From Moniliella sp. 'wahieum' (lineage: Eukaryota), in contig RSEE01000004.1 in NCBI GenBank assembly GCA_003971905.1, positions 620,001 through 684,000 on the forward strand: a stretch of DNA of 64,000 nt, read 5' to 3'. Positions 1-64,000 of this stretch are shown piece by piece. Made by a program: the position numbers and the translations under genes. The notes beneath the pieces were generated by a model, which worked only from the letters and a program-made list of their open reading frames with translations, was not told where the DNA came from and did not search any database. How positions within the stretch are numbered: position 1 is the stretch's first letter; each line of letters begins with the position of its first letter.

Positions 1-2651
1 CAAACCAGCAATTGCTCAACTCGACGCAGCTGCCATAAAGCATCATGAGAAATGCTCGGGTCAGACGCACGTCGGCTGTTTGCTGAAGTGGTTTGAGCTG
101 CAGCTGCAACACCCGATGTCACTCGCTTAAATGTGGATAGTGAATCGCGGCAGGCGATCAGAACAAGGCGTACGACTTGCATATGCTCTGAATCTGTAGT
201 CGAGGCCGTGCGCGCAACCGAGTCAAAGCGATCCAAAGCACGAATCAGTCCTGTCATTGAAGTGCTCGCCACCTCAAGGATCTTGTGGAACTGGAGGGAG
301 ATGCGTTCGTCCAGGGTCAACGAAACGTACTGCTTCAACGCCGAGTGAATCTGACTTAGTGAGAAGAGGAGCCCGCGCGTCCCATCGACAAAACGCAAAA
401 CAGGAGTGGGAATCGTTTTGGTTGCCAGAGGCATAGGCATGGCCGAGAAACGCTTGAAGTACGAGTTGCGCTCTGTGTCGATAGACTTGCCTCGTCCATG
501 CGTTAAAGGGTTAGACGGTGTGGCAGAACGAACTTGAGTAACGGGAACGATCTTGCGGATCCCACTCGTATCCGATTCAGCCATGCTCCCTGTATGTGAG
601 TGATTAGAGATGGAGGATGGCAAGGTGGGTAAAGAAGGCGTGAAACCCATGGAGAGCAGTCGACTGACCGAGTCGGACGGGGAATGCGAGGTAGATGAGG
701 ATGTCGTAGCGCTTGAGGCCAAGCTCAACTTGCGTAGGCCTTGTGGCAGCTGTCGTGGGGGCGGGTGTGGATCGGGAGGTGGAGAACGAACGGAGTGAAT
801 CGAGGTAGAGTAAGGTGTCATATCAGGGACATCGGCCAAGGACTTGACCGATCCCCCTGCGCTATGACTCGACCCATGCAAAGATGAGGACGAAGAAGCG
901 GCACTGGGATGATGAGTATGCTCAGGGGCCAAGATGGCCTCGCCCATAGTGGGTGTGACCATTTGCTCGACCGCGTCATTTGTAAGAGATGCATCGGCCA
1001 ACTCCCCTGTTTGGGAGGGGTTGGGGTTCAATTGGAAAGGCTGAACTAGCGGACCCATCTTGACCAGCGAAGTGGGCGCGCGGACGTCGGGACTCGGGAA
1101 ATTGATCCTCCGATAATGATTTGCGCAATTCAGGCCCTGTAACTGGTTCCGGTCCAGGTGTAACGGGGCTCGAGTGGAAGTGCTAGAGGACAAAGAGACG
1201 ATGGAAGCTCCCCCTTGTGAACCTCCTACGTTCGGGTGTGCAGTCGGTGTAGATCCTAGTGGGGGAGTCGGCTCGGGTGGCTGATTCATCCCCATGCCGA
1301 TTGCGGCGGGGAAAGGCCCATCCCGAAGACGATTTAGGAAGACTGCCTGTCGATGTGGAGGAAATGCTAGACTCATTCCTCCTGTGGGCTCGGGAACGGG
1401 CCCAACGGGAAAATCCGAGACGGGGCACGGGGGAAGTGGGTCATCCAACGGGGAGTTGGCCAATTGGGTGAGGGTAGGTGGACCTTCACCCGGCGGAAAT
1501 TCCGGGGCTGGGGAAAAGGTGCCTCGATCCACTGATTGTGGGTGATTCCAAGGACGGGGTAGCAGTAGATGGTCGTGTTGGGGGTTGAATGGGAGGGATC
1601 AGAGCAGGTTCAGGTGTTTCCGAGGTTGGGGGAGGAGTGTAAAACCGCTCCCGCCAACACCATTGTCGATTGACTGGGACATGCCATGCTCCGTCTCAAA
1701 CGACTGAGACTTGTACGAGATGTGGCTGACGTACCCTCGGGAAGCGAGGAAACAGTACTCGAGATACTGGCTTGGGATGTCATGGCTACCGGTGCAGCAA
1801 AGGGGGATTTGCGCGCTGACTCGCCTCCTTTTGGGACTGGAGGGGGTGGGGGACGAGAGGGTAGAGCATGAGGTATATCGCGCGAATGAGAAGATCCATC
1901 GCGATCAGCTGTGATTGAAAACGAGGGTGTGAGCTCGCCAGCGAAGGGGAAAAAATGGAAGGGGGGACGTACAGCTTTGTTGTTGCTCGATCCAGTGCTG
2001 CAGATGGCGAATCCAGGGCACCATGGCCTGCTCTTCCTTGCGGCGTTTCTCGTCAGCGCGTTTGCGCATGAGAATAGAACGCTGACGGTCGGTCAAGGAA
2101 TCCGCATTTGGCGGAAGTGGGGGCTCGGGGGTAGCCGGAGAAGTAGGCAATGTGGCAATGGCGGGTGGAGGCCAAACCAGTGGGTTTCTCTCGATGCGCA
2201 AAATGCGCAGGTGGGACATACGAGCAATGTACGGGGGAAGTTGCTTAAGACGGTTGCTCGAAATGGAGAGAACGCGTAGGTTGAGAAGTGAGCCTGGGCG
2301 GCTGGGCATGGCTTTGATACGGTTGCGGCCAATGTCAAGGATTTCGAGGGCAGGGAGCTCGGTGATGACAGACGGGAATACAGTGAGGGCGTTTGCGCGG
2401 ATGTTGAGGTAGCGCAAACGGTCAGATCAGCAAAGCGGGAGGGAGAGACGAGATGTGGTTGTAGCCGAGAGCGAGGCGAAGAACGTGGGGCTGCATCTGC
2501 TCGATGAGGTGGGCGAGACGTGCTTGAGCTTGCGGTTGCACAGGTCGATTGTGTCGCTGGCGCCGTCTGGCAGGAGATCCTCATCGTCTGCGGGTGGCAG
2601 GGACGCGGTGGACGCGACACTCTGTGCGGTGGCGGGCGATGCGCCCGACAT
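1..2651 (-). CDS. SOG2: Leucine-rich-repeat RAM-network protein, Sog2-like (C-terminus runs off the left edge; introns and frameshifts)
   Basis: N-terminal LRRs (LRYLNIRANALTVFPSVITELPALEILDIGRNRIK...LRILRIERNPLVWPP, 1905-2417 ORF). The minus strand at 1-380 reads FSLSQIHSALKQYVSLTLDERISLQFHKILEVA...LIRALDRFD and LQLQLKPLQQTADVRLTRAFLMMLYGSCVELSNCW, resembling the SOG2 domain. Start ATG at 2651 is tentative. Confidence 0.8.
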
Positions 2652-3135
2652 GGCGAGGGGCGGGACCGAGGTGGTGGTGGGGGTGGGGGTGGCTCGGCAG
2701 GGCGCCACAGGCAGGGTGGCAGGCGGCTTACGTACTGTGCTGGTGCCTGGCACTGGCACTGGCGGGGTGCTGGTGCTGGGCGGCTGCTGGGTGCTGCCTG
2801 CCGCTAACGGAGCGACCCGCGGTTGTCCGTCGCAGGCGGCATTCAGCGGTCGACGCACGTGACGTGACTAGACTAGGCTACTAGCACTGCTGTTCTGGTT
2901 TGCGGGGGCAGCAGCTGAAATTTCAGGCGGACGCTCGATGCCCGATGCAAAAGCCATGCGCTGCTTCTGCTCCGGCGCTTGAAGCTTCAATTGAAGCTCC
3001 AAGCCTCATCGATCTTCAACCATTCCAGCTTCAGCTCAGGCTTCAACTTCAACTTCAGCTTCAAGGCCCGACGTGAGCGCGCCAGCCGGAAGCCAAGGCC
3101 AACCAGAGCTCACCATCTTCTACCCTCCCGCTGTC

Positions 3136-3979
3136 ATGGCGATGCGTGCCTTCGCACCCCGCGCTTCCATTGTCCGCGCATCCCTCCTTCCACACCCCTG
3201 CGATGCTCGCTCGGACCTCCGCTTCTCCGCCCACTGAGCCCCGGCGCGCCCCATTGCTGTCCCTGCCACCCGCCCTCGCATCCTCTCGGCCCACCAGCCC
3301 AGCCTTTCGCCTCTGCATCTCGCCCGTGCTCACTACAGCACCTCCATCCCAACGCTGTCGTCGCTTCCATCCACACCCACACGCGTCTTCTTCTACGAAG
3401 CCGCCGACGCCCGATGAGGACGAGGCCAAGCCCCGAACAGTCAAAGAAAAACTCAAGTTTCTGTCCAAGCGATACGGCTGGTGGGCTCTGTTCGTCTACA
3501 TGCTCCTCTCCGCTGTCGATCTAAGCGGGATCTTCCTCTTGGTGCACACTCTTGGAGCTGAACATATCCGCAGCCTCGAACATTCCTTCCGTACCCTCAT
3601 TGGCTGGGAAAAAGACGAGAAGGACGAGCAAGCTACCGCCAAGCAGGTCGGCGCAGTCACTCACCTTCTCGGCATTGAGGGCGGAAACGCCGAGCCGGGG
3701 GCTGCGAACAACGCCCCTGCTCGCCAGGCAGCTGACGCTGGCACGGCTACCACTTCGCACGGTGCCGTCAACTCCACCATCTGGGCCGAATTCGTGTTGG
3801 CATACACGATTCACAAGACTCTCTTCCTCCCGGTTCGCGTTATGGCTACTGCTGCCGTCCTGCCTAGCTTTGTTCGCCTCATGGTTCGTTGGGGCCTGGC
3901 CAAGCCTGCTGCTCAAGTCCGGCAGGCGGCTGTCAAGAGCAAAGCGAAAGCGGCAGCTGCGGCAGCAACCAAAAAGTAA
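3136..3979 (+). CDS. DUF1279/FAM210-like putative mitochondrial membrane protein
   Basis: KEKLKFLSKRYGWWALFVYMLLSAVD...WAEFVLAYTIHKTLFLPVRVMATAAVLPSFVR is typical of DUF1279. An Arg/Ala-rich presequence-like start (MAMRAFAPRASIVRAS) at 3136 needs one frameshift. Confidence 0.75.
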
Positions 3980-4129
3980 TACACCCTTTCTCGTCTATCT
4001 CAGTAGACTCTGGGGAGTTTACTTGTCGTTACACTACTTTTTTTGTTCGAATCCAAATGTTGCGTTTGGATTCCATTGCTACATTCACGCACGCGCACGG
4101 TACTCCTTGACTGTAGAAAGCGTGTGGCG

Positions 4130-4660
4130 TCAGCAGATGAAGCACAAATCCATGGCAGGAGACACACCTTTGTACACAAAGTTGACCAAGATGGCGATGA
4201 AAATGGCAGCGCAAATGAGGGGAGGACCAATCAAGTCATCCAGGGGTCCAGGGTACTTGCGTTTGATGAGCGAGACACGGCGATGGTAGTTGGACAGTCC
4301 CCAAAGTGTCGAAACCGCAATGAGAACGTAGACCGAACCAAATGTGCGGATAAAGGTGCTGTCGACTGGCTTGTAGGGCGAGGGGATCGGCTCCACACCA
4401 GGCTCCGACGGAAGCGAGTCGTCAGGCGCATGCTCAAAGAACGAAGCCGAGTTGAGCATTGCCAGGGCAAACGAGCCGATCAGGAGGGAGGCCCGGAGCC
4501 ATGCAATCCACGTCCGCTCGTTGGCAAACCACACCTTGGCCTCAATCTTGGCTGGGCTGGGCTGCGGCTTCTTGGAAGGACGGCGGCGGGGAGCAGTGGC
4601 ACCGTATGAGCTGCTCTCCCCGTTTTGCACCAGAGGCGCGCGCTCAGAAGTGGAAGCCAT
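4130..4660 (-). CDS. VTC1: Vacuolar transporter chaperone Vtc1-like (DUF202)
   Basis: KIEAKVWFANERTWIAWLRASLLIGSFALAMLN motif, three hydrophobic segments and GPLDDLIGPPLIC. The 3' end is uncertain. Confidence 0.75.
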   Translation of the reverse strand: MASTSERAPLVQNGESSSYGATAPRRRPSKKPQPSPAKIEAKVWFANERTWIAWLRASLLIGSFALAMLNSASFFEHAPDDSLPSEPGVEPIPSPYKPVDSTFIRTFGSVYVLIAVSTLWGLSNYHRRVSLIKRKYPGPLDDLIGPPLICAAIFIAILVNFVYKGVSPAMDLCFIC

Positions 4661-5240
4661 GGCCGCTGGTAGTGTGAAGAGGCGAGCGGGGGTAGCCACA
4701 GCGAGAGATGGTGCAAAAAGAGCAAGGTAGACTGAACTGAACTCCAGCGGGCAGGGCGTGATTACGTAACTTGGTGGGTAGCCCACGTGCGCCAACTCCA
4801 TGCGTCCTTCGCGTCACAGGAACTGCGCCCAGGTGGCGGGGCGTTGCAATATTGCATTTCTGTGCAGGGGCGGGACCGGTGGTGGGCGACGGAAACTTGA
4901 TCTGAAATCTGAAATTTCATTGGTCGGGCTGGACACAGTCGTTTCGAAGTCGTGATTTCCGAGGTTATACCAAGGTCTGCCAAACACGATCTCATCATCG
5001 TCCTCGTCCTCTTCCTCGCCAGCAACGGCCTCAGCCACCTCAAGCGTACAATCCCAATGTTCGCCCCACCCCATCCGGACATCTACTCTGAACCTGATGA
5101 GCAGGTGCCGCGTTGCGTGACCAATCGTCGCTACTCCGCGACTGGCTTAGACCGCGATTGCATTGCCCTCGAGGACCATCACAGGACTCCAGGTTTCACC
5201 AGCTACCTCGGTCCCCTTTGTCCCGTCTCATGATTTTATT

Positions 5241-5868
5241 CTACACCTGCCCCCAGGACCAACGTGGGCGTCCAAACTCCGTACGCTGCCGAGCTGGAAG
5301 CGAATGATCATTTAGTTTCCAACTCCCCTTATTTGCCTCCCACGGCGTGTCGATGATCGTCTTGCCCTCCCAGGGGGCACACAGCCTATGGCCAGCTTTT
5401 TCCGCTTTGGCGAGAGACCATGCCACCCAGAAGAGAAGACACAAACGGCGCCAAACGCTCGTTCAGGCCCAAGCTCAATCCAAAAGTCTCAGCCGAAGGA
5501 CCAAAGTGAGCGATGTGTAAACAGATGCGGATTGAGAGGATAGTCAGGAGGATAGCATGGATGAAGACATATATATCAACTCTTATCCCGGCCCCAATGA
5601 AGCATTTGGGTTCGCTGTACCTGACTCTAGTGCGCTCGAAGAAGAGGTGACGATCAGTCCAACTGAACAGCGGGTACGCTCGCGCTGGGTGGCGCACCGA
5701 GTTGAGCATTGTAACAAAGAGGATGTGTCCTGCAACGAGTGCCCCGAGCACGAAGAGTTGGACGGACCAGGTGCGATTTGCCCAGTGGACCACTGGTTTT
5801 GCCCGGGAGTGATTCGGGGGAGCAGCAGAACTGAGATACTCCATTGCCTTTGGGTACACTCTCCCCAT
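5241..5868 (-). CDS. Hypothetical membrane protein (possibly two ORFs joined by a frameshift)
   Basis: ORFs 5386-5868 and 5241-5444 overlap and contain about three hydrophobic stretches. No recognised family. Confidence 0.3.
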
Positions 5869-6098
5869 CGTAACCGGTCACCGGCAACCAACATGTCTCG
5901 TGTCTACAAGAGAATGCCGCCTGACCCGCTATGTACCCTACTACGTTTAATACCAAACTGGGTGCAGGAGAATGCATGAGTAACCACCCCCACAATGCGG
6001 AGAGACAACCCGCTTGGGGGCGAGCAAGCATAGCGTCTCTCCCCATGCACGGGGATGAGAACGTGCGGCACGCACGGTTTTGAGGGCCAAGCGGGTGC

Positions 6099-6727
6099 TT
6101 AGACCTTGAAGCCACGCGACTTGCGGCGGCCACGGGCCATCTCGCGCTTGCGCGACTTGCCGTTGCCACGCACGTAGGGCTTAGCGTTGGAGTGAGGGCC
6201 CATGCCAAAGTGCTTGACGGCCTCGCGCGCGTTCTTAGGGCCGCGGATGAGCACCACGTTCTTGCCCGTGGGGGCACGCAGGGCAAGCTGGTCAAAGGTG
6301 AGAGCTTCGCCACCGGAAGCCAGGATACGAGCACGGGCCGTCTTGGTGAAACGCAGGGCGGCGACCGAAACCCGGGGGACCTCGAGCAGACGGTTGTCGT
6401 CGGTGATGGTGCCCACCACGGCGACCGTCTTGGCGTCCGCGCCGGTCGTGCCAGCGTTGCGCGTAAGGTAAATCAGACGCGACAAGGAGACGGAGGACGG
6501 TTGACCTTGCTCATATACAGGCGCTTAAGGATGGCCTTGTTGAACTTGCTCCCCGAGCGGCGAGCAAGGTAACGGTAGAGCTTGACCAAAAGCAGGAGGT
6601 AAGGGTCCTCCGACTTGGGGGCCGTGCGGTTGCCCTTCTTGACGTGCTTCTTCGCGATATCCACACCCTGCACACACAAGAGTCAGTCAACAGTACGCTC
6701 ACCACGGCCAAGGGCTCTGCTTACCAT
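6099..6727 (-). CDS. RPL18: 60S ribosomal protein L18 (eL18)
   Basis: ATG (6727-6725), intron 6724-6668 (GTAAG...CAG), then [37 protein letters not shown]...[12 protein letters not shown]. One apparent 1-bp deletion near 6490. Confidence 0.97.
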
Positions 6728-7039
6728 CTTGTTGGCCTTGGTGGTTGCTGCTCCCTACGTGCGAAGGCGACTTGGCTGGGACTGGCGGCGGCGAAACCGG
6801 CAGCGGGCAAGGGCACGAGCAGGGTTGCAAAATGACTGCGGCGCACACTGGCCTAGTGGCTCCGCTCGCAGTTTTTAAATCCAGGCGGAATAACTTGTGT
6901 AGGGTTGACGCTCGTCTTTACGTTCTGCTGCGAAGCAGTAGGGTTGATGCTGGCTCAGACTGTTGCTTTTGTTGGGGGGGGGGCGCGGGCTACGGGTTGC
7001 TTCGCTTTGTGCGACCGACACTCGATCCAGCCAACCAAG

Positions 7040-8109
7040 ATGGAAGTCGATGAACCGATGCGTGGCCGCAGTGCCACCCGCTCCCCGACGCCGGTTGCGC
7101 GTTCTGCCTCTGCTCACAGCGATGCGGACCGCACCGCTCGGCGTCGCAGCCCCTCCCGGAGTCGGAGCCGCAGTCGTAGCCCCGCCCGCGCCGACGCGCG
7201 TCGCTCGCCTAGCCCGGCGCGCTACCGCGACGACTCGCCCCCGCGTCGTTACGGGGGCCGCCACAGCGACCGTTATGGCGGATACCGCTACGGTGGACGG
7301 GACCGGTACGGCGGTGACCGGTATGGTGGCGACCGGTATGGTGGCGATCGATATGGTGGTGACCGGTACGGTGGTGACCGGTACGGTGGTGACCGGTACG
7401 GCGGTGATCGGTACGGCGGCTCACGCCGTGAGCGTCGTGCGAACGATGGTGTGCAGGGTCCTCCGCCGGCCAAGCCGCGCTCGGCCCCTCAGAATGTCGA
7501 GGCGAACGAGGTGGGGGCGTGTTCGGGCTGAGTTTGATGACGACCGAGCGAGAGCTGCGGGAGAAGTTTGAGTCGGTTGCGCCTGTGACCAAGGTGGCTT
7601 TGGTGTTTGATGCTCGCTCGGGCCGTTCGCGCGGCTTTGCGTTCATCACGATGGAGACTGTGGAGGGCGCGACGAAGGTGGTGGAGGAGCTGAATGGGTA
7701 CACCATGAATGGTCGCGCGATGCGGGTCGACTATAGCTCGACGCGCAAGCCCCACGAGCCCACCCCGGGCGAATATCGTGGCATCACTCGTGATGCGCCG
7801 CCGGGCGGGTGGAATTACCGCGGGCCTGTCGCCTCGCGTAACTCTCGTCGTTCCCTCGCCCCAGCGAACTCGGGCGGCGAAGGGTACTATCGCTCTCAAG
7901 CTCGGGCCTGGGGCGCCGGCCGCGACGACTGGCGCTCGCGTGCCGGCCGGGATCGGGATGACGATTATGGTCGTCGCCCGTCCCCTCCGTCGAGGCGGTA
8001 CTCGCGTTCCCCCTCCCCCCGTCGCTCGCCCCCCCCGCGCGGCGATTCGCCCCGTCGCTTCCGCAGCCAGAGCTACGAAGGCGCAAGCACCCCCCCTCAA
8101 GGATGGTAA
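7040..8109 (+). CDS. Transformer-2-like SR/RRM splicing factor
   Basis: RS-rich N- and C-terminal regions flank one RRM (GVFGLS...DARSGRSRGFAFITMETVEGA...RVDYSSTRKPHEPTPGEYRG, a Tra2-type linker). Frameshift near 7512. Confidence 0.85.
7286..7420 (+). repeat. 15-bp coding tandem repeat encoding (GGDRY)n, about 8 copies
   Basis: GGTGACCGGTACGGT-like units directly visible inside the Tra2-like ORF. Confidence 0.95.
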
Positions 8110-8869
8110 CTTCCATCTCTTGGACATGTCCCTTTCCCTTTAGCCTTCCGTCCCTTCACAAGCGGCGAGGATGGTGGAGGTGGTGGGAACATGTCCCCAA
8201 ACAAATGACCTTGTCAGACCTTGCTCGTGAATTGAGCCAAAATTGTTCTCTTTTCTGTTTGTCTACCGTGCCTTGATGCCGGCTAAAAACCCATTTTGCC
8301 CCGAGCCAAGACTTTGATCAACGTTTACCAAGTATATGAGAGGAAGGACCGACAAGGCCCAGCATGCTCCAAGCCTGTCCACTTGGTGCATGCAAGATGA
8401 TCGATGAGCCTCAATGGCGAGAAAGGGAGAATGGGACCGGGAAGAAAGTGGTGCGCATGCTGTTTACGCTGCTCCAAGGTGAACGGTCAAGACAGTCAAG
8501 ACCACAAGACAGAATCGCGACAGCAGGGGTGGGACGGGTGGGTGGGTGGGTGGGGGAGACAAGATGAAAGCGGATGGGCGGACGGGGCGTGTTTGACCTT
8601 CAAAGACTAGGATCGATGGTGGGCGATGGGCGATGCCTGGCCGAAGAGGCGGGTGAGGGACTTTGACTTGAGGAACTGACCAGTGTGATTTGGGATTTGG
8701 AACAGGTTGTGACGAGGACTGGGTGACTGACGGAGGTCGCACTTCCACATTGCCAAGAGGGGAATTGAATGGAGTAATAGACCAACAGCTGGGTGGAGAT
8801 GGATGGAGTGATGCATACTGAGGGAAGGGGATGGGGTGTGTATAATAGCAGGCGACACATTATGGTAAC

Positions 8870-10800
8870 GACACATTACATGATGGTCGAGCGCATGACA
8901 GCGCCAGGCGGGGAGAACGATGGGAAATGGGCGACTTCAGCCACGTCGCCATGCTCGACTTTACCAACGCGTTCAACACTGTGCGCCGTCGCACACTCGC
9001 CAAGGCGCTCCATGCCTACGCCCCCCACCTCCTCACCTTGGGCCGGTGGATCTATGGTTCCCCCACCCAGCTTTGGGTTGCGTCGGGCGGAAATGAGACC
9101 AGCGTCCTGTCGGCAGAGGGGCGTGCGGCAGGGCGACCCCCTCGCCCCCTTTTCTTCTCCATCGCAGTGCGGCCCACGCTAGAGCGAATTGAGCATTGCT
9201 CTGCCGCCGGGGCACCTGGTGATGGCATACCTGGACGACATTACCATTTTCGGTCCAGAGCCAGGCATTACCGGCCAAGCTGCGGAGATTTTGGAAGACG
9301 ACGCGTCAGGCCTCAAGCTCAACCTGCGCAAGTGCGTCGAGCGGGACCGGGACCAGATCCGGGAGGATGGTCTGCAGGTTCTGGGCACTTGTGTGGGAGG
9401 GGTAGACTGTCGTCGATCGTGGCTCCGGGCCCAACTGGCCAGTCTGAGGGAGAACATGCCTAAGTTTGATGGCATCACCCGCCAGGGACGCCTCTTACTA
9501 TGGCGGCTCAGCACTCAGACCAAGCTGCGCCACCTGCTCCGCACCATGCAGATGGAAGGAGAGCTAGACGAAGTGCTGGCCGAGATCGATGCCTTCATCT
9601 GTACGGAGTTCAGACGGATCCGGGGCGACGAGGATCCCCAAGGTGCCAAGGACGACCACTTCGACATGCTCATGAGCCTGCCTCTCCGGCTAGGAGGATG
9701 CGGCAGCCCGCTTTACTCGTATATCGCGCCCCACGCCCGTGCCGCGGCCAACGAGGTCAACGACTATCTTATTACCACTTATGTTGACCGTTCGGGACCG
9801 CAAACGGCAGAGGCCAACGCATTTACGAAGCAACGCCAGCGCTGCCGCGAGATGTGGGAGAAAAGTCGACAGGAGCTGCTCCAGAAGCTGGACGCTGCCG
9901 ATGGTCGTCACGTGGTTGAGCACAGCAACCCGCTGAGCCACAACTGGCTCTCCGCCATTCCGTCCGTCCCATACCTCAGGCTCTCCGACCAGCAGGTCCA
10001 GGTTGGTCTCCAGCTCCGCACGCTGTGCCGCACCACGCGCAGCATGTGCAAGTGCGGTGTCATGTCCTCGCTGGAGCACATCATGTATTGCACTCGCTCC
10101 CAGGCCAAGTTTGGAGCGTTGCATGACGCAGTGCGGGAGCCCATTCTCCAGCTCCTACGCTCCATTCCCGACACCCATGTCCACAACGAACCAATGGTGG
10201 AGGACGAGGATGGCCGGAGACAGAGGACACAGCGCACTGACTACCGCGTGATGGGACCCGGAGCACTGGGAGGATCAGGAATGGAGGTCGACCACACGCT
10301 GCGCGACACGGGATCACTGGCAGCGCAGAGCGCGTTCCGGAGGGTGGTGCACGCGAGCACCGCAACCCCCTTGGAACGCCGGGAGAAGGAGCTGCTTCGG
10401 ATGCTTGAACAAGCAGAATGCGAGAAGAACGCCAAGTACCAGGGACGCACTCAAGAGACGTTTTTCCCCCTGGTTTTGACGACGCGAGGATACTACGGCA
10501 CCAAGACGGCGAGCAAGTTGTTTGCGCATTGGAAGGAGTTGGCTACTAAGTCTCAGTGGAAATGGTTCCTCGCTCGGATGTCAACCACGTTCCTCCGTGT
10601 CCATACGCGCTTCCTAGGGTACGGGACCGGATGGCATGAGCCGGAGGGTCCTGATATCCTGGCGATCCCCCTGGTTCCTTGACCCTGGTGGCGCCCCTAA
10701 GTAACCCCCGCAAGATGAACGGTTAGGTTTAGACGTAGCGTTCCCCCTGTCCCAGCCTTCTTAAGTCTGCCAATGAAATGGATGTTACAACGGGGTTCCT
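8870..10800 (+). mobile_element. 5'-truncated non-LTR retrotransposon with restriction-like endonuclease (CRE/Cnl1/MoTeR-like)
   Basis: RT motifs LDFTNAFNTV, GVRQGDPLAP and AYLDDIT, plus LSLPLRLGGCG. Zinc knuckle CKCGVMSSLEHIMYC. REL motifs LHDAVRE, HNEP, RTD, VDHT, KNAKY, FFPLVLTTRG. Stop at 10682. Boundaries approximate; no TSD seen. Confidence 0.88.
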
Positions 10801-11637
10801 GCTACTAGGTTGAAGCCAGAAGCTTGATTGAGATACACTTTCTAGATAGTGGAGTATCGGTTGAACCATCGGTGTACCAGGGAAAGCACTGGGGCAGCCC
10901 AGATCGCCCCGAGGCGGCGGGATGGGCTTGTGCGCTGCTGTGCGTTGCTGTGCCAGCCATGTGTTCGCTGCAGTTCAAACGCAAACAGAGCTGCCGAGCC
11001 GCCCTGATCGATGATCGCAAGCACGGCCACACACGCCTCGTGGCAGCACCCGCCTGCCCCCAGCGGGGCCCAATCGCAGGTGGCCTGCGCTCTGGTGCCG
11101 GGCGCCCGCGGATCGATCGCTGCTCGTGCTGCTCGTACCAGGCGGCAGGGCGGGGCAGCTGTGCTCGGCTGCACACACACACACACACCCGCCACCGCAC
11201 TGCCTCCGTGGCAGGGCGGTGGCCCATGCACACTGCACTGGCCCACACAGGCCCCTTGGCGATGACGTATGTCGTGTACAGTGCGAGGCTTCAAGCTAGT
11301 CAAGCCGGAGTAGCCCGCACCACCCGTGTCCGCGCAGCACGGAGGCACTGGCAAAGCGAAAGAAGGAGGTTGCATCGGTGATCTTATCACAGATCATCAA
11401 GTGATCGAGTGATCGCGCCCAGCCGAGGGCCTGTGTCGGACTTCCAGGGCTGCCGCAGCTGAGACACGCCGCTTTGCTCTCCAAAAAGCGTCAAGCTTCA
11501 AGCGCCAAGCTTCAAGCGGCAGCTTCCCCAGACGTTCAGCGCACTCAGCTCCTGTGAATTCGGCACCTTGGCAGCACCACCCACCTACTCCGCACCCCCA
11601 CCACCCCTGCCGTCGCCCTCCCTCCTCCCCGTCCAGC

Positions 11638-14600
11638 ATGTCGTGTGGAACGCCCGTCGCGACGGCAACATACTACCGCACCACCCTCATCACTCACCAT
11701 CTACCCCTCCTCCTCCCCTTCACCTGCCTCCGCTTCTGCCTCTCCGTCGGACTCTCAGACACAGTCTGGCTCAAGCAGCAGCACCCATGCTGCCCCATCC
11801 TCCGCCTCCCCCTCCTCTTCCTCATCCGTCACCACCGCTTCACCGGTCTCGACTCTTACCGGCCCCCCGACCGTCACCCTTTCGTCGACTTCTGCACCGT
11901 CGTCATCGCCCCTCTCCAGCTCTGCTTCACACCTCCCCACGCCTGCTTCCTCGTCAGGCGTGGCCAGTGCAAGCTCTGGCGCCACCGCCTCCAGCGCGAG
12001 GCCGTCAAGCTTCAGCGCCCAGCCAACGAGTACTCCTACCTCTTCTCAAGAGTCGCTCTCTCCATCGCTTAGTCCGACCAGTTCCGGCGCTTTCTCCTCC
12101 CCAGCTACCTCCCGACCGACCAGCTCGGACGTGACGCCGGTACCGGCCTCCTCCACGGAGGCAACATCCACAGCAGGAGTCTCTTCGGACACCCTTACTT
12201 CAGGGTCCCATTCTGCCACGGGGTCTGCTCCTTCCAGCGTACAACAATCCTCCCCGGTACCCACCTCCTCCGATGGCACCTCCCGTCCGCCTGCATCTTC
12301 GTCGGAAACGCCTACTACATCGCAGGGGACGACGAGTTCTGATGCCCAAACGAGCACCCAACCACAGAGAAGCTCTGCACTGCCCACAAGCTCTGGACTG
12401 CCGACCAGCACCCAGGCTCAGACAACGTCCCATGCCCAGACGACGTCTCAGCAGCATCCCACGTCGCAGCAGACTACCTCTGAGCCCCAAACCACATCTC
12501 AAAGTCCCACCACATCCCAGCCTCAAACCACATCCCAGCATCCCACCACGTCGGAGCCACAAACCACATCTCAGCGGCCTACCACATCCCAACAACCAAC
12601 CACATCCCAACAGCCAACCACATCCCAACGGCCAACCACATCCCAACGGCCGACTACCTCTCAACGGCCGACTACCTCGCAGCAGCCGACTACCTCGCAG
12701 CGACCTACCACGTCTCAGCAGCCAACTACGTCTCAGCGGCCGACTACATCTCAACGACCGACTACCTCTCAGCAGCCCACTACCTCTCAGCGGCCAACCA
12801 CGTCGCAGAGACCTACCACGTCGCAGCAGCCCACTACGTCGCAGCGACCTACCACGTCGCAGCAGCCCACTACCTCCCAACGGCCAACCACGTCGCAGCA
12901 GCCCACTACCTCCCAACGGCCAACCACGTGCAGCAGCAGCCCACTACCTCCCAACGGCCAACCACGTCGCAGCAGCCTACCACGTCTCGGCAGCCCACTA
13001 CCTCTCAGCAGCCTACCACGTCTCGGCAGCCCACTACCTCTCAGCGGCCCACTACCTCTCAGCGGCCCACTACATTGCAACAGCCCACCACATCCCACGA
13101 GCCCACCACATCGACCCATGCTACAAGCACCCATAGTGGTAATGGTCAAGGGGGACAACGTCCAACCATAATGGTGGCACCAGCGACTCGCCTACTTCGA
13201 ATGGATCCAGGTCAACCTCCACTGCGGGAAATACTAGCGCGAATGGAAGTGGCAATGGCGGTTCGAACACAGGCAATGGCTCGTCCCACACGGGTGGGGA
13301 CAACAATGGAGGCACTACGTCGGGCGGTACAGGGCAACATACCTCTCATGCAGGGGGTGGGGAAACTTCAAGTGCCGATCAAGGGGACGGAAGCAGTGGA
13401 AGCGGTTCAGGCTCCTCGCCCGGCGGAGAATGGATGCGAGGCGTGCCCCCGTACCGCGGCCCACGGCCATGGCTGCCACCCAGCTGCCAAGCAGCGTGAT
13501 GGAAGTGGTGGGGGTGGGTACCAGATCCAAGTGGAAACGAGCCTGATTCCGATCACCACATTATATTCCACCCGGCGTGTGAGGCTGCAACGGTGACCAA
13601 GACAGCTACCGCGGCGGAGCCAACCGATACGGGTCTGGTCACCCTGACCTCGGTGGTTGTCGTTCCAGGAACCACGATCCCGGGGGTGACCACGGTGCCC
13701 GCGATGACGGAAACAATGACTTCCACAGCGGTTGTGGTCGTTGGCGATGATCCGCAAGGTGGCTTGGCCAATGGAGGAAGTCGCGCAGGCGATTCTCAAA
13801 ACAAATCCTCTAATGCGGGGCAATCGCTGGAGGTACCGTGGGGGGGGTGGCGGGTGCCGTTCTGATCCTCTTGGCCTTGCTTCTTTTCTGGCGCAAACGG
13901 TCGCGCAATCGCATCGATGATGCCGATGCCGCCGCCCTGGCCCGTGCGGGTGAAGCACCGGGTCCGTCAGGTGGCGAAGGAGAAAAGCCTCGAGAGCGCT
14001 CCCGTTTGGCCACGAGACTGAGTTCAGCCTTGGGCTTTGCCTCGTCGCACCCACAATTGGATCGTCTCTTCACGCCGGCTGCTTGAACGCTGCTCGGGGC
14101 ATGGCCACCACCCCTACACCGATGACGATTTCGAGCAGCCAGCCGCGGGCACGGGCGGGGCGAGCGTAGATATGAACCATGGGAACCGCGATCTGGAGGC
14201 CTCACCAGCCCATCTTGCCCCGACCGATGGCGTCGGGGGTGCTGCTGAGGCATGGCTGCGACGCCCGAAGCTGAAGGGGATGCTTTGTCACTCGGCATGC
14301 CACTCAACCGTCTTGGACTTCTTCGTTGGCCTACCCTGGCAGCATCTCCGACCCGACTGGTTCAGATGGCACCCACCCCGACTGGGCCTCGCGTGCCGCT
14401 GGTCCGTCCAACCCTTTTGCGGCAGATGCTGTCTACCCACGCCACTATGCTGGACTCAACCCTGAGGATGGGCGGCGTACTATGCTGGTGTCGGGCACCA
14501 ATCCAAGTTCGTCCGTCAGAAGGGGGACAGCAGACGGCCAACTTGGTTGGTCAGCTCGGGGTCGGACAGGGGCTTACGTCGGACCGTGTCCATCCAGCTG

Positions 14601-15393
14601 TAGCTGCGGTGCAGCAGCAGCGCGGAACAACATACACCTGACCATCCGTACCAACCGGGCCACTACTCTCCTTTTGGTCAGCCGGGATGGAGGGGCGCGG
14701 GTATGACCCAGCGATGCTAGAAGCGTATCATACGCCTGTCGAAAGTAGGAACACCGGCTCGGAGGAGACCCTTCTCCCTTTGACGATCCTCGCCCTGGGA
14801 CTGGTTACTCACCGACGCAGAGGGAACGCTGCCTGTTCTGTACCCCCAACATGCCTCGTCATCCCAAACGTGGCGCACTCGATGGATGGCTTACTGGAAT
14901 GGGCGATGGTCTGCAGACGTTGGCCGAAGGGCGAGCCAGGGACCGGGCCACACTCGTGCCTCAATCCGGAGGGGACGCTGTCGATGCCGGCCTGCATTTG
15001 CGCGAGGGTCCGGCGGGGCAGCAAGGCCAAGTGCGCACCGTTCCCACCGTCACCGCCGTCGTATCGCCGTACGGCCGCGCGGCTCCTCTCCGCCACTCGT
15101 TCTCTGCCAGCATCTCCGACATTCACGGTACCTCGTCCCTCTCGCATGGCCCTTCGAGCTCGAGCTCGCACCACTGGCCGGCTCACACGGCCGATCCTAA
15201 CCCCTTTTTTGATCCAACATCCGATGCTGCTGGCATGTATCAACCCGACCAGCCCGATTCAAGAGAAGGAAGCCGACTGCTGCCTCACTTCTCGCACGGT
15301 GAAGAGGGATCTATCACTGAAGGGCGCAGGCGGATTGGGTCTTATCCCTCACCCTATGCTCACTTACCCATGGACGAGTTGCCCGATGCCTAG
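11638..15393 (+). CDS. Large Ser/Thr-rich mucin-like single-pass membrane protein (Mid2/Msb2-type architecture); frameshifted
   Basis: Several hundred S/T/P-rich residues, a tandem PTTSQQ/PTTSQR array, TM segment GGVAGAVLILLALLLFW followed by RKRSR (about 13840-13910), then low-complexity cytoplasmic ORF pieces to 15393. Confidence 0.7.
12440..13110 (+). repeat. 18-bp coding minisatellite encoding PTTSQ(Q/R), more than 30 copies
   Basis: CCCACTACCTCTCAGCAG / CCAACCACGTCGCAGCGA-type units directly visible. Confidence 0.95.
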
Positions 15394-18227
15394 CTTTTCT
15401 CTCTCTCTTCTTCGTGCCCTCGCCCCGTCTCCTCCCCCATTTATTCCTCCTTCGGGACTATCCGTCTTGCTGGTGGCCCCATCCTTGTCGTACCTGCATT
15501 TTCCCTCTGTCTTCTGTTCGCTATGATGTCCTTGTTCATGTCGCGTCTTTGAATACGTTTTATGCCGTCAGTAGATCTGATTGGAAAACCCTGTCCGATG
15601 TAGGCTGGACCAAACCCCCTAACCGCCTATAGGCTTCAGTGAGCCTAAGGAAAGATCGCACTGGTAGCGTGTGGCTGCATGTATCCATCCCTTCTTGAAC
15701 CACTCTCTTCACCCTGTCCATCGTTTCTTTCCCCTATTAGAGCCACTGTCGGGTCCTGTTAAGCACACAAGCATGTAGTAGCGACCTCTGGCGCCTCCCT
15801 CCAACGGTCACACATGTCACATTCGACCCCCGTCTGAATTCCTTCAACCCATTTTGTCTTTTGCAACCCTTGAGCAGGATCACCGGAACCGCTTTTCGCC
15901 CACCGCCAGGCTCATTCACCCAGCGTGTGCTGCAGTCCAATCCCACCCTATTAGGAGGTCTTCAATGGCGTCCGCACTGGATCTTTACTTGTTCCTGCAA
16001 CTCGTCTCCAAATCGCATGTGGCATTAGTGGCTCCAGAATAATCCTCTGGTAGACATGTGAGCGAGGAGGCAATGGTCATCTCGGCACCTTGGGACGCGG
16101 TGAACATGGCTGGGTGAGTGCCTTCCAGGCCAAGCCGACCCGTAGACTTTGAGCAGACTATACGGATCGGTGGGCAATGTACCACAGTAGCCTACGGACA
16201 AAAGGGCCCACAGGCTGGGTCGTGGCCAGGTGGCTCAGTCAAGGAGTTCATGGTCCAATCCGTGTAGGCAGAACACCATCCTTCAGTAACAGGCGAAGTG
16301 AATAAACTTCAGGTTAACCCCTAAAGGTTATCGATTATCCCTAACAAACTCGAGTAGGCCATCTACCTGCTAGAGAAGATGCTGGCAAGCATTGAAGATA
16401 CATAGAAAACGTAGATGCGACATGGATTTTTTCATGCGGCAGCCCGATCGACTGCTGGTCCAGGCAGAAAAAGGTCACGACAGGCGAGGTGACAGTCGCA
16501 GTTTTGGTAAGGCGCGTGGCGAGCAACGAGGTGCATCGAGCCAGGCTAAGGCAGAGCGAGCCGCTTACTTGGAGCGGGCACGCATCTTTCTGCGTTTACG
16601 GCGCAGACGGCGCATGCGTTTCTTCCTCCACTTCGCTCTCACTGCAAGGCAAGGCAAGGTCAGCACACTGCAGGAGGCAGACAGCAAAAGCAGCGGGCGC
16701 TCAAGCGCAGAGGCGACGTACTTTTGGGTTGACCGGACTGAGAACGCTGGTGGGGGAAACAGGAGGGGGAACAGAACATGGCCACTAAATAGACCCATCC
16801 ACTCGGCTGGAGCTAGGGTTGCGCTGGGCGCATTCGCCGCAGCACGGCATGGCTGCTGCAGTGCAGTGGTCTGCCCAAATAAATTACGGCGGCTCTGCTT
16901 CTGGGCCCTCTGAGCCCCCGAATTGACGTCAGCCTTAGTAGTCTCAATGTATCAGCCGTGTCGGCTCTGAGTGAGAATAATCGAGGAAGAGCAAGACCTG
17001 ACTGGTTTATAGGACTTGGACGTGGAAGAGGTTGTGACAACTCATTCTTGCCTGAGCCTCAGGCCTCAGACCACACATCCGTCGTTTACGAGTGTGGAAG
17101 TAATAGAGGTATCGGATGGTTGGCTATATCCTGCAGTCTCTTCTTTGGCAGCAACTCCGACGCACACCTGATGAGACCTGGAGTCCGGATGGTCCTCGAG
17201 GGTGATGCAATCGCACTAGTGGTGGTGGTGGTAATGGTCTAAGCCAACCAGCAACGCCTACTGAGGAACACCAAGCAGCGAGTCGCCACCAGGGGCTAAG
17301 CTGCGGAACAAGGAAAAACAGGAGAGAGAAAAAACAACGGAACTCCTAGGCCTGAGGAGGAACTGAAGGGACATTGGCCAAATAAGCACGAGCCACCTGG
17401 CTCAACAACACCCACAACCACGGTGACCCTCGAGTGCGTTTTTGTACTTGAGCAAACTGACCCATGGTAGTGGAAGCAGAGGATAGGAGTCGTAAATAAA
17501 CACAGCAGCTGTAGTGTTCTCCCTTCCTGATGGTACTTTGTCCGTAGGACTGCTGTGTTCTACTTTCAGTATCGTCGTCGGGGACGCATATTTTCTCTAC
17601 TGTGGTTGACTATAGAAACGGGTGGTATACAGAACCCGCATGGAGGACTATCCCACTTGTACTGTTGTATCCGGGACCGCTACACTTTTCACACCCCGCG
17701 TCTCCAATGTATAGGCATCTCTGATCTTCATTTTGACTCTGGTAGTTGATGAACCCTCACCTCATGGCGCATCATGGTAAGTATGGACTGGGAAAGCTGT
17801 CGCGAGCTCTTTATCGAATACACCGCCGTGTGCACCGAATGTGTTCAAGCTGTCCGTCTCCGTCTTCTATAGTGCATGATGAGATGTTGAGGCTGTCGGG
17901 GTTGTCTTGATCTTTCATAGCGCGCGGTACCGTGGAGTGCCCCTCTCTTAAGCCAGCACATAATATGGTGGTTCTATTTGCACTTGGTCAAGATCCCCTC
18001 AGTTCCTCCCCGGCATCACAGGGCTAAGCGCTTTGCTGTTTGCTCGCTTCTGCCTTCCTGTTTCGAGTCAGGCGCGGAGGCGACTACCTGCTCTGCTTAA
18101 TGCTACTCTCTGTGCAGGGGCCTTCGTCCATCACCACTTGGCGGTGCTACTACCGTCGAGAGGGCCATCAGGGCTCCATGCCTCTCATCACGCTCATCCT
18201 CATTCTGTTAGACCCGGGACCAAATCA

Positions 18228-18273
18228 TGGTCCACAGTGTTATTATTAGTTGGTCTACAGTGTTATTATTAGT
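18228..18273. repeat. 23-bp tandem duplication
   Basis: TGGTCCACAGTGTTATTATTAGT followed by TGGTCTACAGTGTTATTATTAGT. Confidence 0.9.
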
Positions 18274-19942
18274 GTTCGATCACTGGATGCGACCTCGACT
18301 ACACCAATGTGTTTTGTGATATTTAGGAGGAAAGAGCATAATCATGCTAGATGGTATACTGCATTGGCTCCACCCCGTTTTCCATCAGAGCAGGCAGATG
18401 GTGCGCATACTGTCCCACGCTAAATATCCCGCGGAGGCGAAGAGGAAGAGGACTTTTATATAGATCCTCTGTATTGCTGATGAAGGACGCCAAAGTTAGG
18501 AGCAATGGATATGGCACGTCTCTCAATAATACTAGGCGACAAGGGTATGTGATGTGATGCGGAAGATACACAAAAGCACGCGACAACACAGTCAATACAT
18601 AGGCACACGACGGAGTGGCTATAGCCCCCTTTTTTGAACGGGAGGTGTGTGTTGTGCGGATTTGACTGAGGCCATTGGCGTTGTTGTAGAGAGAGGCCGT
18701 GTCGCGCCACACACTCGTGTAGTGGTGCCGATAGTTCAAGAGCCCGAGTCCTTCCCGTTCATTCTTTCCGGGATCTCGTCAGAATCTTGGGGGCCGTTTA
18801 CGTCGGGTGCCGCTGCAAGCGGTGATCTGCCAGCCAACACTACATCTCTCCGTGAACTCACCAAACACCAGTATGCGTCACGGAATCCCTGCTCCGTCCT
18901 TCGGGCATTAAGGTCTCTGCGAAGACCTATGATGAATTGGGCGAGAGGTATCTACTAACGATTCATGGTGGCTGTTCACTGGCCGTCCGCACCAATACGG
19001 AGCTGAGATGGCTGAGAGTGTGTCTCGGGGAAAAGCATCCATTGGAGCTTGGAGCTTGAAGCTTGAAGCTTGAAGAAGATGCATATTGGTGGTGCATTGT
19101 GACATTGGCGTGGATTGGGCCAGCAAACTCGTGTAAAAGTAGTACAAAAGGAGACATGGGCCGGAGCCCTGCGGCATATGCCATGCAATCAAGAACAAGA
19201 GGAATGATTACTCGTTGAGATGAGCGTCTTCGGGCTTATTGTTGGATGGCCGATGGCTGCAATCAGAGGTGGTCTCTGTAGAGCAGGAGAATCCCGGAAG
19301 ATGAGAGATCGCGCGTAGAGGGTGCCCTTGGGGAAAAGACACAAGCTATATGTATACACCCTATTTATTAGCGGAGGGAACGTCTATGCACTAGTATGGT
19401 CGATCGCGTTGGCCATCGCCACCGGGTCAACTCAGTACTCAGGCCCCAGGGACTCAGGCCTCATTAGTCACTGCTTATATGTTCCAAACACTGAGCAGGT
19501 AGGATGGATCTGTAGTCTGTGAGCTACACACGGTCTGGTCAGTGTGCAGTGCGGAACCCACCTCGCTCTGGGTTGAAACGTGCGGACACAGCACATTGAA
19601 GGGAAGCCACTGGGGGCGCCCCCCCGCGATTCTCGCTCGGGGGCGCTTTCTATTAAGATCTCGCCCCTGTCACATGTCACAGAAGGCCAGCTCTGGCACA
19701 GAGACAGTGCCGATCCGATGAGCGCTTTTGCGCGGCCAAATGTAGGATGGCTTGCTTCATCGATAGATGATCCGTGATTGCATATATAACGTTGCGGGTA
19801 CCTAAGGGCCTAAGGCCTAATTCATCAGCATCACAAAGCAGTGCCTCCACTCTGCTATCCTCGCCACCTCCCCCCGTCTGTTCTTTGCGCCACCACCACC
19901 TCTACAACCAGCCTTACTGCTACCTCCTATTTGTTCGTCATC

Positions 19943-20448
19943 ATGGGAGCCTGCGCCCGGTTCATCGAGATCATTTTGGCCATTATCCTGCCCCCCCTGG
20001 GAGTCTTCCTTCGGGTGGGCTGTACCAGTCAGGTGAGTGCGGCCCTCGTCAACCATCGTGCGCATTTTGGAATCTTCAGCTGACCTCGAATCTCTCCTTG
20101 TCTCTCGCTGCAGTTCTGGATCAATGTTCTGCTCACGGTATGTTGTACCTCTCCATGGACATTTTCTTTTCCTATGTTATTGTTGATCAACAGAGGAAAC
20201 TGACTCATCTCTTCCTCCTCCCACTCTTTTCCTAAACTCGTGATTTTCACTCGTTGCTCCCCGCCATCTCGTCAATTGCCTCCCCCCTTCCCCAACGATT
20301 TCCGATAAAAAGATTCTCGGGTACTTCCCAGGTACGTTTTGCTGTATCCACGCCCGACCTCATCAGTCGTATGATATATCGGCTGACATGTGCACCTTTT
20401 TCAACTATAGGGCTGATCCATGCTCTGTGGATCGTGTTGCGCGATTGA
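19943..20448 (+). CDS. PMP3: Plasma membrane proteolipid Pmp3 family, 4 exons
   Basis: Exons 19943-20032, 20114-20137, 20313-20331 and 20411-20448 with GT..AG introns splice to MGACARFIEIILAIILPPLGVFLRVGCTSQFWINVLLTILGYFPGLIHALWIVLRD. Confidence 0.95.
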
Positions 20449-21377
20449 GTTCGTCGCGGTGGGCGTGAAGACGATGGACATGCGGGCCAAGACAACTCTG
20501 CAGTACCCTTCGGATACCCCACGCGTTATGCCCCGATCCTCGATCAGTGCGCCCGACCTTGTGGACCCTCCCCTGTTTTGGACTGTTTGCTTCCGGCACT
20601 CTCCTTCCGACGTCCTGCCTCCTCTTGGAAGTCAGGCACGTCTGGATGGCTGCTCCCCAACGATACTACTACATATCACTTCCCCTTCGTTCCGACCAAG
20701 CTACTCTGTAGCGTCTCTTGACAATGGTCAATAATGTGTGACCCTTGCCTCGGCTAGCCTCACGTCCGCCTGTTGGCAGACACCAGGTTGGGTACCGCGT
20801 AGCTCCTTGATCAGGACCTTGAAACCTGTTTTCTTTCATTTATATTCGCGGATCAGCGGCCGCGTAGGACGGGAGGATGATGTAGCAGGGACCCTAGTTG
20901 GCAGGGAAGTGTACTGCATATGTGATCCAAGTACTTGGTGCAGACAGGACAGTGGCTTACAGTATCAGCGTCGCCGAGGGTCTGTCTGGGGAAGATATCA
21001 TCTCCACTCCCTCACGCACTACAACCAAAGTAAAGTAGAAGGGCTACTCAGTGTGGAAAGCCGAGAAAAAGATATAGATGTAACAGCAAGGTGGAAAGCA
21101 GGGGTCCTGTGCATTTTGGTTCCTGCACCGTGGGTGCTCGAGTCAACGCTAGCTTCGGCAGCTCCAGCCTGCCCATGCCCTCAAAATACATGTGCTGGAG
21201 CAGATCCAAAGTATCGCTGGGTAGCTGCACCCCAACGGCAGAGACATGCAGCATGCAGCAGCACGGACAAACAACCAAAGGAGGGCGGAGAGGGAAAAGC
21301 AGAGAGGCAAGCAAGATCGCACGTATCATCCTTCCTCCAAGATCATTCCGAACGCGCGTTACATGCAGGACATTTGC

Positions 21378-22820
21378 TCAGAGCCACTGGTTGCGGTCAA
21401 AGCCAGGGTCCTGAAGGAAGGCGCAAAGAACCTTGGAGCCCGTTTGAAGCAGCGGGTGGCCCGCTACGATCTGAATGAAACGCTCCAGCCCTTCGCGTCG
21501 CGTCTCAACCACTTCTTCGCTGAAACGGTTGGTAAAGACCTTGCCTGGGAGCGGAGGGATGTTGACCCGACTGCTCTCGCGCTCAAGAATATCACGAAAG
21601 TATTCAAAGTCGCTGTACCGCCGGCGAACGCTGCTGTAGCGCATCTTGAACGCCGGAATGTTGGTCTGCACACACATACACGCATGGGTTAGGAACTAGA
21701 GCACTCCAAAGACCAAAGAGCCGGCATGAGACAGGTGCGTACCCTCGTGATGATTTCATAGTCGGTAAACTGTTTGCGGCCATACCCATGCGTTAAAGCG
21801 TTGCGCACCTCCACCTCCAAGTTCTCCGGCACGCCGTACATGTCCTCTGGGTTCTCCTTCTGCACCGGGGCGCTGGGCAGGCGGGCAAAGGGAGACGAGT
21901 AGGCAGCGACAGAGGAGTTGTACTGGTACCCACCAGGCAGAGTCGTCTGCGACGACCGCCAGCCGTTGCGGTCGAAGCAAACGCCGCATACGGCGCCGAG
22001 TTGTGGCTGGCAAACGCGCGGTGCGATGCACCCCCCGGCACGGGCGTTGATCCAGCCCGGGTAGTTGCCTTGAATGCACCAGGCGGAATGCCGGAACCCA
22101 CCCCGGAACCAGTGCCGGTGCGGGCGGACGAAGTTGGCGCTGCCGCACTGGTAGGAGGGGAGGACGCCACGTCAGGTCCGGAGGGCGAGGTCATCGCTCG
22201 TTGCACCGGTGCGCCCAGGCCGTCCGAGTCCTGGGCCAGACGGCGCGGGGGGGAAGAGTGAATATGCGCATAGGCCGAGGAAGGGGAGTGGGGAGAGGCC
22301 CGCGATGCAGACGGGGATGTGGAGCTGGGGTGAGATGCGGTCCTACCTAGCGCCGACGCGGGCCGGCTCGGGCTGGGTCGGGGGGGACGTGCAGGAGCAG
22401 GCGTGGTCGTCCAAGCATCGTCTGCGGTCGCAGGGCCCTCGTCCAGATCGTCCGCCAGATCGCCCACGTGCTGCTGGAAGGCGACCGAAGGCAGGATCGG
22501 CTTGAAGGGAGCCGCCTGGGCCGGGGCAGGAGCAGACGCAGGCGGCTGCGACGGCCGCGGCGGCACTGCATTGAACCCAAACCCACCTGCCTCGTCGTCG
22601 TCGTTGTTGTAGTTGTTGTCGCTGGCAGGCGTGTCCAGTGCGAGACTTGCGAGGCCACTGGTGAGCGAAGGGGTGGGGCGGAGAGAAGAGCTGGGCGGTG
22701 CTGGGCAGGGTGCTGGGCAGGCAGAGGGCGAGTCGAGAGCCAGGGCACTGGACGCGGGGGGGCGCCCCAGGGCGCATCCTCGTCTTCGTCGTCGTGCTCA
22801 GCCTGCCACACGGAAGCCAT
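21378..22820 (-). CDS. SNX3: Sorting nexin-3 (PX domain) with a long low-complexity N-terminal extension
   Basis: [34 protein letters not shown], intron (about 21742-21666), then [48 protein letters not shown]...[18 protein letters not shown]. The start at 22820 is less certain. Confidence 0.88.
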
Positions 22821-23638
22821 GGCGCGGGAGGGGTGGAGGTGGCAATGTCGGCCGCTGGAATGGGCGTGGAGAGGCGCGCAGCCGCTGGTTCGCCGCACGG
22901 CCTCGCAGGCTCTAACCAGCGCCGCGCTTACCTACGCACCCGCCTCATTCCAACGTTCAAAACCTGCGGTTGCCCGCGGCTGAGCTGTGAAATTGAACCT
23001 TTGAAGCTTCGAGCTGGCGACCCGTTCGACGGACGGGCCTATCTCTCCTAAGTTGTCTGCTGGTCGGACGAGCAGGTGGCAGGCCATCAGCTCCACACAT
23101 CTCCCACCGCTTACGCGCATCGACACGTGTCTCAAAGGACAGTCTACCCATACACCAGATCGCCAAACGAGACACAGAAACACGGGGCAGATTTGAGGCA
23201 AGAGGGGGCGAAACAGATGAATATACGTAGACGTGTGTGCGATCGGGGGGGGAGGGTTAGGCAGGGTGGCAGGAGTGAAACTTGGCCAGGAGTGGAGCAA
23301 AGCAGATTGAATGAGAGGAGTGGGGAGGGAGGGACGAGAAAGGGCAATGTGCAAATGACAAAAGAACAATACGAAAACACAAAAGAGTCCTTGCAAGGGC
23401 AGAATATCGGTCAGGTGTGGCAACGCAGATATCAAACGGAAGACATGCATGCGGTGACGCAGCGTAACGATAAAGAGAAAGAAGGGGAGCGAGTGGGACG
23501 GGGTATGCATCCTCTCTGGACTCAGCCAAAGGAACGGATCTGGGCTAGAAGACCAAGAGACGGTGATTGGATTGGAATGGTGGATCCAGCAACTCAGCCC
23601 ACCGCAGAGCATAGCATGTTCCGGGCAGACCAAGAAAC

Positions 23639-25659
23639 TTAACTGTGAGCACGCTCGTCTCCCAGTTGGTGACGTAGACCTCATCTCTTGCATGCCCCCT
23701 TCCAGGGCGGTTGGGCCCGGTCTGGCGCGCCTTACGGCGCCGGCACTGAGCCAATCACCACTCCTGCCACAGCCGCCAGGACAAACGCCACAAGGATGGC
23801 CCCCCAACGCGACAATGCCCCCAGTGGAAAGACCATGGTGGTCGACTTGAACCGGACGTGGCGCTGAAGGTCGGTGCCCGGCCCACCAAGCCGCGCGCGC
23901 TCGGAGAGGTGAGGGATGCACAGTTGGTCTGGTTGACTACTGGGTTGCTGCCCAAGCGCGAACCCTATATTGGCCACCAACGCCGAGCCATCGGGCACGG
24001 TAATGCTCACTCGGCCCTGCGAGTCGGCTGTGGCGGTCTGAAGCGTGGGTGTTGACCAGGTCCGGTTGGGCATTGGGCAATGTCTCAACGACAAGCCGTT
24101 CCAGGGTGTTTTGGTGCGTCGGTACCCGGGGCGGTAAGATGGGAGAGATAGAACGTCTGACCTGCCAGTGGCGGAGGGAAAAGGAAAAGGATGCACTGTT
24201 GCCTGAAGGGGAAGACATGTTGTTGGTCTGGGTGTTGATGAACGCAAAGCCGGTTAGATCGTTGGCCGTGTAAATCGAGTAGGCAGTCAGGCGCCAGCGT
24301 AGCCGCTGGGTGGGGGTGTGCTGATGGAGGCGACACGCGTGTTGCATTGTGCGCCAATCAACTGCGCAATAGCAGCATAGGCATAGTAACACGACCGCAC
24401 GTGCGGTGGCGTGTCGAGGATCGGGATTGGCTGCCACGGGGCTGAATAGGAAGTTTGGGTCGAGTGCAACTGGACAGAACTCACCCCAACCGTAGCAGCA
24501 TAGAGGAAAAAGTTGAACGTCCACAATGTGTTGGCAAACGTGTCGGAGATGCCCTTGATCCCTTCGGGGCCGATGGAGCCCATCTCACGCAGAAAGTAGG
24601 GCTTGCCCGTTACCTTGGCTTGCCCCGCCTGGCTTGCCCATTCCCCAATTGCGACGCAGTGTTGTCCAAGTCCAGTAGCCAATCGGCCGTCATGGCAAAG
24701 GGAGAAACACCAATGTAGTACTGTCCTCTCAATCTGGTCAGCCCATCGCAACGTCCAAATACACAACAGGGGTAAGGGGCAGAGGTGTGTTTGGGTGTGG
24801 GGAGGGAGGGAGGGAGACGAACCGTGTAGTCATGCTGATTCCAGCCAGAAACATAGACACCGTTACCGCTTGCCACGCCATTGGAGTCCTGAACCAAGTT
24901 TTCAATCCGGAATGGGTGGCCGTTTTGGTCCGCCGTGGTGGCAGTGGCAGCGACTTCAAAAAAAATTGGACGATTTGTTGCGCGGGACAAGGACACGAGA
25001 GTGGATGGCCTGAACATGGGCAATCCACTCTGCGCCGTACTGGGATTCAGTATAGCCACGGGGCGGTAGCCGTTTTTGACGTAGAGGTCCGGTTCGTTGC
25101 CCACCTCAAAGCCCGACACGGTCACGTTCTTGAGCAAGTCCAGTGGCGCAGCGGCCTGCTCCACGATGCGGTCAATGGAATCGGAGCCATTGTAGGCAAG
25201 TTGAGACCAAATGTGATGGGTGTGCCTTTGGGGAGACGGTCGAGCATGGTGAAGACATCGGGGCCGTAGTACCAGGAGGCGGTGACGGGGGCGAGACCGG
25301 TCGAGTTGTCAATAAAGGAATAGCCAGAGGCGTTGGCACTGTAGAGCATATTGTCGCCCTGTTGCCGCCGATGCGCAAGTGACTGGGCACCCAGTAAAGT
25401 TACGCAGGTTGGCAAGGCAGCCGTACGTCAGGGGGTTGACCTTGTCGGTACCGGTAAATGCCTGGAGGTTGGTGGGCTCGATGCCCATGCCGGATAGGAC
25501 GGCAACAGCGTCTGCGAAAGGGTATCGCCCGCGTCCGACGCGTTGAGCGCCGGCGAGAGACTGAAGGTCGTCACAGCGCTGCGGGCGACATGGACGCCTG
25601 TGGCGGCCAGGAGCCATAGCTGCGTGCACGGGCAGAGCCGAACGCCGACGGTGACCCAT
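23639..25659 (-). CDS. Glycoside hydrolase family 79 (beta-glucuronidase-like) with C-terminal TM segment; introns and frameshifts
   Basis: HLRIGGN, TFGLNL, FEVGNEPDLY (acid/base), YFLREMGS (nucleophile), GISDTFANTLWTFNFFLYAATVGV and a C-terminal hydrophobic WGAILVAFVLAAVAGVVIG. Ends approximate. Confidence 0.85.
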
Positions 25660-27520
25660 AATACTCAGAGTGACGCGTGCTGAGGGGTTGTGGAAGCAGC
25701 GGGGGCAGTGGTGGTGGGAAGGGGGAAGAGGGGCGGAGGAGAGGGAGGAGAGGAAGGCGAGGGAGAGGCGACCAGGAAACGGGACTGGAAGCTAGTGGGA
25801 GCCGCCGGGCGACACGCTATGACACGACAGACATTCATCTGGGCGTCTCTGATACGGCGAAAATGATAATGCGATAATGGCCGATTGATGATACTGATCG
25901 ATGGCCCAAACCCAGTTCGAGAAATCCTCGGCGTCACACGTCACGCGTGACGACACGCCTCTCGCCTCACGCGTCACTCCGCGGGATCCAGCGGACAGGC
26001 ATCGGTGAAACCCAGCTCGCCAGCGACGTGTGGAGCCCCACGCACGGGGGCAGTATTCCGGGAGCATGGCCTGAGCGATCACGCTGCGGAACACACCGGT
26101 GTTCGCTGATTGCGGTTCGCTGGTCGCTGCTTCTTCGTTGTTTGGCCTGCTTTTGCCCAAGAAACACACCTGCCCACCAGCCAGCATCGTCACGCGTCAT
26201 CGATCATCGTCATCAGCGTCTCCTCTGCCTTTTCTCTCCCGCATTCTCAGATCTCAGATCGCCATCTCACTCCTCGCTCGCTCGCTCGCTCCGGCCTCCA
26301 AGCGCCAACACCGCCTTTCCACGCGCACGACCCACCACGGAAACAATGTAGCAGCAGTGGTACTCGCTTCTTTCGTCTGTTCCACCGATCGCATCATATC
26401 GCTGCGCTGCAAATTTCCCTCTTCCTACTTTTGTTTTTTCCGATCGCGGTCCATGTCTCCTATTTTGCGCGTGCGCCGCCAACGAGACGGCGATGTTGGC
26501 GTACCCTTTCCTGAGGTCTACGGCCGGGAGGTTAGTGACTAGTGACATGCGACAGTGACTAGGGAGATTAGGGGTGTGGAAAACAACAACAACAACCCAT
26601 ATTAGGATGACGCCATGAGGCCTCCCTCCGTGTTACTCGGTACGTGGTTCTTCCAGATCGCGAGGTCTCGATGATGCATGATGCATGATCGCGCTCCGCT
26701 TGTCTGACGATGCAGAAGAAACTCAACGCTTTTTCCCCAATTCTCTCGGTTGTTTAGCCAAAGTTCGGCGCGTTACGCTCGGCACGTCTGCAGCAGCAGC
26801 ATGGATCAAGCGCTTCCGAGATCGGAAGCCATCCGCGCCGTCCCCTGTCTCCCATAGTGCATCGGCCGCGCCAGATACATGCTCAACGTTCAACTGAACG
26901 TTCAACCGCTCAGTGCGCTCCCTACCAGCGCCCACTACGGAATTCGGTACTCAGTCTTACTACCGTCAAACCCACCACGCACCCAACGTGCCGCTTCACC
27001 CGCGTCCCATCCGCCATCCGTTGGGAGTGCTGTCTAGCATGGCACTTCTGACACCCGGGGACCCCACTTGCCGGCACGCCGCCCACACGCCAGCATCGAT
27101 CATTGATCATGCACTATCATATCAATCCACCTGAGGCTCAGGCCGAGGGGCTGGGAGGACGCCAAGGCAGGCCAAGCTTCCAGCTTCCAGGCGCCAAGGC
27201 CTGGATCGGTACACATGTGACCCGGTGACCTGGTGCGGTGACGCGGTAACGCGTGCGATGCGGCAACAGGGTGACGTCATGTGTCACACATGGTCTGCTT
27301 TGTTGAGGCAGACTTACCGGTTACCATGGGCGCTTCTGACATCTTAGATTAAGCAACGCCTGGCACAAATATTATAGGCCTTGGGCCCTAGGCCCTATTA
27401 GGAGGCCTGGTAGGACCGGAAGCCAATTGCGCTTGAAGATCAAAGAAAACAAAACGCTGTGGCCAGTGCCAACGTCTCGACGCCGAGTGTCTGCGACGAC
27501 TGCGACCCCCGACTCGCATA

Positions 27521-27574
27521 TCACATATCACATGTCACATGTCACATGTCACATGTCACATGTCACATGTCACA
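27521..27574. repeat. (TCACATG)n heptamer tandem repeat
   Basis: Six perfect TCACATG units with TCACATA and TCACA flanks. Confidence 0.97.
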
Positions 27575-28012
27575 GGGGATGCTCCCACCATTCTCGATCG
27601 ACCGCCATATACACCTTCACCTACTCTACTGCCGTGAACAGTGCCCAAGGGAATACATGTAACGGCGAGGACAACGCGGGAACACGCCACGATCCGCATC
27701 ATGCTCCCAAAGTGCCACGGCTCAAAATCAATAACCAATCAAGACGAGGGGGGGAAGCATCCGGTTGATGAAACCATTGAACGTAGAGACGAGACAAACA
27801 CATCGCCTTTGATGGCGGACGGCGATAGGGAGCGGGGGGAGGAGGAAGGGGAAGCAGAAGAAGAAACAGAACCATGGCGAGTCAAGCCTTACGGGAATGA
27901 AGACAAGAAGGGAAGAAAAGCCAAGCCAGTTTAGCTGGCCCAGCTGTATTGTACGTGGGCTATAGCGGGAGAGCAAGGGGAGCAGAGCTGGGGCTCAAAA
28001 GGGGTACCCCGT

Positions 28013-30033
28013 TTACCGAGCATACGGATCAAAAACACGGTCGTACGTCACGCCGGGCTCGGTCCAGTGCGAAGCGGTGTGGGCGCCGGCACTCGAGATG
28101 GGCGCACCAATAGGGCCCTCGACAGGCGACCAGTACCCTCCCTCGGCTACCGACGCGCCGACAGGGTGCGCAGGCCGCACCGCCGCGTCCTGCGGCAGCT
28201 GGCCCCAACTGGCGGCCGGATCGCTACCTGATGCGTAGCCTACGCCCTCTGCGCCCCGTGGTCCGGCAAAGAAGGTTTGTCCGCCGAGGCGCGGGCTGGT
28301 CTGTGGGCTGGCCAACGGACTGTGCACCGACGACTCAAATGCCTGCCCACCGAGCCGAGCGAGGAACCGTGCTCGTGCGACTGGACCGACGGCGTGTGCC
28401 GGCCCTGCACAGCAACGCCCGAGCCAGCCAGCTCCTGGCCATACGCCGCACCGTACGACGGCCGGTTGTAGCCATAATCGTCCGAGCCGGTCATGTCGGA
28501 TTGACGAATGGCATGCGAGCCGCCCGTCGCCGTTGCCGCACCGGCATCCACGTCACCGTACGCCATGCCCAGCTGCTCCATCTCGCCCGCGTGCATCGCC
28601 TGCTCGTCGTACGGCAGCCTGCCACGGTCCAGGTGCGCATACGGGTCGGCTGGGATCGCTTCGCTTTCGGCGTAGGCGGCTGCTGGGGCGGCCGGCAAGG
28701 CGTAGCCTGCAGCCATACCGGCACCGGCACCAGCACCGGCACCAACGCCCAAGCCTACGCCCGCAGCGGGGTAGTTGGCATGGAACGGGTCTGGACCAAA
28801 GGCCGCAGGACCATGCATCCCCGTCATCTCGCCCGGCTGGCTGGGATCCAGCAGATCGGATTCGTCAAACCCATCGGGCAACTGGGGCCGATGCGGATCC
28901 TTGTCAAACAGCATCGGCTCCTCGCGTGGCCGGGAAGCGCATTTGCGCCACAAGAGACAGACGACCACCAGCAGGGCCAGCGCGCCCACGGCGGCACCCA
29001 CCGCGGCACCGGCAATCCGCCGGTGGACAAGCCCTTGCTATGCGAGCTGGCCATGTGCGCCCTTGGTCACACTGCCGAGGCATGGCCATGTCGGTCATCG
29101 TCTGCTGCGAAAGCGTCGGGGCCGAGAAACTGGCGAGGGAACCCGAGCTAATGTGGGTGTTGACCGACGACAAGGGCGAGAGACCGGCATCCGTGCTGGA
29201 AGCGCTGGTTTGTTCCGACGTCGGCGCCACCGCTACCGAAGTGGAGGCAACGGACGACAAAGAAGACGGCGCCATTGACGACAGTAGCTACGGGAGCTGG
29301 AGGAGATAAGGCTGGAGCTGGCTAGCAGCGACGACGAGGAGAGACTGGACGAGTAGAGACTGGACGAGGAGATGCTGGACGAGCTGAGCGAGCTGGATGT
29401 AGGGTAGGCTGAAGACGAGACAAAGGAGCTGGTTGGCGACGAGCTGCTGTACAGCGACGACGGCTGTCGATCGAGAGCTGCCGTATAGAATGAAGAACTC
29501 GAGCTTCCGTACGCTCCGCTGGACAGAGACGACGAGCCAGAGATGTAGCTGCTGCTTGCGCTTTGACCATAGGGATACGAGGAAGACTCATGGCCAGAGT
29601 AGGAGCTTGAACCGTACGCGTCCGATGAGGACGCGGAGCTTCCGAAACGCGAACTGCGATTGTAGCCTGCGAGTTGGAATTGGAGTTGGCGCCAGCGACC
29701 GAGCCCGAGCCCGAACCCGAACCTGAACCACTACCGGTGTACGAGGCAGCAGCGCTGAGGCGGAGGCCTGGGGCGAGCGAGACGCTGATCGGCCCGGCGA
29801 GCGGCTGTCACTAACCCTTGCACTGGTCGCCTCGCCGTTGGAGGCGTGGCGGGAGGCGCTGGCGGGTGCGTCGTCGCTGCCGTTGCTGCCGTTGCTGGAG
29901 CTGTCATCGAGGGACGAGAAGTAGTCGGAGGAAGAGGACTGGTGGGCGTGGGCGGCGCGGGCCATGTTGGCAGGACGGGCGGAGGCAAAGGCATGGTGGC
30001 GGCGCGCCGGGTGGGGGTGGATTGGAGGGTCAT
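28013..30033 (-). CDS. Ser-rich single-pass membrane protein (Mid2/Wsc-like architecture); frameshifted
   Basis: Ser-rich ectodomain (SSSLSSSSISSSSLYSSS, 29100-29600), TM AVGAAVGALALLVVVCLLW followed by RK, and a Tyr/Pro/Ala-rich tail ending RVFDPYAR at 28013. Start uncertain. Confidence 0.65.
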
Positions 30034-31281
30034 GTTGAGCTTGAGCCGGTAACGCGGGATGGGAGAGAGAAGGGTGCAAACGGGTACGGGCGAGTGTTGC
30101 GGGCAGCAGGACAGCCGGGGGACGCAGCGAGCGGGAAGGAAGGTGAGGGCGGGGGAGGGGGCACACGGGTCCGGCCGTGGGCAGGCAGAGAAGGGGTGTG
30201 GTGGTGGAGGCGACGGGGGGGACGACGGGGGGAAGACGGGGAAGACGGGCGCGGGACCAGCCGGCGGCGGGATGCTTGGCAGAGGAGCGGGAGATGCGGT
30301 GGTGTGGGATGGCAGCGGCGCGGCGGCGAGAAAAAGCAGCGGCGCAGCCTCCGCCTCTGGCAGCGCAGCAGGCACCCTGGCGGCCACCCCCTGCAGCCCG
30401 CCCAGGGGCACTGTGGACGCCGGGGTGCATCTGCTGTGCATCTGCTGGGCGGCTCGGGGTGCGGGTGGGGCACTGGCGCACTGGCGCAGCCACAGCGCAG
30501 CGCCCGGGGGGGCTGCGGCAGCGTCGCAGGTGGTGCCTGTGTGCTGGAGGGGCGGCGGCTGCGCACTGGCCCTGCGCCGATTTCCCCTCGTTCCCACCTC
30601 GCTCTGGTGCACAGTGGCCATGTGCCCGGGGGGCGTCTGCGGTGGCGGCGGGCAGGGCGCCACCCGTGCTGCGCTTTCCCGGCCGGCATGCGCCTGCACA
30701 GCGCCCGTGTGCGCCGTGCGAGGAGGAATGTGCATTTTTCACTCGGCGCTCGCACCATGCAATCGCGGGCGGACAAAGCGGAGGCAGCCTCGCGAATCGC
30801 ACGCAGGATGCATGATGCACGACGCGTGAGATCTGAGAGCGCTGCGGGGCGGACGCGTCGGGCGGTAGGGTTGGGCGCGTGCTGGCTGCCCAGCGTCGGG
30901 ACGCGGGATGGACGCGAGTGGAGTTGAACATTGCAAGCGCACGCGCTGCCGGCCGCGCGATGGAACTCGGGCGACGCGTGCGCATCTCCGCCCCCACGCG
31001 CCGCCGCGTCCCGCGTGACCGCCAGCACAGCACGCTCGTCCCCCCCCGCCCACCACCCCCTCGCCCGCTCTTGGCGCCCCACCATGCCCGCTGCCGTGTC
31101 TGCGCATGCCCGCGCAGCCGCATCGCTCGGTTGCCCACCTCCACCCCCACCACACCAGCCCCTCCTCCAGCTCCGACCCCGCCGACTCGGACGCCGCGCC
31201 AAGCAGCACCGATGGCTCGGACTGGGAAGACGATCCCGCGTTGTTCTCCTTCGCCGCCCATACACCACCTCTCGCACCTAC

Positions 31282-33971
31282 ATGACCGCCGTCCCCGACA
31301 CGCTGGCCCAGCTCGAGGCCAAGGCCGCCTCCCTCTTTCGCCCGCCTCCGGCGCCGCGCCCGCGCCTCCGGGGCACCAGCTCCGCGTCCGCCTTACCCTC
31401 GGCGACGGCCAGGCGCAGTTGTGCCCCGACGCGCTCTGCGCCCTCAACGACCGCGAAGTCCTGACTGTACGTTTTTATTATGCCCCCTCGGCACCTGGTG
31501 CAGCCTCCCTTGCCGGCCTGCGCCCCGTCGCGCGCGTCCGCTTTGCTCCCCTGCCCCCGCCCACCTCGAGCCGGCGTCGTCCCGCCCCCCCGGCGGCGGT
31601 GATCCAGCAAGCCCGAGCGGCCGTCTCACTCTACGCCTCGATCCCCAAGCGAGGCTCCCTTTTTTCTTCATCCGTGCCTTCCGCACCGCCGGCCCGGCTG
31701 CCACCTTCAGGTCTCGGTCTCTTTACCTCCCGTTCAGAGTCACGTACGCTCCTTCCCTTACCCGCTCCGTCCCTCCACCAGTTCGCCCACACCCCACCTA
31801 CACCCAAGCCCAGTGCCCAGACGTCCCAGGCGCCTTCCCTCGCTCCCCTGCTCTACCGCCTCCGCCTCGTCTTCACCTCCTCCATGACCGCCCAGCTCCA
31901 GCCCCACCCCTTCACCCCAACCAGCGCCCAACTGCCCGCTGCACCCAGTCCTCTCCAGAATCACCACACGAGGAGACGATCCCGGACGCAGAACCCCTGG
32001 ACGGACCGCCCGGCCCGCTTTCGCCCAACGAGGGGGCCCTGGAGCCATCTGAAAAGGTGGCTCCCACACCGGAGCCCATGGAGTTGGAACAGGCATGTGC
32101 CGACGTACCCCGCACATCCCCTTCCGCCGGAGAGCAATCTGCCGGCGCCACCGCACTACAATCCACCGCGCCGCCTTCCCAAGGGACTTCCTGTCCCCCC
32201 CCTCTCATCCAAGCGGTTCCGCCCACGCCCTTACTGCCCGAGGCTCCGCTTCCCCCGGTAGGGAAGGAGACAGATGCGGCATTACTCGCCAATGATGCGC
32301 CGACGAACCGAGCTTCGGAGGAGGGTTCATCTTCGGAACCCCCAATAATTGCGCCCGACGCACCCAGCCTGGACAACTTGGCTCTGGCCACGCGTCCCAC
32401 CCATCGCGGGACTCCTCGCACTGCGCCTCCGATTTTTGTGCGGGAGGCCGAGGAGGTGGATTTGGCTTCGTCCGACACGATGGTTGGTGAAGATGAAGGG
32501 AGTAGCAAGCAGCACGACGCTTTCTCCCGGCCTCACCAGCCCACACTTCGTACGGTACGGTGCGGTCGCCGGAAAAGCCTGTCTGCCAGTTCCTCATTGG
32601 GTCCAACTTGTCGCCTCCGCGTCCGGAACGACGGGGGGACACGACAGGGTATGCTTCGCCTTGCGCGTGGGCGTCTTTGGGCTCGTCGCCGTCTCGGTCT
32701 CAATCGTCGTCCCTTGCTGAGGACCTGGCGGAAGCCGAGTCGGTGCTGACTGCCTCCCCGGTTTCGCCTGCCTCCTCCGCCTCTCCCCTTCGGCCCCGCT
32801 CTTCGCCCCGGTGCACGACGCCCGACTCGGACGAGCTCTTGGCTCTGCTGTCGTCGGACGAGGAGGAGTTGACGCCTGTGCCAGAGGACATCCTTGGTCG
32901 TCCGCCGGTCCGCGCGCGCGCGCTCTCCTTCGCCACACGGGCCTCTGCCCCGCCACCTCCTCTGTCCCCCTCGGCTTCGCCAGCAAGCGCCGCAGGACGC
33001 GCAGAAAGCGCGCGCGCAACGCCAAGCGCGACGCGCCCAGCGCACGCTTCGCCCGCCGCCACGGACGTCCCGCAGGCGAACAACCCCAGGTGATCGAGGT
33101 GGAGTCGGAGCAAGAGAGTGAGAATGACGACTGTACCCTGGCCTCGTTGGTTCCCAAGCGCTCGGCCCGCAAGCGACGCGCTGCCAGCCGCCGCCCAGTT
33201 TGCGATCCCCTGCGCCAGTCAAGCGTCCGCGGCGTTCGCCTCGGATGGCCAAGGCCGTGTCGGTAGACGACGAGGCCCGAAGGCAAGTAGGCCCTGGCGA
33301 CGTGCCGACGCAGCAGGATGCAGTGTGGAGCGATGAGGACAGGAGGGATGTGGGCTACTTTCCGTTGAAGTGCAAGACGTTTTGCCTAACCCCCCTGCCT
33401 CTGACGCACTCACCAAGCTGGACCAGTCCTCCGCCCGGCATGGCAGTTGCTCCAAGCGTCAACGCGTACCCTGCCGCCTCGTCCTTCCGATCTGCCTCTT
33501 CGGATCGGGCCGAAGCCCCTTCCAATCCTCTGAGTACGTCCTTGTCGACTTTGCCTATTTCCCCTTTCCCCCGCCCTTCCCTCCTATGTACCTCTGCTCA
33601 CCAGTGTCCTGTGCTCGTGTGGATCGGCAGACTTGAGCTCGATCGAGGCCCGACTGCGGTGTCTCTACCGCGCCCAACGGCGCGCTGTCCTCGCTTCGTC
33701 CTGTCACTCCCCCCTGCCCCCCCTGGACCAGATGGACGACAGCGACAGCTCCCTCACCAGCGACGAAGAGGAGGAACGTCAAGTGAACTGCAGCCTCGCT
33801 GGGCTCGAGGCGGGCGGGGGCATGGCGCCGCTCGAGCTGGTGGTGCGGGAGCTGACGGCGCTCTGCGTCCAGGTCCAACGGACTGCGCCGGCGCGCTCGC
33901 GCCGCGCCCAGCACGCTCGCGTTGCCCACCAGCTCGCCCGGGCTGCTGCGGCTGCGGCTCGTGGACGCTAA
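31282..33971 (+). CDS. Hypothetical low-complexity protein
   Basis: Chain of overlapping coding-like frames from MTAVPDTLAQLEAKAASLF to ...HQLARAAAAAARGR (stop 33971), with acidic/Ser/Pro tracts and a probable intron near 33535-33603. No family recognised. Confidence 0.5.
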
Positions 33972-34712
33972 GCGTCACCGCCGTCGGCTGCAGTGTGAGC
34001 CACATGCGCAATGCTTTGTGCCTGCGGGGAACGAGGCTGGGGACCCGGCAGGCGAGCATCGATCAGTACTCAGTGGTCCAGCGAAGCGCGTTGGACGTTG
34101 GTCGCCCGTAGGGTTGCGACTAGGACGGGCACGTGCGCCTGGCGACAAGGGCCGGGAAACGATACCTACTAACTAGTAACGAGGCGCTGGACCGACCCGA
34201 CTCGGATAGATTGAGAGACCTGCTTCTACGATACCTGTTAGGCCTCAGCGATAGCGTAGAAGACAAACAGCTTTGCCGCCGTGGTGAGTTGAGCCGCGTC
34301 AACTGAGAAGACAAACGCCGGCACGGTCTGACCCAACCTGGCCAACCGACCAGCCCCAGTCGGCCTATTCCACTACCCGCCCCATCCGACAGGATGTGGC
34401 CACTGGGATTTGGGCCGCAGTGGCGATGGCATCACATGGGACTGCCCAGGACTGATGTCCTGATGCTGCGCCTGACACCGCCCTCGCCCTCTTAATCAGG
34501 CCAGCGTGCAGACGGGACTAGGCTGACTAGTGACTGCTGGGCTCGGGCGGGGGGGCAGGGTGTGCGGTTTTTACGTTTCAGGACGGTGGCGCCCGCAAAC
34601 CAGGCACTGCGCTGTCTTCGCATAGCACGTGGATGAGCCTCATCGGTCATCATTGCCTCGCCGTTCGTCTGTTACTTCTTGCCCTTGCCCTTCCCCCCCT
34701 CCTTCCCCTCCG

Positions 34713-36195
34713 ATGGCTGCGGTGTGGAACTGGTACACTGCTCGTGCTGCCCACCTAGCGGTCGCCGCGGGCGTCCCTGCGCTCGCGCCGCACGTTGGCG
34801 TCGTCGCCGTCTCGCTGGCGGCGTGGGTGGTGATCCAGCAGGCGTCGCAGCGCTTATCGCCCCGCCTGTTCCCGCGCACCTTTGCGCGCTTCAGCACGCG
34901 CACCCGCAAGCAATTCGACATCCACGTCGTCTCGATGGCCCACTCGGTCGTGGTCACCCTGCTTGCGTTTTGTGCGTGGAACCGGATCCGGAACGAGCGC
35001 AATGCACTCGCCGCGGGCGCCAGCCCCGCCGACGTGTTCGCCTCCCGTCCCGTGGTTACCGACCCCCGCGTGGCGCACTACCCGCCCTCGGCTGTCCAGC
35101 GCTGGGTCGGGTACGATGCACCGGCCGGCAATGTCTTGGCCATCTGCCTCGGCTACTTTATTTGGGACGCCTACATCACTCTCCGGGTACGCCCCCCCCC
35201 CCCCCTGAACCCTGCGTCCCTGCATCGTCGTTGGAGTATGGTAGACGGAGTACTGACTCGTCCTTTGCCCCCTCCTTCTTGTCCCCCCACCCTCAGCACG
35301 AGACGCCCGCGTTCGTAATCCATGGCTTGGTGTGTGCGTTTGGGTTTTCGCAGTACTTTGTACGTTTGCCTCCTGGTCTTGCCCCCTCCCGCTGGCCCCA
35401 ACGCAACCGAGACGGACCAGCTGACGTTTTTTTGCTTCAGGCACCGATGGGGATGTGGGACGGACTGAGCTACACCATGTGGGAAGCGTCGACTCGTACG
35501 TACCCCCCTCCATCCCCCTCCTTCTGCCCTAACTGAGACGAGAACTGACCTGGTGTTGCCACAGCCTTCCTCAACGTCCATTGGTTTTTGGACAAGTTCA
35601 ACAAGACGGGATCGGTGTGGCAGATGGTCAACGCTGTATTTCTGCTCAGCGCCTATGTGGGGGTGCGACTGGTGTTTGGGATGCGCAACGTGAGTACCCC
35701 GGTTCCCTGCAAGTGCCTCGGGCATCGAAACTGACCTTTGTTGCTTTGCTTTGCTTTGCCTGGGCCGGGCGGACCAGTCGTACGACCTGTTTGCCACCAC
35801 GTGGTTTAACAAGGAACCGCTCGACCCGCCGCTCCCGCGCTTCCAACACATTTACTTGTCTGTCGCCTGTCTTGCACTAAACACGCTCAACGTAATCTGG
35901 TTCAAAGCGGTGCGTCCCCCCCCGTCTCCTCGCATGGTCGACAAGGGACTGACGGACTGAGTGACTGGCTGGCTGACCCTCATCTCACCTCCTTTCTCTT
36001 GCTCTTGCTCTTCCTCTTTTGCTTCCTCTGACTGCTGTGCAGATGGTCATGGCGATCCTCAAACGATTTGAAAAGCCCAAGGAGGCCGATCCGGCGCTCC
36101 AGCACGAAGCCGACTTTGGCCCCGAGGACAGCCGTCCGGCCACGCCCTTGGTCCCCAACGCAAATGCCAAGGCCTCGGCAAGCAAGGAGGCTTGA
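34713..36195 (+). CDS. TLC (TRAM/LAG1/CLN8) domain membrane protein, multi-exon
   Basis: FDIHVVSMAHS, LAICLGYFIWDAY, FVIHGLVC, WEAST..PFLNVHWFLDK, QMVNAVFLLSAYVGVRLVFG and LNTLNVIWFKA|MVMAILKRF, separated by GT..AG introns. Confidence 0.88.
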
Positions 36196-36625
36196 GGCCG
36201 GAGGAGTGGGGCCTGAGGGGGCAAAAGGTTGCGCTGCTGCCCGCACGCCCTCTCCAACAACCGCTCTTCCAGGCGCAAGCTTTGAGGCCGGTGTGGTGCC
36301 AGCGGTCTGCGTAGCATCAGTTTGATGGCGCGCCAATAGGGACGATGATCATTAATCATTGGGCTTGGTTCTTGCCTCCGCTGCCTTTGGGATTATATAT
36401 GCTGCCACCGACAATCGCATCTAGCCAATCGCATCTCCATTTGCATCTTATTTATCGAGTTCAACGGGGGTAGAAGAACAAGGTGTCTTATTTTTGGCAA
36501 CGTATGGTACATGGGCCGAAGCTTCCACCAGCTTCCAGCTTCCAGACAGAGGACAAGGCACACACACAAAGAAGGAAAGAAAGCCAGAGCCGTATGCCGT
36601 GCTGGTACTCTTTAGTGCACTGTTC

Positions 36626-38309
36626 TCATAGGCGAGCGGGGGCGAGCGCCTTGTTCAGGTACGGGTACAGGTCCGAGGTGAGGAACTCGGAGGGCTTGGG
36701 CAACCGTACCTGCTCCGACAGGTACTTGCGAGCCAGGTCCACGGCGTTGGGGTCGAGCTTGGTCAGCTTGGCCGCTTCCTCTGCCAAGAGCTGGTCGACA
36801 TAGGCGGGGGTGACCTTGTGTCCCTCGACGGTCGACGCGCCGTGGTACACCCAGGACCAGAGCCCGACCCGGGAAATCTCGGCCGTCGCCGCATCCTCCA
36901 TCATGTAGTTGATCGGCACACACCCATTGCCCTTGACCCAATTGGCGCAGTAGCCCAACAGCGCCGACACGTTGGCCCGCGCCCCGCCCTCGGTAATCTG
37001 CCCGGGCACCGCGGCATTGACCAAGTCCTTGGCGGTCACCGTCACCTCTTCGCGCCGGACAAAGTACTGGTTGGGACGAGCATGTGCTGGTTAAAGATTT
37101 CCAGCGCAATCTTGACCAGCGCCGGGTGGGCGACCCAGGTACCATCGTGGCCCGCCTGCACTTCGCGCAGCTTGTCGGCGCGGACCTTGTTCATGGCCAC
37201 CTCGTTGGCCTGCGGGTTGTCCTTGATGGGGATCTGGGCGGCCATGCCGCCGATCGCAGCGACGCCGCGCTTGTGGCACGTTTGGATCAGCAGGTTGACA
37301 TAGGCCTGCATAAACGGCACCGTCATCGTCACATCGGCACGGTCGGGCAAGAGCTGTTGCTTTTGGAAGCGCTGCCGCTTGATAAACGAAAAAATGTAGT
37401 CCCACCGACCACAGTTGAGTCCCGAACTGTGGTCGCGCAACTCGTAGAGAATCTCATCCATCTGGAACGCCGCTGTGATGGTCTCGATCAGTACCGTACC
37501 GCGAATCGTGCCGCGCGGGATGGCAAGGTAATCTTGCGCCACATTAAACACGTCGTTCCACAGTCGCGCTTCGAGGTGGTGCTCCATCTTGGGCAGGTAA
37601 AAGTACGGGCCATAGCCGGTCCGGACCAGCTCCTTGGCATTGTGGAAAAAGTACAGAGCAAAGTCAAACAGCCCGCCCGACACGGCCGTGCCATCAATCA
37701 CCACATTCGCCTCGTCCAGATGCCAGCCACGGGGGGGACAATCAACGTGGCCGTCTGCCCCGCCGGCTTGAGCTTGTACGCCTTGCCGTTCGGCAGGCTA
37801 AAATCAATCTGGCGAAACACAGCGTCGCGCATGTTGACTTGGCCATCCAAATTGTTGGCCCAGGTGGGCGAGTTGGAATCTTCAAAGTCGGCCATGTACG
37901 TGTACGCGCCCGAGTTGAGCGCATTGATCACCATCTTGCGGTCCACGGGGCCGGTAATCTCCACGCGCCGGTCGCGCAGCCCCGGCGCAGGTGGCGCCGC
38001 ACGCCACGTAGCGTCCTTCCGAATGTACGCCGTCTCGGGCAAAAAGTCCAGTGCCACGCCCGCGTCCAATTGAAGTTGCCGAATCTCGCGCGCCTTGAGC
38101 AACTGGTGCCGGCGTGCATTAAAGTTGCGGTGCAGAACCGCGACAAACTGGAGCGCTTCGGGCGTAAGAATCTCCTTGTGCGCGCCCTCGACGGGCCTAA
38201 CGGTGGGGTGAAGGGCGGGGGTGCGTTAGCTAGGGAACCCATCTGAGCCAAGGGCAAGAAAAGCACCCAATCAAGACGTACCAAGAACACGAACGCCTTC
38301 GAGAGCCAT
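36626..38309 (-). CDS. MLS1: Malate synthase (glyoxylate cycle), peroxisomal
   Basis: [10 protein letters not shown], intron, then [15 protein letters not shown]...[23 protein letters not shown]...MADFEDS...[12 protein letters not shown]...[10 protein letters not shown]...[11 protein letters not shown]. The C-terminal ARL is PTS1-like. About three frameshifts. Confidence 0.97.
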
Positions 38310-39202
38310 GATTGGAATCCAAAAGCGAGCAGAGAACAGGATGGGGGGGGTGAGAAACGGGCCAAGGCCCAGACGCCGCCTTTTTAACCCCCCGGCGCCA
38401 GCCGTTCACTTTCAGGTTGCGGGGGGCGAGGCTGGTGACGAGGGGGACATGGGTGTTGGGAGGGACGAGGGGCGATGGGTTAGGGTGAGCACGGCAACAC
38501 TGCCCCTATGCGGCCCGTGCAGGCATATTGATCAATCCAATCTCACATTCACATCTCTGAGATCCCGCACGCCGCACGCGCACTGCCGCCGTGCCTGGGC
38601 AGGCGCTTCGTCCGCTTGGTCCATTTCCGCTTCCTCCGCCGCGTCCATCCCCCGTCACATGCACGTCACATGCTAGTCACATGTCACCGGCTCTTGCGCG
38701 TGCCTCTCCGGCCCGGCCGGGACCAATGCCAGAGGAATATGGCGGCCGGGCGATTTACGCGAGCAAACCCCCGTTGGATTCAGCGCAGCTCGAACCCAAC
38801 CACCACTTCCATCCCATCTCCCCCCCTGTACGCTGCGGTTACACGTGACGCACTTGCGGTCGTTTCCACAAAGCCGGTCGGAATTGTTTTTCTGGGCGCG
38901 CAGGATGATAGTGGGGTTACGCGTTACGCGTTACGCCCGTTCTCAGTAGCGCAAATGGAGTGCTCTCAGTGGCGAAAGGATCACGACTGCTAACTGAGAA
39001 GCTATCGGATGCATAACTACCGACCAGCTGTCACACAGGCCCATAGACTACGGGTTGAATTTGCGTAGACACATGGTAGATTGCAAATAAGGGAGCATGG
39101 CGCAGTATCCAACTGCTAGTACAGAGAGCAGGCTCAATGGGTGGGTTGAAGAGCAAGCGAGGTGGACGTGGAACGTCGAAGATGGAGACAGCTGCAAGAG
39201 CT

Positions 39203-39538
<336 letters not shown>

Positions 39539-39810
39539 TCAGCAAGGGAAGCACAGAAGGTGCATGCAACGGTGGCTTGTGAGTGGCAACGTACTTGTTG
39601 AGGGAGAGAGAGGGAGAAGTGGGAAGACGAGAGAACGGGTGGAGGGAAAAGGTAGTGAATTGGGACGAGCTGGCCACTATATATAAACCGGATGGCCCCT
39701 TGGAGTTGGGTTGATGATTGACGCGCTGACGCGCGGAGGCTGGTACAGAGTCCTGACTGAGTCACTTGTAGACACAACCACCTGCCCTTGGGCAACGAGC
39801 ACTGCGAACA

Positions 39811-39994
39811 TGTGAACGCAGCAATTGTGAACGTGGAGAGGCATTCGCGACGAGATCCGTCAAGTGAAGTTTGAAAGTTGCTTTCTACGCACACGTTCAC
39901 AAGACCATCGGCGGATGAGGCGCTGCGTTCACAGTTCACAACCTACAGGTGGCATACGTAATCCGTTCACACCGGTGCCCCCGTCGCGTTCACA
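39811..39994. promoter_or_regulatory. Cluster of CGTTCACA motifs in the divergent H4/H3 promoter
   Basis: Six CGTTCACA/TGTGAACG copies (39811, 39826, 39894, 39926, 39964, 39987) plus GTTCACA at 39934. They lie between TATA-like elements at about 39677 and 40138. Regulatory role is inferred. Confidence 0.65.
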
Positions 39995-40222
39995 GCGCTG
40001 GCGTTCCGTCTGGTGGTGATGGATGGACAGGGGAGGGCGGCCAGCGACAAAGGCGCACCCAGCAGTGTCTTACGCTGCCCACCCTCCCTGCGGCTACACT
40101 AGCCCTCGGGTACTCAAGCCTCCGATGCTCTCAGAACTATATAAACTCAGACCCACTCCCGCTCGTCCCTTGACACCATCGCCACACCCTCCTCGCACCC
40201 CTTTTCCTTCTTCTCCTACAAC

Positions 40223-40720
40223 ATGGTGCGTCTGGTCGTCCTTTTCTCCCTCTGCATTGCCCCACCGTTGGGCGGCCCTTCCACTTGTTTCGTCTCCCTC
40301 TGACCCCTTCTCTCTAGGCCCGCACCAAGCAAACCGCCCGCAAGTCTACCGGTGGCAAGGCGCCCCGCAAGCAGCTTGCCACCAAGGCTGCCCAAGTCGG
40401 CGCCCTCGACCGGCGGCGTCAAGAAGCCCCACCGCTACCGCCCTGGTACTGTGGCTCTTCGTGAGATTCGTCGGTACCAGAAGAGCACGGAGCTGCTGAT
40501 CCGCAAGCTGCCGTTCCAGCGTCTCGTGCGTGAGATCTCGCAGGACTGGAAGACGGACCTGCGCTTCCAGTCGTCCGCTGTGATGGCGCTGCAAGAGTCG
40601 GCCGAGGCCTACCTGGTCTCTCTCTTTGAGGACACCAACCTCTGTGCCATTCACGCCAAGCGCGTCACCATCCAGCCTAAGGCATGCCTGGCTCGCCGTC
40701 TGCGTGGCGAGCGCACCTAA
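40223..40720 (+). CDS. HHT1: Histone H3 (intron 40226-40317; small apparent deletions near R26 and D123-Q125)
   Basis: ATG, intron, then [84 protein letters not shown]...[10 protein letters not shown]. Confidence 0.97.
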
Positions 40721-41224
40721 ACGTTGCCCCATGCGGGGACACGTTGTTCCGCTTTTGTATATGTACTACTGTCACTCTATGATTTGGAAGCACCTTGGGC
40801 TTGGCTGCAAATGTGTAGATGGACAGTTTTTGACGCTTGAAGCTGCGAGTATACCCTTCAGATCTTTTCTGGATAAGATCTAAGATATGAAGGGGTAATA
40901 GCAACCCGGTAGTTTGGGTTCAACGTGTTCAACCCACGCTAACGCGTAACATGTACATGTAACAGAGATGCGGCGCTCTCAGATCGCAGCTCTCTTCAAG
41001 CTTGAACTTCAAGCTTCATGTATCATGCATTCAATATTCATGGTTCAAGCCTCAGTACTCGGTACACTTGTCGGCGGCGTGCTTCACACATGGAACCTGG
41101 CACACGCGACGGATCGGCCCATGCGGAGAGAGACCTGTAACCCGGAGCCTGTATGGCATTTTTCTCGCTCCGCCAGTCGTTATCTGCACGTCAGCTATTG
41201 CCGCATAAAAGTAAGCAGCACGCA

Positions 41225-41435
41225 TGTCACAAGCCTAGCTAGCGATGCTGGCGATGGTCGATGGAGATGGCATTCAAGAGCTAAGGAGAGCTAGAGCTAT
41301 GGGCCTTGATAGGCTCCTGGCCTGGAGGCCAGTGGAAACCCGTGGAAGGGTCGGAACTCACTGCCCCGGTGCACTGTGTGGATCGGGCCACGTGTCACTG
41401 AAGGCCGATGGGCTCTAGACCACTGGTGGTCAACA
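41225..41435 (-). repeat. 3' LTR of copia element
   Basis: TGTCACAAGCC...GGTGGTCAACA; matches 46274-46485 except for two small indels. Confidence 0.97.
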
Positions 41436-44400
41436 CCCCCGCTGGCCAGAGGTCTCAGTGGCACGATGGAAGGTTGTAACGTCCTCAAGCTTGAGGCGAG
41501 GCAAGTTGGCCAGGAGTGAGACCTTAGTGGCTGGTTTGGTGAGGATGTCGGCCGGGTTCTCGTTTCCAGCAATGTGCGCGATTTTGACTTCGCCCGAGTC
41601 GACATGCTGGCGTACGTTGTGGTACCGGATGTTCAGCTCACGTAGTTTGCCCGTGCTGCCCACTTTTTCGGCCAAGGCAAGTGCCGCCATGTTGTCGCAG
41701 TACCAGTGTATGGGCTCGTCTGAGGTGATGGCACCGAGCTCCAGTAAGATGTTTTTAACGTAGTTCGCATCAATGAGGCCCTCATATCCCGCCGTATATT
41801 CGGCCGCAGCAGTGTTGGTGACGCTCTTGGGTTGACGCACGCTCCTCCAGGACACTGGAACCCCGTAGACGAAAAGCAGGCATCCCGACGTGGAACGCCA
41901 TTGGTCAGGGTCTCCAGCCAGGTCGGCATCCGTGTATAGCGCGAGAGCGGGTGCGTCAGGCTCGGGTGTTAGTCGGAGACCGTAGCCCTTGGTACCGTAG
42001 AGGTAGCGGAGGAAGTTTGTTGCCGCAGCGCGGTGGGCCTTGGAGGGATCGGCAGTTGCTCGGCTTAGAGCTGAGATGCCGAACAGCGCATCAGGGCGGC
42101 ACATGCGGGCAGCCCACAGCCCAGATCCTACTTTGGCTTGGTAGTCGCGTCTCTCGGGGGCAGTGCGGGCGGTTCGGGGTCGGTGCGCGCGGGGATCATC
42201 TTGCTGGGGTGGGGGAGGCCCATAACCAGGGGTGGCGGAACCTCATGTTTGGCAATGGATTCCTCAATGAATTTTGGCTGGCTAAGGTACAGTTTCCCGT
42301 TTATGGTGTCGTACTGGCAGCCAAGATGGTAGTGTAGGGGGCCGTTTCCCCGCACCTCGATATGGGTGTTGATCTCAGTGAGGAAGGAATCGTAGCGTGC
42401 GTGAGACGTGCAGGCGATGAGAAGATCGTCGGTGTGCACGGCAAGGAGGACCGTGTCGCCTTTACGGGGTCGGATGAACAAGCACGGCTCAGCCAGAGAT
42501 TGTACAAAACCCATGTCTCCGCGGAGCAAGTCACGGATGAATACCGCCCAGTTTGCGCCGGATTGGTGGAGGCCATATAGGCTTTTCCGGAGACGCCAGA
42601 CCTTGCCTTTTTCCTCGGGAAAGAATGGGGGTGGGCGGAGGTACACTTTTTCCGTGAGGGGAGCGTTCAAATAGGCAGAGTGCACATCAGCAGTGAAGAG
42701 GTGGAGGCCGAACTTTCCAGCAAGGGCGATAAGGCTGAGGATGGCAGGAGTGCGCACGGCAGGGGCGAATGTTTGTCCCCATGTGTCAGCATCCTGCTGG
42801 TGGCCCCCGGCAACGAGACGGGCTCGGTAGCGTAGGAAATTTCCGTCCGCGTCCGTTTTGGTGTTGATCGCCACAGACCAATCAGCAGCTGCGCGTCTGG
42901 AGGGGGCGTGACGACTTCGAATGTGCCGTAGCGGGCTAGGGTGTCGATTTCCGTGCGCATCGCCTCCAGCACTGGTTCGAAGGGGGGTGATTGGAGGCCC
43001 TTCATTGTCTTGGGTGCAACAGGTACTCCGTCCTTGGTGAGCTGGATGCGCTCGTGCGCCCTGGCTCGCTAAGGGCGATCATCGCCTTGTATTCAGGCGG
43101 ATGGAGACCGTCGCTGTACGCGGGCAGGGCAGTGTCGGGCAGTGGGAAGCGTAGGCCGATCGCAGGACTACGACTACCGTCAGGGAGGGGAACCGGAGGC
43201 AGCGCGGCAGCGTGTGCGTGGAAGTCACCATCATGAGGGTCGTCCGCTACGGGGAGCTGTGCCCAGTCAAGGTCAAAACGGCGCTGGTGGGTCCGGGGGG
43301 GTACCGTCTGGTGGTGGGGGTGGTTGGATGGGTGTCGTTTTGTCTTGCGATGGTCGCGTCAGTATCAGTGTTGATTCTCGGTGTGTTGGGATTTGCAACT
43401 TCAATTTTGTTCATTTTTTCTTCTCCCTTTTTGGTTTCAGTGTCAGTCATAGTTCTGTCAGGCAGGGGTTGAGCGGGGAAGCGAGATACGTCAGGCGGAA
43501 AGCGGTCGGGGAAAACCTCGTGGTATTGGCGCTGGGTCCACTTGTATGGTTTTGCCCATTGGGATCGGAACGTGCCCATGGACGGGTCGTACACAGCCCA
43601 GCGCCAACCCTTTGTACCTCGACCTGCGTCGTACCCGACGAGCATGGCTTCGACAGCCCGCGGACTGAGCTTATGGTCACGTTGGTCCTGGGCCAGGTGA
43701 AGGTACGCCAAGGATCCGAAGGCGTGCATTGGCAGCGGTGGGGGTGACCCCTTGTACAGCTCAGCCCGAGATTGTGTGCCCTGGCGTGGAGATGTCGGTG
43801 GCATGAGGTTGTGCGTCCAGCACCCTGCCAGCAAGGCATCCTGCCACCAGTTTGATGTCGGGAGGCCCGAGGCGATGATGAGTTGGCGCGCGCGTGTGGT
43901 GATTGCCTGGATGGCTCGCTCGGCCACCCCATTTGATTGACTTTGGCCTGGTATGGTGGTTTCCGTCGTGATACCTTCGGATTCAAGGAACGGACGGAGT
44001 GCGCTGGTGAGCTCGGGGGCATTGTCTGTCTTCAAGATGCGAAGCAGACGGTCCTTTCCGATGCGTTGCTCGGGGTGATGAGTTTTTTCAGCTCCGCCGT
44101 GGCTTGTCCTTTCGTCTTTAGGGGAACAGCGAAGGTGTAACGGCTCCAGTCATCAACCGCGACCAGGGCGTATCCATGTCCCATGCCAGTGATGCGAGGG
44201 AGGTCGACTACGTCGGCGTGCAGTACTTCGAAAGGACGTTCCGAAATGCGGCGGCCGTGGCGCGAAGGGTGGCTGGGCGCTTTGGCCAGAGCTTTTGTGC
44301 AGGTGGGACAATGCCAGAAGGGGCGGATGCGTCGGATTTGGGCAGGGCTGACGCGGAGGCTCGCTCGCGCGTTGGCGGTTAGTGTCGGGAGTAGGTCTAG

Positions 44401-46273
44401 CGCGGCGTGGTTGTACTGTTGGTGAACGTACATGACGTGCTCGATGGTGTTGGCTGCGGTGTGTTGGGTGGCGACGGCAGCTTTGGCCGCGTGTTCGTTT
44501 GTGGGTGTCGGTTTCGGGACGATGTTCAGCTTGTATGAGGAATCCGCGATTTGGTGATATTTGCCATGCTTGTCATTTAACCAGATACCTTTTCGGGGGG
44601 GGCGAACCAGGATGCGTGGCCTGCGTCACTTATTTGCGCTACGCTCGTGAGATTGCTTGCTATGCCGGGGACGTATAGACTGCCGGGTAGGTCTACATGG
44701 ATACATTTGCCGTCGGTACACTTGATACCGATGCTACATGTTCCGCGTCCACTGGCTTTAATATGTTTTCCATCAGCGATTTCGATTGAGCGGTTGCTGG
44801 GCTTGAGGGTTTTGAATACCCTGAGATCCTTCCAGATGCTAGGATCCGCGCCCGAGTCGTGACGAGACTGGATGTCCTGGTTGCCCGCGAGTTCCTATTT
44901 GTCAGATAGGGCAAGGTCCACAGACAGGGTCTCCCCTTCGGAGACGTCGTCTTCGGTGGCAATGTGCGCTCGCGCGGAGCTGTTGGGTGCCATTTGTTGT
45001 TCGAAGGAACCCCGGTGTGGCCGGACGGCTTTCTCGCAAGAGCACCCCCGCTACGGGGAGATGCACCGGCAGGAGGACCCCCGCTATGCTGCTGGGATCC
45101 CGCGCTGTCGTGTTTGCCAGCGCCCGAGTTGGCGGTCCGGGGGTGACGGCCCCGGTACGGAATTCTGTACTCTGGGTCCGCTGGGATTCTCTCCACGTCT
45201 TGCATTGTCTCCGCCAGAGTCATGTGCTCTAGGCGGCGACGGTCACCAGGGTCGCGGAGGGCCCCGACGAGGATACGGCGGAATTGCTCGTCCGACATCG
45301 GTGTGGTTGCGCTGATCCGGTTGCGGAGCGTCCCCATTTCAGATAGGAACTCGCTCCCGCTGCGCCGGTTTTGGTAGCAGTGGTGAAAGCGACTGGACAA
45401 TTCATGATACGTCTTGCAGTCGACCGTACCGTATTTGTTTCGCAGGGCACGGAGCAAGTCAGCTGACGTGTCAACGTTGTCCTGTGCAATAATGGCAGAT
45501 TGAACGTCGTTCGGGAGGTGGGACCACAGAAGGTTCTGGAGGCGTAGATCGAGGGACGAGTCGTAGTGTGGTGACGATGGACCGGAGCGAACGATGTCCT
45601 TCGCGGCGGGTGGATGCGGTCCAGGATGTTGAGGATGGAGGGCTCCCAGAGCACATATTCGGTGGGGTCGCGGAAGGCGTCCTTGCGCGTCGCGTTGGTA
45701 CGCTCGATCTCTTTTGACGCGCGTTTCTCAGCGTGGCGAAGCTCGGCCATGTCCTCACTCGCGGATGCAAGGGCCTCACGGGTGTTTTGCGGCTTCGTGA
45801 ATTCAACGGCCAATACATATTTCTCCAACGCGAGGGTGAGCGTGTAGATCCAATTTTCCTTTCCGCCCGGTGTTTTCTTGCTCTTCGGTCCATACGCCGC
45901 CGTGTGTGCATCCGTAGCGAACGAGCGGCATGTGGAGCGGAGATTGTCAGCGCTGGTGGGCTTGAACGCGCGGGTGCTTGCGAGGAGGTTGTCTCTGACG
46001 TCGGTGAGGGCCTGTTGCCAGGTCGGGTCGGAGACAGGGGTGGTGGTCGGTTCGTCGATGTCCTGCGCCTCTTCGATGACAGAGACTTCGGGAGGAGGGG
46101 TGTTTTCTTCCAGTTCGGGGGGCATGGTGGCTGATTTTTCCTTTGTTTTTTTTTTGAATTGGTTGGTGTGTGGTGCCGATGGTGGCGTTGGGGTGGTGGT
46201 GGTGACGGTGGGCGCCGATGGTGGTGCTGAGTATTGATCCTTTGCGCCAGTGGGGTGCTTCAGATTGTAGCTC

Positions 46274-46485
46274 TGTCACAGCCTAGCTAGCGATGCTGGC
46301 GATGGTCGATGGAGATGGCATTCAAGAGCTAAGGAGAGCTAGAGCTATGGGCCTTGATAGGCTCCTGGCCTGGAGGCCAGTGGAAACCCGTGGAAGGGTC
46401 GGAACTCACTGCCCCGGTGCACTGTGTGGATCGGGCCACGTGTCACTGAAGGCCGATGGGCTCTCTAGACCACTGGTGGTCAACA
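46274..46485 (-). repeat. 5' LTR of copia element
   Basis: TGTCACAGCC...GGTGGTCAACA followed by TSD ACGCA. Confidence 0.97.
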
Positions 46486-47099
46486 ACGCATCAGGCATGG
46501 CAAACGTTGAGCACGACCAACTGAGATTTTGGGCACGACTGTATGAACACTCCCGCAGCGGCCATAGGCCGTATTCCTTACCAGTCGGCCGGCACAGCTG
46601 GTAACTAGGTAACTCCAAGCCGTGTTCATCAATCATCGCGTCAGACTTCTCAGGCTTCACGCGCACGCTTCACGTGTCACATGTCACGACGTGAGGCAAA
46701 CGCGTAATAGTACCACGCGCGCGACGCGAACGATGCAAGAATGAAATATTGCCCAAAACCTCATACGCAACCGTGCAAATGGTTCGGGTGGGGTCAGCTG
46801 GCCCAAACACCGCCACGTCTCAATTCTCAATTCCCTGCCCTTCTATCAGAAGACCGCGAAAGCGCCACCAGCACCCATAGACGACCCTTACGTGGGTATC
46901 TACTGCTCATGCCAACGGTACCCATAACAGCACTAGTTACCTAGTTACCCAAAGACGAGACGAGGCCCGGTTCCGATTAGCCACCATCCGGAGAATTTAC
47001 ACACTAATAACATAGAGTTCATGAAGCATGTGTTCGAGGTGCTAGAGTACAAAAAGTGCTGGAGGATATCGCCAGAGGAAACGGATCCAAATGAGACGC

Positions 47100-47588
47100 T
47101 TAGACCTCCTGCGATGCCTTCTTGCTCTTGCCCGACTTGGCGGGCAACAGCTCGGGGTTGATGTGGGGAAGAACACCACCCTGGGAGATGGTAACACCAC
47201 CCAGAAGCTTGTTGAGCTCCTCGTCGTTGCGGATGGCCAGCTGGAGGTGACGAGGCACGATCTGAAGTCACGAGGCCTGGTCAGCAAATGGACATGGAAG
47301 AAAGCACAACAGGCACAAGAAGGAAATACGCACACGACTCTTCTTGTTGTCACGCGCGGCGTTGCCAGCCAACTCGAGGATTTCGGCAGTCAAATACTCG
47401 AGCACGGCAGCCAAGTAGACGGGCGCACCAGCACCGACACGCTGGGCATAGTTGCCCTTGCGAAGCAGACGGTGGATACGGCCCACAGGGAACTGCAGGC
47501 CAGCCTTGGCCGAACGCGAGGTCGCCTTGGAGCCAGCCGCGCCACCGGCCTTGCCACCCGACTTGCCACCAGACTTGCCGCCAGACAT
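47100..47588 (-). CDS. HTA1: Histone H2A (one intron; C-terminal SQEV, H2A.X-type motif)
   Basis: MSGGKSGGK...[42 protein letters not shown]...NKKSR, intron, [21 protein letters not shown]...KASQEV. Confidence 0.98.
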
Positions 47589-48063
47589 AGTTGAAGAGAA
47601 AGTTGTTGAGGAGAGGTGGGGGGTGAGAAGGTTGGGAAGAGAGGTGGGGGTGAACCCGATGAGAGCCCTTGGGACTGACGGTTTTATACTGGTTGCGCGA
47701 ATGGTAGGATGAGACACCAACAACCTCGCTGGTGACTGGTGACTGGACCCGTGACTGGCAGGTGGCAGTGCGCAGAGCGGAGGATGCTACAGGTCGTACC
47801 CGTTATCCTGCCTTGCCCGGCCGAGGGCACGCAGGCCTACCGGCTTACCACCAAGGCCACCCTCCGTCGCTGGTCGCAGCCTGACTGGCGCAGCGGCGCT
47901 GCCGGCTTGGAGGAGTGGAACGAAGGGGCCGTGGCCAGAGACTGCGGTGGTGCGGAGACACTTGAAGTTTTGGTGCGCACTAATATTACTCGCAACGTGA
48001 CGCGTGAAGGTTGAAGTACAACTTATGTGGACGTGTCTCCAGCCACGCTGCGGCAACACACCG

Positions 48064-48223
48064 CGTTCACACGTTCACATCCGCAGGCGGCGCTCTGCCC
48101 CAAACGCGTCGCTTGGTGAATCTGTCTCACGCCTCTGTCTGGCGTGTCGCGTTGGAGGGCATTCGACTGGGTAGGCCGTCGCGTTCTGCAACGCTGGCAT
48201 CGACGCGCGTTCACATGTTCACA
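48064..48223. promoter_or_regulatory. CGTTCACA motif cluster in the divergent H2A/H2B promoter
   Basis: CGTTCACA at 48064, 48072 and 48208 and GTTCACA at 48217; TATAAAA at about 48282. Regulatory role is inferred. Confidence 0.65.
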
Positions 48224-48377
48224 TCACATGGCCTCCTCAGTGTCTGTTGTGCCAGATCAGCTACCTCTGCCTCAGCTTTTGTATAAAACCTTCACCCGGT
48301 GCGCCTCGTGCTCTGTGCAACACACCCACCCTTCCCTCGTCCTTGTCAAGCCCACCTCGTCCTCACTTCGTTTCACT

Positions 48378-48884
<507 letters not shown>

Positions 48885-49723
48885 CCTGCTCCCGGTTCTG
48901 ACGGGCTGGCTGGGGTGATTGTAGTGATACGTGTACCATTATTGATGCTTGGCATTGTGTCCATTTGTCTCGTTTTCCCTTGAGCGTGGTAGGCAGCGGG
49001 AGCGGCTGAGCGACAATAACCCCTCGCATGTTGGGGGTCGCGCCCACCTGGGGTCGGATAGACAGGCGATGTCCCACCAGTTGGACCTGAGGGACTTACC
49101 TAGTCGGCCCAATAAAGGGAATGGCCTGGTGGACAAGTGGTACTTTGTCTCTGGCCTGTCAACACGAGCGACAGATGCAAGGGCGCGAACACAAAGGGCT
49201 CTGATAGGGTTTTGGGCCCTGGCTGGAGAGGATAAGGTGTGGCGCGTGATGCGCCTGAGGCTGCGCAGAGGTAGGAGGGTAGGGAGGGATGGGCAGGCTG
49301 CTCTAAGGGTTCTTGACCAAAGACCAACCTCAGGGGCGTTCGGCAGAGGGGCTCCCCCTTCAAGCAGCACGCGGCGCGAGGCGAGTGTGCGTTGCTCTGG
49401 TTGGGGCAACGCGCACACCGGCACGGCGCCTGTTGGGCGGGTGGTCACGTGGTTGGACGGGTGATAGGTGGGTGAGCGCAGCGGCTGAGCAGCGCTGTTG
49501 GGCGAGGCGCCACGATGGGCGACGGGCGGCGATCCCAAGTGCTCCCACCACCGCCGTTCCTTTCACCTCCCGCCGGCGCTTTCTGCCACTGCGCCCCGCC
49601 AGTGCCAGCGCCAGCGCCATCGCTCCCGCCGCCCCTCCTTCTCGCCTGGTCGGGAGCCCTCGCACGCTTCCCCTCGCCCGCGTCTCTCTCTGTCCTCTTT
49701 GCCCCCACCAGCCCCTCCTCGCC

Positions 49724-52700
49724 ATGTCGGGCAACGTCAAAGTCGTTGCGCGCTTCCGCCCTCCCAACGCGCTCGAGTTGCGCGAGGGCGGCGACATTGT
49801 CGTCGACTTTAGCGCAGTCAATCCCACTGACCCTGGCGAACACACGATCAAGCTCCTTGGCTCCACCAACTCGGACGCGCTCAATGGCTTCACCTTTGAC
49901 CGCATCTTCCCCATGGGCACCCCCAGCGCGACGTTTTCGAGTTTGGGATTCGCGACACGGTAGACGGTATGCCACCCTCTTCCTTTTCTCGTGGCGCTTG
50001 CATGTACCACCCTGCTGACTCTATTCGTCAGATGTGGTCAACGGCTACAATGGCACCATCTTTGCCTATGGCCAAACGGGCTCGGGTAAGACGTTTACCA
50101 TGATGGGCTCGGACATTGACGACGAAAACACCAAGGGTATTATCCACGCATTACCGAGCAAATCTTTGAGTCGATCATGGTCTCGCCGCCAAATCTGGAA
50201 TACTTTGTCAAGGTGAGCTACATGGAAATCTACATGGAAAAGATCCGCGACCTGCTGCAACCACAGAACGACAATCTTCAAATCCACGAGGACAAGGCCC
50301 GCGGTGTCTATGTCAAGGGATTGACCGACGTTTATGTTGGCTCAACGGGTGAAGTATACGAGATTATGCGGCAGGGAAGCTCGGCCCGGGTCGTGTCCTA
50401 CACCAACATGAACGCCGAGTCCTCCCGCTCCCATTCGATTTTCGTCATCAGCATTCAGCAGCGCAACACCGAGACAGGCAGCTCCAAGACCGGCAATTTG
50501 TATCTCGTCGACCTGGCTGGTAGCGAAAAGGTGGGCAAGACGGGCGCCAGTGGCCAGACGCTGGAAGAAGCCAAGAAGATCAACAAGAGTTTAAGTGCGC
50601 TCGGCATGGTGATCAATGCCTTGACCGACGGCAAATCGGGGCACATCCCTTACCGTGATTCCAAACTGACCCGCATCCTGCAAGAGTCCCTGGGTGGTAA
50701 CTCACGCACGACTCTGATTGTCAACGCTTCCCCCTGCTCCTTCAACCAAGAGGAGACCTTGTCGACGCTTCGGTTTGGTGTGCGTGCCAAGAACATCAAG
50801 AACAAGGCGCGTGTCAATGCAGAAATGTCGCCCGCCGAGCTGCGGCAGGCCCTCAAGAAGACCAAGGCCGAGGGCGGACCGGTACAAGGCCTATATTGCG
50901 GCTCTCGAGGCCGAGATCAAGATCTGGCGTGCCGGGGGCAAGGTCGCCGAGGCCGACCGGGCCGACGCAACCAAGCTGGGTACCTCCGCGCCTGGTCACC
51001 AGGCCACGGGAAGCGCCGCCTCCACGGGCACCAGCAAATTGTCTGCACCGAGCAGCAAAGACTCGCCGCGTCCCACCAGCCCAGCAGTGGAAGGGCTCAA
51101 AGAGCTTACTTCCCGCCCCGATACGCCTACGGTCGTTGGTCTTGACAAGGATGAGCGCGACGAATTCTTGCGTCGGGAGAACGAGTTGGCGGACCAGGTG
51201 ACGGAAAAGGAGGCAGCGCTCAAGCTTGCTCAAAACCATCTCGCCGAGGTCCAATCCGAGCTTGCCTTCCTCCGTGAACAGGAAGAGACGTTCAACAAGG
51301 AAAACAAGGCGTTGACGACAGAGATGAACGAGGTCAAGCTCGAACTGGAGCGGATCCGGTACGACAGCAAGGACTCGACGATCATGATGGACATGCTCAA
51401 GGAGCAAAATGCCGAGTTGACCGTCGAAGTGGAGGAGCTGAAGAAGAACTTGGCTGCCGAAACGACGCAAAAGACGGCCAAGGATGCAGCCCAAGAAGAG
51501 CGCAAGGAACGCAAAAAGCAGAAAAGATGGCCAAGATGTTGGCTGACTTTAGCTCGGGCATCCTTACCGAGCGCGAGGAGCAGATTCGCGCCACCCTGCT
51601 CAAGCTTGAAACGACCGCTGGCGCGCTGAGCAAGGAGGACATGGGCATGGTCCGGGAGCAGCTGCTCGAGTCGCAGACGCTGGTGCGGGAGCAGCAGGAA
51701 CTGTTGACGCAAGCGCAAGAAGAGAACGATTTGCTGCTCCGGCGTGAGGAGACCGAGGTGCGCCTGATGGAGCTCGAGACGGAATACGAAGAGTTGATTC
51801 AGCGCCAAGTGCGTGAGGCGCAAGCTACGCACCAAGGCGGCGATGTGGAGGCTTTGGTGGAGGATCTCAAATCCAAGCTCGAGGTGCAGTATGCCAACAA
51901 GCGCCAAGCGCAAGCCGATGCGTTACCGACTTGCAACACCAAGTCGACGTTAAAGCCAAGGAGGTTGCCTCTTTGCGTGCGGCCAACGAAGAGCTGAAGA
52001 ATAACAACGAGGAGCTGAAGCGTGCGTTTGCCATCACAGCGGCCGGTGTCGAGGGCGGCAAGAACCTCGCCGAGTCGGCCCGCGAAATGGAGCGGGTGCG
52101 CAAGACGATGGCCAACCAACTGGCCGAGTTTGACCTGATGAAGAAGAACTTGATGCGCGATCTGCAAAACCGATGCGAAAAGGTCGTGGAACTGGAACTG
52201 TCACTGGATGAGTCCAAGGAACAGTACAACAATGTTTTGCGTTCCAGCAATGCCCGCACCCAGCAAAAGAAGATGGCGTTCCTCGAGCGCCAACTGGAGA
52301 ACTGGTCGATGCACAACAACAGTTGGTTGCCCAAAATGCGGCGCTCAAGACCGAGGTGTCGGTGGCCGAACGCAAGTTGGTCGCACGGCAAGAACACATT
52401 CGTGCACTCGAAGCGTCGCTCACCGAGTCGCAACATAAGCTCGCCGCGCAGAATCGGAGGTACGAGCAACAGATGGAGGCGGTGCGGACCAAGCTGGCGC
52501 ATGCGCGCGAAGCACGCGCTTTGGCCCCGGCCAATGCCTACGGGCGGATCGCCAAGCTGCCGGCGGTGGCGGCGCTCCTCTGCCGGTTCAACAGCCTGGC
52601 GCGCCCGTCGCCGTACCGCGCGGCGCGGCAATCACCCCGGCCCAAGCGCAAAGCCACCAACGTACCGCCTCTACCCTCGCCTCGCCTCCCTACGGCGAGC

Positions 52701-52786
52701 CAGGCTCCTTGCGCACCCGTCCCGACGCGGGCAACTCGATCAAGAGCCGCTCCAACTGGTTCTTCTCCACATCCAAGCAGGTGTAA
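49724..52786 (+). CDS. KIN1: Kinesin-1 (conventional kinesin heavy chain); intron and several frameshifts
   Basis: [14 protein letters not shown]-loop [50 protein letters not shown], coiled-coil stalk, [16 protein letters not shown], tail RIAK motif, ending [10 protein letters not shown]. Confidence 0.96.
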
Positions 52787-53630
52787 TCACCCAACCGCTT
52801 GCTCGAACAGCCTGCCCCTTGTTGCTGACGCACTCGACTCGCACCAACGCTGTCTGTCGTATCGACCGTGTGGTGGGTTGGTTGAACGTTGAACGGCTCG
52901 GCCCCCTCGCTCGCGTACGCGTCTGCGCCAGCCCAAGCTTGACGGCCAACGTTGGCTGCCGGATTGATCCATGATCCATGATCGATGGATCGAGGGTCAA
53001 GCAGACGGGAATGCAATGCTGTTTCGGCTCATACCCTGGGGTCCCGCTGCCCTGCCTTTTGTGTCCTTGCCCTTGCCCTTGTCCTTGCCCTGCTACCTCT
53101 CTCGCCCACTGCTCCTGTGTTGGTTTTGGCCCCATGCATTCTCTTGTACGAAGACTTGGATCGTATGCATCGTAGATATGCGGTGTGTATTTATGGTTGG
53201 CGGGGGCGGACCGTACACAGGTACACCACAGCACGATCGCAGGTAGCAGAGACAGCAGCAACAGACCAGGGAAAAGGGGTGCAAATGGTACCAGATATGC
53301 ATGAGAAGAGGAAGAGAATGGAGGCAGGCTTCGTGGCAGGGCACGAAAAGAAAGTGGAAGAGGGGGAGAAAGAGAACGCATGCGGGCGAAAGCGGGGCAT
53401 GGCATTGCATAAAGTAGAACATGAAGGGGAAAAGAAGGGAAGAGAAGAGACAGATGAGTGGCAACTGGCAATTCAACTACGCAAGACATCCAGGTGCGAC
53501 CGAGCTAAGACCGGAGGGTGATGGATCGCGTTTTTCCCGGCGCATCCGCGTGAGCAAGACGAGCGAGCTGCCACGCGTGCTTGGCCCTGGGGCAAGAGAG
53601 GAAGCGGGCAGAGGAGAGGGAGAGAGGGGG

Positions 53631-56600
53631 CTACCCACTTTCGCGGGACAGCTGCGTCGCCGCCGATTGGCGCCAGGCCAACAACATCGACGTCCGCATC
53701 GACTCGTCGTCCACCTCGTGCAACGACGACAAGGGTTGGCCCAACACGTACCGCTCGCACGTCAAGTCGTACGCGTCGGGGTTGAGCCATTCGCGACTCG
53801 CAGGCTCGGGCGGCGGGGCAGCCGTGGCCATCGCCATGGCCATCGCCATGGAATGCGATGACACGCCCGTCTCACCAGCAGCGTCGGACTCGCCGTCGTG
53901 CCGGTTCGGGGATCCCCCGACCAGGACCCAGCCTCGCCGCAGGCGCCTCTTTGCGCAGCAGCACAGGCAGGCGCGGCAGCGCGTGGTGCAGCGGATGGCT
54001 AGCAGCCAAGCTGGCGTCGGTCGACAAACGATCGTGTCCAGTGCCGAGGGACGCGACGAAGCGGCAGGCGGCGTGGGTAAAGGCCGCGCTGACCGCGCGG
54101 GCACAGCCTTCTCGGCGCCAGGCAGCGGGACCGGGACCGGCCCCACGGCGCCAAGGGGACGCAAGGGCGGTATCGGACACGGTACGCCCTCGGCGTGGTA
54201 CAGGCCCAGGCCCAGGCCGGCACCGGCACCGACACCGGCACAGGCATCGAACTTGCCGAGGTCGGAAACGATGGCGCGATGGAGTCGCACGCGGGAGGAG
54301 TGGATGCGGCGCTGTGCGTCGTGGCGGCTGTAGCGTCGCTCCCGTGAGAAGGGGCTACAGAGTGGGTGTGCGAATGCGAGTGCGAATGTGAGTGCGAGTG
54401 CGAGTGTGAGGGGGGAGGGGAAGTGGTCGAAGCATACGAAGGCGCAACAACGCCCGTGTGCCGAGCAGCGCTTGCGTCCCACCCTGTGCCACCGCAGGCA
54501 CCGGTCGGGTACGGTCTCCTGGCGCAGAGGGGCGAGGGAGGCAGGTGCCGGAGCCGGTGGAGATGAAGCCGAGGCGGGAGGATCGGATGGAGGCGGGCCC
54601 TTCTAAAGCGCCAAAGGGAGGCCAGCTTGCCTTTCCGGCCGCCTTTCTTCTCTGTCGCAAGTACTGGTTCTGATGTCGGGACCGGTCGAGGCGGTGCGGA
54701 TGTCGATGCCGATCGAGGTGGGGCGGATGTCGATGCCGATCGAGGTGGGGCGGATGTCGATGCCGATCGAGGCGGGCTGATGCCAGGGGCGATCGAGGCG
54801 GTGCTGGTGTCGCCGGTGATGCCTGGGCCGGCATCCGTCGAGGCTGAGCAACCGGGGCTGAAGAAGGAGGCAGACCTGCAGAGATGCTGTGAGCCGACGG
54901 CGATGCGGGTAGCAGCCACCTTGGGTGAGCTGGACCACGTCCAGCGAGCCCATGGCCGTTGTTTGCGCGGCTTGCGCTCGTCGACGGACTGTTCCAGCGC
55001 CGTGCGGCAGGGCAGCGGGATCTTCTCAGCCACAACAAACCATGGTCGGACCGGCTGTCGTCGGTAACGGTCGCCGCCGGACCAGGCAGGTGGAGCAGAA
55101 CCCAGTTGGCCGGCCGGTGCAGAATGTCTGTCCGCTCGCTCCACCCTCCGCCCAGCAGACAATCGGCCCAGACCTGGGCAAACAGAGGGTCAAACCCCTT
55201 TGGGTCGCTCGCATGCACGCTTTCCTCCTCGTGCAACGCGGGCAAACGGTCTTGCGCCGCCTCGTACGCTTGAGCCCACGCCGATTTCTCCGTCGGCCGC
55301 GGTTCCCACCCCCCCGCCGCGTCGGGAAGGGCCAAATGCAAGCTCGCCCGGCCCGAGCGATAAAAGCCTTCCTGGGTAAAGTCGGTCCACAACATAGTCT
55401 CGGGCCGCGCCGACGCTGCGGCCGGATTGTCGAAGCGTGAACGCCGTTGGGTCGTCCGGACCAAATCCCTGCGAGGCAAATTGACCCCAGGCCACTTGGC
55501 CAAAGGTGGTGCCCTTGGCACGGCCGCGGACCCAGAGGCAGATCCTGGACTGGAGCGTGGCCTGGAACCAGCTTGTGCAACACGTCCGACCAGTGCGGCG
55601 CGCCAGCTGTCTGGGCCAGATGGGTCTCCCACACACTCCACGGCGGGTCGCAGGCAGTGGAGAGGAGTTCGGGGCTGAACAAGCGCACGGCGCGTTCCAG
55701 GACAACGATGCGTTCTAGCGTAATGTGCCGTGGCAGCTGGTTGAGGTCAGAGCGGAGGCCATGCGGGTACTTGAGCACGTGCTCCTTGAGCCGCGGTGGT
55801 AGGCCCGTTACGCTGTGCGACAGGTGGCGCACGTAGGCTAGCAAGAGGTGCTCGGCAGCGTTGCTGGTACGGACATAGGCGAGGTAGGTCTGGTCAAACG
55901 AAGCATCGGTTGGCAGACCAAAGAGCAGCGGACCAAACATGCGTCCGATCCGCGAGGAGGTCATGCCGTTGGTACTGGAATGCGCCGCCACCGAGGAGAG
56001 CAACGAAAAGAGCGTCCGTAGCAGCTCGGCCTCGTTCGGGCCCAGACTCTGGACGAAGAGGGCAAAGGCAGAGGTGGGGTAGCCAGCACCTACGAAGGCA
56101 CGCAAATGAGTGTCAGAGAGAGATGAGAGCAAAGGGGGCTGAGGGGGGTTAGGCGGGGGGGGGGGTACGACTCACGCCGCTCGTCTGCACGCCATTGGAG
56201 ATACATGGTCATCAACAGAAAGCCTCGCTCGCGCACGTACGGCGCAGGGGGCGAACGCGCTTTGGAGCGCTTGGCAGGCTCGGCTGAGGCGGAAGGCAGG
56301 GCGATGCGCTTGGACACGCGGCACAGTGCCCACTTGACTAGCGCACTGAGGTCATGTGGGGTAGCGATGCGTGCTTCGCGGACAAAGCGGGGCGGCAGCG
56401 GCTGCTGCGGGGGCGGGATGATGGGTACGACCTGGGCCGCCGGCCCCGACAGGGGGCGGCGGGTAGCTGGAGGTACGGGCCAGCAGCGCATCGCAGCCCT
56501 CGACGGTCTGGTCCATGGCTAGGGCAGAGAAGAGCAGGGGAGAGTCGAGGCCGCGCTCGCGGAGCTGGGTGGCACACGCCTCGACCAGCGCCGCGGCCCG

Positions 56601-56723
56601 GACAGTGTCGAGCTCGACATGGAGGCCGCGACGAAAGTACCCGTCTGCAGGCGCGGCGAGCTGGGCGGTGCGAGCGAGGGTGTCGAGGGTGCCGGCCAGG
56701 CCGCGGCGGTCGCTGGGCGGCAT
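53631..56723 (-). CDS. Msb1/Mug8 (DUF1708, RhoGAP-like fold) domain protein with low-complexity tail
   Basis: LVEACATQLRERGLDSPLLF, HDLSALVKWALCR, YLQWRADER, LLRTLFSLLSSVAAHSSTNGMTSSRIGRMFG, SNAAEHLLLAYVR and LPPRL match my recollection of the fungal DUF1708 pattern. The 3' end is uncertain. Confidence 0.65.
54686..54773 (-). repeat. 27-bp coding tandem repeat, about 3 copies (SASTSAPPR)
   Basis: TCGAGGTGGGGCGGATGTCGATGCCGA units visible. Confidence 0.9.
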
Positions 56724-58134
56724 GGCGTCGCGTGGGAGGAGATGGGGAGGGGAAGGAGGGAGATGGAGATGGGGATGGGCAAGCCAAGCCTAGCCAAGCC
56801 AGGGGCGCAAAGCACGGGCAGGAAAGAGTAGGTTATAGGAGGCTCACTTGAGCGATGATGATGCCATCCATGTCCTCGCTCCGCTTGAGGAGAATGGAGC
56901 GCCGTGGGCTCCATCGGCTAAGGCAGGCAGAGCAGGCGAGTTGGAGACTCAGCCGCTCAGTACCAGTGCCCGTCGCAGTCTGACGCAGCAGTCACTCGTC
57001 ACTGGTCCAGTCAGGCTCCGCCTCAGCCGCAGGGCACACCCCACACTGCTGATGTGCCCCACCCGCCGAGCACCCTACATTCCCACAGCAGCACACTGCC
57101 CCCGTCCGCCCCCGCCTGCCCCTCCGTCTCCGACACGCGACTGTGCTGCGGCGCCCAGCGGCACACACGCCCGCACGGGGGCAGTGGGCGCCACCGAGCC
57201 ATCTGCATCACGCATCATGCGTCGCAGCACTGTCCCCTCCGCATCCACCAGTGTCCGCGTCGCTCAGCGGCACGCCAGCCGCCGCTGCGTTCGTTCGCCC
57301 TCTTATTAGACCGTGCACGCTCAAAACCTCGGCAGGCGATTCCCTTCAGGCTTCAAGCTCCAAGCAGCCCAAGTCCACTCATGTTCTACAGCACCCGTGT
57401 GCTGCAGCGACTTTATTCCAATCCACCCTCTTCGTCTTCTGACCTGCCGCGCGGGCTGGCTTCCACAGCAGCCTCATCTCAGATCTCAGATCCCGTCGCA
57501 GCGGGCTGCCCACATCCGACTCCACAAGTGCCCGCGTCCATCCGTCACACGTCACGCGCCAGATCTATACGAGTGGCACTGGAGGCTAGTCACAGAGTTA
57601 GTAGTCCTATATAGTCAGTCACCTTGAAAGTCCGGGCCAATCGGAACCCAAAGCCCAAACACCAGTTCGTCTCTGCCCTTCTCTACCCCCGCCAAAGGCC
57701 ATAGCAGTGTGAAGACCATTTTTGAGCCTGTTTCTCCAACCGGGGCCAGGAGAATAGACTCTCGGTCCCTGTTGTGTGCTGCACGTATTTTTGTTTCTCT
57801 CTAGAAGTTGATGGGCCCTTTACAATCTATATAGAGTCTGGACCCACTAAGGGACGAGGGGGGTGCAGAGGGGAAGTTGCAGTGTGAAGGGTAGAAGAAA
57901 CGCCACGCACAGTTGATATATACCACACGGCAAAGCAACACAAACACAAACACGCCGCACGCCAAAAAACCACCACAGGCCTGTGCATAACCTCAAAAGG
58001 GTGCCTCCTTTTCAGTACAAACGAACAACACACGTCTCCCGAACACACAAACATATATGGCAACAGTATTGGTAACGTTGTCTTGATGCGTCTCTTCATC
58101 TTCTCTTGTGATGCATAAAACGCGTTCAACGTTT

Positions 58135-58182
58135 AACACGGATGTGCCAAAACACGGATGTGCCAAAACACGGATGTACCAA
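58135..58182. repeat. 16-bp tandem repeat, 3 copies
   Basis: AACACGGATGTGCCAA twice, then AACACGGATGTACCAA. Confidence 0.92.
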
Positions 58183-60634
58183 GATGAAGAGGCAGTTTGT
58201 CCTTCGTCCGTGGCCGAGATGATAAGCACACACGACCTTATTGTGTATTAGATACGGTCATATGCTATAGACCATCTACCCCTGTTGCGTACCCTTCTCT
58301 AAGAAAGAGTTCCCCTCCTTGTTTCAGTGAGAGTCCACTGCCCCCCCTTTTTAGAAGAGTGAAGATGGGTCCTGTGGAGATCTGAAGATGGGGCTCCCTC
58401 GAGCCTGATTCAATCGCATTGGTGGTGCCGGTCGTGGTGGTGTTGTGGCCTAAACGGGAACCACAATGGAACTATTTCCCACATAGGCACATCAATAAGC
58501 GGCCAGTCGCCATCTCGGGCCTGGCTGATGTACAGCGAAGACAGAAGCGAGAGAAAAGAGTGGAGCTCCGTCTCCTTAGCCTGAGGAGGGATTAAAGAGA
58601 TGACCTTGACCACAAACGTACGCAGAAGAGTCGCCCTGTGGGACGTTGGACCACCGTGACCACAACTGGGCCATCAACTGACTCTTTCAAATCCCATTGT
58701 CCCTATATGGTTCGTCTCTCCTTCTTTTTGAATCCGCGAGAAGGAATACGGGGAACCCCGAGACCCAATTAAGGGCCCTCAAGCCAGGAGGCGAAAGGCA
58801 GTACACTCTCTGCTCCTTCGAGCACATATGAAGGGTATCGAGCGCTTAAGAAAGTGACCGCGATATACAATACTGGATGCCATACAGCAAGGCAGTTTGT
58901 GAGCGTCAAGCAAAAGCATTTCAAGCCTCCACTCTTCATCCTTCCAACTCATGGACGCAAAACCTGAATGGGAAACAGGTTATTCAAGCGACTTGCAGAG
59001 TTGGTGCTGGAAGCCATATCCAGTTTCTCATTTCACTCATGGGCAAGTCTTTATCACAACCTTCGAAAAGGCCAACGACGACCCTATATGGCTTAAAGGC
59101 CTCCTCGCCCGCTCGCCTCTCCCCCTTTTTCCCCTTTCGTGTTGTCACGTCAACATATAGACCGATACCGCTGTATCTGTTGTGAGCCTGCGTCTACTCC
59201 ATCCATTGTCTTCACGTGTTCGCTTTCCCTTCTCCGTCTTCTGTGTCCACGACCGACACTGTTTCCCGTTGGTTCATCGTTCGCCCTCTCTCCGTAGTGC
59301 GCGCGTAATCAACTCCGTATAATAGCTCATCCAGTAGACCACTAGAGGAAATGTAATTGCGGGGCCAGTTGGTCACGGTGCACAACAAAAGATTGTCATA
59401 GGGCACATAACCCCTAACCCTTCCCCTTTCGTTATCTTGTCTCGTTGTATCTTTCCAACATACCAACCATCGCCCGTACCGAGAAAAAAGGGGGCGTGGA
59501 GGTGACTGGTGACAGCCATGCAGCTGGAAGTCCTAACAGGAACGGGGAGTCCATATGATCTCTCACGCATGCAGCATTGCCCCCCGCGCCCTACTGCTAT
59601 ATAGATGCACCCTTCTAAAATATCCGCGCCTCGACAGGTCTCATTTGCAAGTGCTTTTCTCTTGCTTTTGGTGGGGGGAGCAGATATGTCAAAGACGATA
59701 CACTTTCCCTAGCAAGGAAAACAGGGCAATGAGGTATGGATGTCAGCCATAGCTTGGTTTGGAACTATTGCCCCCCCCCCTCTTCCGATCGGTACCAGGA
59801 GAGCATCAGGAGACGCTCAGAGAGATTAGGGGAAGGGGCACTTAATTTCCAGGCGCTTTCTTCTGCTGTTGCAATGGCCAAACCAATGTGTGGGGGCTGT
59901 TACATGTTATGACAAAAGTCGCCTTTACGTTGCAGGTGGCCGGACTTGCCGAAAGAGAGGAGGCCAGAAAAGGGGAAGACAGAACGTGGGCTGAGCGCTG
60001 ATCGAAACGACGGACGGACGTTGGGGTTGAAGGGTGAACGTTGACGCGTTGACGGGGCAAGTGTGGTGGTCACAGGAAGGGGATGGGCAGTGCGGGATGC
60101 GTTCAACGTTCAACGTTAAACAGCTGAGGCGGCGGCGCCGTTGGTTGCGATCGGCCATGCGAATAGAAGAGGGGGCGTGCGATGCCACAGCACAATGTGA
60201 AAGGGCGAGGCAGGAGGGGCAGGGGGCAGCAGACACGCGGCACGCAGCACGGGGCCCCAGTGCGCTGGTCGCGGGTTGGTCAGGCACGGGGCCACTGGGC
60301 TTGCCCCCCTCGGGAGGGCCGCAGGCGCAGTGTCGAGCGCGTGATGCCGCCCCGTGCGGGCGGAGGATGGGGCAGGGCGCCTGTGGTGGTCTGGGGGCGC
60401 GGTGCGGCGCGCGCTGCGGCTGTCTGGCCGGAGGCGGGGGGCGGATAATCCGCGCAAACGCAAGCCAGGCCGCAGACGCCGACTTCCATCGCCTGCTCGG
60501 CGTCCAGCCAGCCTCCTGTCGCCTGCTGTCTGTGCTGTTACTACCGCTTCTGCTACTGCTGCTGCCGCTGCTGCTGCTGCTGCCTTTGCCTCCGGCTGCC
60601 CCCCTCTGCTGTTCTGTTACGCCCACCCACGCCC

Positions 60635-61380
60635 ATGTCCGAGGTCCACCCGTCGCAGCAAACCATCAAGTGTGCGTCTCTGCCTCCTTCCCGCAGCGGC
60701 CGCCGTCTGCTACTCGGCACGCCGCCCTGTGCCCCCTCCCCACCCCCCTGTGTCCTTCCCGTCCGCTGAACCCTCCGGCTAACCCCCGCTGCCTTCTTTC
60801 TCCGCTGCTGCGCAGGCGTCGTTGTGGGAGATGGTGCTGTGGGAAAGACGTGCTTGCTCATCTCCTATACCACCAACTCCTTCCCCAGCGACTACATTCC
60901 CACCATCTTTGAGAACTACTCGGCTCAAGTCTTGGTCGATGGCAGACCCGTCCTCCTTGGCCTGTGGGACACGGCGGGTCAGGAAGACTACGACCGGCTG
61001 CGCCCGCTCAGCTACCGCAGACCGACGTGTTCTTGATCTGCTTCAGTCTTGTGTCGCCGCCGTCGTTTGAGAATGTGAAGAGCAAGTGGTGGCCCGAGAT
61101 CACGCACCACGCACCCCAAGTTCCCGCCCTGCTGGTTGGGACCAAACTGGACTTGCGCGACGACCGAGACACGTTGGCCAAACTGCGCGAGCGCCGGATG
61201 GGACCCATCTTGTATGCCCAGGGCTCTCAGTTGGCCCGAGAGATCGGAGCGGTCAAGTACATGGAGTGCTCGGCGCTGACCCAAAAGGGCCTAAAGGGCG
61301 TGTTTGACGAGGCGTTGCGCGCGGTCATCACCCCGGCCCCGCGCAAGCAACGAAAGAAGAACAATTGCCAGATCTTGTAA
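60635..61380 (+). CDS. RAC1: Rac-subfamily Rho GTPase (intron 60672-60815; 1-bp deletion near 61016)
   Basis: [36 protein letters not shown]...[40 protein letters not shown]...[11 protein letters not shown], polybasic RKQRKK and CAAX CQIL. Confidence 0.93.
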
Positions 61381-62322
61381 CCGCTGCCCAGTACCCCTTC
61401 GCCCCCCTCCTCGTCCCCCTTCTCCGGCTGCGCCGCTAGTCGCTTTAAGCGCCCAGAATGCTCGCCACGGCGGTCACAGCTATTTAACTTCTGCCGCCCA
61501 CCGGGGAGGAGCAAGAGCAGGGAATGGTACCATCCCCGGGTTGGAAAGGGGACGGGAAGCCGGATGGCCATCGTCTGCCATCGATGGAGGAGAATAATGT
61601 GCCTCCACCCTCTTCTCTTAACCCCCGCCCAACCTCTTCCTCTTCTGTCCCATCCCATTACCCGCGCATTTTCGCTCAGATCTGGTCCAGGAGCTTCTTA
61701 TCTTAACCTTTCTCCCCTCCCTTCCCACCTTGGCTCCATCTCTGTCAACGTGATTGTCACGCTGCTTTTTCTGTCCCTCGCCTCCCTCCTTACCTCCGCT
61801 CCCGCTCCCGCTCCCGCTCCCTCTGTCCCTTCTGCTCCTGCCTCATAACTGGTGTATCTGTGTGGACGCACGAATTGCCATGACACGCCTCGGTATAATA
61901 GGTGTGGAGCCGCGCTCCTGCTTGCTGCATCTCTCGCTCGGTGGAGGAGGGGCAGGGCTGCTTGTACGAGCCATCAGCCGACGAACGACGTAGGCCTGCC
62001 GCCCTCTCCTACCTCCGTGCTGGCCAGACAGATAGGCAGGGACGGGTGCTCGGGAGAAGAAGCCGCGGTGGCCGCTCGGTTGCTGTGGGCCGACGCGCCG
62101 ACGGCTGCTCCACGCATCGCCCAATCACCCCGCTGGCCGTCCTCCGCCCGGCGCAGGGCACGGGGGCAAGTGACCTTGGCGGCGGGCGGGCGTGCTGGCT
62201 CCCACTGCTGAGCCACCCGAATCACCAATCACCAGTCACCGCCCACACCTGCCCATCCATCCTCCTGCGCTCAGGCCATCGTCCCTCCCGCCTCCATCGC
62301 CCGTACGCTGTCGCCGGCCACC

Positions 62323-64000
62323 ATGCAGGCGCTGCGCGACCTCGTCATCTTCGTCACCGGCGGCCTCACCTCCCCATCTGCCTCGCGTCGCCTGGCTCGT
62401 CCATGTCCTCCTCTCCCCTCTCCCGCCCGACCCGGCGGCCGAGTGGGCCGACGACCAAGACGCCCCGCCCGCGCCCGCCCCGCCCCTGCCCGTGCGCGAC
62501 GCCCAGCCAACGCGTGACCCCGACTGGTACCTCACCGCCCGCACGTCCTTGCGGACCTGGCACAGCACCGTCCGCCTCAGCGCGGCCAGCCCCACGTCGC
62601 TCGTGCGGGCTGGGTGCTGATCCGCCGCCAGTATATGGCGCCCGCCGTCAGCGAGTTGCGTCTCCAGCCCCATTCGTCTTCCCTCGCGCCTTCCCCTCCG
62701 CCTACGCCTGACCCCAGTCGTGTGAGCGTAGTGGGTGCCCCCTGGCACCGCGATGCGACGCTGGCTGTGCTGCGCGGGTCGATGCTATCTGTTTGCGCCT
62801 GCGCAGCAGGACGACTTGCCCGTCTCGGCGTACGTGACGCCCAAGCAAGCCCAAGCGCCGCTGGTGGACTCGCTGATACCCGTCGCCGCGTTGGACCTCC
62901 GGTTTGTGCTGATCGGCTTGCACACCGTGTACGGCGAGGCGCAAGATCCCAGCGAACATATTCGGGAGGGCGTTCTGTACAAACGCAAGAATGCTGTCCA
63001 GCTGCGCACGCACACGCAGGCGTTGGGAGTGTACACGGCCCCGCGCAAAGTGTCGGGTGCGGCTGCCGGCTCCTCGGCCTACGTTTGCTTCTCTCTTGGC
63101 GTCGTCGGGCGCCTCGTTGGATGGTACGGGTGCCGCACCAGGCGCGCCGTCCAAGGCGGTCAAAGCGTTTCTGTTTTGTCCCTCGGCGCCGGCGCTGGAA
63201 GATTGGTATACGGGGATTTATCTTGCGTCGCAGTTGCCCCTAGATGCACTCAGTGGCTTGCGTCTTCCCATCTCGCCGTCGGAGCTGGATGCGCAGATGG
63301 ACGCTGAGGATCCAGCCTGCGCTGCGCTCAACGTCTTGGTCGCCCGACTGTACCGCTCCATTGCACCTACTGCCGCCGCCGAGGCAGGCTTGATCGACAA
63401 GATGATGCGCAAGATCGCCCTGGCGCGCTTGCCTGCGATGCTGACGGACGTGCAGGTGCAGTCGGTCAACTTGGGCTCCTCGCCCCCGGCTGAGCAATTT
63501 GCGCATTGTTCCGCCCGAGGAGCGCCGGGTAGCGGAAGCACCGCTGTTTAAGGGGCTCAGCGCGTCGTCCGAAGCCGAAGATGCAGATGCAGCGTGCATC
63601 GAGATGGCGTTGGTGTTTGATGGCAATGTGCACATGAGCGCGTCGGCAAAGTTGGTCCTGTCCAATGGGTTTTCGTTTAGCTCCTTTTCGCTCGGCAAAC
63701 AGAAATCCGCGACGAACGGCGCTTCGTTGAGTACCGAGGAGGAACGGAAGGCCAATGAAAAGAAGGAGCAGGCCAAGAAGGGCAAAGACAAAAAGGGAGG
63801 CTACAAAGTCAACCTGATGATGGACATTGAGTTTACCCGGATTGCAGGGACGATGCGGTTGCTGGTCAAGCCGCCTCCGTCGGACCGGGTGTGTTTGCGT
63901 TGTCGAGCCGCCCGAATTGGGACTCAAAGTCACGCCGATTGTCAGCTCGCGCAGGTCGGGTGGCAGCCAGCGCTGGACCTCATCGACTCGAAAATCCGTG
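62323..64000 (+). CDS. SMP-domain membrane-contact-site protein, Nvj2-like (runs off the right edge; frameshifts)
   Basis: N-terminal hydrophobic segment, PH-like region (LYKRKNAVQL...FLFCPSAPALEDWY) and SMP-like region (LNVLVARLYRS...KMMRKIALARLPAMLTDVQVQSVNLGSSPP...IAGTMRLLVKPPPSDRV). Confidence 0.72.

Follow-up and report, generated by a model that had tools for sequence, protein, structure and literature searches.

The window analysed here, a 64 kb stretch of DNA from a smut-related fungus of the Ustilaginomycotina, carries two divergently arranged pairs of core histone genes. Translation confirmed histone H4 (minus strand) and H3 (plus strand) around the intergenic region 39515-40222, and H2A (minus strand) and H2B (plus strand) around the intergenic region 47589-48377. 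Together, the two intergenic regions measure 1.5 kb, corresponding to 2.3% of the window. Between the two gene pairs there is an LTR retrotransposon. In the assembled sequence, the H3 frame is interrupted near 40390, and the protein lacks one residue at its C-terminus; the H2B frame is interrupted near 48505. In both genes these defects are probably assembly indels. Indels occur in coding sequence of this assembly at a rate of roughly one per 600 bp, and the exact spacings of 7 or 8 bp given below are therefore uncertain. The coordinates of all features are listed in Table 1.

Table 1. Histone genes, TATA boxes and motif copies at the two divergent histone loci; positions refer to the 64 kb window.
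Feature	Position	Strand	Remarks
Histone H4 gene	39203..39514	-	Intronless coding region, intact, 103 aa + stop; start and stop codons checked
H4-side TATA box, TATATAAA	39680..39687	.	Near-palindromic core; ~165 bp before H4 ATG
Tandem module 1	39803..39818	-	Exact CGTTCACA (39811-39818), then degenerate half, head-to-tail; points to H4; 14/14 match to module 4
Single CGTTCACA	39826..39833	-	Points to H4
Second shared block, TGGAG(A)GGCATTCG	39834..39847	+	Candidate second element; weak basis, two copies only
Single CGTTCACA	39894..39901	+	Points to H3
Tandem module 2	39926..39940	+	CGTTCACA directly followed by GTTCACA; 7 bp step
Single CGTTCACA	39964..39971	+	Points to H3
Longer block with CGTTCACA (39987-39994)	39981..40002	+	Block recurs in degenerate form at 48176-48198; 20/23 aligned columns identical
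H3 TATA box	40138..40145	+	~80 bp before ATG
Histone H3 gene	40223..40720	+	Intron directly after ATG
Histone H2A gene	47100..47588	-	Two exons, frame intact
H2A TATA box	47683..47688	-	~95 bp before ATG
One-mismatch copy, CGTCCACA	48026..48033	-	Sole site oriented to H2A
Tandem module 3	48064..48079	+	Two exact CGTTCACA head to tail; 8 bp step; points to H2B
Second shared block, other copy, TGGAGGGCATTCG	48153..48165	+	H2A/H2B promoter
Degenerate copy of longer block	48176..48198	+	CGTTCTGCA at 48182-48190; flanks as at 39981-40002
Tandem module 4	48208..48223	+	CGTTCACA, then TGTTCACA; 8 bp step; points to H2B
H2B TATA box	48282..48287	+	~95 bp before ATG
Histone H2B gene	48378..48884	+	One intron

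Within the window, the 8-bp word CGTTCACA occurs exactly nine times, and every copy lies inside one of the two divergent histone intergenic regions. Two copies are on the minus strand (39811, 39826) and seven on the plus strand (39894, 39926, 39964, 39987, 48064, 48072, 48208). The initial annotation had given these same nine positions and, after a manual scan, had reported no copy elsewhere; our full count agrees on both points. In 100 shuffles of the whole window, the expected number was 2.30 (sd 1.40, largest 6), and none reached nine. For the shorter core GTTCACA, 11 of the 12 copies fall into the histone intergenic regions (seven in H4/H3, four in H2A/H2B), the sole exception being located at position 1216. 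The total of 12 is unremarkable, as 12 of the 100 shuffles reached the same number; unusual is the placement, with 11 of 12 copies in 1.5 kb. Each promoter had also been credited with one extra GTTCACA. These copies are real (39934 and 48217), and both represent second halves of tandem dimers.

An unguided k-mer scan for words common to both regions returned the same motif. The top 7-mer was GTTCACA (7 + 4 copies versus one in the other 62.5 kb) and the top 8-mer was CGTTCACA (6 + 3 copies versus none elsewhere in the window). As a null model for each region, we used 2000 dinucleotide-preserving shuffles of that intergenic region alone. In shuffled H4/H3 sequences, CGTTCACA was found 0.03 times on average and at most once, compared to six observed copies; in shuffled H2A/H2B sequences the mean was 0.05 and the maximum two, compared to three observed copies. 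To control for the look-elsewhere effect, the commonest 8-mer of any kind was also recorded. It never exceeded five copies in the H4/H3 shuffles, versus the six of CGTTCACA, and reached up to eight in those of H2A/H2B. The H2A/H2B count is thus significant only because the word is identical to that of the other promoter, and would not be so in a blind search.

The motif is also sharply defined. One-mismatch variants of CGTTCACA are present 38 times in the window; three of them are in the histone promoters, two of these being dimer second halves, so that there is no enrichment. This argues that all eight positions are held, as it would fit a word recognised by a protein and not a set of drifting repeats. 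Furthermore, the sequence flanking CGTTCACA differs from copy to copy, and outside the motif modules no long homology connects the two promoters, so the copies do not derive from one duplicated segment. These observations bear on the reading that the motif is a non-regulatory repeat which arose by slippage, as a decayed microsatellite, or by copying between the promoters through gene conversion or a mobile element. In its favour, two of the modules are literal tandem repeats of 2 × 8 bp, and a retrotransposon sits between the histone pairs. However, the retrotransposon and its LTRs are free of CGTTCACA, tandem runs never exceed two units, the copies are scattered over both strands with unrelated flanks, the decay products with one mismatch are not enriched, and two promoters without homology, at a distance of 8 kb, contain the identical word. 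We regard this origin as very improbable.

Both promoters share an ordered architecture. Of the seven TATAAA words in the window, four are the histone TATA boxes, and in both divergent promoters the motif sites are located between these boxes. The H4/H3 sites are 116-307 bp away from the H4 TATA box and 144-335 bp away from the H3 TATA box, and the H2A/H2B sites precede the H2B TATA box by 59-218 bp. Four head-to-tail dimers of 15-16 bp can be discerned, two per promoter, along with four single sites in H4/H3. In tandem module 2, the base missing from the 8 bp step may have been lost by an assembly deletion. Module 4 with its flanks is identical to module 3, 144 bp upstream, at 19 of 20 positions. 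The sites are mostly oriented to the nearer gene: in H4/H3 the two sites on the left face H4, and the five on the right face H3; in H2A/H2B the exact sites face H2B, and H2A is faced by the one-mismatch copy at 48026. Since the H2A/H2B promoter has fewer sites than H4/H3 and all of them are close to H2B, it is less evident how they would control H2A. Besides the main motif, the core GGCATTCG of the second shared block occurs twice in the window, once per histone promoter.

For comparison, elements described for other histone promoters were searched in the same sequence. The AACCCT word (24 in the window), TTAGGG/CCCTAA (11), GATA words (27) and the CArG word CC(A/T)6GG (4) all have zero occurrences in the two histone promoters. 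The E2F word TTTSSCGC and CGCGAAA are likewise absent from both. Of the 93 CCAAT words in the window, H4/H3 contains one and H2A/H2B none; the single copy, at 39659, is situated in the H4 leader, downstream and not upstream of the H4 TATA box. With no CCAAT upstream of the histone TATA boxes, these promoters lack the layout of NF-Y/HAP-dependent histone promoters. MBF/SBF boxes (ACGCGT, CRCGAAA) are G1/S control elements that contribute at yeast histone promoters. As a shared element they were rejected here, because ACGCGT is present twice in H2A/H2B (48000, 48104) versus none in H4/H3, and is common throughout the GC-rich window (30 copies). Binding sites of forkhead, CSL, Myb, T-box, Ste12 and TEA/ATTS factors and nuclear-receptor half-sites were set aside as poor matches. 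A scan for bacterial promoters and terminators, with a model unsuited to eukaryotic DNA, found nothing in the sequence.

The Spt10 consensus [G/A]TTCCN6TTCNC deserves separate consideration, since the motif would belong to a known family if it were an Spt10-type UAS that has diverged and is recognised by an Spt10 orthologue of basidiomycetes, a protein combining a GNAT domain with an H2C2 zinc finger. CGTTCACA contains GTTC and TTCAC, which show a partial likeness to the halves of the Spt10 site (PMC1807970). Also, its copies are paired and central; the putative Spt10 sites of Aspergillus are described as likewise paired, in opposite orientation (PMC6900853), and Spt10 homologues outside yeasts are reported from Aspergillus and Beauveria (PMC6900853; PMC8619123). 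At up to one mismatch, however, the consensus has 23 matches in the window versus 24.5 expected and is thus not enriched. None of these matches is inside the motif clusters, and the sole one in either histone intergenic region, at 39621-39636, has one mismatch and falls into the H4 leader. Moreover, the step from TTC to TTC is 7-8 bp here versus 10 bp in the Spt10 site, and Table 2 of a 2006 survey puts the distribution of Spt10p at Ascomycota (PMC1794435). An Spt10-type site is therefore improbable in our view. As the described histone elements are not enriched in either region, another element must do the job.

Within the window, the same short word is over-represented in both core histone promoters, with no such excess in the promoters of neighbouring genes. 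At least eight other Pfam-recognisable genes are present, among them those for an LRR protein, FAM210, DUF202, an RRM protein, malate synthase, a copia element, kinesin-1 and Msb1/RhoGAP, and none of them has CGTTCACA nearby. This distribution is relevant to a further alternative, namely that the word is bound by a factor of the Reb1/Abf1 type with a general promoter-organising or boundary function and no histone specificity. Chance alone gives about two single copies per 64 kb and consequently many genome-wide, some of which could function at other promoters. Yet the other promoters of the window lack the 8-mer, and general promoter factors usually use one or two sites per promoter and not four to seven. 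Such a role appears very improbable for this motif.

Histone loci of other eukaryotes were inspected for comparable clusters. The sample comprised 178 loci, consisting of the best 80 of 426 confirmed loci from a metagenome scan with H2A exon 1 as query, 79 loci from a scan of prokaryote-genome contigs with H4 as query, all of them eukaryotic contaminants of MAGs, and 19 loci from a scan of viral contigs, also with H4. No cluster was found at any of them, and GTTCACA was present at most twice in any 200 bp, versus up to seven copies per 200 bp in the window; this also holds for the best 80 metagenome loci, none of which has more than two copies. The best H2A match among the metagenome loci listed is 84% identical and the best H4 match in the prokaryote-genome and viral collections 95%, both without a cluster. 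No histone locus of a close relative was among the matches listed from metagenome, prokaryote-genome and viral contigs. The 178 loci without a cluster show that the element is not general among eukaryotes, this sample representing lineages other than the close relatives. A scan of the viral contigs with the 16 bp module yielded 39 isolated matches, none adjoining a histone gene. At one unrelated fungal H2A locus from the metagenome, CArG-like repeats were observed. The initial annotation knew of no description of the motif; the literature searched, with subscription journals and supplements outside the search, contains none either and names no histone cis-element or regulator in basidiomycetes.

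The repetition of CGTTCACA, its exclusivity within the 64 kb window, its sharp definition, its position and its orientation can be read directly from the DNA. Because the word is repeated in both shared control regions and is found nowhere else nearby, it probably serves a co-regulating protein as docking site. We consider it likely that CGTTCACA is a lineage-specific histone UAS-type site for a putative factor. The original proposal of a histone-gene cis-element comparable to the yeast UAS or the AACCCT box is partly supported, on the basis of one 64 kb window from one genome: within this window the word is exclusive to the histone promoters, it is sharply defined, it lies between the TATA boxes in oriented dimers, and no described histone element is enriched there. 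Protein binding, activation and cell-cycle coupling are what we infer from this arrangement. The putative factor would act from the middle of both divergent promoters, and its working unit would probably be the 15-16 bp head-to-tail dimer CGTTCACA-Y-GTTCACA. The four dimers, two per promoter, may be helped by the four single sites in H4/H3. For a single 8-mer, hundreds of chance occurrences are expected in a fungal genome, so that selectivity for histone genes would have to come from clustering and cooperative binding. A cooperative binder could be a dimeric or oligomeric factor, like Spt10 on the paired UAS elements of budding yeast. As an upstream activating sequence, the element may provide coordinated, replication-coupled histone expression.

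By analogy, the effect would most likely be upstream activation. The opposite sign was considered as well: a negative element, whose sites recruit a repressor or an HIR-type chaperone-linked complex to silence the histone genes outside S phase. The histone-specific, central and repeated anatomy suits a repressor as well as an activator, and the NEG/CCR region of yeast, for which PMC5706932 gives no identified factor, is also described there as central in divergent histone promoters. According to the same source, on the other hand, the many-copy element in yeast is the activating UAS, of which each promoter has four copies of 16 bp; NEG, by contrast, is one 54 bp stretch that is missing at one locus (PMC5706932). 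With seven and four copies, and as the sole strongly shared element, the motif is more simply read as an activator site, the sign itself not being decided by the sequence; a negative role seems rather unlikely.

Core histone genes show S-phase-coupled expression everywhere, and the elements and factors involved are reported to differ in each lineage studied, examples being Spt10, Ams2/Teb1 and Mcm1 of Hanseniaspora in fungi, and Oct-1, HiNF-P and NPAT in animals (PMC1794435, PMC10917516, PMC5706932). The UAS-type reading would extend this known principle and not establish a new one. Being sharply defined and highly repeated, the word offers a bait for DNA-affinity purification of the putative factor. 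It could also serve as a marker for following regulatory turnover across Ustilaginomycotina and as a compact component of cassettes for bidirectional expression. Tentatively, and with some reserve, we suggest a further independent fungal solution, in which a master regulator of Ustilaginomycotina, unrelated to Spt10, Ams2/Teb1 and Mcm1, may bind RCGTTCACA head-to-tail dimers. If this is true, the 16 bp module could be used directly as bait to identify the regulator.

Among the known systems, the arrangement is similar to the Spt10/Spt21 UAS of S. cerevisiae and other Ascomycota, where a short element is repeated midway in the divergent H3-H4 and H2A-H2B promoters; mid-promoter placement of the yeast elements is described in PMC5706932. 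The yeast UAS is confined to core histone promoters, and here exclusivity holds for the 64 kb window. In yeast, pairs of sites of about 16 bp form the functional unit, which resembles the 15-16 bp dimers in layout only. Unlike the Spt10 UAS, the clusters lack its consensus, and their unit is a direct repeat, head-to-tail with a 7-8 bp step. Aspergillus H4-H3 bidirectional promoters are comparable in that they have paired sites of opposite orientation towards each end (PMC6900853); in contrast to the motif reported here, these sites conform to the yeast Spt10 matrix and occur together with CCAAT/HAP sites (PMC6900853), whereas the two promoters of the window have one CCAAT, in H4/H3. In the fast-evolving Hanseniaspora lineage, the histone UAS is reported to have been replaced wholesale by Mcm1-type (CArG) sites, two to three per control region (PMC10917516), unlike the promoters described here, neither of which has CC(A/T)6GG. 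Schizosaccharomyces pombe, with the AACCCT box bound by the GATA factor Ams2 and by Teb1, illustrates how the same task can be solved independently. Its promoters carry one box of 17 bp each, with AACCCT/TTAGGG and GATA-like words, whereas both promoters of the window are without AACCCT, TTAGGG and GATA words and instead contain clusters of repeats.

A pattern search of the window returned nine copies of CGTTCACA, all inside the divergent H4/H3 and H2A/H2B intergenic regions, which together make up 2.3% of the window; within the 64 kb no copy lies outside these two histone promoters. The initial annotation had proposed this 8-mer as a histone-gene cis-element, and all nine positions listed there were exact, with none to be added. 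The shorter word GTTCACA occurs 12 times in the window, 11 times in the two histone regions and once at position 1216. The motif is absent from the malate synthase, LRR protein, FAM210, DUF202, RRM protein, and Msb1/RhoGAP genes in the window; that it is the site of a general promoter factor has a very slight probability. The base preceding CGTTCACA is mostly G or A, giving the extended word RCGTTCACA.

In a blind k-mer scan for words present in both regions, GTTCACA was the top 7-mer (7 + 4 copies vs. 1 in the other 62.5 kb) and CGTTCACA the top 8-mer (6 + 3 vs. none elsewhere in the window). For 100 shuffles of the whole window, 2.3 copies of CGTTCACA were expected with a maximum of 6, and none of the shuffles reached nine. 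As per-region null, each intergenic region was shuffled separately 2000 times with preservation of dinucleotides, which gave a mean of 0.03 and a maximum of 1 for H4/H3 (observed 6), and a mean of 0.05 and a maximum of 2 for H2A/H2B (observed 3). To control for the look-elsewhere effect, the most frequent 8-mer, whatever its sequence, was counted: it reached at most 5 in shuffled H4/H3, below the observed 6, while some 8-mer reached 8 in shuffled H2A/H2B, so that the count in H2A/H2B is a replication of the H4/H3 word and no independent discovery. One-mismatch variants are not enriched (38 in the window, three of them in the promoters), hence all eight positions of CGTTCACA are held; two of the three promoter variants are second halves of tandem dimers. 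Chance as the source of the clustering is excluded for practical purposes.

The flanking histone genes named in the initial annotation were borne out by translation. The features of the locus are compiled in the table.

Features of the histone locus and its surroundings (window coordinates)
Feature	Position	Strand	Remarks
Malate synthase gene fragment	37042-37704	-	E 2e-105; about 1.5 kb past the H4 3′ end
H4 gene	borders 39515-40222	-	intact, intronless (translation)
H3 gene	borders 39515-40222	+	translation
AP-1/Gcn4-type palindrome TGAGTCA	39755-39765		H4 side of H4/H3; one of only two places in the window
Head-to-tail module	39803-39818	-	second half degenerate
Second shared block TGGAG(A)GGCATTCG	39834-39847		H4/H3
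Head-to-tail module	39926-39940		7 bp step
Ty1/copia-type LTR retrotransposon	41232-46496	-	carries RVT_2 and retroviral SH3-like domains; separates the H4-H3 pair from the H2A-H2B pair
LTRs of the retrotransposon	41232-41416 and 46280-46464		100% identity over 185 nt
H2A gene	flanks 47589-48377	-	translation
H2B gene	flanks 47589-48377	+	translation
One-mismatch copy	48026	-	H2A/H2B
Head-to-tail module	48064-48079		8 bp step
Second shared block TGGAG(A)GGCATTCG	48153-48165		H2A/H2B
Degenerate copy	48176-48198		H2A/H2B; flanks conserved, matches 39981-40002
Head-to-tail module	48208-48223		8 bp step

All motif sites lie between the TATA boxes of the four histone genes, which account for four of the seven TATAAA copies in the window. 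Each head-to-tail module spans 15-16 bp. The H4/H3 cluster, with four single sites besides its modules, sits in the middle of the region, at distances of 116-307 bp to the H4 TATA and 144-335 bp to the H3 TATA; its left sites point towards H4, its right ones towards H3. The H2A/H2B cluster precedes the H2B TATA by 59-218 bp, and its distance to the H2A TATA exceeds 330 bp; its exact sites point towards H2B and the one-mismatch variant towards H2A. The two H2A/H2B modules, 144 bp apart, are identical at 19 of 20 positions including flanks. The flanks of the motif copies are unrelated to one another, and no long homology between the two promoters was seen beyond the motif modules; non-regulatory repeats are a very unlikely explanation of the copies. 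The 8 bp core GGCATTCG of the second shared block has just two copies in 64 kb, one per histone promoter, weak evidence for a possible second cis-element.

H3 has one or two frame breaks, near 40390 (40380-40400) and at 40680-40700, and a shortened C-terminus, and H2B a single one near 48505 (48495-48510). These are probably assembly errors rather than gene decay. The kinesin-1 gene (49724-52556) shows at least four frame changes at abutting coordinates within 2.9 kb, and the overall pattern, with one indel in about every 600 bp, is that of an unpolished long-read assembly and not that of pseudogenes. The 7 bp module step may likewise be an 8 bp step shortened by such an indel; the exact copies of the motif are unaffected. 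A kinesin-1 fragment that shares 84-88% identity with proteins from Tilletiaria, Parajaminaea, Pseudozyma flocculosa, Tilletia, and Ustilago assigns the window to a member of the Ustilaginomycotina outside the annotated species. The identical LTRs indicate a recent retrotransposon insertion, which split a four-gene core histone cluster.

RCGTTCACA is probably the site of a sequence-specific factor co-regulating the core histone genes. The putative factor would bind cooperatively at head-to-tail dimers, clustering would supply a specificity beyond the reach of a single 8-mer, and the bound sites would most likely act as an activating, replication-coupled UAS. The activating sign is the least secure part of this reading; a repressive element comparable to NEG of yeast is unlikely. 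The main use of the CGTTCACA element would be as bait to find the basidiomycete histone regulator.

For other histone loci, metagenomes were scanned with H2A exon 1 (80 of 426 confirmed loci taken; top identity among the matches listed 84%), and prokaryote-genome contigs and viral contigs with H4 (79 loci, contaminants, and 19 loci, respectively). Among these 178 loci, which include no close relative, at most two GTTCACA per 200 bp were found vs. seven in the window, and the element is therefore no general eukaryotic or fungal histone feature. The 79 loci from bacterial- or archaeal-labelled MAGs (L081-L159) encode eukaryotic H4 (61-95% identity), many in tandem histone-repeat contigs, which indicates eukaryotic, probably host, DNA binned into prokaryote MAGs. 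In 2.9 million viral contigs, the 16 bp module had 39 isolated matches, none adjoining a histone gene. Ten of the 39 matching contigs (L160, L164, L169, L173, L175, L176, L180, L190, L191, L194) contain 3-9 GTTCACA per 200 bp, in local arrays on phage-like contigs unrelated to histones.

No description of CGTTCACA or of any basidiomycete histone cis-element was found in the literature covered, the main texts of papers outside subscription journals. In budding yeast, four 16 bp UAS copies lie mid-promoter in each divergent pair, in core histone genes only, and Spt10 requires UAS pairs (PMC5706932, PMC5128866). The likeness to our promoters is one of layout, whereas the yeast consensus itself, [G/A]TTCCN6TTCNC (PMC1807970), is not enriched: with up to one mismatch, 23 matches were found in the window vs. 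24.5 expected, none of them in the motif clusters. A diverged Spt10 site is thus quite unlikely. AACCCT, TTAGGG, GATA words, CArG boxes, E2F words, and CGCGAAA are absent from both histone promoters; CCAAT occurs as a single copy in H4/H3 and not in H2A/H2B, and ACGCGT (MluI box) at 48000 and 48104 in H2A/H2B and not in H4/H3, with 30 copies across the GC-rich window. In Aspergillus, putative sites are described as pairs of opposite orientation (PMC6900853). Another repeated element was observed in metagenome contig L001 (positions 1-400), ahead of a fungal H2A gene that lacks introns and shares 84% identity with the H2A of the window: five CArG/Mcm1-like boxes with the sequence CCAAAA(A)TTTGG, or in one case a variant of it, lie within the ~130 bp preceding the H2A TATA and are followed by ACGCGT, an arrangement that recalls the Mcm1 mode of Hanseniaspora. 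Histone cis-regulation is known to turn over between lineages (PMC1794435; PMC10917516). CGTTCACA would be a lineage-specific histone promoter element, a kind of system already known.
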